A stretch of 45,467 nucleotides of DNA from a virus. The stretch is from IMG/VR virus record IMGVR_UViG_3300045988_055950; one strand, written 5' to 3'. The notes below the pieces were generated by a model. The model was not told the origin of the DNA. It did not search any database and saw only the letters and a list, made by a program, of their open reading frames with translations. Shown here piece after piece: positions 1 to 45,467 of this stretch. Positions within the stretch are counted from its first letter, which is position 1. Every line of letters starts with the position of its first letter. Both the position numbers and the translations under genes were made by a program.

Positions 1-99
1 TGATGGTCTGCATTGGTTTCCATTAGAAACCTGTTAGTAACAAAGTACCTTGAAAGGTGCATAAAATAAGGGTTCGGAATTATGCAAGCGATAATTCAA
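1..99. repeat. 99-nt direct terminal repeat, left copy (identical to 45369..45467)
   Basis: Read directly: tgatggtctgcattggtttcc...gcgataattcaa is present at both window ends. The copy at 45369 begins with the TGA stop of the endolysin gene. Confidence 0.95.
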
Positions 100-215
100 G
101 AACAAAAATTAATCCCACAGATTCAAGGTTTTCCTTGGATTTGTGGGATTTTTCTTTTTGTCCGTTTTTATGAATTTTTGTCTGTTAGTAACAAGTTAGA
201 AACAAATTAGTAACA
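23..215. promoter_or_regulatory. Non-coding region with TTAG(T/A)AAC repeats; candidate attP / recombinase arm-site region
   Basis: CTGTTAGTAACAA at 31..43 and 182..194; TTAGTAACA at 207..215; TTAGAAAC at 23..30 and 196..203. The region is ORF-free and lies next to the integrase end of the genome. Confidence 0.35.
111..160 (+). terminator. Rho-independent terminator downstream of the endolysin (in the circular or prophage map)
   Basis: AATCCCACAGATTCAAGG / CCTTGGATTTGTGGGATT form a long inverted repeat with a TTTT loop, followed by TTTTCTTTTTG. Confidence 0.75.
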
Positions 216-220
216 CTGAA

Positions 221-565
221 TCAGGTGTCTTGTGCAAGACTTTTGTTGTCTTGTGCAAGACATTTTCTGATTTCAAGTTTTGTCCTGCAATGAACTGTTC
301 TTCCATCCTTGAAGATGACATCATATCCATCATGTGTGTTCCCTTTGATTGTCAGAATCTTTTCCCTGGACTTTTCTGCAAGCTGCATGTTATCAAACAG
401 ACCTTCCTGGTCTTTATTCACCAGGAACAGGAAATATTTATTCATGGACATTCCTTTGTCTGCTGCAAGGGTCTTAATGATGTCCTTCATGCCCTTTGGA
501 ACTGAAAAATTGATTCTTTCATAGTGGTCTGCATTGAATTGGTTCTTATATGCTATTCTATCCAT
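221..565 (-). CDS. Ribbon-helix-helix (Arc/CopG-like) DNA-binding protein, lysogeny module
   Basis: 114-aa ORF. The N-terminal segment HYERINFSVPKGMKDIIKTLAADKGMSMNKYFLFLV fits a beta-strand plus two-helix RHH pattern. It sits beside the integrase. Confidence 0.5.
   Translation of the reverse strand: MDRIAYKNQFNADHYERINFSVPKGMKDIIKTLAADKGMSMNKYFLFLVNKDQEGLFDNMQLAEKSREKILTIKGNTHDGYDVIFKDGRTVHCRTKLEIRKCLAQDNKSLAQDT
227..261. repeat. Two tandem copies of the 14-bp perfect palindrome GTCTTGTGCAAGAC (21-bp period)
   Basis: Copies at 227..240 and 248..261, inside the 3' end of the RHH ORF, where they encode the repeated LAQD. Confidence 0.85.
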
Positions 566-580
566 TCAGGTCACCTTCTT

Positions 581-1627
581 TCATATCAGGTTGATTGCTT
601 CCAGTTTATATGGAAGGTCAACATGAGTATAAACAATTTGGGTGACACCCTGTCCTTTGTGACCAACTATCTTCTTGATGATTCTTTCATCAACCTTTGC
701 TTCTGTCAGCAATGACACACATGTGTGTCTTGTGTCATGTGGGCGGTGCTTCATGTTCATCTGTTGCATCAGCGGTGTCCAGTATGAATCATAATAATTT
801 CTATACAGAAAAGGTTCTTCATCAGGTGTGCAAATCAAGTGGTCACATTTTCTCTGCATCCAGTATTCAAAGAATGGAACAATCTTTTCTGCAATTGGAA
901 CTTCCCTGATTCCTGCATCTGTTTTTGATTCTTTCACATAGAACCATCTTTCATCCAGGTGGATGTCTTTCTTTTCAAGGTCAAGCAATTCACCGATTCT
1001 GACACCAGTATAAATGAGCATCAGCACAACAGACAAATATTGATTGGATTCATGTGCATCCCATAAAGTTTTGATTTCCTTCTTGCTGAATGGTTTTCTG
1101 TCAAATGAATTTGGGTTTCCTGGCTTGCTGATGTCCACATATTTGACTATATCCCTTTTATCAGGTGGAACAATTTCATGAATAACAGCATAGTCATACA
1201 TAAGTGACCACAGGTTTTTCAGGGTTTTCAATGTCGGTGTGTTCTTGCCTGATGCATCAACAACCTGTTGCAGGTGGTCAAGTTTGATTTCCACAAACTT
1301 CATGTCTTTGATAGGTTCACAGGTCTTGAATGCTGCTTTGTAACCATTGGAATTTTTAATTGTTGCATAGTGGATTTCAGACCACTTTTCATAAACTTCT
1401 GCAAATGTGATTGTGTCCAGGTGCAGGTCATAGGGGTCTTCATTGAATGCTGCAAGTGCTTGAAGTGCTTCTGCCCTGGTTGAATAATATCCCACAAACT
1501 GATAAATGGGATATGACCTTTTCTTTTCAGGAATCTGTTTCCATCCAACAGTCTTCCTGGCTGCCCATGGATTTCTTCTTTTCCCTGACAGCTTGTAAAC
1601 TGAACCATATGAATTTGGTAATTTCAT
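581..1627 (-). CDS. int: Tyrosine recombinase (phage integrase)
   Basis: C-terminal catalytic pattern HRPHDTRHTCVSLL ... VGHKGQGVTQIVYTHV (R..HxxR..H..Y). The N-terminus YGSVYKLSGKRRNPWAARK is arm-binding-like. The ORF track starts at 1636, but the ATG at 1627 has better spacing from GAAAGGA. Confidence 0.9.
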   Translation of the reverse strand: MKLPNSYGSVYKLSGKRRNPWAARKTVGWKQIPEKKRSYPIYQFVGYYSTRAEALQALAAFNEDPYDLHLDTITFAEVYEKWSEIHYATIKNSNGYKAAFKTCEPIKDMKFVEIKLDHLQQVVDASGKNTPTLKTLKNLWSLMYDYAVIHEIVPPDKRDIVKYVDISKPGNPNSFDRKPFSKKEIKTLWDAHESNQYLSVVLMLIYTGVRIGELLDLEKKDIHLDERWFYVKESKTDAGIREVPIAEKIVPFFEYWMQRKCDHLICTPDEEPFLYRNYYDSYWTPLMQQMNMKHRPHDTRHTCVSLLTEAKVDERIIKKIVGHKGQGVTQIVYTHVDLPYKLEAINLI

Positions 1628-1722
1628 GACCATCATCCTTTCTTTTTGAAGGGTGAAATGGTATAATTATATTGGTGTTTTTGGTGACCATTTCATCCAT
1701 CTGATTTGGTTTTCATCCTTTT

Positions 1723-1762
1723 CCCCTGGCTGTTGGTAGCAGTCAGGGGAATTTTTTATTTT
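1723..1762 (+). terminator. Hairpin plus T-run, plus-strand orientation, between two minus-strand genes
   Basis: CCCCTGGCTG (1723..1732) pairs with CAGTCAGGGG (1740..1749), followed by AATTTTTTATTTT. There is no U-run in the minus-strand sense. Confidence 0.4.
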
Positions 1763-2132
1763 ACAGTGAAATATGACTTGGTGCAGCAGTCTGACCAAAC
1801 TGCATTTTGATAAACTGACCATATTCTTTTGCAGTTCCCCAAAATGCAAGCATTCCTTTGTCATACATAATGACCAGGAAATACTTTTTGATTCCATTCC
1901 TTCCAGTGGATGCAGCATTTCCATGATACTTCTGCATGAATTGTGATTCTTCCAAAGCACTGATTGACTGAATTCTGTTCACTGGTAGTGTGACAGTGGT
2001 TTCAGGCTTTATCCTGGTAATTGTCAGCATTTCTGCATCCAGTTCCAGTCTGCATGGATAATCAGTGGCAAAACCTTCAATCCCTTCATAATGCATGACC
2101 TGGATTCCAGGTTGCTTTTTCTTTCCAAACAT
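1761..2132 (-). CDS. Hypothetical protein of the lysogeny module (moron or superinfection-exclusion candidate)
   Basis: ORF between integrase and repressor with RBS GAAAGGAAGGTG and ATG at 2132. I recognise no motif in it. Confidence 0.55.
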   Translation of the reverse strand: MFGKKKQPGIQVMHYEGIEGFATDYPCRLELDAEMLTITRIKPETTVTLPVNRIQSISALEESQFMQKYHGNAASTGRNGIKKYFLVIMYDKGMLAFWGTAKEYGQFIKMQFGQTAAPSHISL

Positions 2133-2415
2133 CTTGAACACCTTCCTTTCATCTTGAACCTGTCAAAACCCTTGATTTTACTGGACTTTTGACAATTCTG
2201 ACCTTCTGAAAGTTCAAGATGTGGGGTCTTTTATATATTATAATTATTTTTTAGGGAATCATTAAATTTCAATGATTTTATATTCTTTGATTATAAATAA
2301 GTTCACCACATCTTGAACATCTTGAACATCTTGACCTGATAAGTGAAAAACCCTTGTAATATCAAGGATTTGAGCGGTTCAAGATGTCCTGAAAACATCT
2401 TGAATCATCTTGAAC
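2130..2415. promoter_or_regulatory. Iteron module A: 9 copies of CATCTTGAAC/GTTCAAGATG plus an AT-rich core; inverted homologue of 20160..20405
   Basis: Copies at 2130, 2150, 2212(rc), 2309, 2318, 2327, 2377(rc), 2396 and 2406. Box AAACCCTTGATTTTACTG at 2166..2183. Minus-strand core promoter: TTAATG (2260..2265 rc), 17 nt, TATAAT (2237..2242 rc). Confidence 0.7.
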
Positions 2416-2456
2416 CTATGTGGAACTTTTATTGAAATTGACATATAAAACATTGT

Positions 2457-2867
2457 CTATGCATTTTTCAACATAGAAGAATCTTTTTGAATGTACTTTG
2501 GAAGTTCAGTCATATCAGACATATCTTCCAGGACTTTCTGTTGTCCTGATTGATTCATTTTACAGAACATCTGCAAGACCTTCACTGCTTCCTTTCCAAA
2601 ATTCTTCTGAACCAGTTCCAGGGTCTTTGTTTCTTCTGCTGCTTTGGCAGAATCAAAGCGGTCATCAAAGCACATCAATTCACAAGGGGAAACACCAAAC
2701 TTTCTTGCAAGCTGTTGAATGTGGGTTCGTTTGATGTTTTCAACCTTGTCTGTTTCCCACTTTTGGACTGCTGCCCTGTTGACAGGTGGATTCAGGGATT
2801 TTCCAAGTTCTTCTTGTGAAAGACCTGCATTTTCCCTTAAATACTTTATATATTGACCCATTGTCAT
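2457..2867 (-). CDS. XRE/CI-like HTH repressor
   Basis: N-terminal GQYIKYLRENAGLSQEELGKSLNPPVNRAAVQKWETDK is a classic XRE HTH. It is divergent from the early operon. The ORF track start is 2876 (GTG); the ATG at 2867 is more likely. Confidence 0.8.
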   Translation of the reverse strand: MTMGQYIKYLRENAGLSQEELGKSLNPPVNRAAVQKWETDKVENIKRTHIQQLARKFGVSPCELMCFDDRFDSAKAAEETKTLELVQKNFGKEAVKVLQMFCKMNQSGQQKVLEDMSDMTELPKYIQKDSSMLKNA

Positions 2868-2904
2868 AGTGGTCACATCCTTTCTTATATTTATTTGTAT
2901 CTTG

Positions 2905-2933
2905 ATAATAGCATATTTGCGTTATTTTTTCAA
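2905..2933 (-). promoter_or_regulatory. Sigma70-type promoter for the repressor gene
   Basis: Minus strand reads TTGAAA (2928..2933 rc), 17 nt, TATTAT (2905..2910 rc). A GTATCTT half-site lies at 2897..2903, just downstream. Confidence 0.55.
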
Positions 2934-2973
2934 TTTTTCTTGAAAAAATATCTTAAAAATTTGAAAAAAGGTA

Positions 2974-3002
2974 TTGACAACTGACAAGATACACATTATA
3001 CT
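2974..3002 (+). promoter_or_regulatory. Early rightward promoter (PR-like)
   Basis: TTGACA (2974..2979), exactly 17 nt, TATACT (2997..3002). An AAGATAC half-site at 2986..2992 lies in the spacer. Confidence 0.7.
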
Positions 3003-3338
3003 TGGCTTGTATCTTAAAGAGATACAAAAACAGAAGATTGAAGCAACCAGGAAAGTTCAGGTGCAGTGATAGGGCGGTTCACAAGTGACATGGTGGTCAG
3101 GCTGCTGAATGGCAGACAGAGTGAATGCAGAATAAACAAGACCTGACAAAACAGTTGAAGAAACCAGGAACAATAAGTCAATGAAGCAAAGTGTTCTGCA
3201 CTATTTGAAGAAAGCAGGCAGGATGAACCAAACATCACTTCAAACTTAAACCAAGAAGTTGTTAAGGGGAAGAATCAACAAGGGAGAGGACACAGCACTT
3301 CAATCTTCTATTTGAAACAGAAAGGAAGGGAAACCCTG
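3003..3338 (+). other. ORF-free purine-rich ~335-nt leader of the early operon
   Basis: No plus-strand ORF longer than 22 codons and none with an RBS. The 16-nt motif TTGAAG(C/A)AA(C/G)CAGG(A/C)A occurs at 3038, 3155 and 3205. Confidence 0.5.
3007..3027. promoter_or_regulatory. Operator-like palindrome TTGTATCT-N5-AGATACAA
   Basis: Perfect 8-bp arms at 3007..3014 and 3020..3027, just downstream of the PR-like -10. Confidence 0.55.
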
Positions 3339-4652
3339 ATGGAAGTATTGAAAGATAAAGATTGCACCATAAACACACCAGTTGTTCTTGGTGTTCAGGA
3401 TTCACCCATATATGGAAAAGGAATTTCAATCAAACCAAGGGTTGATGGAAGAAAGGATTCAAAGCATTTTGAAAGCATTTATCTTCCTGAACTTCTTCCC
3501 TTGGAAGAATATGACCTGATTGTTGTTTTGATTTCAGGTGGTAAAGATTCCATTGCATGTTTTTATAAACTGCTTGAACTTGGTGTTCCAAAAGAAAAAA
3601 TTGAATTATGGCATCATGACATTGATGGTGGACATCCTTCAAGAAGAATGGACTGGAAATGCACACAGAATTATATGAAAGCACTTGCAGATGCAGAAGG
3701 TGTCAAATTAAGGGTTTCATATCGTGTCAATGGTTTCTTTGGGGAATTATACAGAATAGGTGCATCAGAACCTATTGAATGGATTGACCCTGACACTGAT
3801 GAAGTTAAGCAATGCAAATTGTCATCCAACTATTTGAAATGTCAGGAAATCAAAGAACAATGTCTTGAAGAAATGGAAGACCTGTTGAAAGAATATGGAT
3901 GTAGGATGAAGTTTCCTGCAAAATCACCTGACCTGTCAAGAAGGTGGTGTTCAGCATATCTGAAAGTTATGGTTGCAGATTCAGTTGTTTCCAACTTGGA
4001 CAGGCTTGAAGAACTTGGTGGAAAAAGACACAAGTTTCCTGCAAAGGGTGGAACACACCAAGGAAGGTGGTGCAGTGGAAACCTGAAAGCAGCAGTTCAG
4101 GACAGTGTGACTGCAAACCTGGAAGAAACCAAACAAGATAAAAAGATTTTGATTGTTTCAGGTGAAAGAAGGGGTGAATCAGCAGGGCGGTCAAAATACA
4201 ATGAAATAGAGATTCACAGAACAAATGCTGAAAAAAGGAATCACAGAATTGTTCATCAGTGGCGGTGTTGCATTGACTACACAGAAAAAGATGTTTGGGA
4301 AGTTCTGAAAAGGCATCATGTGAATCCACATCCTTGTTATAGATTGGGATGGAACAGATGCAGTTGTGCAGCTTGTATTTTTTCAACACCAGGACTGATG
4401 AAGGGATTCAGTGAAATATATCCTGATGAATACAAAGAATTAAGGGATGATGAAGAAAGACTTGGATTCACCCTGGATAATAAAAAGAATCTTGATGATT
4501 TCATTTGTGGTGCAAAATCGTGTTTGTGCCTTGATGATAAACAAGCGGTGCATTCAATCAAAACTGGTGAATTCACAGTTGATGACATCTTTGTGGACGA
4601 TTGGAAATATCCAGTTGGTGCATTCCATGGTTCAGATGGTGGTTCATGTTAA
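3339..4652 (+). CDS. PP-loop ATPase, PAPS-reductase/DndC-like family protein
   Basis: PP-loop motif VVLISGGKDS. Two FPAK..RWCS..LK segments. C-terminal Cys cluster NRCSCAACIF. RBS AAAGGAAGGGA lies 7 nt before the ATG at 3339. Confidence 0.75.
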   Translation: MEVLKDKDCTINTPVVLGVQDSPIYGKGISIKPRVDGRKDSKHFESIYLPELLPLEEYDLIVVLISGGKDSIACFYKLLELGVPKEKIELWHHDIDGGHPSRRMDWKCTQNYMKALADAEGVKLRVSYRVNGFFGELYRIGASEPIEWIDPDTDEVKQCKLSSNYLKCQEIKEQCLEEMEDLLKEYGCRMKFPAKSPDLSRRWCSAYLKVMVADSVVSNLDRLEELGGKRHKFPAKGGTHQGRWCSGNLKAAVQDSVTANLEETKQDKKILIVSGERRGESAGRSKYNEIEIHRTNAEKRNHRIVHQWRCCIDYTEKDVWEVLKRHHVNPHPCYRLGWNRCSCAACIFSTPGLMKGFSEIYPDEYKELRDDEERLGFTLDNKKNLDDFICGAKSCLCLDDKQAVHSIKTGEFTVDDIFVDDWKYPVGAFHGSDGGSC

Positions 4653-4668
4653 GAAAGGCGGTGAAGTG

Positions 4669-4878
4669 ATGAATAAAAATAAGTTTGTCAGTGTGATGAA
4701 GTTACATGGTGACACACAGGAAAGCCTGGCAGAAGCAATTGGTCTTTCTGTTCAGCGAATGAATGCAAAAATCAATTCCACAGGTGGTGCAGAATTTACC
4801 ATGTCTGAAATCAGGGCAATCAAAATCAGATATAGTCTGAAAAGTGAAGAAATTGATGACATATTTTTTTGCGATTGA
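4669..4878 (+). CDS. Small HTH (Cro/XRE-like) regulator
   Basis: 69 aa. GDTQESLAEAIGLSVQRMNAKIN fits a helix-turn-helix. RBS AAAGGCGGTGAAG. Confidence 0.6.
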   Translation: MNKNKFVSVMKLHGDTQESLAEAIGLSVQRMNAKINSTGGAEFTMSEIRAIKIRYSLKSEEIDDIFFCD

Positions 4879-4879
4879 T

Positions 4880-4896
4880 GTATCTTGATAAGATAC
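4880..4896. promoter_or_regulatory. Perfect palindrome GTATCTT-GAT-AAGATAC
   Basis: Read directly. It is intergenic, immediately upstream of the RBS of the 4915 gene. Confidence 0.6.
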
Positions 4897-4914
4897 AAGA
4901 AAGGTGGTGAAGTG

Positions 4915-5118
4915 ATGACAGACTGGTCAAATAGACCTGAAAACAGACTTTCAGTTGCAGAAGCTGCATATCTGCTGAATGCATCTGAACAGTTTATCAG
5001 AATCGGATTGCAGCAGGGAACATTGAAGTTTGGCATGGCGGTCAAGATGTCAGGTCAATGGACATATGTGATAACAAAACAGAAGTTTGAAGAAGTCACA
5101 GGAATCAAAGTTTTATAA
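4915..5118 (+). CDS. Small excisionase-like/MerR-like HTH DNA-binding protein
   Basis: 67 aa. LSVAEAAYLLNASEQFIRIGLQQGTL resembles excisionase-family HTH. RBS AAAGGTGGTGAAG. Confidence 0.55.
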   Translation: MTDWSNRPENRLSVAEAAYLLNASEQFIRIGLQQGTLKFGMAVKMSGQWTYVITKQKFEEVTGIKVL

Positions 5119-5150
5119 CCAAAAACACATGAAAGGATGGACAAAAACAC

Positions 5151-6173
5151 ATGAAAGGATTCAAAGTATTCAATTCAGACTGGACTTGCAGAGGTTTTCA
5201 GTTTGAAGTAGGAAAAACATTCACAGAAGATGTCACACCAGTATGTTGTGACAGGGGATTTCATTTCTGCACAAAAGCAGCAGATTGTTTCAGGTATTAT
5301 TCATTTGACCCTGACAACAAGGTTGCAGAAGTGGAAGCACTTGGTGACATTGACACCAACAATGATGACAGCAAGTGCAGCACCAACAAAATTCATATTA
5401 TCAGGGAAATCACCTGGCAGGAAGTGCTTGACCTGGTGAACCTTGGAAAAGCCTGCACTGGTCTTTGCAACAGCGGTGATTGCAACAGCGGTGATTGCAA
5501 CAGCGGTAATCGCAACAGCGGTCTTTGCAACAGCGGTGATTGCAACAGCGGTAATCGCAACAGCGGTAATCGCAACAGCGGTGATTGGAACAGCGGTGAT
5601 TGGAACAGCGGTGATTGGAACAGCGGTGATTGGAACAGCGGTAATCGCAACAGCGGTAATCGCAACAGCGGTAATCGCAACAGCGGTAATCGCAACAGCG
5701 GTAATCGCAACAGCGGTGATTGGAACAGCGGTGATTGGAACAGCGGTGATTGGAACAGCGGTAATCGCAACAGCGGTAATCGCAACAGCGGTGATTGCAA
5801 CAGCGGTGATTGGAACAAGACTTGCTTTTCAAATGGTTGTTTCAATACAGAATCACCAAAGATTTTCCTGTTCAACAAACCTTCTGATTGGACATATCAG
5901 GATTGGTTGAATTCAGATGCAAGATATATTCTGATGAATTGTCCTTCAAATGTTATTGCATGGGTATGGGATGATGACATGACAGATGAAGAAAAAGAAC
6001 AGCATCCTGAATATTCAGTGACAGGTGGATTCTTGAAGCACATTGAAAAAGAAACAGGAAGACAGATGTGGTGGGATGGTCTTTCAGATAGAAAGAAAGA
6101 CATTGTGATGCAGCTTCCAAACTTTGACAAGGACATCTTCAAGGAAATCACAGGAATCACTGTTGAAGGATAG
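5151..6173 (+). CDS. Phage protein with 24 tandem NSG[DNL][CRW] pentapeptide-like repeats
   Basis: N-terminal globular domain (FKVFNSDWTCRGFQFEVGKTF...GFHFC), then 24 units of five residues, then a C-terminal domain. Early-operon position. Confidence 0.8.
   Translation: MKGFKVFNSDWTCRGFQFEVGKTFTEDVTPVCCDRGFHFCTKAADCFRYYSFDPDNKVAEVEALGDIDTNNDDSKCSTNKIHIIREITWQEVLDLVNLGKACTGLCNSGDCNSGDCNSGNRNSGLCNSGDCNSGNRNSGNRNSGDWNSGDWNSGDWNSGDWNSGNRNSGNRNSGNRNSGNRNSGNRNSGDWNSGDWNSGDWNSGNRNSGNRNSGDCNSGDWNKTCFSNGCFNTESPKIFLFNKPSDWTYQDWLNSDARYILMNCPSNVIAWVWDDDMTDEEKEQHPEYSVTGGFLKHIEKETGRQMWWDGLSDRKKDIVMQLPNFDKDIFKEITGITVEG
5460..5819 (+). repeat. 24 x 15-nt tandem array (GGT-NNNNNN-AACAGC) with four unit types
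   Basis: Unit order: LC DC DC NR LC DC NR NR DWx4 NRx5 DWx3 NRx2 DC DW. Units of one type are identical at the nucleotide level. Confidence 0.95.
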
Positions 6174-6184
6174 GCGGTGATGTC

Positions 6185-7555
6185 ATGGAACTTTTCAAAC
6201 ATCAGCAGGAAGCACTGGAACAGACCAAAGACCTGAACAGGGTTGCATATTACCTGGACATGGGTCTTGGAAAAACCTTTGTTGGTGCTGAAAAAATGAA
6301 AGTTATGAATTCACCAGTGAATCTGATTGTTTGTCAGAAGTCAAAAATTCAGGACTGGATTGACCATTTCAATGAACATTATGCAGTAGAAGAAAGGTCA
6401 GCATTTCAGAAAGACTTGATTTTTGACCTGACAAACAAGAAGGAATTTGAAAGATTTATCAATGAAGCTGAACAAGCAACAACAGACAACTGGATTCAGG
6501 ATGAATTGACTGGTGAATATTACAGTGAACCTTGTTTATATCCATTCAATGTGCTTGGTGTTATCAATTATGAACTGGCATGGAGAAGGAAAGACCTTTT
6601 AAATCTGCATGATTTTACACTGATGCTTGATGAATCATCACTGATTCAGAATCAGGGTGCAAAGCAGTCAAAATTCATCCTGAAACTGAATCCTGACAAT
6701 GTGATTCTTCTTTCAGGAACACCAACAGCAGGGAAATATGAAAACCTTTGGTCACAGATTCATCTGCTTGGATGGAAGATTTCAGAAGATGTTTACAACA
6801 GACAATATGTGAACTGGACAAAGATTGATATGGGTGGTTTTATTCACAAAATTGTGGATAAAGAAAACCCATACAAGAATGTTGACAGACTGAAATCCAA
6901 GTTGCGTGAACATGGGGCGGTCTTCATGAAGACAGAAGAATGCTTTGACCTTCCTGAACAGACCTTCATTAAACAGTTTGTTCCTGCATCCAAAGAATAC
7001 TGGAAATTCATGAAAGACTGCATCATCACCATTGATGACAAGGAACTGGTTGGTGATACCACACTGACAAAAAGACTTTATGCAAGACAGTTGTGTGGTC
7101 AATACAGTGAATACAAATTGCAGGCATTCAGGGAACTGGTGGAAAGTACACAGGACAGATTGATTGTATTTTACAATTTCACTGCTGAATATCTTGCAAT
7201 GGTTCAAATTGCAGAAGAACTTGGAAGACCACAGTCAATTGTGAATGGTCAACAGAAACAGCTTTTGAATTATGAACAATGTGACAATTCAATCACCTTC
7301 ATCCAGTATCAAGCAGGTGCAATGGGATTGAATCTTCAAAAAGCAAATAAAATCATATATTTCACACTGACTGACAAATCAGAATTATATGAACAGTCAA
7401 AGAAAAGGATTCACAGAATCGGTCAGGAAAAGCCTTGTTTCTATTACATGTTGATGTGTAAGGGCAGTGTGGAAGAAGCAGTTTTGCAGACTTTGGAAAT
7501 GCGAAAAGACTTCACAGATGAATTATTCAATGAATATGAAAGGATGGAAAAATAA
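6185..7555 (+). CDS. SNF2-family helicase
   Basis: Motifs DMGLGKT (I), MLDESS (II), LSGTP (III), QAGAMGLNLQ (V) and QSKKRIHRIGQ (VI). Confidence 0.9.
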   Translation: MELFKHQQEALEQTKDLNRVAYYLDMGLGKTFVGAEKMKVMNSPVNLIVCQKSKIQDWIDHFNEHYAVEERSAFQKDLIFDLTNKKEFERFINEAEQATTDNWIQDELTGEYYSEPCLYPFNVLGVINYELAWRRKDLLNLHDFTLMLDESSLIQNQGAKQSKFILKLNPDNVILLSGTPTAGKYENLWSQIHLLGWKISEDVYNRQYVNWTKIDMGGFIHKIVDKENPYKNVDRLKSKLREHGAVFMKTEECFDLPEQTFIKQFVPASKEYWKFMKDCIITIDDKELVGDTTLTKRLYARQLCGQYSEYKLQAFRELVESTQDRLIVFYNFTAEYLAMVQIAEELGRPQSIVNGQQKQLLNYEQCDNSITFIQYQAGAMGLNLQKANKIIYFTLTDKSELYEQSKKRIHRIGQEKPCFYYMLMCKGSVEEAVLQTLEMRKDFTDELFNEYERMEK

Positions 7556-7557
7556 AG

Positions 7558-8271
7558 ATGGAAAACAACACAACACATGGAAGGAAGGTCATCAGGGGCA
7601 AGCAGCAGTCATATAAGATTGTGAAAAGAAGATTTCTTCTGTTCACCCTGGCGGTTCTTCTGATAGGTGCAATCATTGGTTCAGTGATTGCAGGAATCAC
7701 TGCAAAGAACAAGCAAACAACTTCTGAAAAGAATGAATATATCATGCAGCAGGTCAACCACTATGGTGCATATGATGGAAGGGTCTTCACCAGTGAAATT
7801 TCAATGGACTGGTCAGGTGATGAATATGATTTCATCCCATTGAATTGCAAACTGGATGAATCAACACAGCAGTTCACCTTCTATCTTTGCAAGGGATATG
7901 ACATTGACTGGACACTGGTCATGGCATTGATGCAGAAGGAATCATCTTTCAGGTCAGATGTTATCAGTGCAACTGATGATTATGGACTGATGCAGATTAA
8001 CAAATGCAATCACAAATGGTTGACTGACACAATTGGTGTGACTGACTACCTGGACAAGGAACAGAACATCAGAGCAGGTGTATTTGTTTTAAGGAAATTG
8101 TTTGAAGAATATACAGACCCAAACCTGGTGTTGATGGCATATAACATGGGTGCTGATGGTGCTGAAACCCTTTGGAATAAAGGCATATACACAACACCTT
8201 ATGTTGATGACATTCTTACATATCAGGCAGAATTCAACAAACAGATTGAAGAAAGGAATGGTGACCAGTAA
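7558..8271 (+). CDS. Membrane-anchored lytic transglycosylase (SLT domain)
   Basis: N-terminal TM helix LLFTLAVLLIGAIIGSVIAGI. SLT motifs LMQKESSF, YGLMQIN and AYNMG. Confidence 0.85.
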   Translation: MENNTTHGRKVIRGKQQSYKIVKRRFLLFTLAVLLIGAIIGSVIAGITAKNKQTTSEKNEYIMQQVNHYGAYDGRVFTSEISMDWSGDEYDFIPLNCKLDESTQQFTFYLCKGYDIDWTLVMALMQKESSFRSDVISATDDYGLMQINKCNHKWLTDTIGVTDYLDKEQNIRAGVFVLRKLFEEYTDPNLVLMAYNMGADGAETLWNKGIYTTPYVDDILTYQAEFNKQIEERNGDQ

Positions 8272-8738
8272 TGAAAAAATGTAAACAGGCACTGAATGAC
8301 AACACATGTGACAAGGACTGTTGCTGTTATTATTGTGAAGACTTTGAAACATGTGGACATGCTTGCAGCAACTTTGATGACAAGGAAGAACTTGAACAGC
8401 AGGGTTGTGAAGAACAGTTTGATGAAGAAACTGCATTGCAGGAATTCAACAAGGATTCAAATGCCCTTGCTATCATGCAGCAGATTTCAGCAATCAGCAA
8501 GCAGAAGAAGGAACTGGAAGACAAAGAAAAGGAAGTCAGGGCAGCACTTGAAGCTGCAATGGGTCAGTTTGGAATCAAGTCATTTGAAAATGACATCTTG
8601 AAAGTCACATATGTTGCACCAACTACCAAGACAACCATTGATTCCAAGGCATTGAAGAAGGACAAGCCTGATGTTTATGAAAAATATGCAAAGACATCAA
8701 ATGTCAAAGCATCTGTCAGAATCACAGTCAAGGACTGA
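8271..8738 (+). CDS. Hypothetical; Cys-rich N-terminus plus a Gp157-like coiled-coil C-terminal part (tentative)
   Basis: 155-aa ORF with start/stop overlap to the upstream gene. The architecture resembles siphovirus Gp157-type proteins of recombination modules. The call rests on pattern resemblance only. Confidence 0.4.
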   Translation: MKKCKQALNDNTCDKDCCCYYCEDFETCGHACSNFDDKEELEQQGCEEQFDEETALQEFNKDSNALAIMQQISAISKQKKELEDKEKEVRAALEAAMGQFGIKSFENDILKVTYVAPTTKTTIDSKALKKDKPDVYEKYAKTSNVKASVRITVKD

Positions 8739-8839
8739 TGAACTGACCTGCAAGGATTGTGAAAAATGGAAATGGTGCATTGAAAGTTCCAGGGAATATC
8801 CTTGCATCAGTTTCATAAGAAAGGCGGTGAAAGGAAAGA

Positions 8840-9184
8840 GTGGCAGCAGAAAAAAACTTTGAAAACAAAATCAAAGGATTCCTGAAAGACCATGGATGTT
8901 GGTTCTTGAAATATTGGGGTGGTGCAACATATACCAAATCAGGCATCCCTGACATCCTGGCATGTTGCAATGGAAAGTTCCTTGGAATTGAAGTCAAGGC
9001 AAAGAATGGAAAACCAAGTGAATTGCAGCTTTACAATCTGAAAAAGATTGATGAAGCAGGCGGTTTTGCAATCCTTCTTTATCCTGATGATTTTGAAACC
9101 TTCAAGACCATGATTGAACTGATTCAGAGTGGATGCACATGTGGTCAGTATTATAAAAAATTGAAAGGAAGGTGGTCAAATTGA
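8840..9184 (+). CDS. VRR-NUC domain nuclease
   Basis: GIPDILACCNGKFLGIEVKAKNGKPSELQ fits the PD..(D/E)xK VRR-NUC core. GTG start after AAAGGCGGTGA. Confidence 0.8.
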   Translation: MAAEKNFENKIKGFLKDHGCWFLKYWGGATYTKSGIPDILACCNGKFLGIEVKAKNGKPSELQLYNLKKIDEAGGFAILLYPDDFETFKTMIELIQSGCTCGQYYKKLKGRWSN

Positions 9185-10926
9185 TTGTTTCACACAGCAA
9201 GGTGGAAACATTTGAATCCTGTCCATATCGTTATGATTTAAGATATAACCAGGGAATCAAAACAATTCCACCTGATAATGCAGACAATGCATTATTTCTT
9301 GGAACAGCACTTCACACTGGACTGGAAAAAGATGTTCAGACAGCAATTCATGAATATTTCATGTCATATCCAGTCATCAGTGATGCACAGGTCAATGAAG
9401 CAATGAAACTTGAAGTGATGATTCCAAAGGCAGCAGCAATGATTCCACCAGGTGAACATGAAGTGAAGATTGAAGATGATGATTTCATTGGATTCATTGA
9501 CCTTCTTGCACCTGCAAAAACAGAACAAAAACTTGGTGGTGAACATCAGGTCATCCCAAATGTATATGATTTGTATGATTTCAAGTATTCAAACAATGTC
9601 AGCAAATACAAAGATTCACCACAGCTTCATCTGTATAAATACTTTTTTGAAAAGAACAATCCAGGAAAAATCATTAGGAATCTGTATTTCCTGTTTGTTC
9701 CAAAGGTCAATATCAAACAGTCAAAGAAAGAAGACCTGTTCCAGTTCAGACAAAGATTGCAGGAAGAATTGGACAGGAAAGAACCACAACTGGTTCAAAT
9801 AGAATATGACCCTGAAAAGGTCATCACCTTCCTTCTTTCAACAAAGAACATGTTGGAAGCACAGGAATTCCCACAGAACACAAGTTGGTTATGCAACTTT
9901 TGTGAATACAAGGACTATTGTCAGAAAGGAATTGATTATATGAATTTACCAAGTAGTGAAAGAAGAAACATTTCAGAAACCAAGAAAAGAAAGATTTGGA
10001 TTTATGGTGCTGCATTCAGTGGCAAGACAACCATGCTTGATGATGCACCAAATCCGCTGAACCTGAACACAGATGGAAACATCCAGTTTGTCACAATGCC
10101 TTATGTCAGCATCAAGGATGAAGTCACTGTCAATGGCAGAATGACCAACAGAAAGTTTGCATGGGAAGTATTCAAGGACACCCTTGCAGAACTTGAAAAG
10201 AAGCAGAATGACTTCAAGACCATCATCATTGACCTTCTTGAAGACACCAGGGAAATGTGCAGGGTTTACATGTATGACAATCTTGGAATTCAGCATGAAT
10301 CTGATTCAGGCTTTGGAAAGGGTTGGGATATTATCAAGACAGAATATCTTTCCACAATGAGAAGATTTTTCAATCTTGATTATGAAAATCTTGTGGTTGT
10401 ATCTCATGAAGATATTTCCAAGGACATCACCAAGAAGAATGGTCAGAACATCACAAGAATTGCACCGAACATCCAGGATGCTATTGCAAACAAGATTGCA
10501 GGCATGGTTGATATTGTTGCAAGGGTTGTGGTTGAAGATGATGACAGCAGAACACTGAACTTCAAGCAGAATGAAGTTATCTTTGGCGGTGGCAGATTAA
10601 AGGGAATCAGTCAGACAACCATTCCCCTTTCATGGGATGCACTGATGGATGTTTATGACCAGGCAAATCAGGCAGCAGGAACACCTTCACAGAAGTCCAC
10701 AGAAGCCACACAGAAGCCTGGAAGAAGAAAGGTGAACAATTCCACACCTGATGCAGAAAATGCCCAGGACAAGGCACAGAGTGAACCACAGCAGGCATCT
10801 GAACCAGTGGAAGAACAGCAGGAAGCACCTGCAATGAATCCACCTGAAACAGAAGAAAATCAGGAACAGCAGGCAGAGCCTGAAAAACCAAAAACAAGAG
10901 TTAGAAAAAGAAGGGGTGAAAACTAA
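9172..10926 (+). CDS. Fusion: Cas4/RecB-like PD-(D/E)XK nuclease + AAA_24/Sak4-like ATPase + acidic low-complexity tail
   Basis: N-terminal ESCPYRY plus C-terminal CNFCEYKDYC suggest a 4-Cys cluster. Also IDLL...YDFKY...QLHLY. Walker A is IYGAAFSGKTT. The last ~85 aa are P/E/Q-rich. The start could be the TTG at 9181. Confidence 0.75.
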   Translation: MVKLIVSHSKVETFESCPYRYDLRYNQGIKTIPPDNADNALFLGTALHTGLEKDVQTAIHEYFMSYPVISDAQVNEAMKLEVMIPKAAAMIPPGEHEVKIEDDDFIGFIDLLAPAKTEQKLGGEHQVIPNVYDLYDFKYSNNVSKYKDSPQLHLYKYFFEKNNPGKIIRNLYFLFVPKVNIKQSKKEDLFQFRQRLQEELDRKEPQLVQIEYDPEKVITFLLSTKNMLEAQEFPQNTSWLCNFCEYKDYCQKGIDYMNLPSSERRNISETKKRKIWIYGAAFSGKTTMLDDAPNPLNLNTDGNIQFVTMPYVSIKDEVTVNGRMTNRKFAWEVFKDTLAELEKKQNDFKTIIIDLLEDTREMCRVYMYDNLGIQHESDSGFGKGWDIIKTEYLSTMRRFFNLDYENLVVVSHEDISKDITKKNGQNITRIAPNIQDAIANKIAGMVDIVARVVVEDDDSRTLNFKQNEVIFGGGRLKGISQTTIPLSWDALMDVYDQANQAAGTPSQKSTEATQKPGRRKVNNSTPDAENAQDKAQSEPQQASEPVEEQQEAPAMNPPETEENQEQQAEPEKPKTRVRKRRGEN

Positions 10927-11132
10927 TGGATGAATTATTGAAGATGCTGATTGAAGCAGCAGAGAAAGAAGGAAAGGTGCATGTTATCAAAAAGACTGTC
11001 AACAAGGATAACAGCATTGAAAAGGAAGCACAGGAACTGGCACATGCAAACAAGATTCTGTATGATGCCCACATCAAGGAAGGGTTCACAAGTGAAGAAG
11101 CACTTGCCCTGGTAGTAGCAACATTAAATTAA
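10926..11132 (+). CDS. Hypothetical small protein
   Basis: 68-aa ORF, ATG overlapping the upstream stop (TAATG). Confidence 0.5.
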   Translation: MDELLKMLIEAAEKEGKVHVIKKTVNKDNSIEKEAQELAHANKILYDAHIKEGFTSEEALALVVATLN

Positions 11133-11156
11133 GAAAGGTTAAAAAGGTGAAAAATT

Positions 11157-11642
11157 ATGGCACAGGACATGTTCAGCAGATGGGATAAGGAAATTGACAC
11201 AGAAGGATTGCAGAAGGATGTTGCAGAAGCTGCTGCAAATGGTGGCGGTGGAAATTACAAGGAAGTTCCACATGGTAACTATGAAGTTGCAGTTCAGCAG
11301 ATGGAACTGAAAGCATCCAAGAAGGGTGACCCTATGGTCAGCATTTGGTTCAAGATTGTTTCTGATGGTGAGTACAAGGGCAGCATGATTTTCTATAATC
11401 AGGTTATCACCCAGGGATTTCAGATTCACAACTGCAATGAAATGCTTCGCAAGATGGTTGAAGAAATGGGTGCAGACATGCCTGTTGTGGAATTCAAGAC
11501 ATACAAGCAGTATTCTGAATTACTTATGGACATCTATGAAGCAGTTGCAGACAACTTTGAATATGCTTTGAAGTACACTGCAAACAAGAAGAACAAGGAT
11601 TTCAGTGACTTTGAAATCACAGAAGTATTTGTTCTTGAGTAA
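11157..11642 (+). CDS. DUF669-like protein (putative ssDNA-binding partner of the Sak4-like ATPase)
   Basis: YKEVPHGNYEVAVQQMELKASKKGDPMVSIWFKIVSDGEYKGSMIF matches the DUF669 pattern, and its position after the AAA_24 gene is typical. Confidence 0.6.
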   Translation: MAQDMFSRWDKEIDTEGLQKDVAEAAANGGGGNYKEVPHGNYEVAVQQMELKASKKGDPMVSIWFKIVSDGEYKGSMIFYNQVITQGFQIHNCNEMLRKMVEEMGADMPVVEFKTYKQYSELLMDIYEAVADNFEYALKYTANKKNKDFSDFEITEVFVLE

Positions 11643-11686
11643 TTGAAACAGGTTCTTCCCAAGGTGCAAATTTTTTTGAAAATCTT

Positions 11687-11703
11687 GTATCTTGGGAAGA
11701 TAC
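11687..11703. promoter_or_regulatory. Perfect palindrome GTATCTT-GGG-AAGATAC
   Basis: Read directly. It is intergenic, upstream of the DNA polymerase RBS. Confidence 0.6.
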
Positions 11704-11727
11704 CAAATTGAAAGGAAGGTGAAGAAA

Positions 11728-13479
11728 ATGCTGTTTTATGACTTTGAAGTCTTCAAATATGACTGGTTGGTTGTAGTGATTGATATGACAGAGAAAAAGC
11801 AGCATGTCATCATCAACAACAAGGAAGAACTTGATGAATTGTATCAGGCAAAGAAAAATGACATTTGGGTTGGTTTCAATTCAAATCATTATGACCAGTA
11901 CATATTGAAAGGGATTCTTTGTGGATTTGACCCAAAAAGAATAAATGACTTCATCATTGTCAAAGGCAATCCTGGATGGAAGTTTTCTTCACTGCTTCGC
12001 AACATTCCATTGAACAATTATGATGTGATGTTGAACCTGGACAAAGGATTGAAGTGGTTTGAAGGAAGCATGGGAAACAACATCAAAGAAACTGGTGTTC
12101 CATTTGACATTGACAGGAAACTGACAGAAGCAGAAATTGCTGAAACAGTGAAATATTGTGTGCATGATGTGGAACAGACCATTGAAGTATTCTTGCAGAG
12201 AAAAGAAGAATTCAATGGAAGGTTGGAACTGGTGAAACTTGCCTGCAAGGGCAAACCACTTGACCTGTCCTTGATTTCAAAGACCAAACCACAGTTGACA
12301 GCAATTGTCCTGGATGCACACCGACAGGGTGACAGGGGTGATGAATTTGACATTGACTTCCCTGACACAAACCAGGTGAAAAAATACAAGGATGTTTTGG
12401 ACTGGTATTCAAACCCTGATAATAGATGTTATTACAGACACATTCCAGGCAAGAAGCAGCCTGAAAAAAACCAGTATTCAGTGATGGTTGCAGGATGTCC
12501 ACACACATTTGCATGGGGCGGTGTTCATGGGGCATTGGAACAATATAGTGGTGAAGGATATTATCTGATGATGGATGTTGCTTCCCTTTATCCTTCTTTG
12601 ATGATTAGATACAACCTGCATTCAAGAAACATTGCAGACCCACAAAAATTTGTGGACATCTATCATGAAAGACTGGAACTGAAAAAGAAAAAAGACCCAT
12701 TGCAGGCGGTTCTGAAAATCGTGTTGAATTCAACCTATGGTGTATTAAAGGACAAGAACAATGACTTGTATGACCCTTTAATGTCTAACAAGGTTTGTGT
12801 ATATGGTCAGATTCTTCTGCTTGACTTGATTGAACACATTGAACCTTATGCACAACTGATTCAGTCCAACACAGATGGTATTTTGATAAAAATGCCTGAT
12901 GGACAGGATGAAGAAGAATGGTTCAACCTGATTGATGATATTGCTTGGGAATGGGAACAAAGAACAGGTCTGACACTGGAATTTGATGAATACAGAAAAG
13001 TATTTCAGAAGGATGTGAACAATTACATCATTGTTGCACCTGATGGACATATCAAGTCAAAGGGTGCTTATGTGAAGAAGCTGTCAAATCTTGATTATGG
13101 TGATTTTCCTATTGTAAATCATGCATTGGTTGAATACATGGTCAAGAATGTTCCAGTGGAAAGATTCATTCATAATTGTGATGAACTGAAAGAATTTCAG
13201 ATGGTCACAAAGATAACAAGTAAATATTCCACCATCTTGCATGGTGATGAACCGATAAAAGAAAAATGCATCAGGGTGTTTGCTTCCACCAGGGAAACAG
13301 ATGCAGGTGTGAAGAAGGTGTCAATCAGAACAGGGAAGCCTGAAAAGATTGCATCCAGTCCTGAACACTGCTTCATGTTCAATGAAAACATGACTGATGT
13401 CAGATGTCCTGCATACCTGGACAAAGACTGGTATGTGGAACTTGCAAAGAAAAGACTGAAAGATTTTGGGGTGATGTGA
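11728..13479 (+). CDS. Family B DNA polymerase with 3'-5' exonuclease domain
   Basis: Exo motifs YDFE, NHYDQYIL and YCVHDV. Polymerase motifs DVASLYPSLM (A), LNSTYG (B) and SNTDGI (C). The ATG at 11728 follows GAAAGGAAGGTGAAG. Confidence 0.9.
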   Translation: MLFYDFEVFKYDWLVVVIDMTEKKQHVIINNKEELDELYQAKKNDIWVGFNSNHYDQYILKGILCGFDPKRINDFIIVKGNPGWKFSSLLRNIPLNNYDVMLNLDKGLKWFEGSMGNNIKETGVPFDIDRKLTEAEIAETVKYCVHDVEQTIEVFLQRKEEFNGRLELVKLACKGKPLDLSLISKTKPQLTAIVLDAHRQGDRGDEFDIDFPDTNQVKKYKDVLDWYSNPDNRCYYRHIPGKKQPEKNQYSVMVAGCPHTFAWGGVHGALEQYSGEGYYLMMDVASLYPSLMIRYNLHSRNIADPQKFVDIYHERLELKKKKDPLQAVLKIVLNSTYGVLKDKNNDLYDPLMSNKVCVYGQILLLDLIEHIEPYAQLIQSNTDGILIKMPDGQDEEEWFNLIDDIAWEWEQRTGLTLEFDEYRKVFQKDVNNYIIVAPDGHIKSKGAYVKKLSNLDYGDFPIVNHALVEYMVKNVPVERFIHNCDELKEFQMVTKITSKYSTILHGDEPIKEKCIRVFASTRETDAGVKKVSIRTGKPEKIASSPEHCFMFNENMTDVRCPAYLDKDWYVELAKKRLKDFGVM

Positions 13480-13907
13480 TGGATATACAAATCAAATATG
13501 ACAATGGACAAATGAATATTCATATGGATGCATTCTTTCCAACATCCCAGGCACGATTGAAGAAGCTGTTGAAGATTGTTGACTTGGATTTTGAACATAG
13601 AAATGACATTGTTCAGACCATGCAGCAGTTCTTCCAGGATAAAGTGAAAGAACTGGAAGAAAGAAGAATCAGTTCAGGAAAGAAAGCAGTTGAATATAAA
13701 CAGAAGGTTGCAGACATGACTGCAATCATTGAATCCAGGAAACATCCAAATGGTGTTCCATTAACAAAGGATGAACTGGCAGACATGAAAGAACAGAACA
13801 AACACTTCAAAGCAGTATATGCAGGATGCATTTCTGATTTCAACAGATGCATCAGACAGAAGAATTTGTTCTTGAAACACTTGGAAATTTTAGAGCAAAG
13901 GAAGTGA
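13479..13907 (+). CDS. Hypothetical coiled-coil protein
   Basis: 142 aa from the ATG at 13479, which overlaps the polymerase stop. Confidence 0.55.
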   Translation: MDIQIKYDNGQMNIHMDAFFPTSQARLKKLLKIVDLDFEHRNDIVQTMQQFFQDKVKELEERRISSGKKAVEYKQKVADMTAIIESRKHPNGVPLTKDELADMKEQNKHFKAVYAGCISDFNRCIRQKNLFLKHLEILEQRK

Positions 13908-13913
13908 TGAAGG

Positions 13914-15821
13914 ATGTTTTTCAAAGGTTATGTTGAAACCAAGGACAAAAAGTGCATTGAAAAATTCAAAAACAGAACAGACTTCAAGACTTATGAGCAA
14001 GTCAAGTCACTTCCTGAATTTGCAGGAATTTTGGATGAAGAAACAATCCTGGTTGACATTGATGATTTTGAACAGTCAGAAGTGTTGATGAATATTGTGG
14101 AAGACCTTCAATTGAATTGCAGGGTTTACGCAACAACCAGGGGAAAGCACTTTTTGTTCAAGAATGCAGGTGTGGACAAATGTTTCACACATTGCAAACT
14201 GGCAATTGGTTTGACAGCAGACATCAAGGTTGGTGTGAAAAACAGCTATGAAATATTGAAATATGATGGAAAAGAAAGACAAATCATATATGACATATAC
14301 CTGGAAGATGGTGAAGAATATCAGGAAATTCCAAAATGGATGAAACCAGTCAGGGGAAAAGCTGAATTCCTGGACATGGATGCAGGTGATGGAAGAAATC
14401 AGGCATTGTTCAATTACATCCTGACATTGCAGTCAGCAGACTTTGAAAAGGAAGAAGCAAGGGATTGTTTGCGAATGATAAACAAATATGTCCTGAAAGA
14501 ACCACTTGCAGAAGATGAACTGGATGTCATCATGCGTGATGAAGCATTCAGCAAGCCTATTTTCTACAAGGGAACAACCTTCCTGTTTGATAAGTTTGCA
14601 GTGTTCCTGAAAAATAATCATCACATCATCAGGGTGAACAGTCAGCTTCACATGTATAAAGATGGAATCTATGTTTCAGGTCAGGAAGAAATTGAAGCGG
14701 TAATGATTCAGCATATTCCACAGTTGAACAGAGCAAAAAGACAGGAAGTCATGGCATACCTGAATATTTTAATCAGGGATAACACAAAGACAGCACCTGC
14801 ATGTGTGATTGCATTCAGAAATGGTCTTTATAATGTTTTGACTGACAGTTTTTCAGAATTCACACCTGATGTGGTCATTACAAATAAAATTCCATGGGAT
14901 TTCAACAGACAGGCATCCAGTGAAGTGATTGACAACATGCTTGACAATGTGTCTTGTGGTGACCATGAAATCAGGTCACTGCTTGAAGAAATAGTTGGTG
15001 CTTGCATGTATAGGTCAAACACCCTTGCAGGTGGTAAAGCATTCATTCTGACAGGAACAGGAAGCAATGGAAAAAGTACATACTTGAAAACACTGTCAAA
15101 CCTTATGTCAGAAAAGAATATATCAGCACTTGACCTGAAAAAGTTGGGTGACAGATTCAGTACAGTCATGATGTTTGGAAAACTTGCAAACATTGGTGAT
15201 GACATTTCAAATGAATTTGTGACTGACACATCACTGTTCAAGAAGATTGTCACTGGTGAAACCATAGATGCAGAACAGAAGGGTCAACCAAAGTTTGACT
15301 TCAAACCATTCTGCAAGCTGCTGTTTTCAGCAAATAACATTCCAAGAATGGGAAAGGGTTCTGATTCACAGGCAATCATGAGAAGACTTGTTATTGTTCC
15401 ATTCAATGCAAAATTCAAGTCTGATGACCCAAATTTCAGACCAGGAATTGAAGAAGACCTGAAAGGTCAGGAATCAATGGAATATCTGATTCAGCTTGGA
15501 ATCCAGGGATTGAAAAGGGTTCTTGCAGCAAAGAACTTCACAACATCTGATGCTATCAAGCAGGAACTGGAAGAATATGAAGAAAGAAACAATCCACTTC
15601 TGATGTTTGTGAAAGATTGTGAAGATGAAGAATTTGACATGCAGACTGAACCAACATCAGCGGTTTATGACAGATACAAGGAATTTTGTCTTGCTGAATC
15701 ATTGCAGGCATTATCAAAGATTGAGTTCAGCAGACAGATGGTCAAGACCTTTGGCTTTCAGATTATTGACAAGAAAATCAATGGTAAAAAATACAGATTA
15801 TTTCAGAAGGTGGTGAACTAA
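13914..15821 (+). CDS. Primase-helicase (prim-pol N-terminal domain + P4/D5-type SF3 helicase)
   Basis: ILVDIDD and TRGKHFLF (prim-pol-like). Walker A LTGTGSNGKST. Walker B-like LANIGDD. Confidence 0.85.
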   Translation: MFFKGYVETKDKKCIEKFKNRTDFKTYEQVKSLPEFAGILDEETILVDIDDFEQSEVLMNIVEDLQLNCRVYATTRGKHFLFKNAGVDKCFTHCKLAIGLTADIKVGVKNSYEILKYDGKERQIIYDIYLEDGEEYQEIPKWMKPVRGKAEFLDMDAGDGRNQALFNYILTLQSADFEKEEARDCLRMINKYVLKEPLAEDELDVIMRDEAFSKPIFYKGTTFLFDKFAVFLKNNHHIIRVNSQLHMYKDGIYVSGQEEIEAVMIQHIPQLNRAKRQEVMAYLNILIRDNTKTAPACVIAFRNGLYNVLTDSFSEFTPDVVITNKIPWDFNRQASSEVIDNMLDNVSCGDHEIRSLLEEIVGACMYRSNTLAGGKAFILTGTGSNGKSTYLKTLSNLMSEKNISALDLKKLGDRFSTVMMFGKLANIGDDISNEFVTDTSLFKKIVTGETIDAEQKGQPKFDFKPFCKLLFSANNIPRMGKGSDSQAIMRRLVIVPFNAKFKSDDPNFRPGIEEDLKGQESMEYLIQLGIQGLKRVLAAKNFTTSDAIKQELEEYEERNNPLLMFVKDCEDEEFDMQTEPTSAVYDRYKEFCLAESLQALSKIEFSRQMVKTFGFQIIDKKINGKKYRLFQKVVN

Positions 15822-15824
15822 TAC

Positions 15825-16793
15825 ATGGAAGAACAAAAATTGCAGATTCTTGAACTGTTCGGTGGAATTGGTTCACCAAGGGTTGCTTTGAAGAATCTTG
15901 GTGTTCCAGTGAAATCAATTGATTATGTGGAAATTGATGAAAAGGCAGTCAGGTCATACAATGCAATGTTTGCTGATGAACTGGAATATAAAACACAGTC
16001 AGTAGTTGGATGGAATCTGAAACCTGACATCCTGATTCATGGAAGTCCTTGTCAGGATTTCAGCATTGCAGGACATCAAAAAGGTGCAGATGAAGGTTCA
16101 GAAACAAGGTCATCCCTTATGTGGGAAACAGTCCACATCATTGAACAGATGGGTGAATGGAAACCAAAGGTTGTGATTTGGGAAAATGTGAAGAATGTTC
16201 TTTCAAAGCACATGAAACATAATTTTGACAGGTATCTGTCATATATGCAGATGCTTGGATATACAAACAATTATGAAATCTTGAATGCAATGGATTTTGG
16301 ATTGCCACAGGCAAGACAAAGGGTCTTTACAGTTTCAATTCTTGATGGTGAAGCATTTGACTTTGACCTGATGAAAAGAAAACCTATGGAAAATATTGAC
16401 AATTATCTTGAAGATGAAGTTCCTGAATATTATGTTGTAACACAACCATCAATGTTGAACAGGATTGCAGAAGGTGATTCAGTATTCAATGGAAGGGTTG
16501 AAGTTATCAAAGACCATGCAATGACAATCACATGCAAACAAATGAGGTGCCCAAACAGCGGTGTTGTGGAACTGGAAGATGGTGATTTCAGATATTTAAC
16601 AGAAAGGGAATGCTGGCGGTTGCAAGGATATTCTGATGAAGATTTTGAAGCTGCACTTTCTGTTCATCCAGGAAGACCAAATTGTCTGAATGGTGCTTTA
16701 TATAAACAGGCAGGGAATTCAATTCCAGTCAATATATTTGAAGCAATGTTTGAAGTCATGCTTCCAAAATTTTTTGGCATAAATGTATCTTGA
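15825..16793 (+). CDS. dcm: DNA (cytosine-5)-methyltransferase
   Basis: Motif I ELFGGIGS, motif IV GSPCQDFS, motif VI WENV, motif VIII QARQRVF, motif X GNSIPV. Confidence 0.95.
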   Translation: MEEQKLQILELFGGIGSPRVALKNLGVPVKSIDYVEIDEKAVRSYNAMFADELEYKTQSVVGWNLKPDILIHGSPCQDFSIAGHQKGADEGSETRSSLMWETVHIIEQMGEWKPKVVIWENVKNVLSKHMKHNFDRYLSYMQMLGYTNNYEILNAMDFGLPQARQRVFTVSILDGEAFDFDLMKRKPMENIDNYLEDEVPEYYVVTQPSMLNRIAEGDSVFNGRVEVIKDHAMTITCKQMRCPNSGVVELEDGDFRYLTERECWRLQGYSDEDFEAALSVHPGRPNCLNGALYKQAGNSIPVNIFEAMFEVMLPKFFGINVS

Positions 16794-16820
16794 AAATAGA
16801 CAGAAAGGAAGTGATGTATC

Positions 16821-17132
16821 TTGAAATGCTTGTTTTGTGGTGCAGAAGTTGAAATTGGCAAGCGGTGTGAATACTGCGGTTCAATGGCAGAATCTTCATA
16901 TTATCCAAAAGAAAAGCCAAAGAAGAAATCTTGCATCATGCTGAACTGTTCTGATTTTGATGAATATGCAGTTGTAAAAGGTGATTGCCTTTGGAATATC
17001 ACAAAAAGATACTATGGAAAAACTTCAATACCTGTTTGTTGCAAGATTGCAGAAGTCAATGGGATTGAAAATCCAAACCTGATATATCCAGGGCAAATAA
17101 TAAAACTACCCAAAGGGAAGGTGATTCAGTGA
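16821..17132 (+). CDS. Zinc-ribbon + LysM domain protein
   Basis: CLFCGAEVEIGKRCEYCG is a CxxC..CxxC pair. The LysM segment YAVVKGDCLWNITKRYYG...NPNLIYPGQIIKLP is closely similar to the LysM of 35763..36440. TTG start. Confidence 0.75.
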   Translation: MKCLFCGAEVEIGKRCEYCGSMAESSYYPKEKPKKKSCIMLNCSDFDEYAVVKGDCLWNITKRYYGKTSIPVCCKIAEVNGIENPNLIYPGQIIKLPKGKVIQ

Positions 17133-17320
17133 TAAAACCAACAATGATTCAGGATGACTTCATGGGTGACTTTTATCTTGGTTGTCCATCCTGCAAAGAA
17201 GCAATTCATTTTCCTTTGATAAGGAATCCAAATCATATCTATGACAAAAGACCAAAGCGGTGTTTAAAATGCGGTGAAGAATTTGACTGGTCAGATGAAA
17301 TGAAAGGGGGAACACAGTGA
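17129..17320 (+). CDS. Small zinc-ribbon protein
   Basis: 63 aa with CPSC...CLKC. GTG start after AAAGGGAAGGTGA. Confidence 0.5.
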   Translation: MIKPTMIQDDFMGDFYLGCPSCKEAIHFPLIRNPNHIYDKRPKRCLKCGEEFDWSDEMKGGTQ

Positions 17321-17481
17321 TGCATGATGAAGTGGATGATGCTGCACAGGTTGAATGGTGCAGGAAATGGTCAGAAAAGAAGATGCAGAAGAAAATCAAA
17401 AGGGTTCAGCACTGGTGCAATTTCAAAATTTATCTGAAATATGCCTGGTATGAATTCAAGGCAGCAATAAAAGGAAGGTGA
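17320..17481 (+). CDS. Small basic hypothetical protein (53 aa, not in the ORF track)
   Basis: My own translation: MHDEVDDAAQVEWCRKWSEKKMQKKIKRVQHWCNFKIYLKYAWYEFKAAIKGR. The ATG overlaps the upstream TGA. Confidence 0.4.
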   Translation: MHDEVDDAAQVEWCRKWSEKKMQKKIKRVQHWCNFKIYLKYAWYEFKAAIKGR

Positions 17482-17661
17482 AATTGATGAAAAAATCATA
17501 ACAAGTGGTTTGTATTTTCTCTTTTATCACTTGTACTAATTGCACCATTCGGTGCTATTAACTCATGGATTGCAGTGCTTGCAATAATCATCAGCGGTGC
17601 ATTTTTTGCTGTTTGGTACATCAAAGAAATGGAAAAACAAGAAAAGGAAGGTGAAAGGAAA

Positions 17662-18183
17662 ATGTCAAATGTGATTCATCCTGGACATTATAACATCCCA
17701 GGAAGGAAAGAATGCATTGAAGAAATGCTTGATAAATTTGGTTATGGGAAAACAGAAGCATTTTGTGAACTGAATTCCTATAAATACCAGTACAGACACG
17801 AACAGAAGAATGGTCAGGAAGACCTGGACAAAGCATCCAACTATCAAAAAATGTTGCAGAAATACCTGGAAGAAGACCCAAGATTCAGAATTGCAGAACA
17901 CTTTGGTCTTGCAGGTCAACAGAATCAGTTGATTGAAGAAATGGCAGAACTGACCCAGGCACTGACAAAATGGAACAGAAAGTGTGGACTTGGACAACCT
18001 GTTGCATCTGAATGGACAGTCAAAGCACTGGAAGAACACATCTTTGAAGAACTGGCAGATGTGAAACTGGTTCTTGACCAAGTGATTCATTTGATGGGAT
18101 GTGAAGACCAAGTGCAACAGATTATGAAACAGAAGATTGACAGAACCTTTGAAAGGATAGGTGAACAGAATGCAGGCAATTAA
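17662..18183 (+). CDS. DUF3310-like domain fused to a MazG-like nucleotide pyrophosphohydrolase domain
   Basis: HPGHYN..ECIEEM...FCELNSYKYQYRHEQKNGQEDLDKASNY is DUF3310-like. EEMAELTQAL...FEELADVKLVLDQV is the MazG EExxE/ExxD pattern. The ATG at 17662 follows GGAAGGTGAAAGG. Confidence 0.7.
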   Translation: MSNVIHPGHYNIPGRKECIEEMLDKFGYGKTEAFCELNSYKYQYRHEQKNGQEDLDKASNYQKMLQKYLEEDPRFRIAEHFGLAGQQNQLIEEMAELTQALTKWNRKCGLGQPVASEWTVKALEEHIFEELADVKLVLDQVIHLMGCEDQVQQIMKQKIDRTFERIGEQNAGN

Positions 18184-18802
18184 ACCATATACACAGATTT
18201 ATAAAGATTTTGATGGACAGAAGGTGTTGCAGAAAATTGAAGCTGCTGCAAGAACTTGTTACAAGTCAGAAGGGAAGATTCAGGAAGGGTCTGCTGCAAA
18301 GATGGTTGCATCCCTTATCAAATCAGGGCATGAAGCAATGCTTGAACATGCATCAGTCACAGTGAAGTTTGTTGTTGACAGGGGAATCAGTCATGAACTT
18401 GTCAGACACAGACTTGCATCCTTTGCACAGGAATCCACAAGATACTGCAATTATTCAAAGGATGACTTTGGTTCTGAAATCACCTTTATCATTCCTGAAT
18501 ACCTGGAATACAAGTCAGAAGGTTGGAACATTTGGAAGGAATCCATGAAGCAGGCAGAAGATGCATATTTCAAAATGCTTGATTTTGGACTGTCACCACA
18601 GCAGGCAAGGGCGGTTCTTCCAAACAGCTTGAAAACAGAAGTGGTCATGACTGCAAACCTTCGTGAATGGAGACATTTTTTCAAACTTCGTGCCTTGGGA
18701 ACAACTGGAAAGCCACACCCACAGATGCTTGAAGTTGCTGTTCCGCTTCTTGAAGACATGAAGAATCTGATTCCAGTGGTCTTTGATGATTTGGTGGTGT
18801 GA
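18170..18802 (+). CDS. thyX: FAD-dependent thymidylate synthase ThyX
   Basis: ThyX signature VRHRLASFAQESTRY (RHRxxSxxxxSxRY). Confidence 0.9.
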   Translation: MQAIKPYTQIYKDFDGQKVLQKIEAAARTCYKSEGKIQEGSAAKMVASLIKSGHEAMLEHASVTVKFVVDRGISHELVRHRLASFAQESTRYCNYSKDDFGSEITFIIPEYLEYKSEGWNIWKESMKQAEDAYFKMLDFGLSPQQARAVLPNSLKTEVVMTANLREWRHFFKLRALGTTGKPHPQMLEVAVPLLEDMKNLIPVVFDDLVV

Positions 18803-18806
18803 TGAT

Positions 18807-19133
18807 ATGAACAGACAGCAAAGAAGAATGGCACAAAAGAAAGGTCTTCCAGTGGCACATGAACCAGTCTTCAACATGAAGCAGTCTGACATCAAGAAAA
18901 TTAAACAGGAAGCAAGCGAAAAGGCAGTGAACACAGCAATGATTCTTCTGCTTGGGATTCCAGTGAAAGTCCTGAAAGAACAATATGGATGGGGCATGAA
19001 GAAAAGACTTCCTGAATTTTGTGAAGCAATGATTGATGTCTATACAGATTTTTCAAATGGTGACCTGACACTGGAACAGTTTGCAGACCTGATTTATCAG
19101 GAATGTGGGGTGAAATTTGTAAACAATGAATAA
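18807..19133 (+). CDS. Hypothetical protein
   Basis: 108-aa ORF starting MNRQQRRMAQKKG. No recognised motif. Confidence 0.5.
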   Translation: MNRQQRRMAQKKGLPVAHEPVFNMKQSDIKKIKQEASEKAVNTAMILLLGIPVKVLKEQYGWGMKKRLPEFCEAMIDVYTDFSNGDLTLEQFADLIYQECGVKFVNNE

Positions 19134-19326
19134 ATACAACAGTGAAGGTTATCCTGACCCAACTGCATATTATGGAACAAAGGAAATTGTCAGGGAAGAA
19201 TCTGAACAGGAAAGAAGAATCAGACACCTGATGCACATTATCAGGGAAGCTGCACACCTGGCAGGATTTGAAGTAGTTGGAAGAATTACCTTCAAGGACA
19301 AGAAAACAGGAAAGGAATTCAGATAA
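19126..19326 (+). CDS. Hypothetical small protein
   Basis: 66-aa ORF overlapping both neighbours by a few nt (operon packing). Confidence 0.5.
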   Translation: MNKYNSEGYPDPTAYYGTKEIVREESEQERRIRHLMHIIREAAHLAGFEVVGRITFKDKKTGKEFR

Positions 19327-19583
19327 TGACAGTAAAAAATTATATTGAAGCAGATTTATTGATAAATAAAATAAGAGAATTCAAAAGTGTTTGGGATGTA
19401 GAAAGATTTGTTGAAGAAGAAAAAATGCCTATTACTACAATCGTTGATGAAATGGTTGGAAAAAGAGAAATGAAAGAAGGAAATCAATATATTGCTTTTT
19501 CTAAACAATATGTGATTGAACATCCTGAAAAGGCAAAGGAATGTTTTGAAAAATTTATGGAAGGATGTGTGAAAAATGAATGA
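19326..19583 (+). CDS. Hypothetical small protein in a locally AT-rich segment
   Basis: 85-aa ORF. Codon choice (aaa, tta, ata, gta) visibly differs from the flanking genes. Confidence 0.5.
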   Translation: MTVKNYIEADLLINKIREFKSVWDVERFVEEEKMPITTIVDEMVGKREMKEGNQYIAFSKQYVIEHPEKAKECFEKFMEGCVKNE

Positions 19584-20154
19584 GAAAATTACACAGCAAC
19601 AGTTTCTTGATTTTATGCAGATACATAAAAGACCTATTATCAATGTTGACACAATGGACTGGCTGATTGGTCAGGGATTCTTTGTGAAGCCTGCTGCAAT
19701 CAACCATCATGGCAACCACACAGGCGGTCTGTTTGAACATTCCATGATGGTTGCACAGGTTCTTGTGGAAATGACACAGAAGTTTGACATCCCTTGGACA
19801 AGACCTGAATCACCATACATTGTTGGAATGCTTCATGATGTGTGCAAACTGGATGATTATTTTGATGAAAATGCATCTGATGTGGTGGTCATGGGAAGTG
19901 GTTCACCTATCAGTAAAGACCCAAAGTGGACATACAATCCTGCACCTATGTTTGCAGGACATGGTGACAAGTCGGTGATGATGCTGTCACAGGTGATGAC
20001 CCTGACAGAAGAAGAAATGTTGTGCATCAGGTTTCACATGGGTGCTTATGTCACAAGTGAATGGGATGCATTTGACAGAGCAATCAGAAAATATCAGTCA
20101 GTGCTTTTCACTCACACAGCAGACATGTATGCATCAAAAGTTAAAGATGTTTGA
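19576..20154 (+). CDS. HD-domain phosphohydrolase
   Basis: HGNHTGGLFEHS and GMLHDVCK give the H...HD metal-binding pattern. Confidence 0.8.
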   Translation: MNEKITQQQFLDFMQIHKRPIINVDTMDWLIGQGFFVKPAAINHHGNHTGGLFEHSMMVAQVLVEMTQKFDIPWTRPESPYIVGMLHDVCKLDDYFDENASDVVVMGSGSPISKDPKWTYNPAPMFAGHGDKSVMMLSQVMTLTEEEMLCIRFHMGAYVTSEWDAFDRAIRKYQSVLFTHTADMYASKVKDV

Positions 20155-20159
20155 TGTCA

Positions 20160-20405
20160 GTTCAAGATGTGGTTCAACATCATCTTGAACCGATAAAATG
20201 CAGTAAAATCAAGGGTTTCAGGGGTGCGGTTCAAGATGGTTCAAGATTGTTTTATATTAAGGATATATAAGAATAGAAAATGATTGAAATTTAATGATTC
20301 TCTAAAAATTATCTATAATAGAAAATAACACCAACATCTTGAACCTTGCATCATAAAAATTCATAGAAATCCAGTAAAATCAAGGGTTTTCAGCGGTTCA
20401 AAATG
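20160..20405. promoter_or_regulatory. Iteron module B, inverted homologue of module A, upstream of the late-regulator gene
   Basis: GTTCAAGATG/CATCTTGAAC at 20160(rc-type), 20181, 20229, 20239, 20335 and 20396 (degenerate). Box CAGTAAAATCAAGGGTTT at 20201 and 20372. Core promoter: TTAATG (20291..20296), 17 nt, TATAAT (20314..20319). Confidence 0.7.
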
Positions 20406-20458
20406 TTTTTGCAATGTTGAACCAAGAAGTTGAACCAATAAAGGAAGAAGGTGTGAAG

Positions 20459-20881
20459 GTGACAGCAAAGGAATATTTGTTGCAGATAAAAGAACAGAAG
20501 CAGAATATCAGGAAGCAGGAAGAATATATTCAAAGATTAAGGGATTCATTGACCATTGCAGGAATCAGTTATGATAAGGAAAGAATTCAAAGTTCCCCTG
20601 ACCCTGACAAATTTGCAAAGATATTCGGTCAGATTGATGAAGAAGAACAAAGGCTTGAAGACATGAAGACCAGGTTTGTGAATACAAGGGTGAAGATTAT
20701 CAATCAGATTCATCAGCTTGCAGAAGAAAAGCATCAGAATGTTTTGTATCTTGTGTATGTTGATGATAAGACCCTGAAAAAAGCATCCCAGGAAATGTGT
20801 TTTTCATATGAGTATGTGAAAGAACTTCATGGTGCTGCATTGCAGGCTTTTGACCTGATGTTCCCACCACAGTCTGCTTGA
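20459..20881 (+). CDS. DUF1492 / sigma-70 region-4-like late transcriptional regulator (Ltr/RinA-class candidate)
   Basis: N-terminal TAKEYLLQIKEQKQNIRKQEEYIQRL coiled coil. C-terminal LVYVDDKTLKKASQEMCFSYEYVKELHGAALQAF is HTH-like. It lies directly upstream of terS. GTG at 20459 follows GGAAGAAGGTGTGAAG; the ORF track start is 20414. Confidence 0.6.
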   Translation: MTAKEYLLQIKEQKQNIRKQEEYIQRLRDSLTIAGISYDKERIQSSPDPDKFAKIFGQIDEEEQRLEDMKTRFVNTRVKIINQIHQLAEEKHQNVLYLVYVDDKTLKKASQEMCFSYEYVKELHGAALQAFDLMFPPQSA

Positions 20882-20907
20882 ATCCCACCACTCATGTTAT
20901 ATATAAT
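20878..20907 (+). promoter_or_regulatory. Candidate late promoter
   Basis: TTGAAT (20878..20883), 18 nt, TATAAT (20902..20907). It overlaps the regulator stop codon and the 25-bp palindrome. Confidence 0.5.
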
Positions 20908-20916
20908 ATAACATGA
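20892..20916. repeat. 25-bp perfect palindrome TCATGTTATAT-ATA-ATATAACATGA
   Basis: Read directly: 11-bp arms with a 3-nt centre. Confidence 0.9.
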
Positions 20917-20930
20917 AATGTTAGGTCAAT

Positions 20931-20964
20931 AAGACATCCTTTGAAGAAGGGGTGTCTTATTTTT
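20931..20964 (+). terminator. Rho-independent terminator between the candidate late promoter and terS
   Basis: AAGACATCCTTT / AAGGGGTGTCTT form a 12-bp stem (two G-U pairs) with a GAAG loop, followed by ATTTTTA. Confidence 0.7.
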
Positions 20965-20980
20965 ATGTGATGAAAGGCAG

Positions 20981-21427
20981 GTGACAGGTGATTTGACTGA
21001 TAAGCAAAGAAAGTTTTGTGATGAATATTTGATTGATTGCAATGCAACCAGGGCATATAAAGCTGCATATCCAAATGTGAAGAAAGACAGTTCTGCTGCG
21101 GTGTGTGCTGCTAAATTGCTAAGAATTGCTAAGGTTCAGGAATATATCAATCAACAGCTTGACAAAATCAGTTCTGAAAAGACTGCTGATGCAAAGGAAG
21201 TCATGGAATACCTGACATCTGTCATGCGTGGTGAATCCAAGGCAGAGATTGTTGTCATTGAAGGAACTGGTGATGGTTGTTCTGATGCAAGAAGAATGAG
21301 CAAAGCACCTGATGAAAAAGAAAGATTGAAAGCTGCTGAACTGCTTGGAAGAAGATATGGTCTTTTCAAAGAGAATGTGAACCTGGAAGTTGAACCAGTT
21401 GTTCTTGTGAATGACCTGAAAGAATAG
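20981..21427 (+). CDS. terS: Terminase small subunit
   Basis: LTDKQRKFCDEYLIDCNATRAYKAAYP matches the Terminase_2/P27-type N-terminal HTH. The start is ambiguous (GTG 20981 or TTG 20993). Confidence 0.85.
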   Translation: MTGDLTDKQRKFCDEYLIDCNATRAYKAAYPNVKKDSSAAVCAAKLLRIAKVQEYINQQLDKISSEKTADAKEVMEYLTSVMRGESKAEIVVIEGTGDGCSDARRMSKAPDEKERLKAAELLGRRYGLFKENVNLEVEPVVLVNDLKE

Positions 21428-21435
21428 GTGATGCT

Positions 21436-22668
21436 ATGAAAGTATCATTGCAGGAAGCAGTTGGAAAGAATTATGCTGATTTTTGGAACACAAAGCAAAG
21501 ATACAGAGTATGCAAGGGAAGCAGAGGTTCAAAGAAATCAAAGACCACAGCCTTGAACATGATTTATAGGTTGATGGAATATCCCCTTGCAAATGGTTTG
21601 TGTGTCAGAAGGTATTCAAACACCTTGCGTGATTCTGTCTTTTCAGATTTGAAATGGGCAATTCACAAGTTGGGTTTGGATGCCTTTTTTGATTGCACTG
21701 TTTCACCCATGCAGATTGTCAGGAAGTCCACAGGACAGAAGATTCTGTTCAGGGGTCTTGATGATGGTTTGAAAATCACATCCATTTCTGTTGATTATGG
21801 TGTTCTTTGTTTTGTATGGATTGAAGAAGCCTATGAAATCAGCAATGAAGATGACTTCAACAAACTTGATATGTCCATTCGTGGTGAAGTGCCTGATGGA
21901 TATTTCAAGCAGATAACCCTGACATTCAATCCATGGTCTGCAACATCCTGGTTGAAACCCAGGTTTTTTGATGTGATAGATGATGACATCTTCACAAAGA
22001 CAACTACTTGGAAGCAAAATGAATGGTTGGATGATGCAGACAGAAACATCTTCTTGAAGATGCAACAGAACAATCCAAGAAGATACAGAATTGAAGGTGA
22101 TGGTGAATGGGGCATTGCAGAAGGTCTGATATATGAAAAAGTCAGATTTGAAGACTTTGACATTGATGCAGTCAGAGCAATCCCAGGAATCAAAGCTGCA
22201 TTTGGTCTTGACTTTGGTTTCACTGACCCAAATGCATTTGTTTGTCTGATGATAGACAATGCAGCAATGAAGATTTATGTCTTTGATGAATGGTACAAGA
22301 CAGGTGTGACCAACAAAATCATTGCACAGGCAATCAAAGACAAGGGTTATGGTGGACAGAAAATCATTTGTGATTCTGCTGAACCAAAGTCCATTGCAGA
22401 ACTTCAAGAAGAAGGAATCAAGGCAGAACCTTCCAGGAAAGGAAAAGACAGTGTGAATCATGGCATCCAGTTATGTCAGAACTATGAAATCATTGTCCAT
22501 GAAAGGAACTGTCCTGAATTCAAGAAAGAAATACAAAATTACTGTTGGGAAACAGACAAGGATGGAAAGCCGACAGACAAGCCTGACCATGAATTTTCAC
22601 ATGGTATGGATTCAATGCGATATGCAACAGGAAAGATTCTTGTTGGTGATACATTCAGTTTTGATTAG
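21436..22668 (+). CDS. terL: Terminase large subunit (PBSX-type)
   Basis: Walker A-like CKGSRGSKKSKT. 410 aa. Position between terS and portal. Confidence 0.9.
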   Translation: MKVSLQEAVGKNYADFWNTKQRYRVCKGSRGSKKSKTTALNMIYRLMEYPLANGLCVRRYSNTLRDSVFSDLKWAIHKLGLDAFFDCTVSPMQIVRKSTGQKILFRGLDDGLKITSISVDYGVLCFVWIEEAYEISNEDDFNKLDMSIRGEVPDGYFKQITLTFNPWSATSWLKPRFFDVIDDDIFTKTTTWKQNEWLDDADRNIFLKMQQNNPRRYRIEGDGEWGIAEGLIYEKVRFEDFDIDAVRAIPGIKAAFGLDFGFTDPNAFVCLMIDNAAMKIYVFDEWYKTGVTNKIIAQAIKDKGYGGQKIICDSAEPKSIAELQEEGIKAEPSRKGKDSVNHGIQLCQNYEIIVHERNCPEFKKEIQNYCWETDKDGKPTDKPDHEFSHGMDSMRYATGKILVGDTFSFD

Positions 22669-22693
22669 TTTGGAAAAGGGAAGGTGAAAAACA

Positions 22694-23014
22694 ATGACAG
22701 TTGATGTTTTAGGAACAAAATACACAATTACAGAATCAAATAAGGTGAAAGATGACAACCTGAACAGCGGTGATGGATATTGTGACCATTCCACAAAGCA
22801 AATTGTCATTGACACCTTCCAGGATTCCCCTGGTTCACTTGCTGATTTGAAAACATACAGACAGCAGGTCATCAGACATGAACTGGTTCATGCATTTCTG
22901 TTTGAATCAGGACTTGGTGCTGATAGTTGGGGCATAAATGAAGAAATTGTGGACTGGATTGCATACCAGTTCCCAAAGATGGCAGAAGCCTTTGGAAAGG
23001 TGGATGCACTATGA
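22694..23014 (+). CDS. Small HExxH putative zinc metallopeptidase-like protein
   Basis: 106 aa containing VIRHELVHAFLFESG. Strong RBS GGGAAGGTGAAAAAC. Confidence 0.55.
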   Translation: MTVDVLGTKYTITESNKVKDDNLNSGDGYCDHSTKQIVIDTFQDSPGSLADLKTYRQQVIRHELVHAFLFESGLGADSWGINEEIVDWIAYQFPKMAEAFGKVDAL

Positions 23015-23035
23015 TACATAGAAAGGTGGTGAAGA

Positions 23036-24532
23036 ATGATGTTCAATTTTGCTGAATCCTTCAAAGCAAAACTTGAAAGACTGGTCAATATCAATGCTGC
23101 ATCCAAGTTGACAGATGAACAGTTCATTGTGAAGGAAATCAACAGATTCAAGCAGTCACAGAGAAGAAAAGAAATGCTTGATGGTGAAAGATACTTTGAT
23201 GGATGTCATGACATTTTGTCCAGGGAAAGGACAGTCATTGGAAAAGATGGTGAACTGGAAATAGTCAAGAATCTTCCAAACAACAGAATTGTTGACAATC
23301 AGTATAAAAAGATGGTCATTCAGAAATCCAACTATCTGTTGGGTCAACCTTTCACCATCCAGTGTGACAATGATGCTTATGTGAAGATTCTGAAACAGTT
23401 CCTGAATAAAAAGTTCATGCGAACTTTGAAAGCAGTTGGTGAAGATTCCCTGAATTGTGGAATTGCTTGGTTATTCCCTATGTATGATGACCAGGGCAAG
23501 TTCATTTTCAAGCGGTTCAGACCTTGGGAAATCATCCCAGGATGGAAGGATGCAGAACACACTGAACTGGAATATTTCATCAGAATCTATGAAGTGGTTG
23601 GATATGTTGGAAACACTGAAAAGGTCATTGAAAAAGTTGAAGTCTATGATGAATCAGGTGTTTCTTATTTTGAACTGACTGATGGCGGTCAGCTTATTCC
23701 TGATGGTGAACAGCATGTTCCATATTTCAGCATTGAAGACCAGGGATTCAACTGGACAAAGATTCCATTGATTCCTTTCAAGTATAACAACAAGGAAATC
23801 CCATTGATTAAGATGGTGAAGTCCTTGCAGGATGGTCTGAATTTGATTGAATCCAACTTTCAGAATCAGATGGAAGAAGACACAAGGAACACAATCTTGG
23901 TTCTTGTGAACTATGATGGTGAAAATCTTGGTGAATTCAGAAAGAATCTTGCAACCTATGGTGCAGTGAAGGTCAGAACAGTTGATGGTGCAGGCGGTGA
24001 TGTCAGAACACTTCAAGTTGAAGTCAATTCTGACAATTACAAAGCAATTCTTGAACTGTTCAAAAAGGCAATCATTGAAAATGCTATGGGTTATGATGCA
24101 AAGGATGACAGAATGTCAGGAAATCCAAATCAGATGAACATTCAATCAATGTATTCTGACATTGACCTGGATGCAAATGGAATGGAAACTGAATATCAGG
24201 CATCTTTTGAAGAACTGTTGTGGTTTATCAATTGTCATCTGTTCAATGTTGGTATGGGTGACTATGAACAGGAAGATGTGGAAATCATATTCAACAGGGA
24301 TATGATGCTGAATGAAGGTGAAGTCATTGACAACATCAGCAAGTCTGTTGGAATCATCAGTGATGAAACCCTTGTTGCACAGCATCCATGGGTTGATGAT
24401 GTTCAGGCAGAACTTGACAGACTGGAAGAACAGAAAAAGAAAAACATGGAAGAATATGGGCTTGGATTCAATCCTGGTCAGAATGTTCCACCTGATGACC
24501 CAGGCGGTGAAGAAGGTGCAGGTGATGAATAA
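23036..24532 (+). CDS. Portal protein (SPP1 gp6-like)
   Basis: 498 aa. DGERYFDGCHDIL...NNRIVDNQYKKMV...YLLGQPFT is typical of SPP1-type portals, and the gene order fits. Confidence 0.85.
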   Translation: MMFNFAESFKAKLERLVNINAASKLTDEQFIVKEINRFKQSQRRKEMLDGERYFDGCHDILSRERTVIGKDGELEIVKNLPNNRIVDNQYKKMVIQKSNYLLGQPFTIQCDNDAYVKILKQFLNKKFMRTLKAVGEDSLNCGIAWLFPMYDDQGKFIFKRFRPWEIIPGWKDAEHTELEYFIRIYEVVGYVGNTEKVIEKVEVYDESGVSYFELTDGGQLIPDGEQHVPYFSIEDQGFNWTKIPLIPFKYNNKEIPLIKMVKSLQDGLNLIESNFQNQMEEDTRNTILVLVNYDGENLGEFRKNLATYGAVKVRTVDGAGGDVRTLQVEVNSDNYKAILELFKKAIIENAMGYDAKDDRMSGNPNQMNIQSMYSDIDLDANGMETEYQASFEELLWFINCHLFNVGMGDYEQEDVEIIFNRDMMLNEGEVIDNISKSVGIISDETLVAQHPWVDDVQAELDRLEEQKKKNMEEYGLGFNPGQNVPPDDPGGEEGAGDE

Positions 24533-26445
24533 TGGCAAAGAAATCATCTGCATACTGGCAGAAACGATTTTCAGCACTTGAAAATGCACAAAATCAGTAT
24601 GGACAGAACACCTTCCATCAGATTGAACCTGCTTTTGATAAAGCAGAAAGACAGATTCAAGCACAGATTGAAGCCTGGTATGCAAGATATGCTTCCAACA
24701 ATGGAATCACACTGGCAGAAGCAAGAAAACAGTTGTCTGCTGCTGAACTAAAAGAATTGCAATGGGATGTCAAGGAATACATCAAGTATGGACAGGAAAA
24801 TGCAATGAATCAGCAGTGGATGAAAGAACTTGAAAATGCATCAGCAAGATTCCACATCAGCAGACTGGAAGCCTTGAAACTTCGGACACAGCAATCATTG
24901 GAAGTTGCTTTTGGCAATGAACTTGATTCCTTGGATGGTATGGTCAAAAGACTTTATCAGTCAGGATATTATCACACATGTTTTGAAGTGCAGAAGGGTT
25001 TCAATATTGGTTGGGAAATCGGTCAGATTGATGAAAGGAAGCTGCAAAAGGTCATCAGTAAACCTTGGGCAGCAGATGGAAAGACCTTTTCAGACAGGGT
25101 GTGGCAATCAAAGACCACAATGGTCAATGAACTGCATCAGCAGATGACAAGGACAATCATTCAGGGGAAAGCACCTGATGAAGCAATCAAGTCCATGACC
25201 AAATATCTGCAAAACAAGACCAAGAATGCAAAATACAATGCAGGAAGACTTGTGATGACTGAACAGGCATTCATCAGTTCTGCTGCACAAAAGGATGCAT
25301 TCAATGACCTGGATGTTGAAGAATTTGAGATTGTCGCAACACTGGACAGTCACACTTCTGATATATGCAGGGAAATGGATGGAAAGCACTTCCCTATGAA
25401 GGATTTTCAACCAGGTGTCACTGCACCACCTTTTCATGTATGGTGCAGGTCAACAACTGTTCCATACTTTGATGATGAATGGGGCAGAAGCGGTGAAAGA
25501 GCAGCAAGGGGTGAAGATGGTAAAACATATTATGTTCCTGCTGATATGACATATCCTGAATGGGAAAAGGCAATGGTTGATGGTCATACAGATGATTTGA
25601 AACCTGCTGTTCCTGATGGTATAATTAAATCAAAGAAGGAAACAATTCAAACCCTTGATAAACTGAAACAGTCAGGAATTCCTGAATCTGAATATGATGA
25701 ATATTTAGGAATTATAAACAATCATGAAAATCCTGACATCATAAAGTTGTATAAACATCATGCGGATGAAATAACAAAAGTTAAAAAGACAAACAGTGGT
25801 TCATATTCACCTGTTGATAAATCACTGGTGTTTGATTATCCAAAATATGATGACATGAACAAATATGGAACACTGGCACATGAATATGGTCATTTCTTTG
25901 ATGCAGAAGTCAAATATGAAGGATTGCATTTCAATGAAATTCAAGCAGTTCAGAATGCAACTGGATTAAATGCAGCATTCAAAGAAGTTGCAAGTTCCAG
26001 TGATGAATTTCTTGCAACAATCAGAAAAGACAAAGAACATATTAGAAGTATTTATACAACAGAAGCAAAAGCAGATTTAATTGCACATAATGCAAGCAGT
26101 GGTGTTCAAGATGCAATTGATGGTTTATTCCCAAAATCAAGAATTAGATGGGGGCATGGTGAACGATATTATAATCGTAAATATGCAGACATTGAATTCA
26201 TGGATAAACTGTCATCAGTAACTTCAAGAAAAAAGAAATTGCAACAGGTTTATAAAGATTTAGGACTTGATGCAAGCAATCAAGCAAAAGTAAAAACAAT
26301 TTGCAGACAATATGAAGCTGCATCAGAAGCATGGGCAAACATTATGAGTGCAGAAGTTTGTGGTGGTGAAGCATTGGAATATGTGAAAAAGTACCTTCCA
26401 AACAGTTATGCTGCAATGCTTGATATTTTGAAAGGGGTGAAGTAA
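24532..26445 (+). CDS. Head morphogenesis protein (Phage_Mu_F / SPP1 gp7-like) with a ~290-aa C-terminal extension carrying HExxH
   Basis: MuF core ATLDSHTSDICREMDGKHF...PPFHVWCRSTTVPY. The extension contains YGTLAHEYGHFFD. Confidence 0.85.
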   Translation: MAKKSSAYWQKRFSALENAQNQYGQNTFHQIEPAFDKAERQIQAQIEAWYARYASNNGITLAEARKQLSAAELKELQWDVKEYIKYGQENAMNQQWMKELENASARFHISRLEALKLRTQQSLEVAFGNELDSLDGMVKRLYQSGYYHTCFEVQKGFNIGWEIGQIDERKLQKVISKPWAADGKTFSDRVWQSKTTMVNELHQQMTRTIIQGKAPDEAIKSMTKYLQNKTKNAKYNAGRLVMTEQAFISSAAQKDAFNDLDVEEFEIVATLDSHTSDICREMDGKHFPMKDFQPGVTAPPFHVWCRSTTVPYFDDEWGRSGERAARGEDGKTYYVPADMTYPEWEKAMVDGHTDDLKPAVPDGIIKSKKETIQTLDKLKQSGIPESEYDEYLGIINNHENPDIIKLYKHHADEITKVKKTNSGSYSPVDKSLVFDYPKYDDMNKYGTLAHEYGHFFDAEVKYEGLHFNEIQAVQNATGLNAAFKEVASSSDEFLATIRKDKEHIRSIYTTEAKADLIAHNASSGVQDAIDGLFPKSRIRWGHGERYYNRKYADIEFMDKLSSVTSRKKKLQQVYKDLGLDASNQAKVKTICRQYEAASEAWANIMSAEVCGGEALEYVKKYLPNSYAAMLDILKGVK

Positions 26446-26628
26446 ATGAATGAACTTGACAAAGCACTGGAACTTTATGAACAGACATTTGATGATTCAT
26501 TCCCTATGTTTTCTATGATGACAAAACCACCTGATGAAGTGGTGGACATCATCAATAAATGTGTTTCTGCAAAGAAAGATGTTTATGACATGGGTTATTT
26601 ATCTTTGAATGATGATACTATGTATTAG
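26446..26628 (+). CDS. Small acidic hypothetical protein (candidate immunity or partner of the MuF extension)
   Basis: 60-aa ORF. The ATG overlaps the MuF stop (TAAATG), and a terminator follows. Confidence 0.5.
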   Translation: MNELDKALELYEQTFDDSFPMFSMMTKPPDEVVDIINKCVSAKKDVYDMGYLSLNDDTMY

Positions 26629-26635
26629 TATCTTG

Positions 26636-26662
26636 AAAAGCACCTGAAAGGGTGCTTTTTTA
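26636..26662 (+). terminator. Rho-independent terminator
   Basis: AAAAGCACC-TGAAAG-GGTGCTTTTTT. Confidence 0.8.
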
Positions 26663-26674
26663 ATGCGTTAAAAT

Positions 26675-26760
26675 ATCAGACCTATTGAAAAATTTATGAA
26701 GAAGAAAATGTGCAGAGGTGACACAGAAGTAACTTCCTTTCAATGGGTCTGATTTTTATT
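26675..26760 (+). other. Long-range inverted repeat followed by a T-run (structured RNA or second terminator)
   Basis: ATCAGACCTATTGAAA (26675..26690) pairs with TTTCAATGGGTCTGAT (26738..26753) at 15 of 16 positions, followed by TTTTATT. An inner GAAGT-A-ACTTC hairpin is also present. Confidence 0.35.
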
Positions 26761-26849
26761 GACCTGGTGGAAGTCGAAAAAAGACACATTCAACAACAAA
26801 TCTGATGCTGAAAGAACAGCGAAAACAAACTGAAAGGATGGTTTTGAAC

Positions 26850-27473
26850 ATGAAAAGAAAGTTTTTGGAAGACATGGGTTTAGAGAAGGAACAGGTTGAC
26901 AAGATTCTTGATGAAAACAGTCAGGATATTGGAAAGGCAAAGGGTGATTCTGAAAAGATTCAGAAAGACCTGGATGCAGCAAATGCAGAAGTTGAATCCT
27001 TAAAGGGTCAGATTTCTGATAGAGATAAACAGCTTGAAACTTTGAAGAATTCCACAGGTGATGTTGAAGGAATGAAACAGGAAATTGCAAAATTACAGGC
27101 TGACAACAAAGCAAAAGATGATGCACATGCTGCTGAAATTAAGCAGCTTAAAATTGATGCTGCAATAGATTCTGCACTGACTGGTGCAAAGGCAAAGAAT
27201 AACACTGCTGTCAAGGCACTTCTGAAAGACCTGGACAAGGCTGAACTTGCAGAAGATGGCACAATCAAGGGTCTTGCAGAACAGATTGAAGCATTGCAGA
27301 AGTCTGATGCTTATTTATTCGACACCACAACCAAAAAGCAGACCCAGGTGAAGGGTGCAAAACCTGGTGAATCAGGAAATGAAGATGGTGACCATGGGGT
27401 TGACACATCCAAAATGACCTATTCAGAACTTGCTGCTTATATGGCAGAACACCCTGATGCAAAAATTGATTAA
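26850..27473 (+). CDS. Scaffolding protein (DUF4355-like)
   Basis: MKRKFLEDMGLEKEQVDKILDENSQDIGK N-terminus, a charged coiled coil, and position immediately before the capsid gene. Confidence 0.75.
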   Translation: MKRKFLEDMGLEKEQVDKILDENSQDIGKAKGDSEKIQKDLDAANAEVESLKGQISDRDKQLETLKNSTGDVEGMKQEIAKLQADNKAKDDAHAAEIKQLKIDAAIDSALTGAKAKNNTAVKALLKDLDKAELAEDGTIKGLAEQIEALQKSDAYLFDTTTKKQTQVKGAKPGESGNEDGDHGVDTSKMTYSELAAYMAEHPDAKID

Positions 27474-27501
27474 ATTTTAAGAAAGGAAAAGGTGAAACAA
27501 A

Positions 27502-28695
27502 ATGGCAAAATTTGATTCCAAAAGTTTCAATCCCCAGGCATTCGGTGCTTATGTGAACCGAATTCCTAATGTAACTAAAAACGAACTTGCAAAGAGTGGT
27601 GCAGTCGGTTCTAATGAGCAGGCAAAGGCAGCACTTGCAAATCAGACTGGTTCTTTATATGCAAGAATCCCTTACTTTGGCAGAATTGATGGTTCTACCA
27701 GTCAGAACAATGATGGTGCAACCAACATCACAAGCACTGGCACAACCACATATGAGCAGGGATTCATTGTGGCAAGCAGAATGGATTCTTGGACTGAAAG
27801 AAGTTTCAGCAAGAACATCACAGCAGGTGTTGACTTCATGGATAATGTTGCAGCACAGATTGCTGATTACAAGATGGATGTCAGACAGGCAATGCTGCTT
27901 GCAATCTTAAAGGGTGTATTCAGCATGAAGCAGGACACTTCTGTTGCAGGTAAAGCAGCAAAGGAATTCCTTGCAAAGCATGTTTATGACATCACTGTAA
28001 AGGGTGCAGAAGCAGGTCTTGTTGGTTCTGCTACTCTTAACAAGGCAATTCAGCAGGCTTGTGGTGATAACAAGAACATCTTCAAACTTGTCATCATGCA
28101 TAGTGAGGTTGCAACAAACCTTGAAAACATCAAGCTGTTAAAGTACATGACACAGACTGATGGTGATGGTATTGAAAGAGAACTTGCACTTGCAACATGG
28201 AATGGAAGACTTGTTCTGATTGATGACAACATGCCTTCTGAAAGTGGTTACTATGCAGCATCTGCAAATGATGAAGGTGCTATGCAGATTAAGGCAAGCG
28301 GTGCAACTGGTTCTGCTGAAATCAACCTTGCAGATGTCAAGAAGGGTGCATTCTATCCTGATGGTGCTGCTGCTGACCAGTATGTTGTTGCAGGTGACAA
28401 ATACACCACATACACCCTTGGTGATGGTGCAATCATCCTTGATGACATTGGTGATGCAGTACCTTATGAAATGAGTAGAGACCCTAAGACAAATGGTGGT
28501 CAGGACACACTTTATGTGCGTGATAGATACATTTGCGGTGTTGATGGCATTTCCTTTGAAAAGCCTGCAAGCATCACTGCATCTGCTTCCAACACTGACC
28601 TTGCAAATGGTGACAACTGGAACATTATCAATGATGGTACAAAGGCAATTCCACACAAGGCAATTGCAATTGCAAAGATTGTTTCCAGGGGTTAA
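27502..28695 (+). CDS. Major capsid protein
   Basis: 397 aa, strong RBS, directly after the scaffold gene, with highly biased (highly expressed-type) codon use. The family is not assigned. Confidence 0.75.
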   Translation: MAKFDSKSFNPQAFGAYVNRIPNVTKNELAKSGAVGSNEQAKAALANQTGSLYARIPYFGRIDGSTSQNNDGATNITSTGTTTYEQGFIVASRMDSWTERSFSKNITAGVDFMDNVAAQIADYKMDVRQAMLLAILKGVFSMKQDTSVAGKAAKEFLAKHVYDITVKGAEAGLVGSATLNKAIQQACGDNKNIFKLVIMHSEVATNLENIKLLKYMTQTDGDGIERELALATWNGRLVLIDDNMPSESGYYAASANDEGAMQIKASGATGSAEINLADVKKGAFYPDGAAADQYVVAGDKYTTYTLGDGAIILDDIGDAVPYEMSRDPKTNGGQDTLYVRDRYICGVDGISFEKPASITASASNTDLANGDNWNIINDGTKAIPHKAIAIAKIVSRG

Positions 28696-28717
28696 TTGAT
28701 GAAAGAAGGGTGATGAT

Positions 28718-29167
28718 ATGGCACTGACAGATGAAACAAAGCAGTCCATCATCACAGCATTGGACACTTCCAGTCTTGATGAATCCTTCATTGAAGCGGT
28801 TCTGAAAAGACTGGATTCCTTTGGTTATGAAATCAAGGAGTCTGATGCCTGGATGATTGGTTTTGCAATGCAGAAGGTGGAAAACACCATCAAGAATGAG
28901 TGCAATATATCTGAAATCCCTGACGGACTTTTTCACACAGCGGTGGACATGTCTTGTGGTGAATTCCTGTTTGCTAAAAAGCAGACTGGACAGTTAGAAA
29001 TTGGTGACCTTGATTTGACTGGTGCTATTTCAAGCATCAAGGAAGGTGACACCCAGGTGAACTTCAATGGTGATGAAAGTGATTCTGACAAGGTTGACAT
29101 CTTGCTGAATTATCTTCTGAACAGTGGGAAGGGGGAATTGGTGTGTTATCGAAAAATCAGGTGGTAA
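28718..29167 (+). CDS. Head-tail connector (gp6-like) protein, tentative
   Basis: 149-aa ORF. The call rests on its position after the capsid gene. Confidence 0.45.
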   Translation: MALTDETKQSIITALDTSSLDESFIEAVLKRLDSFGYEIKESDAWMIGFAMQKVENTIKNECNISEIPDGLFHTAVDMSCGEFLFAKKQTGQLEIGDLDLTGAISSIKEGDTQVNFNGDESDSDKVDILLNYLLNSGKGELVCYRKIRW

Positions 29168-29517
29168 AGGCAAGGAAAGCAATTGAATCCATGTATGATG
29201 GTACTTGCACAATTACTGAATATCAGGAATACACCAAGGAAAACAAATCCACAGGACATCATGAAGTGGTGGTTTTGGAAGGGCAACCTTGCAGGTTGTC
29301 TTTTTCCAGTTTCCCAAATACAAATCAGACAGACACTGCTGCACAATTGGTTCAGACAATCAAGATTTTCCTTGCACCTGAAATCAGGGTGCAGGCAGGT
29401 TCAAAGCTGACTGTCACACAGAATGGTGTGACAACTGAATACAAGTCCAGTGGTGAACCTGCATTGTATCAGACACATCAGGAAATTATGCTTGAACTGT
29501 TTAAGGGGTGGGCATAA
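29143..29517 (+). CDS. Head closure / head-tail adaptor protein, tentative
   Basis: 124-aa ORF. The call rests on gene order. The start is uncertain (GTG 29143 or ATG 29191). Confidence 0.45.
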   Translation: MLSKNQVVKARKAIESMYDGTCTITEYQEYTKENKSTGHHEVVVLEGQPCRLSFSSFPNTNQTDTAAQLVQTIKIFLAPEIRVQAGSKLTVTQNGVTTEYKSSGEPALYQTHQEIMLELFKGWA

Positions 29518-29985
29518 ATGGCAAGAAGCGGAACATTCAACTTCCAGGACTTTGAAAAAATCAAGAACAACCTGGAAAAACTGAACCAGGAACAGGTGGA
29601 CTTGTTTATTGATGCTTGTGCAAAAGAACTTGCAGCAAGACTTCTTGCAAAAGTCATCAAAAGGACACCTGTTGGTGATTATCCAAACAGTTCAGGGAAA
29701 AAAGGTGGCACACTTCGCAGGGGTTGGACTGGTGGAAAGAATTCAAGTGCTGTTGCTTATGCTGATTCATTGACCATTCACCATTTTGGTGATGCTTATG
29801 TGATTGAAATTATCAATCCAGTGGAATATGCATCTTATGTTGAATTTGGACATAGGACTGCAAACCATAAAGGATGGGTCAATGGTCGGTTTATGCTGAC
29901 AATATCTGAACAGGAAATTCAACAGGCTGCACCTGCAATCATAGAAAAGAAGCTGATGAAGCAGATGGGGGAATTGTTCACATGA
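29518..29985 (+). CDS. HK97 gp10-like neck/tail-completion protein
   Basis: VEYASYVEFGHRT matches the gp10 family signature (YA..VE.G). Confidence 0.65.
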   Translation: MARSGTFNFQDFEKIKNNLEKLNQEQVDLFIDACAKELAARLLAKVIKRTPVGDYPNSSGKKGGTLRRGWTGGKNSSAVAYADSLTIHHFGDAYVIEIINPVEYASYVEFGHRTANHKGWVNGRFMLTISEQEIQQAAPAIIEKKLMKQMGELFT

Positions 29986-30404
29986 TAAATAAAATTATTG
30001 ATGGAATCAGCATTTCCCTGAATGCTGAATTCGGTGATGATTACAAGATTTATACAGAATCCATTGAACAAGGCTTGAAAGAGCCTTGTTTTTCTATTGT
30101 TTGTGTGAATCCAACAAATGAATTGTTCAGGGGCAAGAAATATTTCAGGAAGAATCTTTTCTGCATCCAGTATTTCCCTAAAGGGGAAGACAAGCGGTCA
30201 GAATGCATGGATGTCCTGGAAAGAATGTTTGATTGCTTGGAAGTCATCAAAGTTGGTGAAGACCTGCAAAGGGGAACATCAATGCATGGTGAAGTGGTTG
30301 ACCAGGTTCTGAACTTCTTTGTCAACTATGACATGTTTGTCTATAAGGTTGAAAGCACTGATGCAATGGAAACCATGGATTTGACATCAAATGTGAAAGG
30401 GTGA
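29982..30404 (+). CDS. Tail completion / sheath terminator-type protein, tentative
   Basis: 140-aa ORF with an overlapping ATGA junction. The call rests on gene order. Confidence 0.45.
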   Translation: MINKIIDGISISLNAEFGDDYKIYTESIEQGLKEPCFSIVCVNPTNELFRGKKYFRKNLFCIQYFPKGEDKRSECMDVLERMFDCLEVIKVGEDLQRGTSMHGEVVDQVLNFFVNYDMFVYKVESTDAMETMDLTSNVKG

Positions 30405-30408
30405 AGAC

Positions 30409-30588
30409 ATGGCAAAAAGAAATGAAGCATCTGTTCTGAAATTCAGCAAGGAACAGATTGTTGCTTCCAAGAAATACAGTCCTTACAAGGACTTTTTCAA
30501 TGGTAACTTGAAAACTGGTCAGATGTATTCAGAAGCTGAACTGAATGCACTGATTACAAAGAATTTTAAGAAAGGAACAGGTGAATAA
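30409..30588 (+). CDS. Small hypothetical protein (59 aa, not in the ORF track)
   Basis: My own translation: MAKRNEASVLKFSKEQIVASKKYSPYKDFFNGNLKTGQMYSEAELNALITKNFKKGTGE. It fills the gap before the sheath gene, and RBS GAAAGGGTGAAG precedes it. Confidence 0.45.
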   Translation: MAKRNEASVLKFSKEQIVASKKYSPYKDFFNGNLKTGQMYSEAELNALITKNFKKGTGE

Positions 30589-30590
30589 AA

Positions 30591-31901
30591 ATGGCACTTG
30601 GTGGTGGTACTTTTTTAACACAGAACAAGGTTCTTCCTGGTGCATACATCAATTTCATTTCTGTTGCAACTGCATCCACTAACATGAGTGATAGAGGATA
30701 TGCAGCAATGGGTCTTGAACTTGATTGGGGTCAGGAAGGAAAGATTTTTGAAGTCACAAATGGTGATTTTCAGAAGAACAGTATGAAGATTTTCGGTCAT
30801 TCCTATGGTGATGACTGCATGAAGGGTCTTCGTGACCTGTTCAAGAATATTCAGACCTTATATGCATATCGTCTGAATGGCGGTGGCACAAAGGCAGCAA
30901 ATACTTTTGCAACTGCACTTTATGGTGGAACAAGGGGAAATGACATCAAGATTGCTGTCCAGGCAAATGTTGATGACAACCAGTTATTTGATGTTCAGAC
31001 ATGGCTTGATGGTGTTCTGATGGACACACAGACAGTCAAGAAAGCATCTGAACTTGTTGCAAATGATTATGTCACATTCAAGACATCTGCTTCCCTTGCA
31101 GTAACAGCTGCAACAGCACTTGCAGGTGGTACAGATGGAACTGCTAACACAGCAGCACATCAGGCATTCCTGGACAAGGTTGAATCTTATCCTTCAATCA
31201 ATGCAATTGGTTATGTTGGAACAGACACTGCAACAAAAGGACTTTATGCTGCATTTGCTAAAAGAATGCGTGATGAAGTTGGTGTCAAGTTCCAGGCGGT
31301 TGTGTATGGTCAGGCTGCTGATTATGAAGGTGTTATCAATGTCAAGAACAAGGTTCTTGATGATGGTGCAAATGAAGCATCCCTTGTTTATTGGGTGACT
31401 GGTGTTGCAGCAGGAACTGCTGTCAATGCATCTGCAACAAACAAGATTTATGATGGTGAATTTGACATCAATGTTGATTATACACAGTCACAGCTTGAAG
31501 CAGCAATCAAAGCAGGTGAATTCACACTTCATCAGGTTGGTTCTGATGTGCGTGTTCTTACTGACATCAATTCCCTTGTCACTACAACTGCAAACAAGGG
31601 TGATGTGTTCAAGGATAATCAGACAATCAGAGTTTGTGACCAAATTGCAACAGACATTGCAAATCTTTTTGTGACCAAATACCTTGGTGTTGTTCCAAAT
31701 GATGCAAGCGGTAGAACTTCCCTTTGGGCAGATATTGTGAAGCATCATGAGAACATGCAGAGCATCAGAGCAATTGAGAAATTCACAGATGAAGATGTGA
31801 CTGTTGACCAGGGTGAAACAAAGAAGTCTGTTGTGGTTACTGACAACATCACTGTTGTGAACACTATGGAAAAACTGTATATGACAGTTTATGTGGCATA
31901 A
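30591..31901 (+). CDS. Tail sheath protein (XkdK-like)
   Basis: 436 aa. N-terminus MALGGGTFLTQNKVLPGAYINF. Followed by an XkdM-like tube gene. Confidence 0.85.
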   Translation: MALGGGTFLTQNKVLPGAYINFISVATASTNMSDRGYAAMGLELDWGQEGKIFEVTNGDFQKNSMKIFGHSYGDDCMKGLRDLFKNIQTLYAYRLNGGGTKAANTFATALYGGTRGNDIKIAVQANVDDNQLFDVQTWLDGVLMDTQTVKKASELVANDYVTFKTSASLAVTAATALAGGTDGTANTAAHQAFLDKVESYPSINAIGYVGTDTATKGLYAAFAKRMRDEVGVKFQAVVYGQAADYEGVINVKNKVLDDGANEASLVYWVTGVAAGTAVNASATNKIYDGEFDINVDYTQSQLEAAIKAGEFTLHQVGSDVRVLTDINSLVTTTANKGDVFKDNQTIRVCDQIATDIANLFVTKYLGVVPNDASGRTSLWADIVKHHENMQSIRAIEKFTDEDVTVDQGETKKSVVVTDNITVVNTMEKLYMTVYVA

Positions 31902-31918
31902 GGAAGGGGTGAATCAGA

Positions 31919-32389
31919 ATGTCAAACATTACCATGAAAGCAAAGGATTCTTTATCTGCAAAGTTAGCTGAATGTTATGTGACAATCAGTGGCAGAAGAT
32001 ACAACTTCATGCAGGCAATCAACTTTGAAGCAAACTTTGAAAGAACCAAGACAGAAATCCCTATTCTTGGAAAGACTGGAATGGGTAACAAGTCAACTGG
32101 TTGGAAGGGAACTGGTTCTGCAACCTTCCATTACAACACCAGTATTTTCAGGGAAATGATGCAGAGATACAAAGACACAGGTGAAGATGTGTACTTTGAA
32201 ATTCAGGTCACAAATGAAGACCCAACATCTGATGCAGGAAGACAGACAGTTGTCTTCATGGACTGCAACATTGATGGTGGTATTCTTGCCAAGTTTGATG
32301 CAGATGGTGAATATCTTGATGAAGATATGGATTTCACATTTGAGGACTTCAAGATGCCTGAAAAGTTCAACCTGCTTGCAGGAATGTAA
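31919..32389 (+). CDS. Tail tube protein (XkdM-like)
   Basis: 156 aa. AKLAECYVTISGRRYNFMQAINFEANFERTKTEIPILG resembles the XkdM family. Confidence 0.85.
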   Translation: MSNITMKAKDSLSAKLAECYVTISGRRYNFMQAINFEANFERTKTEIPILGKTGMGNKSTGWKGTGSATFHYNTSIFREMMQRYKDTGEDVYFEIQVTNEDPTSDAGRQTVVFMDCNIDGGILAKFDADGEYLDEDMDFTFEDFKMPEKFNLLAGM

Positions 32390-32408
32390 TTTCAAACAAA
32401 ATCCAAGG

Positions 32409-32441
32409 ATGCAGTCAGATTTTTCTGACTGCATTTTTCTT
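32409..32441 (+). terminator. Rho-independent terminator after the tube gene
   Basis: ATGCAGTCAGA-TTTT-TCTGACTGCAT forms a perfect 11-bp stem, followed by TTTTCTT. Confidence 0.85.
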
Positions 32442-32480
32442 GGTATCTAAAACAATATTGAAAGGATGGGTGAAAATACC

Positions 32481-32912
32481 ATGTCAAATTTAAGTTTATT
32501 TTTAAAGAAAAACAAAAAGGTGAAGGAAAATGTGAAGTTTCCTGCAACAAAGTCACTTTGTGATGAAAAGGGAAATCCCCTTGAATGGGAAATCAAACCT
32601 TTAACAACCAGGGAATCTGATGACATCAGGGAAGCCTGCACCATTGAAATTCCTGTCAAGGGAAAGCCAAACATGTTCAGACAGAAGGTTAATTCTTCCA
32701 AGTTTGGTGCAAAGATGCTTGCATCTTCCATTGTATTTCCTGACCTTTACAATGCAGAACTTCAAGATTCTTATGGTGTTTCCACACCTGAGGACTTGGT
32801 TCGTGAAATGATTGATGACCCTGGTGAATATAACAAGTTCCTTGCTTATGTTCAGGAATTCAATGGTTTTGACAGTAACATGGAAGACAAGGTTGAAGAA
32901 GCAAAAAACTAA
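32481..32912 (+). CDS. Tail assembly chaperone (XkdN-like), zero-frame product
   Basis: Its position between tube and tape measure, together with the FLKKNKK..VKFPATKSLCDEKGNPLEWEIKPLT pattern, supports the call. The ATG at 32481 follows GAAAGGATGGGTGA; the ORF track start is 32466. Confidence 0.8.
   Translation: MSNLSLFLKKNKKVKENVKFPATKSLCDEKGNPLEWEIKPLTTRESDDIREACTIEIPVKGKPNMFRQKVNSSKFGAKMLASSIVFPDLYNAELQDSYGVSTPEDLVREMIDDPGEYNKFLAYVQEFNGFDSNMEDKVEEAKN
32903..32909 (+). promoter_or_regulatory. -1 programmed frameshift slippery heptamer A_AAA_AAC
   Basis: The zero frame reads gcA AAA AAC taa. The -1 frame stays open for 61 codons, to 33091. Confidence 0.6.
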
Positions 32913-33091
32913 TACTGGAAGGTGATGGTGATGCAAATTATGCACATTATGCTTTGCAAAAATTGCACATTTTACCTTCCCAGTTTGTGGGTCTTGACCC
33001 ATATGAAAAAGCATTTGTTATTGCTTCGATAGATTTAAGAATAGAAAACGAAAAGAAACAAGCAAAGGCAGCAAAGAAAAAAGCCAAATAA
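32906..33091 (+). CDS. -1 frame extension of the tail assembly chaperone (G/GT-like long isoform)
   Basis: My own translation: KLILEGDGDANYAHYALQKLHILPSQFVGLDPYEKAFVIASIDLRIENEKKQAKAAKKKAK. It has no start codon or RBS of its own and ends 22 nt before the tape measure gene. Confidence 0.6.
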   Translation, partial: KLILEGDGDANYAHYALQKLHILPSQFVGLDPYEKAFVIASIDLRIENEKKQAKAAKKKAK

Positions 33092-33113
33092 TCAGGGAAA
33101 GGAGTGATTCAAA

Positions 33114-35759
33114 ATGGCAAGTATTTCTGCATCAGTTGAACTTTATGACAGAATGTCTGCACCACTTATGTCCATCATGAATGCAATGAACATGACCATT
33201 TCTTCCATGCGTGACATGCAGTCAACAATGGGAACTGACATGGACACTTCTTCCCTGGATGCTGCCACACAAGCAGCAAATCAGGCACAGGCAGCAATGG
33301 AAGCCTTGAACCAGTCAATGCACACTGATAGTCAGACACCAGGCACAGGCGGTTCAGAGCCTACACCAACACCTTCAACTGACCCTGTTCAAGTTCCTGT
33401 TGAATGGGTGACAAATGATTTGGATGTCTTTTCCAACAGTGGGATTGACAGATTTGAACAGGAAGTCACAGCAACAAATCAGATGTTGACAACACTTTCT
33501 GACAGACAGAATCAGATTGCACAGAATGCAGCAGGAACTGACATCTTTTCAGATAGTGCAATGCAGGACATCAATTCCATGGGTCAAAGAATCCAGGCGG
33601 TTCAGCAAAGGATTCAGCAGATTGAAAACAATCCAGTGAACCTTGGAACAGACACTGCAAATGCAGAACTGGAAGAATTAAGGTCACAGTTGAATCAGGC
33701 ATTGCAGGCACAGGAAGCATTGAACCAGGCGGTTGATAATATGGATGTATCTGCTGCAAATGTTGCATACAACCAGTTGTCAAGCACAGTGGCAAGCACT
33801 GAAAGATATATCAGGGATAATGCAGATGCACAAGGAAATTTGAATCAGCAGATTCAGGCAGGTGTGAACACATCAAATGAATTGGTTGATACAGTCAAAA
33901 GACTGGCACTTGCATATTTGTCCATGCAAAGTGTTCAGAAGGTTCTTGATGTGTCTGATGAACTGGCAATGACCACAGCAAGATTGAACACCATGAATCA
34001 GGCATTCAATGAAATCAATGGAACTGCAACAGAAACAGACACCATTGTGAAACAGATTTATGCATCTGCACAGAATGCAAGGGGTTCTTTTGGTGACATG
34101 GCAGCAGTTGTTGCAAAGTTCGGAAACAATGCAAGGGATGCTTTTGCAAGTCAGGATGAAGTTATTGCATTTGCAAACCTGATTCAGAAACAGATGACCA
34201 TTGCAGGTGCATCCACACAGGAAGCATCAAATGCAATGTTGCAGTTGTCACAGGCTTTGGGTTCAGGTGTGTTGCGTGGTGATGAATTGAATTCCATCTT
34301 TGAGCAAGCACCAAACCTGATTCAGTCTATTGCTGATTATCTTGATGTTCCTATTGGAAAAATCAGGGAAATGGCACAGGACGGACAGTTGACAGCGGAC
34401 ACTGTAAAGGCTGCAATCTTTTCCAGTGCAGAAGACATCAATGCAAAATTTGAAGCAATGCCTATGACTTGGGGTCAAGTATGGACTTCATTTCAGAACA
34501 GTGCATTGATGGCATTTCAACCAGTCTTGGATAAAGTGAACGAACTTGCAAACAATGACCAGTTCCAGGGATTTGTGGAAAATGCAATTGGACTGTTGGC
34601 ACAGCTTGCGGTTTATGTGTTGGATTTCTTCAATACACTTGCAAGCATTGGTGCATTCATCAGTGACAATTGGTCAATCATTGCACCTATTGTCTATGGT
34701 GTAATTGCAGCACTGATTGCTTATGCAGCAATTTCAGGAATCGTTGCAGCGGTCAATGGTGTCATGGCACTTTCAGCAAGTGTTCATGCAGCAGCGGAAG
34801 CAATGCAGGCAGGGGCAACCTTTACTGCAACAGCTGCACAGTATGGTCTGAATGCTGCTTTGATGGCATGTCCTTTGACCTGGATAATTCTTCTTATTAT
34901 TGCAGTTATTGCTGCTATTTTTGCGGTATGTAATGCAATCGCAAAGATGACAGGTGTTGCAAACAGCGGTTTTGGTGTCATTACTGGTGGAATCAATGTT
35001 GTGATTCAGTTCTTCAAGAACTTGGGTCTTTCTGTTGCAAACATTGCCCTTGGAATTGGAAATGCAATTGCAGCACTGGCATCCAACATGATGACAGCAT
35101 TCCACAATGCAATCTGCAATGTGCAGTCCTGGTTCTATAACCTGTTATCAACTGCATTGACAGTCATTGAAGGCATTTGTGCAGCACTGAACAAACTTCC
35201 TTTTGTGGAATTTGATTATTCAGGAATCAGCAGTGCAGCAGATGACTATGCATCAAAGGCAGCAGAAGCAGCAGGAAACAAAGAAGATTATAAATCCATT
35301 GGTGATGCATTCAATGAAGGAATGTCCACCTTTGACACATTCCAGGATGGATGGGCAGCGGATGCATTCAATGCAGGTGCATCTTGGGGTGATGGTGTTG
35401 CTGACAAGGTTTCAGGAATGTTCAGCATGGACAACATTGACCTGACAGGCGGTGTTGATACATCCATGTTGTCAAATGACTTTGCAAATAATGCAGCACA
35501 AACAGCAGCAAACACTGCTGACACAGCAGACAGTGCAGGAAGGATTGCAGACAGTGTGGATATTTCCAAAGAAAATCTGAAATATCTTCGTGATATTGCA
35601 GAAACAGAAGCAATCAACAGATTCACAACTGCTGAAATTGAAGTAACTATGAACAACAACAATACTGTTTCAAGTGACATGGACATTGATGGAATGGTTG
35701 ACCATTTATCAGCAGGTGTTCTTGAAGCTATGGAACAGGCAGCGGAAGGGGTGCATTAA
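33114..35759 (+). CDS. Tail tape measure protein
   Basis: 881 aa. Q/A-rich coiled coils, a central block of hydrophobic helices (IAPIVYGVIAALIAYAAISGIVAAV...), and a typical position. Confidence 0.9.
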   Translation: MASISASVELYDRMSAPLMSIMNAMNMTISSMRDMQSTMGTDMDTSSLDAATQAANQAQAAMEALNQSMHTDSQTPGTGGSEPTPTPSTDPVQVPVEWVTNDLDVFSNSGIDRFEQEVTATNQMLTTLSDRQNQIAQNAAGTDIFSDSAMQDINSMGQRIQAVQQRIQQIENNPVNLGTDTANAELEELRSQLNQALQAQEALNQAVDNMDVSAANVAYNQLSSTVASTERYIRDNADAQGNLNQQIQAGVNTSNELVDTVKRLALAYLSMQSVQKVLDVSDELAMTTARLNTMNQAFNEINGTATETDTIVKQIYASAQNARGSFGDMAAVVAKFGNNARDAFASQDEVIAFANLIQKQMTIAGASTQEASNAMLQLSQALGSGVLRGDELNSIFEQAPNLIQSIADYLDVPIGKIREMAQDGQLTADTVKAAIFSSAEDINAKFEAMPMTWGQVWTSFQNSALMAFQPVLDKVNELANNDQFQGFVENAIGLLAQLAVYVLDFFNTLASIGAFISDNWSIIAPIVYGVIAALIAYAAISGIVAAVNGVMALSASVHAAAEAMQAGATFTATAAQYGLNAALMACPLTWIILLIIAVIAAIFAVCNAIAKMTGVANSGFGVITGGINVVIQFFKNLGLSVANIALGIGNAIAALASNMMTAFHNAICNVQSWFYNLLSTALTVIEGICAALNKLPFVEFDYSGISSAADDYASKAAEAAGNKEDYKSIGDAFNEGMSTFDTFQDGWAADAFNAGASWGDGVADKVSGMFSMDNIDLTGGVDTSMLSNDFANNAAQTAANTADTADSAGRIADSVDISKENLKYLRDIAETEAINRFTTAEIEVTMNNNNTVSSDMDIDGMVDHLSAGVLEAMEQAAEGVH

Positions 35760-35762
35760 ACT

Positions 35763-36440
35763 ATGGCATATTATTTCTATCTTGGAAAAACATTGCTTCC
35801 AGTTGCACCACAGAAGCTGCAACTGAAAATCAAGGGTGCAAATAAAACTTACACCCTTATCAATGATGGTGAAATCAATGTCCTGAAAACACCTGGTTTG
35901 ACAGACATTGAATTTGATGCTTTGCTTCCAAATGTGAAATATCCTTTTGCAGTCTACAAAAACGGATTCACAAGGGCAAAATCATTTTTGGAAGTATTGA
36001 AAAATTACAAGCAGGACAAGGAAACCTTTCAGTTCATTGTCACAAGAACACTTCCAAATGGAAAGATGCTTTTTGATACAAATATGAAGGTTTCCTTGGA
36101 ATCTTACACCATCAAAGAAGATGCAAAGAACTATGGAATGGATGTCATGGTCACAATCAAGTTAAAACAATACAGAGATTATGCAACCAAGACATGCAAC
36201 ATCAAGTTTGCATCTTCCAAACCAAAGATTGTTCCACAGCCTGTCAGGGCAGCAGAAAACCCACCAAAGCCTGCAAATCAGACTTACACAGTTGTCAGGG
36301 GTGACTGCTTATGGAACATTGCAAAAAAGTATTATGGGAATGGTTCAAAATATACTGTTATTTACAATGCAAACAGGGATAAAATCAAGAATCCAAATCT
36401 GATATATCCTGGACAGGTTTTGACCATTCCTGCTGCATAA
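35763..36440 (+). CDS. LysM-domain baseplate/tail protein (XkdP-like)
   Basis: C-terminal LysM: YTVVRGDCLWNIAKKYYGNGSKYTVIYNANRDKIKNPNLIYPGQVLTIP. Confidence 0.8.
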   Translation: MAYYFYLGKTLLPVAPQKLQLKIKGANKTYTLINDGEINVLKTPGLTDIEFDALLPNVKYPFAVYKNGFTRAKSFLEVLKNYKQDKETFQFIVTRTLPNGKMLFDTNMKVSLESYTIKEDAKNYGMDVMVTIKLKQYRDYATKTCNIKFASSKPKIVPQPVRAAENPPKPANQTYTVVRGDCLWNIAKKYYGNGSKYTVIYNANRDKIKNPNLIYPGQVLTIPAA

Positions 36441-36452
36441 GGGGGTGAACAC

Positions 36453-37412
36453 ATGGCTGCTGAACTGTTGATTCAGAATGGCAACAAGGTGTTCATCCCT
36501 GTTGTGCAAGAAGATATTCAGTGGACAACTGAAAGAAAGGGCAATCCAGGGAAACTGACATTCAAGGTTCACCTGGATGATGTCCTTGATATTACAGAAG
36601 GAAATGCAGTCAGACTGAAATGGAATGGTGCAAACATCTTTTATGGTTTCATCTTTTCAAAGAAGATGGACAAAGAAAGAATCATCACAGTCACTGCATA
36701 TGACCAGTTACGATATTTGAAAAACAAAGACACCTATGTTTATAAAAACAAAACAGCAGGTGAAGTCATTCAGATGATTTGTGCAGACTTTCAAATGCAG
36801 ACAGGAAGCATTGAAGACACAGGATTCAAGATTGCATCTATGGTGGAAGATAATCAGACATTGTTTGACATCATTCAGAATGCCTTGGATGCCACAATGA
36901 AAAATCAGAAATACATGTATGTTATGTATGACGATTTTGGAAAAGTCACCCTGAAAGGTTTGGACAACATGCGTTTGAATCTTCTGATTGATGAAGAAAC
37001 TGGACAGAATTTTGATTATACATCCAGTATTGATGAAAACACCTATAACAGAATCAAGTTGGTATATGACAATGAAGACAGTGGTCAAAGGGATGTGTAT
37101 ATATCCCAGGATTCAAGCAATATCAACAATTGGGGTGTTTTACAGTATTATGACACATTGCAAAAAGGGGAAAATGGTCAAGCAAAGGTTGATGCATTGT
37201 TATCCCTTTACAACAAGAAAACAAGAAAACTGACAATCAAAAATGCCCTTGGTGATACAAGGGTCAGGGCAGGTTCAATGGTGGTTGTCATCATGGATTT
37301 GGGTGATGTGAAGTTGAAAAACCTGATGCTTGTTGAAAAATGTGTCCACACTTTCAAACTGGATGAACACACAATGGAATTGAAATTGAGAGGTGGTGAA
37401 TTCGTTGCCTGA
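36453..37412 (+). CDS. Baseplate hub / late-control-D-like protein (XkdQ-like)
   Basis: 319 aa. The call rests on gene order within the Xkd P-Q-R-S-T-U block. Confidence 0.7.
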   Translation: MAAELLIQNGNKVFIPVVQEDIQWTTERKGNPGKLTFKVHLDDVLDITEGNAVRLKWNGANIFYGFIFSKKMDKERIITVTAYDQLRYLKNKDTYVYKNKTAGEVIQMICADFQMQTGSIEDTGFKIASMVEDNQTLFDIIQNALDATMKNQKYMYVMYDDFGKVTLKGLDNMRLNLLIDEETGQNFDYTSSIDENTYNRIKLVYDNEDSGQRDVYISQDSSNINNWGVLQYYDTLQKGENGQAKVDALLSLYNKKTRKLTIKNALGDTRVRAGSMVVVIMDLGDVKLKNLMLVEKCVHTFKLDEHTMELKLRGGEFVA

Positions 37413-37845
37413 TTATGCAGAATTATTGAATACTATCAAACAAGCTGCAACAGAAGCGGTTGATGCAGGAAAACCTGTTCAGGTGTGCTTTGGAAAGGTG
37501 ACAAGTTCTTCACCACTTCAAATCTTGGTTGACCAAAAGATGACCCTTGATTCTTCATTCCTGGTTTTGACAAGGAATGTGACGGACTTCACCACAATGG
37601 TGACAGTACAGTGGGAATCAGAAGCATCTTTGACCACTCACACCCACACTGTCAAAGGCAAGGACAGCAACAGTGATGACATTGATTTGACATCAGGTGC
37701 AACAAAGCTGACCCATACACATGACATTGAAGGAACAAAGCAGATGACCATTCACAATCACCTGGAAAAGGGTGAAGAAGTAATTCTGTTAAGAATGCAA
37801 GGTGGTCAGAAATATATTGTTTTAGACAGGATAGGTGGTGGATGA
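37393..37845 (+). CDS. DUF2577-like baseplate protein (XkdR-like)
   Basis: FGKVTSSSPLQILVDQKMTLDSSFLVL matches the DUF2577 pattern. Start uncertain. Confidence 0.6.
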   Translation: MVNSLPDYAELLNTIKQAATEAVDAGKPVQVCFGKVTSSSPLQILVDQKMTLDSSFLVLTRNVTDFTTMVTVQWESEASLTTHTHTVKGKDSNSDDIDLTSGATKLTHTHDIEGTKQMTIHNHLEKGEEVILLRMQGGQKYIVLDRIGGG

Positions 37846-37846
37846 C

Positions 37847-38251
37847 ATGATTCCAGGTGTAAATGGAATATTGACAGAAGACTTGGAAGTTGAAAGTCTT
37901 CCAAGTAAAAATTATATGATGCACATTGACAGGAACAGAATCAGCGGATTTTGTGACAAGCAGGATGCAGTGAAACAGGCAATATATAAAATCCTGAATA
38001 CTGAAAGATACCAGTATATCATTTATTCCTGGAATTATGGAATCCAACTTTCTGACCTTTATGGTGAACCAGTCACATATGTGTGTCCTGAATTGGAAAG
38101 AAGAATCATTGATGCCCTTTCAGTTGATGACAGAATCCTTTCATGTGAAGGATTTGATTTTGACATCAGTCAGAAGGGAATTGTGGTTGTAACATTCAAA
38201 GCAAATACCATTTATGGTGATGTTGATGTGGAAAAGGTGGTGAATATTTAA
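37847..38251 (+). CDS. DUF2634-like baseplate protein (XkdS-like)
   Basis: AVKQAIYKILNTERYQYIIYSWNYGIQLSDLYG is typical of this family. The ATG at 37847 follows AGGTGGTGGA. Confidence 0.7.
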   Translation: MIPGVNGILTEDLEVESLPSKNYMMHIDRNRISGFCDKQDAVKQAIYKILNTERYQYIIYSWNYGIQLSDLYGEPVTYVCPELERRIIDALSVDDRILSCEGFDFDISQKGIVVVTFKANTIYGDVDVEKVVNI

Positions 38252-39312
38252 TGTATGAAAATGTAACTTATGAAGACATTCTTCAAAGGATGCTTGACAG
38301 AGTTCCTGACAGTATGGACAAAAGGGAAGGGTCAATCATTTATGATGCACTTGCACCTGCTGCTGTTGAATTGCAGTTGATGTATATTGAATTTGACATC
38401 ATCCTTCAAGAAACTTTTGCTGATACTGCATCCAGGGAATACCTTATCAGAAGGGCAGCAGAAAGGGGAATCATTCCTATTGCTGCAACACATGCAATCC
38501 TGAAAGGTGAATTCACACCTTCCACTTTGAACATTCCTATTGGTGCAAGATTTTCTTGTGGAACATTGAACTATGCAGTCACAGAAAAAATTTCTGATGG
38601 TGCATACAAACTGGAGTGTGAAACAGAAGGTGAAACAGGAAATGCACAGTTTGGTCAGATGATTCCTATTGACTATATTGAAGGACTTGAAACCTGTTAT
38701 CTGACAGAACTGTTGATTCCAGGTGAAGATGAAGAAGCAACAGAAGACATCAGAACAAGATATTTTGATACTTTTGACACAAAACCTTTTGGTGGAAATC
38801 AAAAAGACTATATTCAAAAGACAAATGCACTTCCTGGTGTTGGAAGCACCAAAGTCACACCAGCGTGGAAGGGTGGTGGAACTGTTCTTCTGACAATCCT
38901 GGATTCAAACTTTGATGCAGCATCTTCCACATTGGTGAAATCAGTGCAGGAAGCAATTGACCCTGACCCACAGGGGGAAGGTCTTGGAATTGCACCGATT
39001 GACCACATTGTGAAAGTAAACACTGCAACAAATGTGAAGGTCAATGTGACAACTTCCCTGACATTTGATGAAGGATATTCTTTCAATACACTGAAAAGCA
39101 CAATCACAGATACAATCAGTGCATATTTGAAGGAAATCAGAAGTCAGTGGGCAAACTATTCACAGTCAGTTGTCAGAATCAGTCAGATTGAAACAAGACT
39201 TCTTGGAATCAAGGGAATTGTGGATATTTCAAACACTAAAATCAATGGTATTGCAAACAATCTGACACTTGATAAATATGAAATTCCAGTGATGGGTGGT
39301 GTTAGTGGATGA
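38251..39312 (+). CDS. Baseplate J-like protein (XkdT-like)
   Basis: YEDILQRMLDRVPDSMDKREGSIIYDALAPAAVEL is a typical Baseplate_J N-terminus. Confidence 0.85.
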   Translation: MYENVTYEDILQRMLDRVPDSMDKREGSIIYDALAPAAVELQLMYIEFDIILQETFADTASREYLIRRAAERGIIPIAATHAILKGEFTPSTLNIPIGARFSCGTLNYAVTEKISDGAYKLECETEGETGNAQFGQMIPIDYIEGLETCYLTELLIPGEDEEATEDIRTRYFDTFDTKPFGGNQKDYIQKTNALPGVGSTKVTPAWKGGGTVLLTILDSNFDAASSTLVKSVQEAIDPDPQGEGLGIAPIDHIVKVNTATNVKVNVTTSLTFDEGYSFNTLKSTITDTISAYLKEIRSQWANYSQSVVRISQIETRLLGIKGIVDISNTKINGIANNLTLDKYEIPVMGGVSG

Positions 39313-40088
39313 TTAGAAATGTGAACCTTCTTGGACATCTTCCACCATTCATTCAGGAATACATGGAAATCAGGGAAATCATGAAAACTGAAAACCCTGA
39401 ATTTCAGTTGGTGGAAGATGAATCAGAAATAATTAAAAACAACCAGTTCATTCAGTCATGCAATCTGACAGGAATCAGCAAGTTTGAAAAGCTGATTGGA
39501 ATTGTTCCATCTGCTGATGACACCCTGGAATCAAGAATCAACAGGGTGTTGGTCAGATGGAATGACACTGTTCCTTATACCTGGAAGACCTTGCTGAATA
39601 AACTGAACACTTTGTGTGGTGGTTCTGATAATTATGAAATCATCAGGAAACTGGATGAACACAAATTGGAAATCACAACACATTTGGATTTGTATGGTCA
39701 AGTTGAAGAACTTGACTATTTTTTATCTTACATGTTGCCTGCATCAATGGTTCTTGATGCAAAAAACAAGCTGTTCATTGACTTGAATGCAACAGCAAGG
39801 GTGGCAGCAGGAATTGTCAATTGTGAAACATTTGAACTGTCAGATTCCTTCAAGAAGAACCTGGACATCCAGGGAACATCCATCTTTGGTGGTGGAATTG
39901 TTGAAGGATATATGACCACATTGTCTGATGCATTCAAGAAGGGAATGTCCATTGATTCAGGGGCATCCTTTGCAGGTGGTGTTGTCGGTGCAGTGGTTGT
40001 TGAAATTTCAGACAGCTTCAAAGAATCAATAGATGTCAGTGGTCACACAGTAATGACAGCAGGTGTTTCAATTACTGAATCAAACTAA
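39309..40088 (+). CDS. DUF2313-like tail protein (XkdU-like)
   Basis: LPPFIQEYMEIREIMKTENPEF resembles the DUF2313 N-terminus, and the gene order fits. Confidence 0.65.
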   Translation: MIRNVNLLGHLPPFIQEYMEIREIMKTENPEFQLVEDESEIIKNNQFIQSCNLTGISKFEKLIGIVPSADDTLESRINRVLVRWNDTVPYTWKTLLNKLNTLCGGSDNYEIIRKLDEHKLEITTHLDLYGQVEELDYFLSYMLPASMVLDAKNKLFIDLNATARVAAGIVNCETFELSDSFKKNLDIQGTSIFGGGIVEGYMTTLSDAFKKGMSIDSGASFAGGVVGAVVVEISDSFKESIDVSGHTVMTAGVSITESN

Positions 40089-40110
40089 ATATGAAAGGTA
40101 GGAAAAAGAA

Positions 40111-41913
40111 ATGTCAGAATTTAGACAGCTTATTATCACAAACAAAGGACAGTCTTTGATGGCAAAACTTATTGCAGGAAAAGCAAATGTGACATTCACA
40201 AAGGTTGCAGCATCTGCCACAACTTACAATGATTCACAGATTCCTGCACTGACTGCACTGTCCAACATCAAACAGCAGGTTGCTGTTTCCAAAGTCACAA
40301 GAATCAATTCTGTTGCAGTTCAGGTTGATGCTGCAATGGAAAACAGTGCATTGACAACTGGATATTATATGAATTCCATTGGTCTTTATGCAAATGACCC
40401 TGATGATGGTGAAATCCTTTATGCAGTTGCAGGTGCAAATGTGGGGGCATATATGCCACCTTATAATGGAATCACTGTCAGTGGTGCATATCTGAAACTT
40501 GTGACCACAGTTTCAAATGCAAGCAATGTTTCCATGACTGTTGACCCTGCTGCTGTTGCAACAGTAGGTGACATTAATGCATTGCAGGCAGAAATCACAG
40601 ACATCCAGTCCTATATTGGTTATACGGATGCAGACATCTATGGTGTTGAAGTTGACTTCAAGAACAAGAAATTCACAAGACTTGCAGGTGCAGTTGGAAA
40701 GACACCTGGTGATGCTTTTAATGGTGTCAAGGCTTTTGGTGGCAGAAGAAGATGTAATGTCACTGATGAAGGAAAGGTTGTTGCATATTTTGGTGATGCA
40801 GGATATTCAGAAACTGGTGTCCTGACTTCTGCAATCACAAAGGGTGAAGGTGATAACATCAGAACATATGCAGCAAAAACAAAGGTGCAGGTCATGGTTG
40901 AACAGCCAAAGTTCTATTACAAGGTTGTTCCACTTGAACTTGAAAAGATTCAGGGTGGCAAAGGCTTCCACATGAGAAAGGCAAGATATTATGTGTCTGA
41001 CACCATGAAAGCAGGTTTCAAACTTCATCCTGCATTCATCAAGGATGGAAAGGAAAAGAACTTTATTTATCTTTCTGCATATGAAGGATGTACTTATGAC
41101 ACATCTGCTTCTGCATACAAACTGAATGATGCACAGGATGTTGACTGGACAGATGATGTTCTTGCATCCATTGCAAATGCAAAACCTACAAGTGGACTGG
41201 CACAGAGCGGTGCAACAAGAAATGGATTCAGAACCATTGCTGCAAAAAGGGGTTTAGGTTGGTCACAGGAAACTGTTCAGGCAGCAACTGCAACAGAACT
41301 TCTTTTTCTTATTGAGTATGCATCTTTTGACATGCAGTCAAAGATTGGTGCAGGTGTAACAACCAAGACTGATGATGGTGCAACATCCATGACAGAAATC
41401 ACTGGTGCAACCACTACACTTGGAAACAAGACGGGTTCTGTTGTCAATACAAATGGTTATTCTGTTGTTGCATATCGTGGTGAAGAAAATCCATTTGGTA
41501 ACATTTGGAAGTGGATTGATGGTATCAATGTTTATAACAAGAATGAAGGTTCTGTTTATATTGCTGACCATGGATTCAAGGATGATACAAATGCAGCACC
41601 ATATTCTGATGCAGGAATCACAATTTGTGGTTCAAATGGTTATGTTTCTGCTTTTGCTTACAATGAAGACTTTGATTGGTTATTCATTGCAAGTGAAGTT
41701 CTTGGAAATAGTTCACTTCCAGTTGGTGACTATTTTTGGCAGAACAAAGCATATAATGGCTACACGGTCGCTCTATTGGGCGGTGATTGGGATATTGGTT
41801 CTAATGCGGGCGGTTTCTATTGGAGTGTGCGTAATGCTTCGGGTAATCGTTATCGTGCTATCGGCGGTCGCCTGCTGTATGTACCTGATGGTACTGATGC
41901 ACCTGCTGCTTAA
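40111..41913 (+). CDS. Tail fibre / receptor-binding protein; DGR target with C-terminal CLec/FGE-like variable domain
   Basis: 600 aa. The N-terminal part is fibre-like. The C-terminus LLGGDWDIGSNAGGFYWSVRNASGNRYRAIGGRLLY is the VR. Confidence 0.85.
   Translation: MSEFRQLIITNKGQSLMAKLIAGKANVTFTKVAASATTYNDSQIPALTALSNIKQQVAVSKVTRINSVAVQVDAAMENSALTTGYYMNSIGLYANDPDDGEILYAVAGANVGAYMPPYNGITVSGAYLKLVTTVSNASNVSMTVDPAAVATVGDINALQAEITDIQSYIGYTDADIYGVEVDFKNKKFTRLAGAVGKTPGDAFNGVKAFGGRRRCNVTDEGKVVAYFGDAGYSETGVLTSAITKGEGDNIRTYAAKTKVQVMVEQPKFYYKVVPLELEKIQGGKGFHMRKARYYVSDTMKAGFKLHPAFIKDGKEKNFIYLSAYEGCTYDTSASAYKLNDAQDVDWTDDVLASIANAKPTSGLAQSGATRNGFRTIAAKRGLGWSQETVQAATATELLFLIEYASFDMQSKIGAGVTTKTDDGATSMTEITGATTTLGNKTGSVVNTNGYSVVAYRGEENPFGNIWKWIDGINVYNKNEGSVYIADHGFKDDTNAAPYSDAGITICGSNGYVSAFAYNEDFDWLFIASEVLGNSSLPVGDYFWQNKAYNGYTVALLGGDWDIGSNAGGFYWSVRNASGNRYRAIGGRLLYVPDGTDAPAA
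41765..41881 (+). repeat. DGR variable region (VR)
   Basis: It aligns gap-free to 42009..42125 (offset +244). There are 25 mismatches, all opposite TR adenines. Confidence 0.9.
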
Positions 41914-42008
41914 TCGAACCAAAAATCATTGAAATATTGGGCAGAAGTAAAGCTGATATATGAAGTTATTTTTCATACAATGAGCCTGAAAACAAAAAAG
42001 CATTAAAC

Positions 42009-42125
42009 CAGTCACTAAATTAGGCAGTAATTGGAATAATGGTTCTAATGCAGGCAGTTTCAATTGGAATGTGAATAATACTTCGAGTAATCGTAATCGT
42101 AATATCAGCGGTCACCTACTAAATG
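42009..42125 (+). repeat. DGR template region (TR)
   Basis: Non-coding copy of the VR. It is AAT-rich; in the VR frame it reads NWNNGSNAGSFNWNVNNTSSNRNRNISGH. It contains 40 adenines, 25 of which are substituted in the VR. Confidence 0.9.
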
Positions 42126-42253
42126 CACAAGGTAAATAAAATCGTTGCTTCTGCCCTGCCACTTGGCAAAATATAAAAATCATTTGAACTGTTTTGGTAA
42201 ATCCTGCAAAGGAAGTTGAAGAATCAGTTTGAAGTGCATACAAAGGAAATGTC

Positions 42254-45467: not shown

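Follow-up and report, generated by a model that had tools for sequence, protein, structure and literature searches.

The virus genome IMGVR_UViG_3300045988_055950 carries two homologous iteron-rich modules, A and B, and each is probably a replication-origin iteron array of the SaPI/PriRep type, read by the phage's own primase-helicase. The most likely reading of the pair is as two origins of this type, or as one origin and one helicase-binding control site. This assignment draws on four observations, namely how the modules are built, a helicase homologous to PriRep5, iterons that covary with a wing of this helicase, and agreement between A and B within genomes.

The window, by which we mean the whole stretch of DNA analysed (45,467 nucleotides), begins and ends with the same sequence (its own repeats, 1-99 identical to 45369-45467), giving a circularly closed genome of 45,368 bp. 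It belongs to a temperate tailed phage of Clostridia rather than to a satellite. The initial annotation had placed the modules on either side of the block running from the repressor gene to the HD gene, and the gene layout bears this out (Table 1). In the window, module B lies 4.3 kb downstream of the helicase gene and module A 11.5 kb upstream of it. The start codon of orf126 falls within an iteron copy.

Table 1. Features of the window related to modules A and B
Feature	Position	Strand	Remarks
Integrase	581..1636	minus	
orf126	1761..2132	minus	Conserved neighbour of module A; without known domain
Module A	2130..2415	minus	Iteron array pointing at orf126 and int; nine GTTCAAGATG/CATCTTGAAC copies flanking AT-rich centre
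Box CCAGTAAAATCAAGGGTTT	2166..2184	minus	Gene-proximal spacer of module A
AT-rich centre of module A	2222..2308		87 bp, 80% A+T; presumed unwinding region
Sigma-70-like site TTGAAA-18-AATAAT	2272..2243	minus	Module A centre, towards downstream gene
Spacer palindrome AAACCCTTG-TAATAT-CAAGGATTT	2348..2372		One copy of AAGG[GC]TTT box
HTH_3 repressor (CI-like)	2457..2876	minus	
Early/replication block		plus	SNF2 helicase, Hjc-like resolvase, PD-(D/E)XK+AAA_24, DUF669, family B polymerase, D5-type primase-helicase, C5 methylase, ThyX, HD protein (ending 20154)
Primase-helicase	13914..15821	plus	635 aa; D5_N, DUF5906, Pox_D5 (Pfam); proposed iteron-binding initiator
C-terminal part of winged-helix domain	15714..15818	plus	Recognition-helix region SKIEFSRQ and wing QIIDKKINGKKYRLFQ
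Module B	20140..~20440	plus	Iteron array between HD gene stop (20154) and sigma-like gene
Box CAGTAAAATCAAGGGTTT	20203..20218	plus	First module B copy
AT-rich centre of module B	20249..20334		86 bp, 83% A+T
Sigma-70-like site TTGAAA-17-AATTAT	20284..20312	plus	With TATAAT at 20314..20319; module B centre, towards downstream gene
Box CCAGTAAAATCAAGGGTTT	20373..20391	plus	Second module B copy
Sigma-70 region 4/DUF1492-like late regulator	20414..20881	plus	Directly 3' of module B
terS, then late genes			3' of sigma-like gene; module B ~0.6 kb upstream of terS

Comparison of the two modules confirmed that they are homologous, inverted and collinear, with their elements in the order originally described. 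Aligned locally, the reverse complement of A and module B scored 154 (dinucleotide shuffles, 22.6 ± 2.8; z = 46), and the 237 aligned columns were 81.4% identical, with a longest exact match of ~25 nt. Whether the similarity went beyond the 10-mers had been raised as a critical point; with the 10-mers masked, the alignment still showed 83% identity over 119 columns (z = 30). The longest two inverted repeats genome-wide join the same regions (2209-2287/20269-20347, 79 nt, 82%; 2150-2197/20358-20405, 48 nt, 81%).

The 10-mer CATCTTGAAC or its complement (≤1 mismatch) has 24 matches in the window against 8.3 ± 2.8 expected, and none of the shuffles reached 24. The nine copies previously counted in module A (2130..2415) are seven exact copies and two with one mismatch, and the triple with a 9-bp period is present at 2309, 2318 and 2327, the third copy being CATCTTGACC. 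For module B, the location given earlier held, but its end at 20405 did not: the stretch 20140..20405 holds seven copies (≤1 mismatch), and with degenerate copies at 20171, 20411 and 20427 the module reaches ~20440. A CATCTTGAAC ... GTTCAAGATG pair is present in each half of A and of B, and the gene-proximal half of each window module is iteron-poor. The reported 18-nt box AAACCCTTGATTTTACTG was recovered at 2166..2183, and its complement at 20203..20218 and 20373..20391. The AT-rich core is likewise real, with 80% (A) and 83% (B) A+T in the centres compared with 61% genome-wide, and the centre of A contains the palindrome AATCATT-N7-AATGATT. As a description of the DNA, the initial annotation was correct in essentially every detail.

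To place the modules among related phages, pattern scans of IMG/VR were combined with clustering, which gave the same 250–320 bp element in at least 57 loci; many more were added later, and well over 100 related viral contigs share the architecture. The canonical module contains 12 iterons, all 10-mers, oriented ---+--++-+++. Each half consists of three outer direct copies, one inverted copy, a ~37-nt spacer and two inner copies; the AT-rich centre is followed by the mirror image. Across 38 unique modules, the centre stretches (with 5 bp added on each side) average ~105 bp and 79% A+T. The carriers form a single phage group with a common replication block, and their modules occur at block junctions only, either in the order [HD / c10 / c5], module, sigma-like gene, terS, or in the order [repressor / ImmA / orf126], module, integrase or orf126.

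Several searches define the scope of this family. Exact scans for the 18-mer box returned mostly chance matches, yet yielded the first three related loci. The orf126-linked loci were retrieved with a single-protein query, the orf126 family alignment having no sufficiently conserved stretch. IMG/VR contained at least 398 helicase relatives, and the analysis took in over 100 loci bearing a module. Among 185,579 species-representative genomes, a scan revealed only ~7 true modules; these lie in Clostridia, Eubacterium aggregans SR12 being one example, and the motif is therefore phage-specific. A blastn search of both module regions against GenBank phages returned no module homologues, and a literature search for the 10-mer motif gave unrelated papers only, apparently reflecting chance occurrences. 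In phages of the GGAACAG class, the exact tandem pattern did not reveal a second module. Cumulative GC skew was dominated by the coding strand and carried no origin signal.

The protein family most often common to module-bearing loci is the primase-helicase. A phmmer search of the window helicase against the PDB matched SaPI5 PriRep5 (7OLA, E = 1.2e-47) over residues 241–609, extending into the C-terminal domain, and this was the sole match at E ≤ 1. The C-terminal winged-helix domain is present as a single copy in the window. A single-sequence AlphaFold model of this domain (pLDDT 49) shows a helical bundle followed by a terminal beta-hairpin, which holds the variable residues; at this low confidence, the model agrees with a winged helix. 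Versions of the domain also occur close to modules in other loci. The helicase stop codon is 39 nt from the module in L224 and ~590 nt from it in L300, L304 and L308, while winged-helix-only ORFs abut modules in L125, L164 and L222, and Bro-N fusions of the same C-terminal domain adjoin modules in L049 and L223.

SaPI Reps start replication via a C-terminal winged-helix domain that recognises iterons (PMC9371898). The SaPI origin lies immediately downstream of rep and contains 6–12 iterons, half of them on each side of a central AT-rich region, with at least two per side in opposite directions (PMC9371898). The window shares with these replicons a homologous initiator with a C-terminal winged helix as the presumed iteron reader, iterons split about an AT-rich centre (nine in A, at least seven in B, and 12 in canonical relatives), and opposed iterons on each side of both modules. 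The matching of iteron class to the Rep C-terminal domain also has its counterpart here, in three swap pairs, two of which were checked by sliding-window identity (see below). Adjacency to the initiator gene is seen in L224, L300, L304, L308 and Paenibacillus phage Wanderer, but not in the window. Further differences are the iteron length (5–6 bp in SaPIs, 10 bp here), the two inverted copies 18 kb apart, the additional spacer box AAGG[GC]TTT, and the nature of the elements, SaPIs being satellites. A 10-bp iteron is found in Enterococcus phage Abitsa, which encodes a PriRep5-like helicase and whose predicted origin is an AT-rich region with seven 10-bp repeats around it (PMC13517437). Abitsa differs in being lytic and having a single origin, and its description reports neither a duplication nor an analysis of covariation (PMC13517437).

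To compare iterons with the proteins encoded nearby, loci were searched with a helicase alignment and a de novo repeat caller, and the iterons were sorted into classes. The architecture is constant and the iteron differs by lineage, with about twelve classes, each having its own wing. The pairs are GTTCAAGATG with wing DKKINGKKYR, AATTCAAGAT with DKVINKKKYR or DKTINKKKYR, AGTCAAGATG with NKTINKKKYR, GTTCAAGGT with GEFS...GKKCR, ATTCAAGTT with DKWLNKKKHR, TGTTACGGT with IKRVGSKTVR, TGTTACAGAT with AKRLPGKGKQIVR, CTGTTACC with TKKVGGKVFR, TGTTACACTTG with VKRIGNKTHR, GGAACAGAT with PKWIRNRKTR, and GTTACGGTT with (I/V)VKLNGQTRR. The iteron sequence thus tracks the beta-hairpin wing of the helicase, and not the sigma-like protein, the repressor or the integrase.

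Three natural swaps separate the helicase from the sigma-like protein as the candidate binder. Between the window (WIN) and L256/L264, between L285 and L287, and between L266 and L267, the sigma-like C-termini are identical or nearly so, while the iterons and wings differ; L257 and L267 have iteron and wing in common and different sigma-like proteins. These pairs settle the choice in favour of the helicase. Sliding-window identity was calculated for WIN and L256 and for L266 and L267, from the helicase gene start to the iteron module and with one or two gene-sized indels set aside, and it was low only in the last ~35 helicase codons and in the iteron module. In both pairs, the wing and the module are separated by ~4 kb of mostly 96–97% identical DNA, broken by indels only. 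Physical linkage therefore does not explain the covariation, since the paired islands of divergence lie on either side of this near-identical DNA. A binder other than the helicase, tightly co-inherited with the wing, could in principle be behind it.

Of the three readings put forward in the initial annotation, the first, origin-type iteron arrays, is the one we favour, with the SaPI5 PriRep5 origin as a closer model than the P4 ori and crr loci named there. Binding, melting and origin firing, and whether A fires or merely binds, are all proposed here from sequence comparison. We hypothesize that the C-terminal winged-helix domain of the helicase would bind the iterons through its beta-hairpin wing, and that hexamers would load on both sides of the AT-rich centre. 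The centre would then melt, and the enzyme would prime and unwind. Module B would be the ancestral single origin, as in Wanderer and the SaPIs, and module A its inverted duplicate, with both modules kept matched to the helicase. Several points count against the origin reading, among them the GC skew without an origin signal, the low confidence of the structure model and the conceivable co-inherited binder (above). A distance of 4.3 kb separates module B from the helicase gene, unlike the adjacent layout of SaPIs; in contig 3300045988_047007, module A keeps GTTCAAGATG, whereas module B and the wing have changed; and the AT-rich centre in the window's lineage also contains a conserved outward promoter-like site, so that a possible transcriptional role is inseparable from the origin role.

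The cultured phage Wanderer, whose helicase is 48% identical to that of the window and whose gene order is the same, has one module, with GTAACAGAT iterons. The first copies overlap the primase stop codon, the module fills the 256-bp gap before the sigma-like genes, and no module was found near int. This single module downstream of the helicase indicates that the single-origin state is ancestral and that module B is its counterpart; module A is a duplicated copy, inverted, beside the lysogeny genes. An iteron cluster directly upstream of orf126 was present in all 56 orf126-linked loci, covering many iteron classes, and in the 44 classifiable ones the repressor gene reads into the module.

Modules A and B belong to the same iteron class in six of the seven genomes checked, with three classes represented. 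The concordant genomes are the window, 2788500273_000002, 3300029822_000025 and 2832751446_000003 (AGTCAAGATG), and, in class GTTACGGTT, 3300045988_062904 and 3300045988_063164. The two modules of 2788500273_000002 have 100% identity across 287 bp. The discordant contig, 3300045988_047007, has GTTCAAGATG in A and AATTCAAGAT in B, with the wing DKVINKKKYR, and is probably a recent recombinant, because its left arm is 99% identical to that of the window.

That only B fires, with A as a second helicase-binding array, is possible but on the unlikely side. Module A would in that case titrate or pair with the origin, as in the handcuffing of P1 incA/incC, or act as a cis enhancer, as P4 crr does. 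A single module directly after the helicase gene, the ancestral state in Wanderer and SaPIs, would fit such an arrangement, as would the tracking of the wing by module B alone in contig 3300045988_047007 and the iteron-poor gene-proximal halves of both window modules. Module A nevertheless retains the full origin architecture including the AT-rich centre, both in the 56/56 orf126-linked loci and in 12-iteron forms (L015, L157, L169 and L189). Retention of the centre across many iteron classes is more than a pure titration site needs, and the presence of iterons on both sides of it argues for A being a second origin rather than a titration site. A and B are also equivalent copies, each with an AT-rich centre, which does not suit a combination of an origin with a differently built enhancer.

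In the iteron plasmids P1 (incC/incA) and F (incB/incC), two arrays of the same initiator-binding repeat bracket the replication genes, and the control arrays have no AT-rich unwinding centre of their own. Their initiators are unrelated to the window helicase, and the likeness lies in the two bracketing arrays. In P4, the alpha protein, a primase-helicase of the D5 type, uses its C-terminal domain to bind short iterons at two separate loci, ori and crr. Its type I iterons are octamers (TGTTCACC), and crr, which does not copy ori, is made up of two direct repeats of 120 bp. The window resembles P4 in having a D5-type primase-helicase and two separated iteron loci in one genome. It differs in that the iteron is the 10-mer GTTCAAGATG and not the P4 octamer, and in that A and B are collinear homologues, each with an AT-rich centre, unlike crr and ori. 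PDB entry 1KA8, which we take to be the P4 alpha C-terminal domain, was absent among the PDB matches of the window helicase (E ≤ 1). The P4 ori/crr system is thus a looser analogue, which fails on iteron sequence and on the structure of crr.

It is unlikely that the modules are chiefly regulated outward promoters for int/orf126 and the late regulator, in which the 10-mers would serve a phage regulator, perhaps the helicase, as operators or roadblocks and so couple the late and excision genes to replication. The modules always lie directly upstream of integrase/orf126 or of a sigma-like gene, and the orientation of the box lends them polarity. In both modules, homologous sigma-70-like sites face the downstream gene; they are conserved in close relatives, falling within a conserved 32-mer of the centre in the window's lineage, and the centre is near-invariant among five close relatives despite their differing iterons. 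Across 38 unique modules, however, promoter scores showed no consistent directionality (gene-facing strand against other strand, 18 vs 12, means 8.6 vs 8.4), and the conserved feature is AT-richness and not promoter sequence. The iterons track neither the sigma-like protein nor the repressor.

The second reading in the initial annotation, operator arrays for one regulator, fares poorly with either regulator encoded beside the modules. As to the CI-like repressor, no 10-mer occurs in the cI/cro switch region (2877..3311), and repressor families vary while the 10-mer is constant. CI operators resembling lambda OL/OR would have the 10-mer in 2877..3311 and covariation with the repressor family, and neither was found. 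As to the sigma-like protein, two unrelated families, or identical proteins, occur with different iterons. The repeats could act as operators only if the helicase is what binds them, and then in a secondary role, in which helicase binding may gate int and the late regulator.

We also considered A and B as a functional pair, an idea that we regard as quite unlikely. Recombination or fork encounters between them might flip the early block, or turn theta replication into double rolling-circle replication and so yield concatemers for packaging. Loading of the helicase at each origin might in addition control the outward promoters of int and the late regulator, and so tie excision and late expression to replication. 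Traces of such a pairing would be inversion isomers with perfect repeats and homogenisation of A and B within genomes. Double rolling-circle replication has been proposed for the yeast 2-micron plasmid. A comparable layout is that of herpes simplex virus oriS, present as two identical copies in the inverted repeats that border the short unique segment. There, initiator sites flank an AT-rich centre, promoters lie on both sides of the origins, and isomers with the segment inverted are known. Neither the proteins nor the host domain is related to those considered here, so that oriS is an analogy only.

Very unlikely, in our assessment, is the third reading in the initial annotation, recombination targets that invert the 18-kb early block, as a flip-flop or a programmed switch. 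The phage encodes recombination proteins, and two arrangements were found among relatives: Int-module-c5-helicase in L171 and L205, and helicase-c5-module-sigma-like in L155 and 2788500273_000002. The isomer flanks are 94–97% identical, the breakpoints are inside the module, and the modules are perfect over 287 bp in the L171/L205 lineage. Both isomers are found only where the repeats are perfect, however, which is where short-read assemblers mis-join. In the window the modules are only 81% identical, with a longest exact match of ~25 nt. The standard arrangement was seen in 44/44 classifiable orf126-linked loci and in 34/34 helicase-linked module-B loci with a readable downstream ORF. Pfam scans of ~23 window ORFs between 581 and 21427 revealed no invertase gene, and inversion leaves the covariation of iteron and wing unexplained. 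The 18-kb inversion thus finds no support in the window; inversion may occur in the one relative lineage with 100%-identical modules, where assembly mis-joining is the alternative.

A packaging (pac) site for the small terminase, with repeats around a central cleavage site as in P1 or SPP1, is extremely improbable: module B is ~0.6 kb upstream of terS, and the terS family is common to many module-bearing loci, but the second copy lies 18 kb away beside int, iterons differ between genomes that are still 92.5% identical from module through terS, and in Wanderer the module and terS are at far ends of the linear map with sigma-like and endonuclease genes between them.

Other roles for the repeats were rejected or judged less likely. 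Integrase arm sites were dismissed as the same 10-mer is flanked by tyrosine or serine recombinases with different N-termini, and repressor operators as HTH_3, LexA-like or ImmA-linked repressors all occur with the same 10-mer. The sigma-like protein as binder is ruled out by the swap pairs, and two families of it occur with the same 10-mer. Host-factor sites are unlikely, the modules being almost absent from the species-representative genomes. An RNA leader or attenuator, to which possible pairing of the inverted 10-mers might point, also seems a poor fit: within a class it is the sequence that is conserved rather than the pairing, and each side holds both orientations.

For Abitsa, an origin of the PriRep5 type, in which 10-bp iterons surround AT-rich DNA, has already been inferred (PMC13517437). 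The conserved inverted duplication bracketing the whole early block is new, as is the placing of the putative origins right on module boundaries, upstream of int and of the late regulator; new too are the extra spacer box and the clear specificity series of iteron and wing. The assignment is concrete and testable, and concerns a large uncultured group of temperate gut Clostridia phages. The roughly dozen iteron classes and their wing sequences form a natural specificity table, which could guide the study of DNA reading by PriRep-type self-loading helicases and could inform replicon incompatibility between co-resident phages and satellites. A two-origin inverted layout at the boundaries of the lysogeny, replication and late regions is unusual for phages. 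It may explain these boundaries as recombination breakpoints, consistent with the swaps of sigma-like families and integrase types.

The AAGG[GC]TTT box, often a small palindrome, was found in the spacers of 33/40 unique modules, across all iteron classes, and is 16-fold enriched in module spacers relative to the remainder of the loci. The box might be read by a conserved replisome component, serve as a signal for priming or hairpin formation, or be bound by a host factor.

Besides the iterons, the putative origin modules contain a second conserved motif, AAGG[GC]TTT or its complement AAA[GC]CCTT, which we term the spacer box. It lies between the inverted and the inner iterons, with the same placement in the related loci L283, L286, L294, L320 and others, and is frequently a small palindrome. 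The box was present in 33 of 40 unique modules irrespective of iteron class, at a density of 4.2 per kb compared with 0.26 per kb outside.

Positions of module-associated features, repeats and other elements in the window and in related loci
Feature	Source	Positions
AAGG[GC]TTT-type box	window	2348-2372, 2166-2184, 20203-20218, 20373-20391
Modules compared for block orientation	L171, L205	2719-3006 (L171), 11198-11482 (L205)
Modules compared for block orientation (versus the preceding)	L155, L138+L190	8155-8440 (L155)
Winged-helix-only small ORFs	L125, L164, L222	2836-3225 (L125), 759-1163 (L164), 242-646 (L222)
Bro-N + winged-helix fusions near modules	L049, L223	2333-3016 (L049), 5585-6331 (L223)
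38-nt repeat	window	4860-4897, 11667-11704, 16765-16802
Diverged direct repeat, 118 nt, 79%	window	41767-41884 / 42011-42128
Diverged direct repeat, 80 nt, 74%	window	44949-45028 / 45057-45136

The cultured Paenibacillus phage Wanderer (MH431930, L508), which shares the replication gene order of the window group, contains one module with GTAACAGAT iterons (38535-38803) immediately 3' of the primase gene; its record has no origin annotation there. In contig 3300045988_047007 (L453/L230 versus L256), module A carries GTTCAAGATG and module B AATTCAAGAT, the sole case in which the iteron classes of A and B are mismatched, and the wing of the helicase is matched by module B only. This contig is probably a recent mosaic.

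Within a single lineage, contigs 94-97% identical contain the early block between the modules in both orientations, and the two modules of this lineage are 100% identical over 287 bp. The two orientations reflect either a real flip-flop or an assembly mis-join.

Small ORFs matching solely the C-terminal winged helix of the primase-helicase adjoin the modules in three relatives, one such ORF being followed by a Mor-family activator, and fusions of this domain to Bro-N occur near modules as well. Such proteins may compete for the origin or regulate binding to it.

At module A, an iteron copy, GTTCAAGATG (2130-2139, minus strand), includes the ATG start codon of orf126, and the orf126 ribosome-binding site sits between two copies. 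Judging from this layout, helicase binding could therefore block orf126 and int from being transcribed or translated.

Beyond module B, the interval between the sigma-like gene and terS (20878-20961) contains a promoter-like site, TTGAAT-18-TATAAT, followed by a strong terminator-like hairpin with a 15-bp stem, an arrangement before terS that suggests control of the late genes via read-through or antitermination. A 38-nt repeat, with a T-run and then the palindrome TGTATCTTGATAAGATACA, occurs three times, each copy just 5' of a plus-strand ORF (4885, 11692 and 16821), and may be a common regulatory or terminator element within the early block. The gene at 5151..6173 encodes a DUF7666 protein, whose pentapeptide repeats are encoded by a tandem array of 15-nt period (5400-5892).

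Positions 1-99 recur exactly at 45369-45467 as a direct repeat of the two termini (99 bp), which marks the window as a circularly closed assembly; the genome itself measures 45,368 bp. Two pairs of diverged direct repeats are present in the late or lysis region, the shorter within the ORF at 44370..45371.
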